Shown here: positions 1 to 23,307 of the stretch, in pieces
How positions within the stretch are numbered: the stretch's first letter is position 1
Layout of the letters: each line of letters starts with the position of its first letter
Assembly: GCA_043814095.1 (NCBI GenBank)
Contig: JBDRKI010000020.1
Span: 1 to 23,307, forward strand
DNA from: Armatimonadota bacterium
GTDB lineage: Bacteria; Vulcanimicrobiota; JACPDS01; JBDRKI01
Length of the DNA stretch: 23,307 nt
Direction of reading: 5' to 3'
The notes under the pieces: model-generated
Told to the model about the DNA's origin: nothing
The model's database searches: none
What the model saw: only the letters and a program-made list of their open reading frames with translations
Program-made: the position numbers and the translations under genes

Positions 1-24
1 GGGCAATCGGCCAAAAAATGGGTT

Positions 25-570
25 TGGCGCCCCCCCTTGGGGTTGACCCCCCCGTCTTGGGGCTTTTGGGGGGGGGGGCCAGACGGCTCCGCTTTGCGCC
101 AGCGGTAATTTGCACAATTACGAAAAAAGCACCTAACCGGCAATAAACTCCCTGACACTGTTTATTGCACAAATACGCTGGTGCATCCCCAAACGGCAAA
201 ATTTTCTTTTCCTCTCCCCGTTTTCACGGGGACAAGTTTTAATGGGGGCGCGCGGGAAATACAATTCTTGATTGGAAGAAAATTTTGCTGTTTGGGGGAG
301 CGGCTTTCCATTTTGGAAAGCCGCGGCGGAGCCGTTGGGCGGGGATCAATAGCGGTGCGAGGGTGCTTGCCAAAGGCAAAGTGCCCGAAGCCCGCGTCTA
401 TAGCGTCAGGGGAAGCCCGATGAAATTGGGCGACTGGGCGACCGCAGGGTGGGAGTCAGCGTCTCAGATCTTTCCTTTTACAGCCGTGAATGAGATTTGG
501 CAGGATTATCCGGATGGTTTGCAAATAAGGAGAGATCGGAGCCAATTTAAATCTATCAAACTTAGATTTT
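25..570 (+). other. Long structured non-coding element (candidate ncRNA or folded ssDNA element) containing a four-way junction
   Basis: Nested inverted repeats: 83-92/326-335 (10 bp perfect), 95-104/176-185, 140-148/160-168, 187-208/276-297 (22 bp, one G-U), 215-221/226-232, 300-310/314-324 (11 bp perfect), 361-371/375-386, 415-420/426-431, 467-477/527-537. The non-Watson-Crick pairs in these stems are G-U on the + strand. No convincing ORF. Confidence 0.6.
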
Positions 571-721
571 TGCATTTTGGAAGCAGGTTTTTTGTATAAT
601 CTCTTCGAATTATAAAATCAAATTACAAAACATATGTTCCTATCTCTAATGTTGAATGAAGAAAGCAAAATCCAATATCCGCGCCACCGACCCATTCGGA
701 TTTTTCTTTAAGGAGATGATA

Positions 722-2353
722 ATGAAAAAAATAATACTCGCCGCAGTTGTCCTCGTACTGGTAATTATAGTTTCGATCCCGGCCGCCCGTTCGATTATCA
801 GCCCTTCTTATACTTATGACTTCCTCATCAAGGACGGCCTGGTCTATGACGGCGGAAAAGATAAGCCGGAGATAAAAGATATCGGGATAAAAGGCGATAA
901 AATCACTGCTATAGACAAAGACCTGGCCGGATCGGCAAAAAAAACAATCGACGCGAAAGGGCTGATCGTCACGCCGGGATTCATTGATGTGCATAATCAT
1001 ACCGACCTCGCGCTCCTTATGGCCATCTTCTCCTCAGGCAAAAAAGACGATCTCTCGATGATCAATGACGCATGGCGGAACAACCATAATTACGCGACCC
1101 AAGGCGTTACTACCATTGTGACCGGGCTGTGCGGCGCGGGTTTCTGGGATACATCGCAGTGGCTAGAACTGGTTGATTTACAAAAATTCGCCGCCAACGT
1201 TTATCATCTTGTACCCTACGGCATGCTGCGCCAACAACTTTTTGGCAATAATCAACCGACTACTCTCACCAAAGAACAGCTTGAAAAGCTAAAAGGAATG
1301 GTTGAAAAAGAAATGCAAAACGGCGCGGTCGGCCTGACCGTCGGCTTGGAGTATGCCCCTACTTGTTTTAGCACTACGGATGAATTGGTTGAAATCGCGA
1401 AGGTGGTTAATAAATACGGCGGCCTTTACGACGCGCATATCCGGGACCAGACCGGGCCCGGAGAGTTAGCCGCAATCAAGGAGACTATCGAGATCGCCAA
1501 AAGGGCTAATATTCCCGTCCACATCTCACATATCCAGGTCAACCGCCCATGGAGCGATGTCACATCAAAACAGATGCTTAACCTGATCGAACAGGCTCAG
1601 GCCGAAGGCATTGATATCACGGCAGACCAACATCCTTATGAGGCGGGTTACGCTGTCCTCTCCTACCGCCTGCCGTCTAAGTATAAGACCGGCACCGGAG
1701 TAAATGAAAAATATAAAAACCCCGCGGGCAAAGCCGAAATGAGAAAAGAAGCTGAAAAGGTGTTTGCCTTCCTTCCGCCGGAAAATATCAGCCTCACTTC
1801 CGGCCCTGAAAAATATCTTAAAAAGAACATTAAGGAGATCGCGCAAATGGAAGGAAAAAGCCCGGAGGAAGTTTATGTCGATCTTTCCTGCATGGAGCCG
1901 GCGCCCTACGCGCTTTTCTTTGAGATCAATCATCAGATCAACCGCGAAATTATGCCACGCGATTATGTTTTTACCGCTTCCGACGGATTCACCGTATTTA
2001 AGTCCGAGGATTCGCCGCACCCCAGATTCTTCGGCTGTTTCCCGAGAAAGATAAATAAATACGCGCTGGAAGAGAATCTGTTAAGTTTACAGGACGCCAT
2101 CCGTTCCATGACCTCACTGCCGGCTAAAAAATTTAAATTGAAGGGCCGCGGGGAGATTAAAGTCGCTAACTATGCTGACATTGCGGTGATCGATCTTAAA
2201 AATTTCAAAGACAACTCGACTTATGCCGAACGCGGCCTTTATTCGGAAGGCGTTGCCTATCTGTTGGTGAACGGAGTCCTCTCGATCGATCAAGGCAAGC
2301 TTACCGGTAAACGAGGCGGACGCTCCAATCTGCTTAACAGTGAACAGCCATAA
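722..2353 (+). CDS. N-acyl-D-amino-acid deacylase (D-aminoacylase)-family amidohydrolase with N-terminal signal peptide or anchor
   Basis: Motifs PGFIDVHNHTD (HxHxD), GVTTIVTGLCG, AHIRD, HISH, ASDG, HPRFFGCFPR, MTSLPA, ADIAVID. AAGGAG at 710-715 favours ATG 722 (MKKIILAAVVLVLVIIVSIPAA) over the ORF-track start at 656. Confidence 0.9.
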   Translation: MKKIILAAVVLVLVIIVSIPAARSIISPSYTYDFLIKDGLVYDGGKDKPEIKDIGIKGDKITAIDKDLAGSAKKTIDAKGLIVTPGFIDVHNHTDLALLMAIFSSGKKDDLSMINDAWRNNHNYATQGVTTIVTGLCGAGFWDTSQWLELVDLQKFAANVYHLVPYGMLRQQLFGNNQPTTLTKEQLEKLKGMVEKEMQNGAVGLTVGLEYAPTCFSTTDELVEIAKVVNKYGGLYDAHIRDQTGPGELAAIKETIEIAKRANIPVHISHIQVNRPWSDVTSKQMLNLIEQAQAEGIDITADQHPYEAGYAVLSYRLPSKYKTGTGVNEKYKNPAGKAEMRKEAEKVFAFLPPENISLTSGPEKYLKKNIKEIAQMEGKSPEEVYVDLSCMEPAPYALFFEINHQINREIMPRDYVFTASDGFTVFKSEDSPHPRFFGCFPRKINKYALEENLLSLQDAIRSMTSLPAKKFKLKGRGEIKVANYADIAVIDLKNFKDNSTYAERGLYSEGVAYLLVNGVLSIDQGKLTGKRGGRSNLLNSEQP

Positions 2354-2624
2354 AACATAAAAATTTATTTTTTTATTGTCCGAAAATCTTGGAAAATTGG
2401 TTTGCAGATAAAAAACAGCCCCGCATCGTGTATGATGTTAGAACCTTTTTCCATAGAAAAAATGAATCGGTGAAAGTTCGCCGTATATTTTCATCTAGGC
2501 TAAGGTTGTTGCATCCAAAACACCGGCGGACGGCGGGAAAAATAGTAAAGGAATATTTTAAAATTTATTTAACTTAATAACATAATAAAAATTTTGGGAT
2601 CATTTTAATCACCGGGTGGCGAAA

Positions 2625-3560
2625 ATGTTTAAAAAACAGTACGAAAAACACTGGGAAACAAATCCTGTCCGCTTTCTTATTTTTATACTTCTTTTGATAT
2701 TTACTTTTGAAGCACTACTGATGCTGTTAATTAATTTTCTGCCGAATCTGTCGGTGTGGCAAAAAACATTTTTAAGTTCTTTTTTGTTAACTTCACTGCT
2801 GCTGCCGTTATTGTATTTTTTTGTATTGATTCCCATTAAAAACTTAATGGCCCAAAAAAGAACCGCCGCGCAGGAACTTGAAAAAGCACGGGAGGAATTC
2901 ACGACAATTTTGGTGCATGATTTAAAAAGCCCGTTATCGACAATTATGGGATTAACAGACCTTATAACTGAATCTATAGACAAGGAAAAGCATCCGGAAG
3001 TATTAGAACACATGGCAAGCATAGAGATATCCGTGGATACCATGTTTAATTTAATAAATAATATATTAACTCTTTCAAAAATAAAATCCGGAAAATTAAC
3101 TTATACATTTGAAAATTTCAATCCCGAGGATTTAATTAAAGAAATTTACCATACATTTAAGCCTTTGATTAAACTCAAAGAAATTAATTTTAACTTTTCC
3201 TGCTTAAAAGATTTTCAGATTTACGCGGACCGCGAAAAAACAATACATATATTATACAATCTTCTGAACAATGCCATCCGTTACACTCCATCGGGAGGAA
3301 CTATTAATATAACGTGTTGCAGGGAAAAAGATAAGGTTAATTTTGAAGTATCCGATACGGGAACAGGAATACCTGAATCCGAGAAAGAAAAAATATTTCA
3401 AAAATTTTCAGATAAATTTGAGAAAAAAGGCGGAAGCGGGCTCGGCCTTTTTATCGTAAAAAAATACCTGGAAGGCCACAGTTCCGATATCCGCTTTGAA
3501 TCCACGGAAGGCAAAGGCGCAAAATTTTTCTTCAGTTTGCCCGCGGCAAAAGAAGAATAG
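2625..3560 (+). CDS. Sensor histidine kinase (2 TM + HisKA + HATPase_c), orphan
   Basis: H-box LVHDLKSPL, N-box LYNLLNNAIRYT, G1 DTGTGI, G2 GGSGLGL, and two N-terminal hydrophobic helices. Start could be GTG 2616 or ATG 2625 (GGGTGG upstream). Confidence 0.9.
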   Translation: MFKKQYEKHWETNPVRFLIFILLLIFTFEALLMLLINFLPNLSVWQKTFLSSFLLTSLLLPLLYFFVLIPIKNLMAQKRTAAQELEKAREEFTTILVHDLKSPLSTIMGLTDLITESIDKEKHPEVLEHMASIEISVDTMFNLINNILTLSKIKSGKLTYTFENFNPEDLIKEIYHTFKPLIKLKEINFNFSCLKDFQIYADREKTIHILYNLLNNAIRYTPSGGTINITCCREKDKVNFEVSDTGTGIPESEKEKIFQKFSDKFEKKGGSGLGLFIVKKYLEGHSSDIRFESTEGKGAKFFFSLPAAKEE

Positions 3561-3668
3561 AGTACATCTTTGCATTTATCACAGCCACAAACAGCACATT
3601 TTCAGTCCATATATTCAATGGCTTTTTCCTTATCAACAGAGGCCCAAAAAAGGTCTTTTATGCCCTTT

Positions 3669-4466
3669 TCATTTCTTCGCAACATATAAATAATACAGCA
3701 CATCGGCTTTTAGGGTTTTGTTTTTAAACCTTTGTTTAAGTTCTTTCTTTAAAGAATTACGCTCCGCGCCGGTAATAGCTTTTCCCGCATAGGCGTTTTC
3801 TATCAAGGTTAAATTATAATCGTACGATAAATTTAAATCCGTAAAATCAATAACGGCTTTTTCTTTATGCAATATTGTTAAGTTATTTTCTTTAAGAAGC
3901 CCGTTTAATTCAGGGCCTATCCGGCTGTTTTTAATCTTATATTCAGAATCATAATCAATTACTTTTCTGACCAGGGATTTAGGAGATAAATTCAATCCCC
4001 TGTATTTTAAATCCGGCTCTATAAACGATAAAATACCGCCTTTTTTGGTAACCCGCTTAAGCTCCTTAATTACCTTGCCGGCGTCTTCCAAATAAAGCAG
4101 AACCCTTTCTTCCCTTGTAAAGTCAAAAATGTTGTTTTTAAATTTTAAATCGTTTATATCGCCAATCTCATATTTAATTTTAGGATTGCCGTAGTTCTTT
4201 TTGGCATATTTAATAAAATCTTTACTTATGTCAACCCCGTATACTTTTTTAACATTGCGCAGATTGCATAATTGAGCCGTTTCAAGCCCGAACCCGCAGG
4301 CGGCGTCTAAAATGCAAATGTCTTTACTTTTCGGGATAAAGCTTCTGCTTTTGCGTTTGAGTTTTTGCGCGTTTTTAAAAGCGCCGAAAACCCTAAGCGC
4401 GTCTACGTAAGAATCTAAATATTCTTTGTTTTTATTTAAATTTTCAAACTTTTTTAAATCAACCAT
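3669..4466 (-). CDS. Class I SAM-dependent methyltransferase
   Basis: Motif I ILDAACGFG, post-I GVDIS, GDINDLKF, FDF, ELKRVTKKGG. GGAG RBS 7 nt upstream of ATG 4466; GTG 4472 is an alternative start. Confidence 0.85.
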   Translation of the reverse strand: MVDLKKFENLNKNKEYLDSYVDALRVFGAFKNAQKLKRKSRSFIPKSKDICILDAACGFGLETAQLCNLRNVKKVYGVDISKDFIKYAKKNYGNPKIKYEIGDINDLKFKNNIFDFTREERVLLYLEDAGKVIKELKRVTKKGGILSFIEPDLKYRGLNLSPKSLVRKVIDYDSEYKIKNSRIGPELNGLLKENNLTILHKEKAVIDFTDLNLSYDYNLTLIENAYAGKAITGAERNSLKKELKQRFKNKTLKADVLYYLYVAKK

Positions 4467-4709
4467 CCGCACGCTCCCGTATATTTAACTTTATTATATC
4501 TTAACAAAAATATTCTATTTATTAAGTATTTTTCAATTAAAGTTTTAAATATCCTTGGCTTTTTTGTTGTTTTGTCTGTTGAACACGTTCAGAGCGTATG
4601 GACTTAAACACAAAAATAATAAAAATACAAGCCACTTTAGTACCTGATAAAAACATAGAAGGATATGTAGATATTGTAACTATAAAAATAATAAAATAGA
4701 AAGTATTCA

Positions 4710-4761
4710 TGAGGTCAGGTCTTAAATTTGGTATTTTTATTAAATCCAAGACCTGGCCTCA
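4710..4761. repeat. REP-like imperfect palindrome (TGAGGTCAGGTCTT-N24-AAGACCTGGCCTCA)
   Basis: 14-bp arms 4710-4723 and 4748-4761 with one T-G pair around an AT-rich interior. Lies just 3' of the minus-strand cupin gene. Confidence 0.6.
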
Positions 4762-4774
4762 CCATTTAAGAGAT

Positions 4775-5365
4775 TCAATCAGTAAGCTGCTCAATTACAA
4801 CCCTGGCATCCGGGTATTCTTTTATAAGTTGGGTGGAATCACCCTGCTCAAAGTCAAGAAAATCAAATCCCGGAGCAACGGTACATCCAACAAATGAAAA
4901 ATTACTGCCCGGGTTCGGGTATGCGCCGAACCAGTATCCAGCAGGAATCATATACTGAACTTTCTGCCCCTTCTTTATATCAGAACCTAAGACTATTTTT
5001 TCAACTTTACCTTCAAGATTTATCTGGACAATTGTTAGGGGTCCGCCCATATAAAAATGCCACATCTCATCTGATTTAATCCTGTGGAGCTTAGAAACAT
5101 CTCCTTCGGGGAGCAGAAAAAAAATAGCAGTGGAATAATTCCTGTCGCCACTATGCTCGGGCAGATCGTTTGCGGGTATACTTCCTTCTGACCTGTAAGT
5201 TTCTTTATAATACCCGCCCTCGGGATGGGGCTCGAGATTATAAGCCTGAACTAATTCTGATATAGTAATATGGCTGTTTTTTTCTAGTTTTGCTATGTAA
5301 TATATTCCATATATAATTCCTATAATTATTAAGACCGCTATCAGAAAGGTTAAATATTTTTTCAT
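4775..5365 (-). CDS. Cupin_5 (DUF985)-family protein with N-terminal transmembrane anchor
   Basis: LEPHPEGGYYKETYRS, STAIFFLL, HRIKSDEMWHFYMGGPL, VGCTVAPGFDF; AGGAGAG RBS; N-terminal LTFLIAVLIIIGIIYGIYYIA. Confidence 0.9.
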   Translation of the reverse strand: MKKYLTFLIAVLIIIGIIYGIYYIAKLEKNSHITISELVQAYNLEPHPEGGYYKETYRSEGSIPANDLPEHSGDRNYSTAIFFLLPEGDVSKLHRIKSDEMWHFYMGGPLTIVQINLEGKVEKIVLGSDIKKGQKVQYMIPAGYWFGAYPNPGSNFSFVGCTVAPGFDFLDFEQGDSTQLIKEYPDARVVIEQLTD

Positions 5366-5508
5366 AATATTATCTCTCCTTGCTTAAATATTTCATATAG
5401 GGCTATACAGAATATTTTCTATCTTATTTAAATATATCTTCCTTTTGAGAGAAGGAAATTAAGCTTAAATCAATGAATTTTAATATATTACTTAAAATTG
5501 AGGTTTTT

Positions 5509-6339
5509 ATGAGATTAAAATATTTAATAATTGTATTCTTACTGCTTTTTGCTTTTTCAGTTAATATCGCTTTACCCGATGAAACTCCTGACGGGCTCCC
5601 GTATAAAATATTTAAGCTAAAATATATAAAAGCAAAAGAAGTAGTTCCTATTATAAAGATGTTTATGTCCAAAGACGGCAGGATAGTTCCTGATGAGAGG
5701 CTTAATTCCATAATAGTTGCGGACCATGAGAAAAACCTTATCAAGATACAGGAGTACCTTGATAAAAACGATACTGCCCTGCCGAATGTCATGGTAAACG
5801 CGAAAATCGTCTCTGAAGAAGAACTTTCAAGAACAGGGATACTTATTAACTGGCAACTAACAAACAATTACTGGAGAGCCGCATTTTTGGGGCCGGGAAA
5901 TTATAATTTTGAGAATTCTCTGGAGGCTACCCTTCTTGTTATGAGCAGGCATGAGGGAAAGATAACAATTGGCAGAGATGTCCCCTACCCTCACTGGTTC
6001 TATGTATACACCCAGAACCAGGGATATATCCCCGCCACCACTGTTAAATTCTATAATGTTGATTCAGGTATTGTGGTTACTCCAAGAGTTATTGAAGGCA
6101 CGGATGAAGTAGAATTAACAGTATTTCCTTTTATAAGCTACCAGGCCGATAACAATATACCGGGAGTTGTCAAATACGGCGAGATTCAAACCGTTATAAA
6201 GGTTAAGAATGGACAAAGTGTTGTGCTGGGCGGCAGTAATCAAGGTAAAGACAATATAGTATCAACGGTATTAAACGGATCCATGAAAGAAAAAGGAAAA
6301 TCTAATTTTGTTGTTGTCCTGACAGCTACCATTAAATAA
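5509..6339 (+). CDS. Short secretin-like protein (one Secretin_N/NolW-type domain plus a reduced secretin-like beta-rich C-terminus)
   Basis: Signal peptide, then IFKLKYIKAKEVVPII..DERLNSIIVAD..IQEYLDKND..PNVMVNAKIV, followed by GKITIGRDVPY, VDSGIVVTPRV, QTVIKVKNGQSVVLGG. GAGGT RBS favours ATG 5509. Confidence 0.75.
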   Translation: MRLKYLIIVFLLLFAFSVNIALPDETPDGLPYKIFKLKYIKAKEVVPIIKMFMSKDGRIVPDERLNSIIVADHEKNLIKIQEYLDKNDTALPNVMVNAKIVSEEELSRTGILINWQLTNNYWRAAFLGPGNYNFENSLEATLLVMSRHEGKITIGRDVPYPHWFYVYTQNQGYIPATTVKFYNVDSGIVVTPRVIEGTDEVELTVFPFISYQADNNIPGVVKYGEIQTVIKVKNGQSVVLGGSNQGKDNIVSTVLNGSMKEKGKSNFVVVLTATIK

Positions 6340-6408
6340 TCTTTTGTATTTCAAGGATTTTTGGCGTTAAACCCGTAATATAGTATAATTAAAGCAGAGA
6401 GGTTATTT

Positions 6409-7383
6409 ATGCCTATAGATAAAGTACCCGGTTCAAATTACCCTTCTAAAAGAAACTATAGAAACGGCTTAAGAAAAGCTGCAGATAATATATATACAAC
6501 CGTTAAAAACACAATTAACCTGCCGGGGGCTAAGAGCATTACTGTAACCAAAGGAATTTTCAAAAGATCAAAATACAATTTAATTACCATTGACCCTAAA
6601 CATAATGAAGCGCTGGTATATATTGCCTCACAGAAACCCAATGCTAGCTTTGAAACAAAAAGGATTGATTTCGTGGCCGCTAAATATCCCGGTATTCATG
6701 TTGTTATAAACGGCACATTCTTTAATAATACCCCCGGGGGGGATTTCCAACCACTGGGACCGGTAATCTACAGGCAGGGAAAATACCAGTGGACTCCCAC
6801 AACCGTAAATTATCAGGGAATACCTGTTTATTCCTTTGACAGGCCATTTTTCGCGATTGATAAAAACCATCTGCCGGTAATACGGCAAAGCAAAGGCAAA
6901 CGCGCAGAAGACTTAAAAAAAGAAGGGTATCTGGAACTGCTCGGCGGAGGCGGCCCTTTAATCCAAAACGGAAAAATAATTGTCTCTAAAGAAACACTTG
7001 CCAAGGTCGGTATCTCTCCCCAGACACACCAGATGAACAGTACGCGCCAGAGAACATGTATCGGTATAAATAAAGAAGGTAAGATTTTAATCTGCACTTT
7101 CGGGCACCAGGGAAAACCTGGTTCTGTAAGAAGCGGAGTTACCCTGCAGAATCTTGCCCAATTCATGCTTGACCACGGCGCGAAAGACGCCATGTTTTTT
7201 GATTCCGGAACATCAACCGGATTATACCTGTCAGACGAGAAAACCAAAAGCACCGGTATCCCCAGGAGACAGCCCACTTATTTATTCTTTGTAGATAAGA
7301 AAACAGCAAAATATATTAAGGAACTGGAAGAAAGAAAAGAATTTAATATAAAGAAGCTAAAACTGTATAAAAAGAAAGATTAA
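6409..7383 (+). CDS. Phosphodiester glycosidase (NAGPA-domain) family protein
   Basis: VINGTFF, LGGGGPLIQNG, RTCIGINKEGKILI, GVTLQNLAQFM..GAKDAMFFDSGTSTGLY (variant of LDGGGS). GAGAGG RBS. Confidence 0.8.
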   Translation: MPIDKVPGSNYPSKRNYRNGLRKAADNIYTTVKNTINLPGAKSITVTKGIFKRSKYNLITIDPKHNEALVYIASQKPNASFETKRIDFVAAKYPGIHVVINGTFFNNTPGGDFQPLGPVIYRQGKYQWTPTTVNYQGIPVYSFDRPFFAIDKNHLPVIRQSKGKRAEDLKKEGYLELLGGGGPLIQNGKIIVSKETLAKVGISPQTHQMNSTRQRTCIGINKEGKILICTFGHQGKPGSVRSGVTLQNLAQFMLDHGAKDAMFFDSGTSTGLYLSDEKTKSTGIPRRQPTYLFFVDKKTAKYIKELEERKEFNIKKLKLYKKKD

Positions 7384-7404
7384 AATAATAAAGGGGCTTT
7401 TCTG

Positions 7405-8232
7405 TTGTTTAAAAAATATTCATTATCTTTTTTAATAATATTCGGCCTTCTGCTTTTTATGCAGCAGGCTGATATAGTTTATGCCCAAAACAAAACAGGC
7501 GCATTTGCCGAACATTACCGTTTCTCCATACCTGACAGTTTAAAACAGCATTACAACCTATTAAGAAAAGAATATTATTATGATTATGCCCAGAAAAGAA
7601 AACAGGGAGATCTAAGATATTATGTGGCAATGGTACTGCATGATATAGGTGTTCTGAAATGGGAAGAATGCGATAATTATAAAAAGAAATACGGTGTAAT
7701 GTGTAATCAGATATCAAGGGAGAAACTCCATTCAATCCTTCATTATATATATTCTAATTATCCCGGTTCCTGCAAAGCCGAACAGATTTTTAACTATGTT
7801 AAAGCAATCGTGCCGTATAAAGGAGAAAAAGGCGATTATCCGAGATTCCCGGTTGAAACAATGTATTATCACGGGGGCGACTGCGAAGATTCAGCAGCAG
7901 CTGTAGCGGCGTTATTGAAAATAGCTGGATACACAACCGGCCTTTATACCATACATGATTACAAAAATAATATTCATCACTGTGTATGTGTGTGCAAGGT
8001 CCCTGAATCTATTGAAGGCGATAAATGGAGAATAAAAGAGTATTACGACTGGGGACACTGCTGGCTTATACTTGATCCTGCTTATCATCACATGTTCGGA
8101 TATAATCCGTCATGGGTAAAAAGCTATCTGGAAAAAGGTAATTTCTTTTCAATTCCGGATGAAGCGGCAAACTGCCTTTTAATAGATTATAATACTTATA
8201 AAACTCACTGTAAAAAGATGGATCAAAAATAA
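7405..8232 (+). CDS. Secreted transglutaminase-like (Cys-His-Asp) domain protein
   Basis: Signal peptide ending VYA-Q; YPRFPVET..GGDCEDSAAAVAALL..GY, HHCVCV, WLILDPA. TTG start with AGGGG RBS. Confidence 0.75.
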   Translation: MFKKYSLSFLIIFGLLLFMQQADIVYAQNKTGAFAEHYRFSIPDSLKQHYNLLRKEYYYDYAQKRKQGDLRYYVAMVLHDIGVLKWEECDNYKKKYGVMCNQISREKLHSILHYIYSNYPGSCKAEQIFNYVKAIVPYKGEKGDYPRFPVETMYYHGGDCEDSAAAVAALLKIAGYTTGLYTIHDYKNNIHHCVCVCKVPESIEGDKWRIKEYYDWGHCWLILDPAYHHMFGYNPSWVKSYLEKGNFFSIPDEAANCLLIDYNTYKTHCKKMDQK

Positions 8233-8277
8233 AATGGAGTCATGGTCGATTTATTTCAATTAACTCTGACTCCATTT
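8232..8277. repeat. REP-like imperfect palindrome (AAATGGAGTCA-N24-TGACTCCATTT)
   Basis: Perfect 11-bp arms 8232-8242 and 8267-8277 with partly paired inner arms. Immediately after the stop codon of the transglutaminase-like gene. Confidence 0.6.
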
Positions 8278-8484
8278 GCGCACAATTTTTCTGGACATTG
8301 CGTTTTTATGCGGTTTTTTTCTATGGTGCTTGAATGGGTATTAGAAACGCCTGCTTCACGCTGACTTATCTAAACTATACTTTCGAGCAAATTTGCGGCC
8401 CCGCTTTATTTCACAGAAGGAATGTACATAGAAATGTAAAATAAAATAATACATTATATTCTTAAGTGTCAGTGGAGGCGCGTT

Positions 8485-10896
8485 TTGGAAAGCATGGTTC
8501 TGTTTAAAGACCTGGCCATAGTTTTTGCGGCGGCTTTATTACTGGTACTTATCACGCAGCGCTTAAAACTGCCGACCCTTCTGTCTTATCTGGCGGTAGG
8601 AATTGCGCTGGGCCCTTATGGATTAAAGATTATAAGTGCATCTTCGGAAGTAAACGCCTTAGGGGAAATCGGAGTTGCCCTGCTGATGTTTGCGGTAGGG
8701 GTAGAATTTTCATTTAAAAAACTCTCTTCTGTGAAAAAAGTAGCTCTCTGGGGCGGCATGCTGCAGATTATCCTGATTATCCTTTTAACCGCCATATTCG
8801 GTTTTGTATTAAAATGGCCTCTCAACACTACAATACTTTTAGGATGTATCGCGGCCATTTCCAGTACTATGATTGTTATGAAAACCTTGACGGAGAGAAA
8901 CGAAACAAATTCCCTGCACGCACAAATTATGCTGGGAATTCTTATCGTGCAGGACTTAGCGGTAGTGGTAATGGTCGCGATGATGCCTTTTTTGGTATCT
9001 AATATCAACTCTCCTCAGACCATTTTTACGGGGATTGCCACGGCATCGGCTTATCTGGTACTGGCCTTTCTGGTAGTCAGGGGAATTTTGCCGCAGCTGA
9101 TGATGAGAATAGCTCAAACACAGAACAAAGAACTGTTTAATCTTTCGGTGGTGGGCATCTGTCTGGGAGCCGCCATAGGAAGTTTTTATCTGGGGTTGTC
9201 CCTGGCCCTGGGGGCATTTCTTGCAGGATTAATACTCGGAGAATCAGATTATCATCAACAGATATCGGCTACTATTGCACCTTTGCGCGATTTGTTTGCC
9301 ATGATATTTTTTGTGGCAATTGGAATGATGCTTGATTTCAGCGCTTTTGTCAGTAATTTCTGGTTTTTCATGGTGTTGTTGTTTATAATAATTATTATTA
9401 AGCCGCTGATAACCATGGTCATTATCAGGGCTTACAATTACAGCCCGAGAACATCTTTTCTCTGCGCTGCAGGAATGGGACAGATCGGGGAATTCAGTTT
9501 TTTGATCGCGAGCTTAGGCCTTGTAAAAGGAATATTATCCGCAAATGCTTATTCCGTGGTAATGAGTGCGGCTATAGCCAGTCTTGTTCTTTCCCCGTTT
9601 GCTTCTGCGGCCGCTCCGTTTATTTACCGCAATTTGACACAAGCCCCTTTCTGGCGTAAAAAACTCGGCAAGCATGAAGTCCCCGATACCATAACGGATG
9701 ATTTTAATTTTTCTGATCATATCATTATATGCGGCAATCCCAATATATGTACGGAACTTCTGCAATTTCTGAACCGGAAGCAAATTCCGTGGGCAGTGTT
9801 GGATGATTCTCATGCATTGGCGGAATTTCAACCCGACAAACACAGCGCTTATATTTACGGAGATCCGTCAAATGAATCTCTTCTTGCGCGGCTGAACCCT
9901 GCTCATGCCAAGGCCGCAACGATATGGCTTCATGATACTGAGGCATCGTGCGCGGCAATCAATGTTTTGCGCCGCATTAATCCCGATTTGCCTATCGTAG
10001 CCTCCGTTTCTAATTCTGAAGCGGCGGCAAAAGTTATAAAATCTGGCGCAAACCATATTATTATGCCTGAATTTGAAGCAAGCTTGGAAGTTTTGCGCTA
10101 CTTAATGCTGACTTTAAATATGCCGTTAGATGAGAGTCAGAGATATATAGAAGGCATCCGTCTGCACCGTTTTCACCAGTTTCCGCACAAACCTCAGCAA
10201 CATTCACTTGAGAAATTCAGTGAACATTATATATTGTGCGGCTTCGGACGGCTGGGAAGAGCGGTAAGCCGCCAGCTGAACGCCGCTGGCGTACCTCATG
10301 TAGCGGTTGAACTTGATCCCGAAAGAGCCCGGCGCTACGGCGACAGCGACACGCCTATATTATGGGGTAATGCCATAAAAGACAAGGTCTTGCTGCAGGC
10401 CGGCATTAAAAAAGCCAAGGGCTTGGTGGTTGCCGCTGATAACGATTCCGTAAATATGCATATCATACTTACCGCGCGGCGCTTAAATACCAACTTAGAT
10501 ATTATAGCTTACGGCAGACATCAAGAGGCGGCTGAAAATTTAAAACAGGCCGGTGCCAGAAAAATTTACTCCCCCTATGATCTGGGAGGGATGAGAATCG
10601 CGGCGTCCATTGTTTCGCCCGCGGCCGCGGATTTAATGGAAAAACTTATTGCTCCCGCCACTCCTGGAATGGAAATAGCAGAAATTAAACTTGAACAGGG
10701 TTCATCTCTCGCCGGGCTGAGTTTGCGGGACAGCCACCTGCGTGAAAATACCGGAGCAACCATTATAGCGGTTCTCTCTTTGAAAAGCGGATTGAAGGTC
10801 AATCCGAAACCGGAAACATACTTAAATACAGGCGATTTTCTTATAGTTATGGGCACTAAGCCACAATTAGAAAAAGCAAAAAAACAAGCATTATAA
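8485..10896 (+). CDS. CPA2-family cation:proton antiporter (Kef-like) with two TrkA_N (RCK) domains and a TrkA_C domain
   Basis: GEIGVALLMFAVGVEFS, GILIVQDL, SLALGAFLAGL, QIGEFSF; RCK1 HIIICGNPNIC..YIYGDPS; RCK2 HYILCGFGRLG..WGNA; TrkA_C LAGLSLRDSHLRENTGATIIAV. TTG start with GGAGG RBS. Confidence 0.9.
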   Translation: MESMVLFKDLAIVFAAALLLVLITQRLKLPTLLSYLAVGIALGPYGLKIISASSEVNALGEIGVALLMFAVGVEFSFKKLSSVKKVALWGGMLQIILIILLTAIFGFVLKWPLNTTILLGCIAAISSTMIVMKTLTERNETNSLHAQIMLGILIVQDLAVVVMVAMMPFLVSNINSPQTIFTGIATASAYLVLAFLVVRGILPQLMMRIAQTQNKELFNLSVVGICLGAAIGSFYLGLSLALGAFLAGLILGESDYHQQISATIAPLRDLFAMIFFVAIGMMLDFSAFVSNFWFFMVLLFIIIIIKPLITMVIIRAYNYSPRTSFLCAAGMGQIGEFSFLIASLGLVKGILSANAYSVVMSAAIASLVLSPFASAAAPFIYRNLTQAPFWRKKLGKHEVPDTITDDFNFSDHIIICGNPNICTELLQFLNRKQIPWAVLDDSHALAEFQPDKHSAYIYGDPSNESLLARLNPAHAKAATIWLHDTEASCAAINVLRRINPDLPIVASVSNSEAAAKVIKSGANHIIMPEFEASLEVLRYLMLTLNMPLDESQRYIEGIRLHRFHQFPHKPQQHSLEKFSEHYILCGFGRLGRAVSRQLNAAGVPHVAVELDPERARRYGDSDTPILWGNAIKDKVLLQAGIKKAKGLVVAADNDSVNMHIILTARRLNTNLDIIAYGRHQEAAENLKQAGARKIYSPYDLGGMRIAASIVSPAAADLMEKLIAPATPGMEIAEIKLEQGSSLAGLSLRDSHLRENTGATIIAVLSLKSGLKVNPKPETYLNTGDFLIVMGTKPQLEKAKKQAL

Positions 10897-10913
10897 AAAA
10901 TAGTTTTTTATAA
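10891..10913. terminator. AT-only hairpin between convergent genes (possible weak bidirectional terminator)
   Basis: TTATAAAAAA-TAG-TTTTTTATAA is a perfect 10-bp inverted repeat. A second palindrome, TAATTATATATAATTA, lies at 10925-10940. Confidence 0.3.
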
Positions 10914-10937
10914 AGATAAGCTTCTAATTATATATAA

Positions 10938-11021
10938 TTATTTGGACATATAAGCGAATATTTCCTGACCGTAGTCATCCTGTTCTACTATATAATTACG
11001 GACTTCATTGGATTCGGCCAT
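10938..11021 (-). CDS. Small acidic protein, 27 aa (MAESNEVRNYIVEQDDYGQEIFAYMSK), function unknown
   Basis: Translated by hand. RBS AAGGGGTGA 5 nt upstream of the ATG; upstream TTGACC (11101-11096) and TATAAT (11080-11075) on the minus strand. Confidence 0.55.
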   Translation of the reverse strand: MAESNEVRNYIVEQDDYGQEIFAYMSK

Positions 11022-11160
11022 GTTTTTCACCCCTTAATAATATCTATATCTTCTCTCTATCTTTATTTTAAGGCATTATATACGGTATGGATATCGGTCA
11101 AATGGAGTATTTTTACCATAAATTTCCTTGTTTTTAGGGGGATTTTATATAAAAAGAGAG

Positions 11161-11188
11161 AAACCTGACTTTTATGGCAGTCAGCTAT
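11161..11188. promoter_or_regulatory. Palindromic operator-like site upstream of cysK (Rrf2/CymR/IscR-like half-sites)
   Basis: AAACCTGACT-tttatggc-AGTCAGCTAT, a CTGACT/AGTCAG inverted repeat lying between the putative promoter and the AAGGAG RBS. Confidence 0.4.
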
Positions 11189-11209
11189 GCTTATTAAGGA
11201 GCTACTATA

Positions 11210-12124
11210 ATGAAGATAGTAAATATTCTTGAATTAATAGGAAAAACACCTATTGTAAGGCTAAATAAAATATCTCCTCCCGGAGGGGGCTCAGTCTGGG
11301 CAAAGCTTGAACGCGTAAACCCCGGAGGCTCGGTAAAGGACAGGATCGCTCTTTCAATGATTGAAGATGCGGAAAAGCGCGGTATTATTAATAAAGACAC
11401 CGTTATTATTGAACCCACCAGCGGAAATACGGGCATAGGTCTTGCTATGGTATGCGCAGTTAAAGGGTACAAATTGATTCTAGTAATGCCCGACACAATG
11501 AGTATCGAAAGAAGAAAGATATTAACATCTTTCGGCGCCGAAATTATTCTTACCCCGGGTGCCGAAGCAATGACCGGCGCCGTAAACAAGGCATCTGAAA
11601 TCTTTAACAATCATGAAAATTATTTTATGCCCCAGCAGTTTAAAAACCCGGCAAACCCCCGGATACATGCCGAAACCACCGCTAAGGAAATTCTTGAGGA
11701 CTTCGGAAAAGATTTATCCGTATTTGTATGCGGTGTGGGAACTGGCGGAACAATAACCGGCGCGGGAGGGGTTCTTAAAAAAGAAATACAGGATATAAAA
11801 TTAATCGCTGTTGAGCCGGAAGAATCACCCGTACTCTCCGGCGGTAAAGCCGGACCGCATAAAATACAGGGAATCGGAGCCGGTTTTATACCCGACATTA
11901 TGGATTTAAAACTTGTTGATGAAATAGTACGGGTAAAATATGCAGATGCAAAGAAAACGGCTCAGAACCTAGCAAAAAAAGAAGGCCTATTAAGCGGAGT
12001 ATCCTCAGGGGCGGTATGCTTTGCCGCCATTGGCGAGGCAAAAAAGCTTCCAAAAGACAAAAACGTGCTGGTCATACTCCCTGATACAGGGGAAAGATAT
12101 CTCTCTACGGAATTATTTGATTGA
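11210..12124 (+). CDS. cysK: Cysteine synthase A (O-acetylserine sulfhydrylase)
   Basis: PLP lysine motif [61 protein letters not shown]. Confidence 0.97.
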
Positions 12125-12134
12125 GGTGATAAAA

Positions 12135-13109
12135 ATGAATAAGAATAAAAATGTTAATACTTGTTCTGAACTCCAGACCTGTATCGAAAAGATGCATATA
12201 GAGGACAGTTATTTAAATAAACTTCCTGCTGTTGTAAGGGAAATAGCAAAAGATATAGGAACCGAAGCCTCCCCTGACCATGTGGGATATCCTATGATAC
12301 CTTCAAGTGATTCAATGAAAGAGATAGTCGCCATAATTGAGACAATTCTTTATCCGGGGTATTTCGGTGAACAGGAAATAGAAAAAAGCAATGTTGAATT
12401 TTACCTGGGAAACCAGATAAACAGGTTATATAAAATACTTTCGCGCCAGTTCGCGAAATGCCTTATGCATAACTGCATGAAGTCCGGTAAAAAATCCTGT
12501 ACCGAATGCGCGGACGCGGGCAAAAATGAGGCATTAAAATTTATTAAAAAAATACCTGAGATAAGAAAAACACTCTGGGGCGATATAAAGGCTGCATATA
12601 TAGGAGACCCGGCGGCAAAAGGATATGAAGAGATTATTTTCTGCTATCCCGGCTTAAAAGCGATCTCCATCTACAGGGCCGCACACCAGATGCATATTCA
12701 GAGTATACCTTTTCTCCCGAGAATGATGTGTGAGTACGCGCACGCCAATACGGGCTGTGATATTCACCCCGGAGCAAAGATAGGCGACAATTTCTTTATA
12801 GATCACGCAACAGGTGTTGTTATAGGGGAAACCACGGTGATCGGCAAAAATGTAAGAATTTATCAGGGTGTAACACTCGGTTCTTTAAGGTTCCCAAAAG
12901 ATAAAAACGGTAATATAATAAGGGACAAAAAACGTCATCCCACTATTGAAGATGAAGTTATAATCTACGCGAACGCCACAATTCTGGGGGGCGAGACCGT
13001 TATCGGGAAGGGCTCAATAATAGGCGGCAACGTATGGATAACCGAGAGCGTACCGCCTCATTCAAGGGTTGTCGTTGAACCGGAGCATCAGAAGATAACG
13101 GTTAAATAA
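12135..13109 (+). CDS. cysE: Serine O-acetyltransferase (long EpsC-type N-terminus)
   Basis: GDPAA..EIIFCYPG, DIHPGAKIG, FFIDHATGVVIGET, IYQGVTLG, KRHPTI hexapeptide repeats. GAGGTGA RBS gives ATG 12135. Directly follows cysK. Confidence 0.93.
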   Translation: MNKNKNVNTCSELQTCIEKMHIEDSYLNKLPAVVREIAKDIGTEASPDHVGYPMIPSSDSMKEIVAIIETILYPGYFGEQEIEKSNVEFYLGNQINRLYKILSRQFAKCLMHNCMKSGKKSCTECADAGKNEALKFIKKIPEIRKTLWGDIKAAYIGDPAAKGYEEIIFCYPGLKAISIYRAAHQMHIQSIPFLPRMMCEYAHANTGCDIHPGAKIGDNFFIDHATGVVIGETTVIGKNVRIYQGVTLGSLRFPKDKNGNIIRDKKRHPTIEDEVIIYANATILGGETVIGKGSIIGGNVWITESVPPHSRVVVEPEHQKITVK

Positions 13110-13113
13110 TCTT

Positions 13114-14346
13114 TTATTCATACCTTAAAGCTTCAACGGGATCCAGCAAAGATGCCTTTCTTGCAGGATACACTCCGAAAATAACGCCTATCATCGTTGA
13201 ATAAAAGAAGGCTATAACTACCATCATATATGAAAATTTCATGGGTAAATGTATAAATCTCATATTAACCATTAAAAAAGTTAATGGCAGACTTAAAATC
13301 ACCCCTATCATGCCCCCGACAAGACAGATAAATACTGCCTCAGCGAGAAACTGAAAGGTAATATCTTTGGGCCTCGCGCCCAGGGCCATCCTTACACCTA
13401 TCTCTCTTGTTCTTTCCTTTACCGTTACAACCATTATATTCATTATATTTATCCCGCCCACAAGAAGCGAAATAATGGCTATAATATTTAAAAATACCGA
13501 CTGCCTGGCAAGATTATCCTTCATCATTTTTGTGTATTCATCAAGCGTTTCAACAGCAAAAAGATCTTCCGATCCCTTTGCTATCCTGCGTCTTTCCCTT
13601 AATACGTTTTTTACCTCGTTTTTAGCGTCATAAACATTATATTTCGGATCAACCACAAGCAAAGCGCTGTTAATCTCGCCCTGGCGTTTATTCCTTGAAG
13701 ATCCGAACCTTTCCGAAAGCGTGGTAAACGGTATTATTATGCTTTCATTTACCACAACCGGGTCAATCGCGGAAAAAACGGAATAATCACTAAGAACACC
13801 TATAACCCTAAGAGGTACCTTATTCGCGTAAATAACCTTATCAACAGCCCGCTGGCTTCTAAACAGTCTTTGCGCGATACTGTAACCCAATATACATACT
13901 CTCTCTGCTTTGCTTACATCCACACTTCCCCAGAAATTCCCATCGCTTAAGATTTTATCTCCTATTAAAAAGTACTCGGGGGTCGTACCAAGCAGATTGC
14001 CTTCAGTATCGCTGTTGCGGAAAGAAATTTTAGCATAAGCGCTTATGAAAGGTATTGCCTGGGAAATTTTAGTGCAGGCCTGTTTTACCGCCTTCATGTC
14101 CTTAATTGTTACGGACTCTGACTTCTGATAAACGCCGCGCTGCCTCTTGCTTGAAGAAACCACGATAATATTTGTGCCAAGACTTGAAAATTCGTTCTTT
14201 ATCATGTCTTCCATAGAAAGGCCGAGATTATACATCGTAATAACGGCCGCAATTCCCAGAATAATTCCGAGGAGCGTTAAAAAGGAACGGAATTTATTCC
14301 TCATTAAAGAATTAAGACTTAATCTGAATATTAAAAGCCAGTTCAT
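13114..14346 (-). CDS. MacB/FtsX-family ABC permease (second copy)
   Basis: RSFLTLLGIILGIAAV, SLLVGGINIMNIMVVTVKERTREIGVRMALGA, QFLAEA, PARKASLLDPVEALRYE. ATGA overlap with the upstream permease. Confidence 0.93.
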   Translation of the reverse strand: MNWLLIFRLSLNSLMRNKFRSFLTLLGIILGIAAVITMYNLGLSMEDMIKNEFSSLGTNIIVVSSSKRQRGVYQKSESVTIKDMKAVKQACTKISQAIPFISAYAKISFRNSDTEGNLLGTTPEYFLIGDKILSDGNFWGSVDVSKAERVCILGYSIAQRLFRSQRAVDKVIYANKVPLRVIGVLSDYSVFSAIDPVVVNESIIIPFTTLSERFGSSRNKRQGEINSALLVVDPKYNVYDAKNEVKNVLRERRRIAKGSEDLFAVETLDEYTKMMKDNLARQSVFLNIIAIISLLVGGINIMNIMVVTVKERTREIGVRMALGARPKDITFQFLAEAVFICLVGGMIGVILSLPLTFLMVNMRFIHLPMKFSYMMVVIAFFYSTMIGVIFGVYPARKASLLDPVEALRYE

Positions 14347-15572
14347 TCATACCTCAGCGATTCTATAGGATCCAGCTCCGCGGCGTTTTTTGCCGGATAA
14401 TATCCGAAAATAACACCTATGCCCGCGGAATAAATAAAAGCCAGCATAACCACCCACCACGATATCTTTGTGGGCCAGCCCATGCCCTTGGTTATGGCAA
14501 GAGAAGCGGGTATGGAAAGAATAACCCCTATTACCCCTCCTATAAAGCACAAAACCACGGCTTCGGTTAAAAACTGCAGGATAATATCTTTAGACTTCGC
14601 CCCTACCGCCATCCTTATGCCTATCTCTTTTGTTCTTTCCGTTACCGAAACAAGCATTATGTTCATAATGCCTATCCCGCCGATTAATAAAGATATAAAA
14701 GTGACAACCGAAAGAAAAGCTATAAAACCGCCCACCATTTTTTTCAATGCTTGAGTAAACTGCTCCGCGGTAGTTACGGTGAAGCTTTCTTCCTGGTCTT
14801 CCGGTATATTTTTTCTCTGGCGCAGAAGCCCGTTTATCTTATCCTTTACCGCATTCACATTATATTTTTTATAAATAACAACCCTTGCGTCAAATACCCT
14901 GGCTTCGCGCCTTTCCGAAAAAGCGGCATCCATAGTCGTATAAGGCATTACAACTTCTTTGTCCAGCTGGCCGAAGTATATTTTTCCTTTCGGATATTTT
15001 TTTAAAACACCTATGACCTCAAAAACTTCTTTTCCTATCCTTATCTTTTTCCCGACGGCAGAACCCGAGGAGAAGAGCTCCTTTGCGACATCATTTCCCA
15101 GCACGCATACCTTATTAAGTTTTCTTACGTCAAGCATCCCGAAATAACTCCCCTGCTCAAGCTCTTTATTGTCTATGGCAAAAAAATCGGGAGTTGTGCC
15201 TGTTACACTTGACTCAATAAATTTATTTTTAAAGGAAACTTTCCTGTTATACGCGGAAAGCTTCGGGACAATGGTTGAGACTTCATCACACTCTTTTTTT
15301 ATGGCATCCATGTCTTTCATTGTTATAGGGGTAAATTTTACGCCCCTTGCGGAGCTTTTGCCGAATTCCAGCTTGAAAGGAAGAATTATAATCGAATCGG
15401 CGCCGAGCGCCTTAAATTCTTTTTCTATCATATTATTAAAGCCCACACCTATGGTATAAATGGCGGTAACGGAGGCAATGCCCATTATAATGCCGATCAG
15501 GGTTAAAACAGACCTGAATTTGTTCCTGCTTAAATTGATTAACGCGATTTTCAGGCAGATTAGAAAGTTCAA
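14343..15572 (-). CDS. MacB/FtsX-family ABC permease (first copy)
   Basis: RSVLTLIGIIMGIASV, SLLIGGIGIMNIMLVSVTERTKEIGIRMAVGA, QFLTEA, LDPIESLRYE. TTG start with GGAGGGG RBS. Confidence 0.93.
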   Translation of the reverse strand: MNFLICLKIALINLSRNKFRSVLTLIGIIMGIASVTAIYTIGVGFNNMIEKEFKALGADSIIILPFKLEFGKSSARGVKFTPITMKDMDAIKKECDEVSTIVPKLSAYNRKVSFKNKFIESSVTGTTPDFFAIDNKELEQGSYFGMLDVRKLNKVCVLGNDVAKELFSSGSAVGKKIRIGKEVFEVIGVLKKYPKGKIYFGQLDKEVVMPYTTMDAAFSERREARVFDARVVIYKKYNVNAVKDKINGLLRQRKNIPEDQEESFTVTTAEQFTQALKKMVGGFIAFLSVVTFISLLIGGIGIMNIMLVSVTERTKEIGIRMAVGAKSKDIILQFLTEAVVLCFIGGVIGVILSIPASLAITKGMGWPTKISWWVVMLAFIYSAGIGVIFGYYPAKNAAELDPIESLRYE

Positions 15573-15591
15573 TTTAAATCCCCTCCGGACC

Positions 15592-16338
15592 CTAACGGGT
15601 CCGGCTTTTGTATTTCGCGAGTTCTACCTCGGCATTAAGCGTCACGGGAACAGAAAAATCTTTCTGGAGCATTCCGTCAAGAAAAACCAAATTTCTCTTC
15701 GTATGAGCAGAGATATCAAGCTCATGGGTAACTATCACGACCGTTATCCCGCTTTCTTCATTTAATTTTTGAAAGATACTTACTATCTCCAGGCTGGTTT
15801 TTGTATCAAGGTTGCCGGTAGGCTCATCCGCTAAAATTAAGGAAGGCTCGTTCACAAGAGCTCTGGCTATCGCCACTCTCTGCTGTTCACCGCCCGAGAG
15901 CTGGGCAGGGGTATGTTTTTCTTTGCCTTTTAATCCTACTTTTTCCAGAAGCTCCATCGCTTTTTCCCTGTTTTTCTCCGGAGACAAAAACGAACTGCGG
16001 TAATAAAGCGGTACTTCAACATTTTCAAGGGCGGTTGTTCTCGGGATAAGGTTGAAATTCTGAAACACAAAACCTATTTTGCTGTTCCTTATACCGGCAA
16101 GTTCGTCTCTGGAGAGCTTTGAAACATTTTTTCCTTCCAGAAAATAACTGCCCCTTGTAGGCCTGTCCAGACACCCGATGATATTCATAAAAGTCGATTT
16201 CCCCGAACCGCTGGGGCCCATTATCGCGGCAAACTCGCCCTTGCATATGGAAAGAGAAACATCTCTTAACGCGTGAACCTCAATCTGACCGTGCTTATAG
16301 GTTTTAGACATTCTGTCTATTTTTATTAAATCCGTCAT
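15592..16338 (-). CDS. MacB/LolD-type ABC ATP-binding protein
   Basis: Walker [19 protein letters not shown], signature [15 protein letters not shown], Walker [16 protein letters not shown]. Confidence 0.96.
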
Positions 16339-17631
16339 TTATTTTGTTATCTCCCCGACTGTAAGCTTCTCCTTTTCCTTTAAAGGGCCGGCTATAAATT
16401 CCGCGTATTTATTGTCGGACATCCCCAGTATTATCTCAACCGGATGAGGGCCCTTCTTGTTCATAACCCACACTACTCCCTTTGTCTGGTCCGGATTAGT
16501 GGGAGGAAGCTTGCTTTCTTTGCTTCTTAAATCTTTTAATTTTGCCTGTAATGCCTGTGCCTGCGGTATAAACCGCAGGGCTTCATTGGGTATTCTTAAA
16601 ACATCGGGCTTAAAAGCCGTACTTATCTCTACATCAGCGGTCATTCCGGGTTTGAGCAGAAGTTCCGGATTATCTATTTTTATTACCGCGTCATAGTAAA
16701 TTGTCTTGTCAATTTCCTGTGCCTCATCCCGTACCTGAACGATTTTTCCGGAAAAGATTTTTCCCGGATAAGCATCAACCTGTATCTTAGATTCCTGACC
16801 TTCTTTCACGCTGCCCACATCACTTTCGTTTATGCTGGCGTAAACTTCCATGCGTGAAAGATTGTTGGCAATCCTGAAAAGCGTTGCTGTCTGGAAATTT
16901 GAAACAACCGTCTGGCCCTCATCAATTTTCCTGGCTATAACAATCCCGTCAATGGGTGATATAATCTTCGTGTAACTTAAATCCGCTCTAGCGTCATTAA
17001 GCCCGGCTTCCGCTTTTTTAAGAGAATTTAAGCTTTCACTGTGCTGAAGCTTTGATATCTGATATTGCAGTTTCTGCTGGGCAAGCTGGTCCTGCGCGCT
17101 TTTAAGATCCTGCTGAGCGGCAATGTAATTTGCCTCTGCGGTATCAACATCCGCCTGTGGTATAAAGTTACTTTTAACAAGCTCGGTATATCTTTCAAAA
17201 GTTTTCTTTTTATCTTCCGTCAGGGCTTTATTTTTCTTAACCATAGACTCCTGCCTGTTCACATCTATTTCGGCGTTTTTTATATTCTTTAACTTCACTG
17301 ACACATCTTCTTTTGCCTGATTGTACGAAGCTTGAGAATCCTGAACTTTCGCTTCATACTTAGTGGGGTCTATTACGGCAATAAGCTGTCCTTTTTTCAC
17401 CTGACTGTTGAAGTCAACGTATATTTTCTCCACTTTACCGGTTACCTGGCATCCCACATCTACTATAACTTCCGGCTTTACCTCGCCTGTTGCCTCAACG
17501 GTTGAAGTAATATCGCCTTTGTCTATTTCAACGGTTCTGTATTTTGTTTTATTGCCCGCGCTTCTTACAAGGAAAAATATTATAATGATTAAAATTACCG
17601 CCCCGGCAATAAATAAAGGCTTCTTTTTCAT
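16339..17631 (-). CDS. MacA-like periplasmic adaptor (membrane fusion protein)
   Basis: N-terminal TM, VEATGEV..VDVGCQVTGKV..VDFNSQVKKGQLIA, long coiled coil, IISPIDGIV..GQTV, LLKPGMTA. GAGG RBS favours ATG 17631 over 17688. Confidence 0.93.
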   Translation of the reverse strand: MKKKPLFIAGAVILIIIIFFLVRSAGNKTKYRTVEIDKGDITSTVEATGEVKPEVIVDVGCQVTGKVEKIYVDFNSQVKKGQLIAVIDPTKYEAKVQDSQASYNQAKEDVSVKLKNIKNAEIDVNRQESMVKKNKALTEDKKKTFERYTELVKSNFIPQADVDTAEANYIAAQQDLKSAQDQLAQQKLQYQISKLQHSESLNSLKKAEAGLNDARADLSYTKIISPIDGIVIARKIDEGQTVVSNFQTATLFRIANNLSRMEVYASINESDVGSVKEGQESKIQVDAYPGKIFSGKIVQVRDEAQEIDKTIYYDAVIKIDNPELLLKPGMTADVEISTAFKPDVLRIPNEALRFIPQAQALQAKLKDLRSKESKLPPTNPDQTKGVVWVMNKKGPHPVEIILGMSDNKYAEFIAGPLKEKEKLTVGEITK

Positions 17632-17638
17632 AATAACC

Positions 17639-18934
17639 TCATTCTTCGGCATAAATAGAGGCAAGATTGGCTCCGGTGGATTTTTCAAGATCCGCCTTTG
17701 CTTTCATATATTCATAGGTGCTGGCAATAACATCCGCTTCTGATTTAATATATTCGTATTGCGCCTGGGTAAGCTCTATAATATTGCCCATTCCTACTTT
17801 ATAGCGTCCGTCAGCAAGGTCCAGATTCTCCTTCGCCTGCCTGAATCTATCCTTATTCACCATAAGCGTGTCATGCTTTTCCGTCATGGTGGTATAGTAA
17901 TCCGTTACTTCTTTTTTAGCCTGGTTTTTATGCGAGGTAAGCTGGGCTTTATAATCCTGGGTATTTGCCTGCGCTTCTTTTACTTTCCAGATTGTGTTGC
18001 CGCCGTCAAAAATGGACCAGCTTAAATTCAACCCTATATTCCATGACCTTCCCAGCGGATACTGCGCGCCGTCCCATGAATAAGAACCGTCTCCCGTAAT
18101 AGAAGGGTAAGCGCCTCTTTTATTATATTTCTCCTGCATAGTTGATTCTTTCACCTTAGACGCCATTATTTTAATATCAGGCCTTTCTTTAAATGCGAAA
18201 GCCAGCGAATCCTCAAGCGAATAACCGTACTGAATAAGTTCTTTTATCTCCACCAGACTCAAAGACGACTCCCCGGTAAATCCCATTGCTTCATACAGCG
18301 CCTGATAGGAAACTTTAAGGCTGTTTTCCGCTTTTATAAGTTCAAGCTTTACCGAACTTAAATTTATCTCCGCGGTGGTAACGTCAATCTTTGATTTGGT
18401 ACCCTGCAGGAAAAACGCTTCAGCCTGAGAAAGCGTTTCTTTCATACGGGACACATTCTTTTTCATCGCTTCTACAAGATGATTGTTTTTTAAAACATCG
18501 CAGTATGATTTTACTACATTCAGAAAAACAGACTGAGTGGTATCATAAAGATTTAAATTTGACTGGCTTAATTCTTCGTCCGCCATCTGAATGCCGTAAA
18601 TTGTCTTGTTAAAATCATATATAAGCTGGCTGAGACGGAGGGAATCATTGTTGTCCCTAACCATGTCCGTTGTCTGGCTCCCGCTTCTGTCATAAGACGC
18701 GCTCCCGGTTAACTGCGGGAGATAGCCGGATCTAGCCTGGCCTACTTTTGAAAAATAGGCTTTTACCTTAAATGAATATGACTTTATATCGGGATTGTTA
18801 TCGGAAGAATAAATAAGGCAGTCTTTTAAAGAAAAAGTTTTTTCTTCGGAATATACGGCTAAATTTAAAAAAACAAAAAAGCAAAACAATAATAATAATG
18901 TTTTGCCTGCTGTAGATATTTTAAATTTAAACAT
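17639..18934 (-). CDS. TolC-family outer membrane efflux protein
   Basis: Signal peptide, NNPDIK, ARSGYLPQL, LSQLIYDF, ERPDIK, LSWSIFDGG, RYKVGMGNIIELTQAQ (two OEP repeats). First gene of the efflux operon. Confidence 0.92.
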   Translation of the reverse strand: MFKFKISTAGKTLLLLFCFFVFLNLAVYSEEKTFSLKDCLIYSSDNNPDIKSYSFKVKAYFSKVGQARSGYLPQLTGSASYDRSGSQTTDMVRDNNDSLRLSQLIYDFNKTIYGIQMADEELSQSNLNLYDTTQSVFLNVVKSYCDVLKNNHLVEAMKKNVSRMKETLSQAEAFFLQGTKSKIDVTTAEINLSSVKLELIKAENSLKVSYQALYEAMGFTGESSLSLVEIKELIQYGYSLEDSLAFAFKERPDIKIMASKVKESTMQEKYNKRGAYPSITGDGSYSWDGAQYPLGRSWNIGLNLSWSIFDGGNTIWKVKEAQANTQDYKAQLTSHKNQAKKEVTDYYTTMTEKHDTLMVNKDRFRQAKENLDLADGRYKVGMGNIIELTQAQYEYIKSEADVIASTYEYMKAKADLEKSTGANLASIYAEE

Positions 18935-19092
18935 ATTTTTCCTGCCTTGCGCAATAAAAAACTAGATTTTAAAACTAAATTTCAAGTATTATTATTCCCC
19001 CAAGAACTGCTTGTTTCCTGCAAAACCAGCAGGGAAATTTTAATATTAATATAAAATAAATAAGTATTAAAAAGTTAAGGATGCGTTAATTA

Positions 19093-20211
19093 ATGAGAAG
19101 TATAACTTTTAAAATTACCTTGCTGGTTTCAATATTATTTATTTTAGCGGCTGTATTGATAATCTATCTCTCCCTTAATATGGTCGGGTCTTTATTCTAT
19201 GAATACACAAAAGAGTCACTGGAGATACATGACGCGTTCCCTTATGTGCGTGACGGAAAAATAATCATGGGTCCGGTGGAGAGAGAATTTTTAACGGATA
19301 TATTTTTAAAGTTTCTCCTGATAGGCCTTTCAATAACCCTTCTCGCCGTTGCTGCGGGCTATTTTATAGCAAGACATGCGACCAGCCCCATACGGAAATT
19401 ATACAAGGGTGTCCGCGAGATTGAAAACGGCAATTTAGACTATAGGGTAGATGTAAAAACAAAAGATGAGCTGGGCAACCTTGCCGATTCTTTTAATTTA
19501 ATGACTGAAGAACTTTATAAAGCGCAAATCCTTAGGAAGCAATTTTTCGCCGATGCGGCACATGAACTTAAAACACCGCTTTCGGTAATAAAAGGCAACC
19601 TTGAGGGAATGATTGACGAAGTAATTCCCGTAGATAAAGCCGGGCTGTCCTCTATACTGGAAGAAGCTGAATACCTCAATAATATAATAAATGACATAAG
19701 AGAACTCGCCCTTGCCGATTCCGGACAGCTGGCACTCAATAAAAAACAGTCCGATGTAAATGAGATCATTAAAAACTGCGTTAACAGGCTGAAAATACAC
19801 GCAGATGAGAAAAGCATAAAAATAGAGCTTGGCCGGGCGGATAATCCCCTGACCGCTTTTATTGATCCTGAAAGATTTATGCAGGTAGTCTATAACCTGC
19901 TCACAAACGCGCTGAAATATACGCCTGAAGGCGGAATTATAAATATTGAAACAGAAAAAATACAAAAAAATAATATTAAATATTTTAAAGTTTCGGTAAA
20001 AGATACAGGGCAAGGCATTCCTCCTGAAGATCTGCCGCATGTTTTTGAAAGATTTTACCGGACGGATAAATCGCGCAACAGAGAAACCGGAGGAACGGGG
20101 CTGGGACTTGCCATAGTGTTTAAAATAACTCAGCTTCACGCAGGCACGGCAGAAGCGGAAAGCACACCCGGCAAAGGCAGTACATTCCGTGTTCTAATGC
20201 CCGTAAAATAG
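19093..20211 (+). CDS. BaeS-like sensor histidine kinase (2 TM, HAMP, HisKA, HATPase_c)
   Basis: HAMP PIRKL..DELGNLADSFNLM, H-box ADAAHELKTPL, NLLTNALKYT, DTGQGI, FERFYRTDKSRNRETGGTGLGLAI. Confidence 0.95.
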   Translation: MRSITFKITLLVSILFILAAVLIIYLSLNMVGSLFYEYTKESLEIHDAFPYVRDGKIIMGPVEREFLTDIFLKFLLIGLSITLLAVAAGYFIARHATSPIRKLYKGVREIENGNLDYRVDVKTKDELGNLADSFNLMTEELYKAQILRKQFFADAAHELKTPLSVIKGNLEGMIDEVIPVDKAGLSSILEEAEYLNNIINDIRELALADSGQLALNKKQSDVNEIIKNCVNRLKIHADEKSIKIELGRADNPLTAFIDPERFMQVVYNLLTNALKYTPEGGIINIETEKIQKNNIKYFKVSVKDTGQGIPPEDLPHVFERFYRTDKSRNRETGGTGLGLAIVFKITQLHAGTAEAESTPGKGSTFRVLMPVK

Positions 20212-20231
20212 CGCTTTAAAGGAGTTTCAAT

Positions 20232-20918
20232 ATGTTAAAAGATATCGTATTGATAGTTGACGATGACAAGAAAATAGCAGAGATCCTTAAAAGTTACTTT
20301 TTAAAAAATAATTTCACCGTAATAACCGCTTATGACGGCAATGAGGCTATGGCGGCAATAAGGAAAAACAAGCCAGATATAGTAATACTTGACTTAATGC
20401 TTCCAGGGATTGACGGCTTTGAGGTATTGAAACAGGCAAGAAAAGACAGCAATATTCCGATTATAATGCTTACGGCAAAAGACGAGGAAACTGATAAATT
20501 AGTAGGGCTTGAAGTCGGCGCGGATGATTATATAGCCAAGCCATTCAGCCCGAGGGAAGTTGTCGCAAGGGCAAAAGCTGTCCTGCGCAGGGTGAAGGCC
20601 GAAAAAGAGCCGCAGCAGAAGATATCCGTCGGAGAAATTGCCCTTGACCTTAAAAAATACGAAGCGTCCAAGGGCGGCAAGCTACTTGAACTTACGCCTA
20701 TTGAGTTTAAAATACTTGCGCTCTTGTGCCAGAACCCTGAACACACTTTAACCCGCCTCCAGATAATAGAAAAAGTGCAGGGCTATGAATTTGAGGGATA
20801 TGAAAGAACGGTTGACGCTCACATTAAAAATATAAGGAAAAAAATTGAAATAAACCCGCAAAAACCCAGATACCTTCTAACAGTTTTCGGCGTGGGATAC
20901 AAACTGGTAAATCCTTAA
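20232..20918 (+). CDS. OmpR/PhoB-family response regulator (BaeR-like)
   Basis: LIVDDD, LDLMLPGIDG, PIIMLTAK, GADDYIAKPFSPRE, LTPIEFKIL, RTVDAHIKNIRKKI, TVFGVGYK. AAGGAG RBS. Confidence 0.96.
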   Translation: MLKDIVLIVDDDKKIAEILKSYFLKNNFTVITAYDGNEAMAAIRKNKPDIVILDLMLPGIDGFEVLKQARKDSNIPIIMLTAKDEETDKLVGLEVGADDYIAKPFSPREVVARAKAVLRRVKAEKEPQQKISVGEIALDLKKYEASKGGKLLELTPIEFKILALLCQNPEHTLTRLQIIEKVQGYEFEGYERTVDAHIKNIRKKIEINPQKPRYLLTVFGVGYKLVNP

Positions 20919-20951
20919 TACAAAACCGGAAAGATAAGAGTAAATTAAATT

Positions 20952-22739
20952 ATGAATACTTACATGAAACGCTATTTCTCAACTTTTTACGGCTATGCGC
21001 GGAAAAAAACGTTCCTGCTGGGATTATTAGTTACGGTCAATTCCCTGCTTGAAGCCGCTACTTTAGTATTACTGCTTCCCCTGTTCTATATAGCCAACTT
21101 GATCTCAGGCGCAATGCAGATTAACCTCCCTTTTGAACTTGACTTTATAAATTACTTTCCCAGCAAAACTTACGCGCTTGCCTGTGTTGTTATCGTTTTT
21201 CTTGCTGTATCGGTACTGCAGGAATATATAAAACGGCAGATGTCCGTGCTTACAACTTCAATAAAAGTCGGATTCTCCAGGGTCTTAAGCGAACGGATGT
21301 ATGAAGCTTTTGCAATGGCAAAATGGACGGCAATTTTAGGCAAACGCAGGTCCGATATAGCGAACGCTCTTACCAATGAACTGAAATTGATAGATATAGG
21401 AACACAGACCCTTCTCCAGTTTGCAACCTCCGTGCCGGTTATTCTGATACAGATTATTATCGCTTTCTTTATTTCTCCCGACGGCACCATAGCGGCAATT
21501 ATAGTGGGAGCGCTGTTCTTTTATTTCCTGAAACCCGTAAATAAACGGCTGGGTAATTTTTCCCAGTCGCTTAACGATCTGCTTAAAGACAGTTTATCCG
21601 ACATACATGAACATCTTAACGGAATAAAAGAAGTAAAGAGCTACGGTGCCGAACAGACCCATATAGAACGGTTCTCACAGAAAAACCGGGGAGTTGAAGA
21701 AAAATACGTTGACTTTGTTAAGCTTTTTACCAAATCAACTTTTATATACAACAGCGGCACTTTCTTTCTTCTGGCTGTTTTCGTATTTCTGGCTTTAACA
21801 TTATTCCAGGAAAACATAACAAGGCTGATTATGCTGTTTATAATATTTTTAAGGATCTGGCCTATGGTTTCAGGATTCCAGGCAAGCATACAGTTCTTCA
21901 TTATAATGTTCCCCGCCTGGGGGAGTTTCTCTAAATGCCTGGACGAATTAAATACGCTCCATGAGGACTTTTTAACAGAACCCGGAACAAAACCGCTGGT
22001 TATAAAAAACGGGATCCGGCTTAAAGATATTTCCTTTTCATACGGGCAGGGGAATGTAGCTGCCCTGAAGCATATTAGCCTCGATATCCCGGCAAACTCA
22101 AGCATAGCTGTTACCGGACCCTCCGGATCGGGAAAAAGCACGTTTGCCGATATTTTAATAGGCCTGCTCCCGCCTGCCGAAGGCGAAGTTTTAGTTGACG
22201 GTGAATCTCTTAAGCCGGAAATGATACCAGGGTGGCGTAAAGCAATCGGTTTTGTGCCCCAGGAAACATTTCTTTTCCAGGGAACGATAAGGGAAAACCT
22301 CCTATGGGCAAAGCCTGGAGCTTGTGAAGAAGAATTATGGGAAGCTCTTAAACTTTCAGCGGCGGATGATTTTATAAAAGCAATCCCTGAGGGACTGGAT
22401 TCCCAGGTGGGAGACAAAGGCTCGAACTTCTCCGGCGGTGAACGCCAGAGAATAGCGCTTGCAAGAGCCGTGTTGAGAAAACCCGCCCTTCTTATACTTG
22501 ATGAAGCAACAAGCTCTCTTGATGCCGAAAACGAAAACAAGATACGCAGCGCCATACAGCGCCTGCGCGGGAAAATAACAATGGTTACGATAGCCCACCG
22601 GCTTTCCACCATTAAGGCGGCTGATGAGATAATTCTGCTTGAAAACGGTTCAATTACCGAAAAAGGAACATTTGAAGAGCTTATACGCAAACCCAGCGGC
22701 AAATTTGCCGAACTTGCGGCTGAATATAACCTGAAATAG
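20952..22739 (+). CDS. ABC exporter, fused permease and ATPase (resembles exporters of paeninodin-type lasso-peptide clusters)
   Basis: Multi-TM N-terminal domain; Walker [10 protein letters not shown], signature FSGGERQRIALARA, LILDEATSSLD, IAHRLST. The subfamily resemblance is by recall of motifs W..ILGKRRSD, HLNGIKEVKS and IFLRIWP. Confidence 0.9.
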   Translation: MNTYMKRYFSTFYGYARKKTFLLGLLVTVNSLLEAATLVLLLPLFYIANLISGAMQINLPFELDFINYFPSKTYALACVVIVFLAVSVLQEYIKRQMSVLTTSIKVGFSRVLSERMYEAFAMAKWTAILGKRRSDIANALTNELKLIDIGTQTLLQFATSVPVILIQIIIAFFISPDGTIAAIIVGALFFYFLKPVNKRLGNFSQSLNDLLKDSLSDIHEHLNGIKEVKSYGAEQTHIERFSQKNRGVEEKYVDFVKLFTKSTFIYNSGTFFLLAVFVFLALTLFQENITRLIMLFIIFLRIWPMVSGFQASIQFFIIMFPAWGSFSKCLDELNTLHEDFLTEPGTKPLVIKNGIRLKDISFSYGQGNVAALKHISLDIPANSSIAVTGPSGSGKSTFADILIGLLPPAEGEVLVDGESLKPEMIPGWRKAIGFVPQETFLFQGTIRENLLWAKPGACEEELWEALKLSAADDFIKAIPEGLDSQVGDKGSNFSGGERQRIALARAVLRKPALLILDEATSSLDAENENKIRSAIQRLRGKITMVTIAHRLSTIKAADEIILLENGSITEKGTFEELIRKPSGKFAELAAEYNLK

Positions 22740-22743
22740 AAAT

Positions 22744-22793
22744 ATAAAATCGCATAACCGGAGATTGTTTCCCGTTATGCGATTTTATTTTTT
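22744..22793. terminator. Probable bidirectional intrinsic terminator
   Basis: Perfect 15-bp arms ATAAAATCGCATAAC (22744-22758) and GTTATGCGATTTTAT (22774-22788) followed by a T run. Lies between the convergent ABC exporter and the small ORF. Confidence 0.8.
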
Positions 22794-22839
22794 CCGCTTC
22801 AAAGTTTATCTCAAGCAGGTTCGAAACACCCAACCGGAC

Positions 22840-22959
22840 TTATTTAGGCAGATTAAAAGCCAGCGTTAAAACATTTCTTATGCAAAGTATGCATCTGGGT
22901 CCCGGATTAGGGTCCGTGTTGTTGTGTTTTATTTCACCCGTAAAAACTTTTCTTAACAT
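22840..22959 (-). CDS. Small CxxC peptide, 39 aa (MLRKVFTGEIKHNNTDPNPGPRCILCIRNVLTLAFNLPK)
   Basis: Translated by hand. RBS AAAGGAGGGG 6 nt before the ATG; TATAAT at 23053-23048 upstream; terminator downstream. Confidence 0.65.
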   Translation of the reverse strand: MLRKVFTGEIKHNNTDPNPGPRCILCIRNVLTLAFNLPK

Positions 22960-23009
22960 GATGCACCCCTCCTTTCTTTCTCCCGTCCGCGTGCGTTGAG
23001 ATTTGCTTT

Positions 23010-23035
23010 GCGCCGCGCGGGCGGTGTTTTTTTTT
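23010..23035 (+). terminator. Intrinsic-terminator-like hairpin antisense to the small-peptide leader
   Basis: GCGCCGC-gcgg-GCGGTGT stem (two G-U pairs on the + strand) followed by a run of T to 23035. Confidence 0.45.
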
Positions 23036-23047
23036 CTTCCTGCTTTT

Positions 23048-23103
23048 ATTATAAAGTATGTAGATGAAGAAATTATGAAGATGCCGTGTGATAATTATGA
23101 AAA
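23048..23103 (-). promoter_or_regulatory. Promoter of the small peptide gene: -10 TATAAT plus 11-bp-phased direct repeats (OmpR-type box)
   Basis: + strand ATGAAGA at 23064 and 23075, and ATGAAAA at 23097 (offsets 11 and 22). These overlap where the -35 would be; no consensus -35 at 17-bp spacing. Confidence 0.55.
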
Positions 23104-23185
23104 AACAAAAGGCTTGCATTTTAAATAGGAACTGAATCTATTTAAAAGGCAAGCCCTCTCCGCCGCCTTACGGCAGTTTTCTTAC

Positions 23186-23307
23186 AAAATACTAGCCAGA
23201 AAGCTTCTGTTTTTAAACAGGGGATGAATGGCTCCCTTGTTTTTCTATTCGATAGATTAATTCGTTGCTATATGATATAATGTCAACATGAAATACAAAC
23301 AGGCTCG
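23186..23307 (+). mobile_element. Left end of an IS200/IS605-family element (IS608-like), truncated by the window edge
   Basis: TTAC (23182-23185), then AAAG at +15..+18 (23200-23203) at the foot of hairpin CTTCTGTTT-TT-AAACAGGGG (23204-23223), enclosed by AGCCA/TGGCT. This is the same layout as the IS608 left end (target TTAC, guide AAAG). Confidence 0.7.
23288..23307 (+). CDS. 5' fragment (MKYKQAR...) of a probable Y1 HUH transposase, likely leaderless
   Basis: ATG 6 nt after an extended -10 TGATATAAT (23273-23281) with no RBS, inside the IS left end. Only about 6 codons are visible. Confidence 0.4.

Follow-up and report, generated by a model that had tools for sequence, protein, structure and literature searches.

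A four-way junction module at the likely end of a tRNA-targeting serine-recombinase cassette

Results

Features of the locus

The window analyzed in this study is the complete contig C20 (GenBank JBDRKI010000020.1; 23,307 nucleotides) from the assembly of an Armatimonadota bacterium. Since the window is the whole contig, there was no sequence to the left of the fold in which genes could be inspected; the genes to its right were ordinary, including an amidohydrolase, kinases and transporters. Genes for a short secretin (288 aa), a phosphodiester glycosidase and a transglutaminase-like protein lie in a row at 5473-8232. The right end of the contig (23200-23307) resembled the start of contig C124 in reverse complement and is probably a repeated IS end.

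The features at the left end of the window are summarized in Table 1. The open reading frames at 181-423 and 285-599 had no Pfam match. The first-pass annotation had recognized no Rfam family in the fold, and our Rfam search agreed with it, as the window gave no match at the gathering score (best E-value 0.62, for 1-720). Readings as a group II intron, a CRISPR or a tRNA-like element were dropped, as no match was found for any of them.

Table 1. Coordinates of the features at the left end of the window.
Feature	Position	Strand	Remarks
Contig tail	1..82	.	probably error-rich; the element continues here with inflated homopolymers
Enlarged four-way junction module of the att-arm family	83..335	+	fold, homology, family covariation
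Closing stem, 5' strand	83..93	+	pairs with 325-335
Arm 1, enlarged	95..185	+	91 nt versus about 16-23 nt in the family; site of almost all differences between close homologs
Arm 2	187..297	+	clear homology to the Patescibacteria family; GCGCGC at 248-253
Nested extra hairpin within arm 2	215..232	+	absent from the aligned small family members
Arm 3, perfect 11-bp hairpin	300..324	+	TTT loop, where the family shows a tandem G-A hairpin
Second end module, GCGAGGG...GCCCGA hairpin	352..393	+	also at the start of C18; folding z -1.5, not above shuffles
Separated C-terminal end of a large serine recombinase, element-side att arm	506..544	-	WLRSLLICKPSG, then stop
att core, 3' end of host tRNA-Asn	536..544	+	12 nt identical, 536-547
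Outer att arm	545..566	+	TATCAAAC at 554-561

Predicted structure and stability of the fold

The first-pass annotation had described a closing stem that encloses three tightly packed arms, and every helix was found where it had been placed. The closing stem 83-92/326-335 was extended by T93.G325. Arm 1 contained a 10-bp base with G98.T182, a hairpin at 105-121 and the stem 140-148/160-168, while the arm 2 stem (187-208/276-297) consisted of 22 bp with a single G.T at 195.289, and arm 3 paired 300-310 with 314-324. The hairpin at 215-232 was longer by 22 nt in two metagenomic copies (L002 and L004).

Folded as RNA, 83-335 had a minimum free energy of -122.1 kcal/mol and a z-score of -9.87; none of 200 shuffles was as good, and the energy was far better than that of the shuffles. 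The z-score as DNA was -9.93, and 21 further 253-nt segments taken from the window ranged from +3.4 to -4.2. The complement folded as RNA with -114.1 kcal/mol (z -8.1), and as DNA the + and - strands gave -72.9 and -69.2, respectively. The preference for the + strand, which had been proposed earlier, was real yet small.

Several smaller relationships were observed around the fold. The arm 1 loop (149-159) is complementary to 402-413, 240 nt downstream, a possible long-range pairing whose pyrimidine run was kept in L002, X1, X3 and X6. A 13-nt direct repeat occurs at 110-122 and 165-177, 55 bp apart, and its second copy was invariant in close homologs. Positions 460-469 are complementary to the letters preceding position 69 in X1, which may form an outer stem around the entire end region. 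Additionally, the CCCCGTTTTCACGGGG hairpin (window 215-240) recurred as a small nested palindrome on C39 (about 430-480) and in L044.

Independent copies in metagenomes

A pattern scan of metagenomes identified three loci, two of which were true homologs; the third, L003, was a chance match. L002 covered 66-345 at 89% and then ran into an IS21-like transposase, and L004 covered 222-430 at 93%. Contigs from public runs covered the module at 69-377 (X1), 72-427 (X6) and 190-370 (X10), with further contigs at 69-271 (X3), 240-345 (X13) and 255-427 (X17); the identity of the independent contigs to the window was mostly 89-99%. No matching contig was found in run X11 and none over the module in run X2, where a metatranscriptome contig was identical to 1010-1261; contigs of this kind cannot show absence. 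The IS21-like element of L002 (302-1780) lies right after the junction module and shares 80% identity with a copy that the host genome carries on C85.

The presence of near-identical copies in other metagenomes indicated that the module is not an artefact. The first-pass annotation had allowed for an assembly artefact, and the module does begin only 82 nt from a contig end that looks error-rich; however, the independent contigs, including those spanning 69-377, 72-427, 190-370 and 255-427, refuted this explanation for 83-430, and it is almost certainly wrong. The tail itself is a different matter. No homologous contig covered 1-50, 40-62 was likewise uncovered, the X1, X3 and X6 contigs carried other letters before 69-72, and L002 differed at 66-83; 1-82 is thus probably a low-quality, error-rich read tail.

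Among the variable sites listed for close homologs within 83-335 (at least 20), 14 were unpaired and 6 were paired (P 2e-4), and the unpaired ones (at least 14) were all located in arm 1. The listed changes included three G.T-compatible and two A.C changes, with no compensatory pair among those listed in these close copies.

Other searches for the module gave little. A BLAST search of plasmid and phage sequences with 1-600, a DNA search of 60 relatives and a pattern scan of genome contigs returned no match. A DNA search of 401 Patescibacteria genomes yielded four short chance-like matches, pattern scans of viral contigs gave chance matches or none, and the host-phylum pattern scan was near the control level. 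The closing-stem pattern had two chance matches among 301 genomes, and the window-type tail pattern one poor match among 201.

Attachment site and split recombinase tail

The fold lies 209 nt inside the attachment site at 536-544. Window positions 536-547 correspond to the 3' end of the tRNA-Asn gene on contig C98 plus three bases, and the outer att arm was common to the arms behind both tRNA-Gln genes and on C18, C39, C60 and C117. A public serine recombinase, P0070, ends in ...NNWLPSLLACKPSG, and its last 42 residues were found to be split across the end of C98 and the att site of the window. In particular, residues 467-498 matched the C98 end directly behind tRNA-Asn (31/32 identical, E-value 5e-14), and residues 496-508 matched window 547-509 (11/13 identical, E-value 4e-4 in a short-peptide search). 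A search with the P0070 tail region found only P0070 itself. The host assembly contained no full recombinase gene; 32 codons (C98) and 13 codons (window) matched P0070, and no contig overlap joined C98 to C20, or the start of C20 to any contig. The divided P0070 C-terminus and the shared tRNA-Asn end are explained most simply if C98 and C20 represent opposite ends of a single tRNA-Asn element with an unassembled middle.

The module of L004, X3, X6 and X17 is followed by the antisense of a short peptide, WLxLLDKIRTFF..., and then by AGCCA, whereas the window has a different tail (544-506). Large serine recombinases of the Patescibacteria type can end in the IRTFF peptide as an alternative C-terminal tail; among them, the L038 enzyme contains the Pfam domains Resolvase, Recombinase and Zn ribbon. 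In the 120 best matches to this enzyme, the tails diverge after 'WL'; 35 were tRNA-antisense and 7, by regular expression, of the IRTFF type. Joined-form tails in public proteins can equally stem from internal or tandem junctions.

The spacing of the GTTCG box also differed between arms and tRNAs. In 81/96 arms, the box and the CCA end were 29 nt apart, a spacing partly fixed by the search pattern but seen at 28-29 nt in model-selected loci too, versus 24 nt in three tRNAs; the att arm of the window has GTTTG at 28 nt. The difference between 29 and 24 nt equals the 5-bp shift of the recognition box between the attP and attB half-sites described for large serine recombinases in the available text of PMC3783163; compared with the tRNA target, the element arm has its box farther outward. 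The module is a conserved terminal part of mobile cassettes, which are likely inserted at tRNA genes by a serine recombinase.

Further att-like AGCCA...ATCAA sites were observed in the host genome on C3, C80, C18, C39, C60 and C117. Two of them lie directly behind tRNA-Gln genes, each followed by a similar structured stretch of about 230 nt whose reverse strand we take to read like a recombinase C-terminus, and four lie elsewhere; C18 begins with an IRTFF arm. The extra sites suggest several recombinase-less cassettes stacked at tRNA genes. A related recombinase was also present in one viral locus (L049).

A junction family in Patescibacteria

The arm pattern occurred in 66/301 genomes of one Patescibacteria class (that of G203) and in none of the control. 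Just inside the arm, about 20 of the 96 arm ends carried a four-way junction of about 160 nt, a count based on a strict regular expression (12) and a looser one (19, plus 1 truncated). Rfam had no match in five loci of this family. For a sequence-only MAFFT alignment, 18 sequences were used, with L061 (inverted) and L069 (truncated) left out and L094 added. In this alignment, 23/40 pairs changed on both sides and 88.8% of the cells were paired; slid controls paired 49-54%, and 0/500 shuffles matched, a test that is inflated by the relatedness of the sequences. In the alignment of 50 distinct hits fitted to model R1, 36/40 pairs covaried. The pairings are thus conserved across the family.

Model R1 matched 53/150 genomes of one Patescibacteria class, 11 of which had given training sequences. 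It also found window 188-296 (E-value 6e-5, both strands) as the sole locus in the host genome; it returned nothing in 100 host-phylum genomes, under filters that also missed the host genome itself. A sequence-only HMM of 50 Patescibacteria junctions ranked window 180-332 (+) first in the 2.5-Mb genome with an E-value of 1.6e-6, and the next other locus had 0.18. GCGCGC was present in 38/50 family members, and arm 3 in most of them read GCGAG-C/T-loop-G-CGAGC, with tandem G-A pairs on one strand only. The homology to the Patescibacteria family is firm for arm 2 only; arms 1 and 3 differ. The window junction is thus an enlarged variant of the family, with the topology and arm 2 in common but with a far longer arm 1, another arm 3 and an extra nested hairpin.

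Architecture of complete relatives

We hand-picked 14 regions in which the hits lay on opposite strands or near one another. Inverted repeats around the cargo were 296-393 bp long with 99.5-100% identity in four of them, and one region had a perfect 129-bp repeat. The repeats were 70-93% alike in six regions, plus L176 facing the other way; L178 had only part of an inverted repeat and L177 none. A recombinase gene adjoined 6/14 regions. Four of seven regions examined further showed a common order: a tRNA or tRNA-like sequence, the recombinase gene, the att core, and then the cargo in the junction-bearing repeat. In these four, the recombinase gene was located inside its own inverted repeat of 124-134 bp (97-100%), and an internal inverted att junction was seen in complete relatives. 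L185 had cargo repeats and short palindromic spacers without a recombinase.

The junction read 5' to 3' toward the att core, i.e., outward. The arm motif followed it within 140 nt in 41/52 distinct hits, many loci having first been found through the arm. Restriction-modification or methylase genes were present in the cargo of 8 of 12 elements. Among the 53 cargo ORFs of these 12 elements, none had a Pfam match to a Rep, relaxase, HUH, primase, polymerase or RT domain, no terminal-protein gene was recognized, and 20 ORFs had no match at all; the cargo thus offers no built-in source of single strands. The first-pass annotation had proposed a large non-coding RNA or a single-stranded DNA signal of a mobile element. 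The link to a mobile element was supported, whereas the more specific suggestion of an oriT or HUH substrate found no support in these 53 ORFs.

Variation in the layout was also observed. L120:112-761 is a gene-free mini-element with the junction alone between two inverted att arms. L036, L059, L077, L172 and L185 have palindromic spacers of 26-33 nt between the tRNA end or another cassette and the inverted att core, and these look like two-sided target half-sites.

Discussion

DNA or RNA as the folding molecule

To the 47 family ends compared, the loops on the outward strand contributed 21 GNYA, 11 GNA and 1 GNRA, and CGAG outnumbered its complement CTCG on that strand by 128 to 36. Mirror counts restricted to Watson-Crick pairs gave 10 GNYA and 9 GNA outward, versus 3 GNA, 5 GNRA and 1 TTCG inward. 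The loop rule behind the first counts favours the outward strand, and the loop counts rest on related sequences. The recombinase-side repeats had CGAG hairpins on their outward strand as well, and the window's own junction had neither a GNYA or GNA loop nor a CGAG block. G.T versus A.C was 89 to 46 in cells and 15 to 14 in columns, a weak asymmetry. RNA prefers GNRA and UUCG loops, and tandem G-A pairs occur in RNA too. The accessible text of PMC10085684 describes GNA and GNNA loops, as well as CGAG blocks, as stable motifs in DNA, and that of PMC5449611 places GNA loops in the 3' overhangs of Streptomyces telomeres. Taken together with the tandem G-A pairs, the family loops favour folded single-stranded DNA over RNA.

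Proposed role and alternatives

We tentatively propose, at somewhat less than even confidence, that the module is a folded single-stranded DNA end signal, probably for second-strand priming. A serine-recombinase element would have inserted at the tRNA-Asn gene, with the fold just inside its att site. During movement the cassette would become transiently single-stranded, candidate causes being competence uptake and strand displacement, and the outward-reading strand would fold, presumably as DNA. The folded end might then let host enzymes prime the second strand, or it might protect the cassette. Because complete relatives carry the module in both inverted repeats, either strand would have a copy near its 3' end. 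The host encodes ComEC and DprA, which are common genes (10-11 of 14 controls).

The main rival, which we consider rather unlikely, is that the module acts as RNA within outward cargo transcripts or the 3' UTR of the recombinase mRNA, where a cis-acting terminator, antiterminator, processing or stability element, or a small non-coding RNA, would insulate element and host from each other. The very strong RNA fold and the covariation fit RNA equally, GCGCGC is self-complementary and conserved, the module follows the stop codon of the recombinase tail encoded on the other strand, and the inward strand has the five GNRA loops and the one TTCG loop. Tn916 offers a precedent, as the available text of PMC11658703 describes a terminator at its end and a probable RNA antiterminator acting in cis. 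However, GNRA is nearly absent from the outward strand (1 versus 21 GNYA), positions 1-800 hold a terminator-like site at chance level only and no promoter-like site, and the junction stands at both ends whatever the direction of the cargo genes. A stand-alone non-coding RNA gene, one of the options first put forward, is less likely because the motif goes together with att arms in the family; an RNA role in general keeps some probability.

A role in double-stranded DNA appears improbable: the module would be an accessory region for recombination, with protein sites or a cruciform aiding synapsis or recombinase direction, and the pairing would reflect palindromic sites. Its tight position beside the att arm (38/52 with a regular-expression match to the arm within 60 nt), the folding of both strands, and the near invariance of 158-346 among close homologs, loops included, agree with such a role. 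Yet many att arms lack the module, with about 20/96 having one, the tandem G-A hairpins can form on just one of the strands, and protein sites hardly account for covariation with sequence turnover over the length of a 22-bp stem. Quite improbable, too, is a functionless pile of nested palindromic insertions, paired via template switching and hitch-hiking in the element arm. Nested hairpin insertions are indeed seen (215-232, and the 22-nt addition in L002 and L004), and the module order varies among loci, with arm 2 inverted at L061 and L120, but the three-arm topology and loop motif are kept in 50 diverged family sequences and the model matches 53/150 genomes.

Going beyond the single-stranded end signal, the cassettes could be linear, with terminal inverted repeats, a serine recombinase that remains on the 5' ends after cleavage and doubles as terminal protein, 3' folds resembling Streptomyces telomeres that serve priming or protection, and arms kept identical by strand displacement and panhandle pairing. 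We regard this extension as highly doubtful; if true, one system would be common to Patescibacteria and a non-Patescibacteria groundwater host.

Comparison with known systems

The relatives share several features with the large serine recombinase elements A118/LI, phiC31 and Bxb1, namely an enzyme with Resolvase, Recombinase and zinc-ribbon domains and an att core duplicated from the target, here the tRNA-Asn end at 536-547. Relative to the available text on those elements (PMC3783163), the features that differ here are long structured inverted repeats at both cargo ends, a further inverted repeat enclosing the recombinase gene, an internal inverted att junction, and a recombinase C-terminus swapped at the crossover.

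The sso of rolling-circle plasmids and ICEs (ICEBs1 sso1 and pBAA1 sso, in the accessible part of PMC4595007) likewise has a multi-stem fold of similar size, an orientation fixed relative to the element and a function tied to structure, the function being predicted in our case. A multi-stem single-stranded structure is found here in the predicted fold (z -9.9) and in the family covariation. In contrast, relatives of the module lack a Rep or relaxase among the 53 cargo ORFs and often carry two inverted copies per element, and owing to the missing Rep and relaxase we do not class the module as an sso.

The Streptomyces telomere 3' overhangs, as described in the accessible text of PMC5449611, also have packed palindromes, GNA loops and sheared G-A pairs on a strand running 5' to 3' toward the end. 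GNA loops and G-A pairs are present in the family but absent from the window's junction, and the elements here were found integrated, with no terminal-protein gene recognized in the 53 ORFs. The nearest described islands are the Tycheposons (10.1101/2020.12.28.424599), which carry cargo, target tRNA genes, leave partial copies of the tRNA behind and give rise to islands. In the available text they differ in using tyrosine recombinases (910/937) and in many of them encoding replication genes, and that text uses neither 'hairpin' nor 'secondary structure'.

Significance

We found no published description of the structured motif or the island family in the mostly open-access literature that was searched. 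The motif and its islands are a variant of tRNA-targeting serine-recombinase elements, with a motif that is absent from Rfam. The enlarged copy resides in a 2.5 Mb genome (99% complete) of a phylum other than Patescibacteria, and its occurrence there together with a Patescibacteria-type recombinase end points to the exchange of cassettes across phyla. The analysis defines a covariation-supported structured motif on common defence-carrying islands, present in a third of the sampled genomes of one Patescibacteria class. These islands have no recognizable replication or transfer genes, and the motif offers a compact handle on a possible single-stranded or linear DNA stage in their movement.
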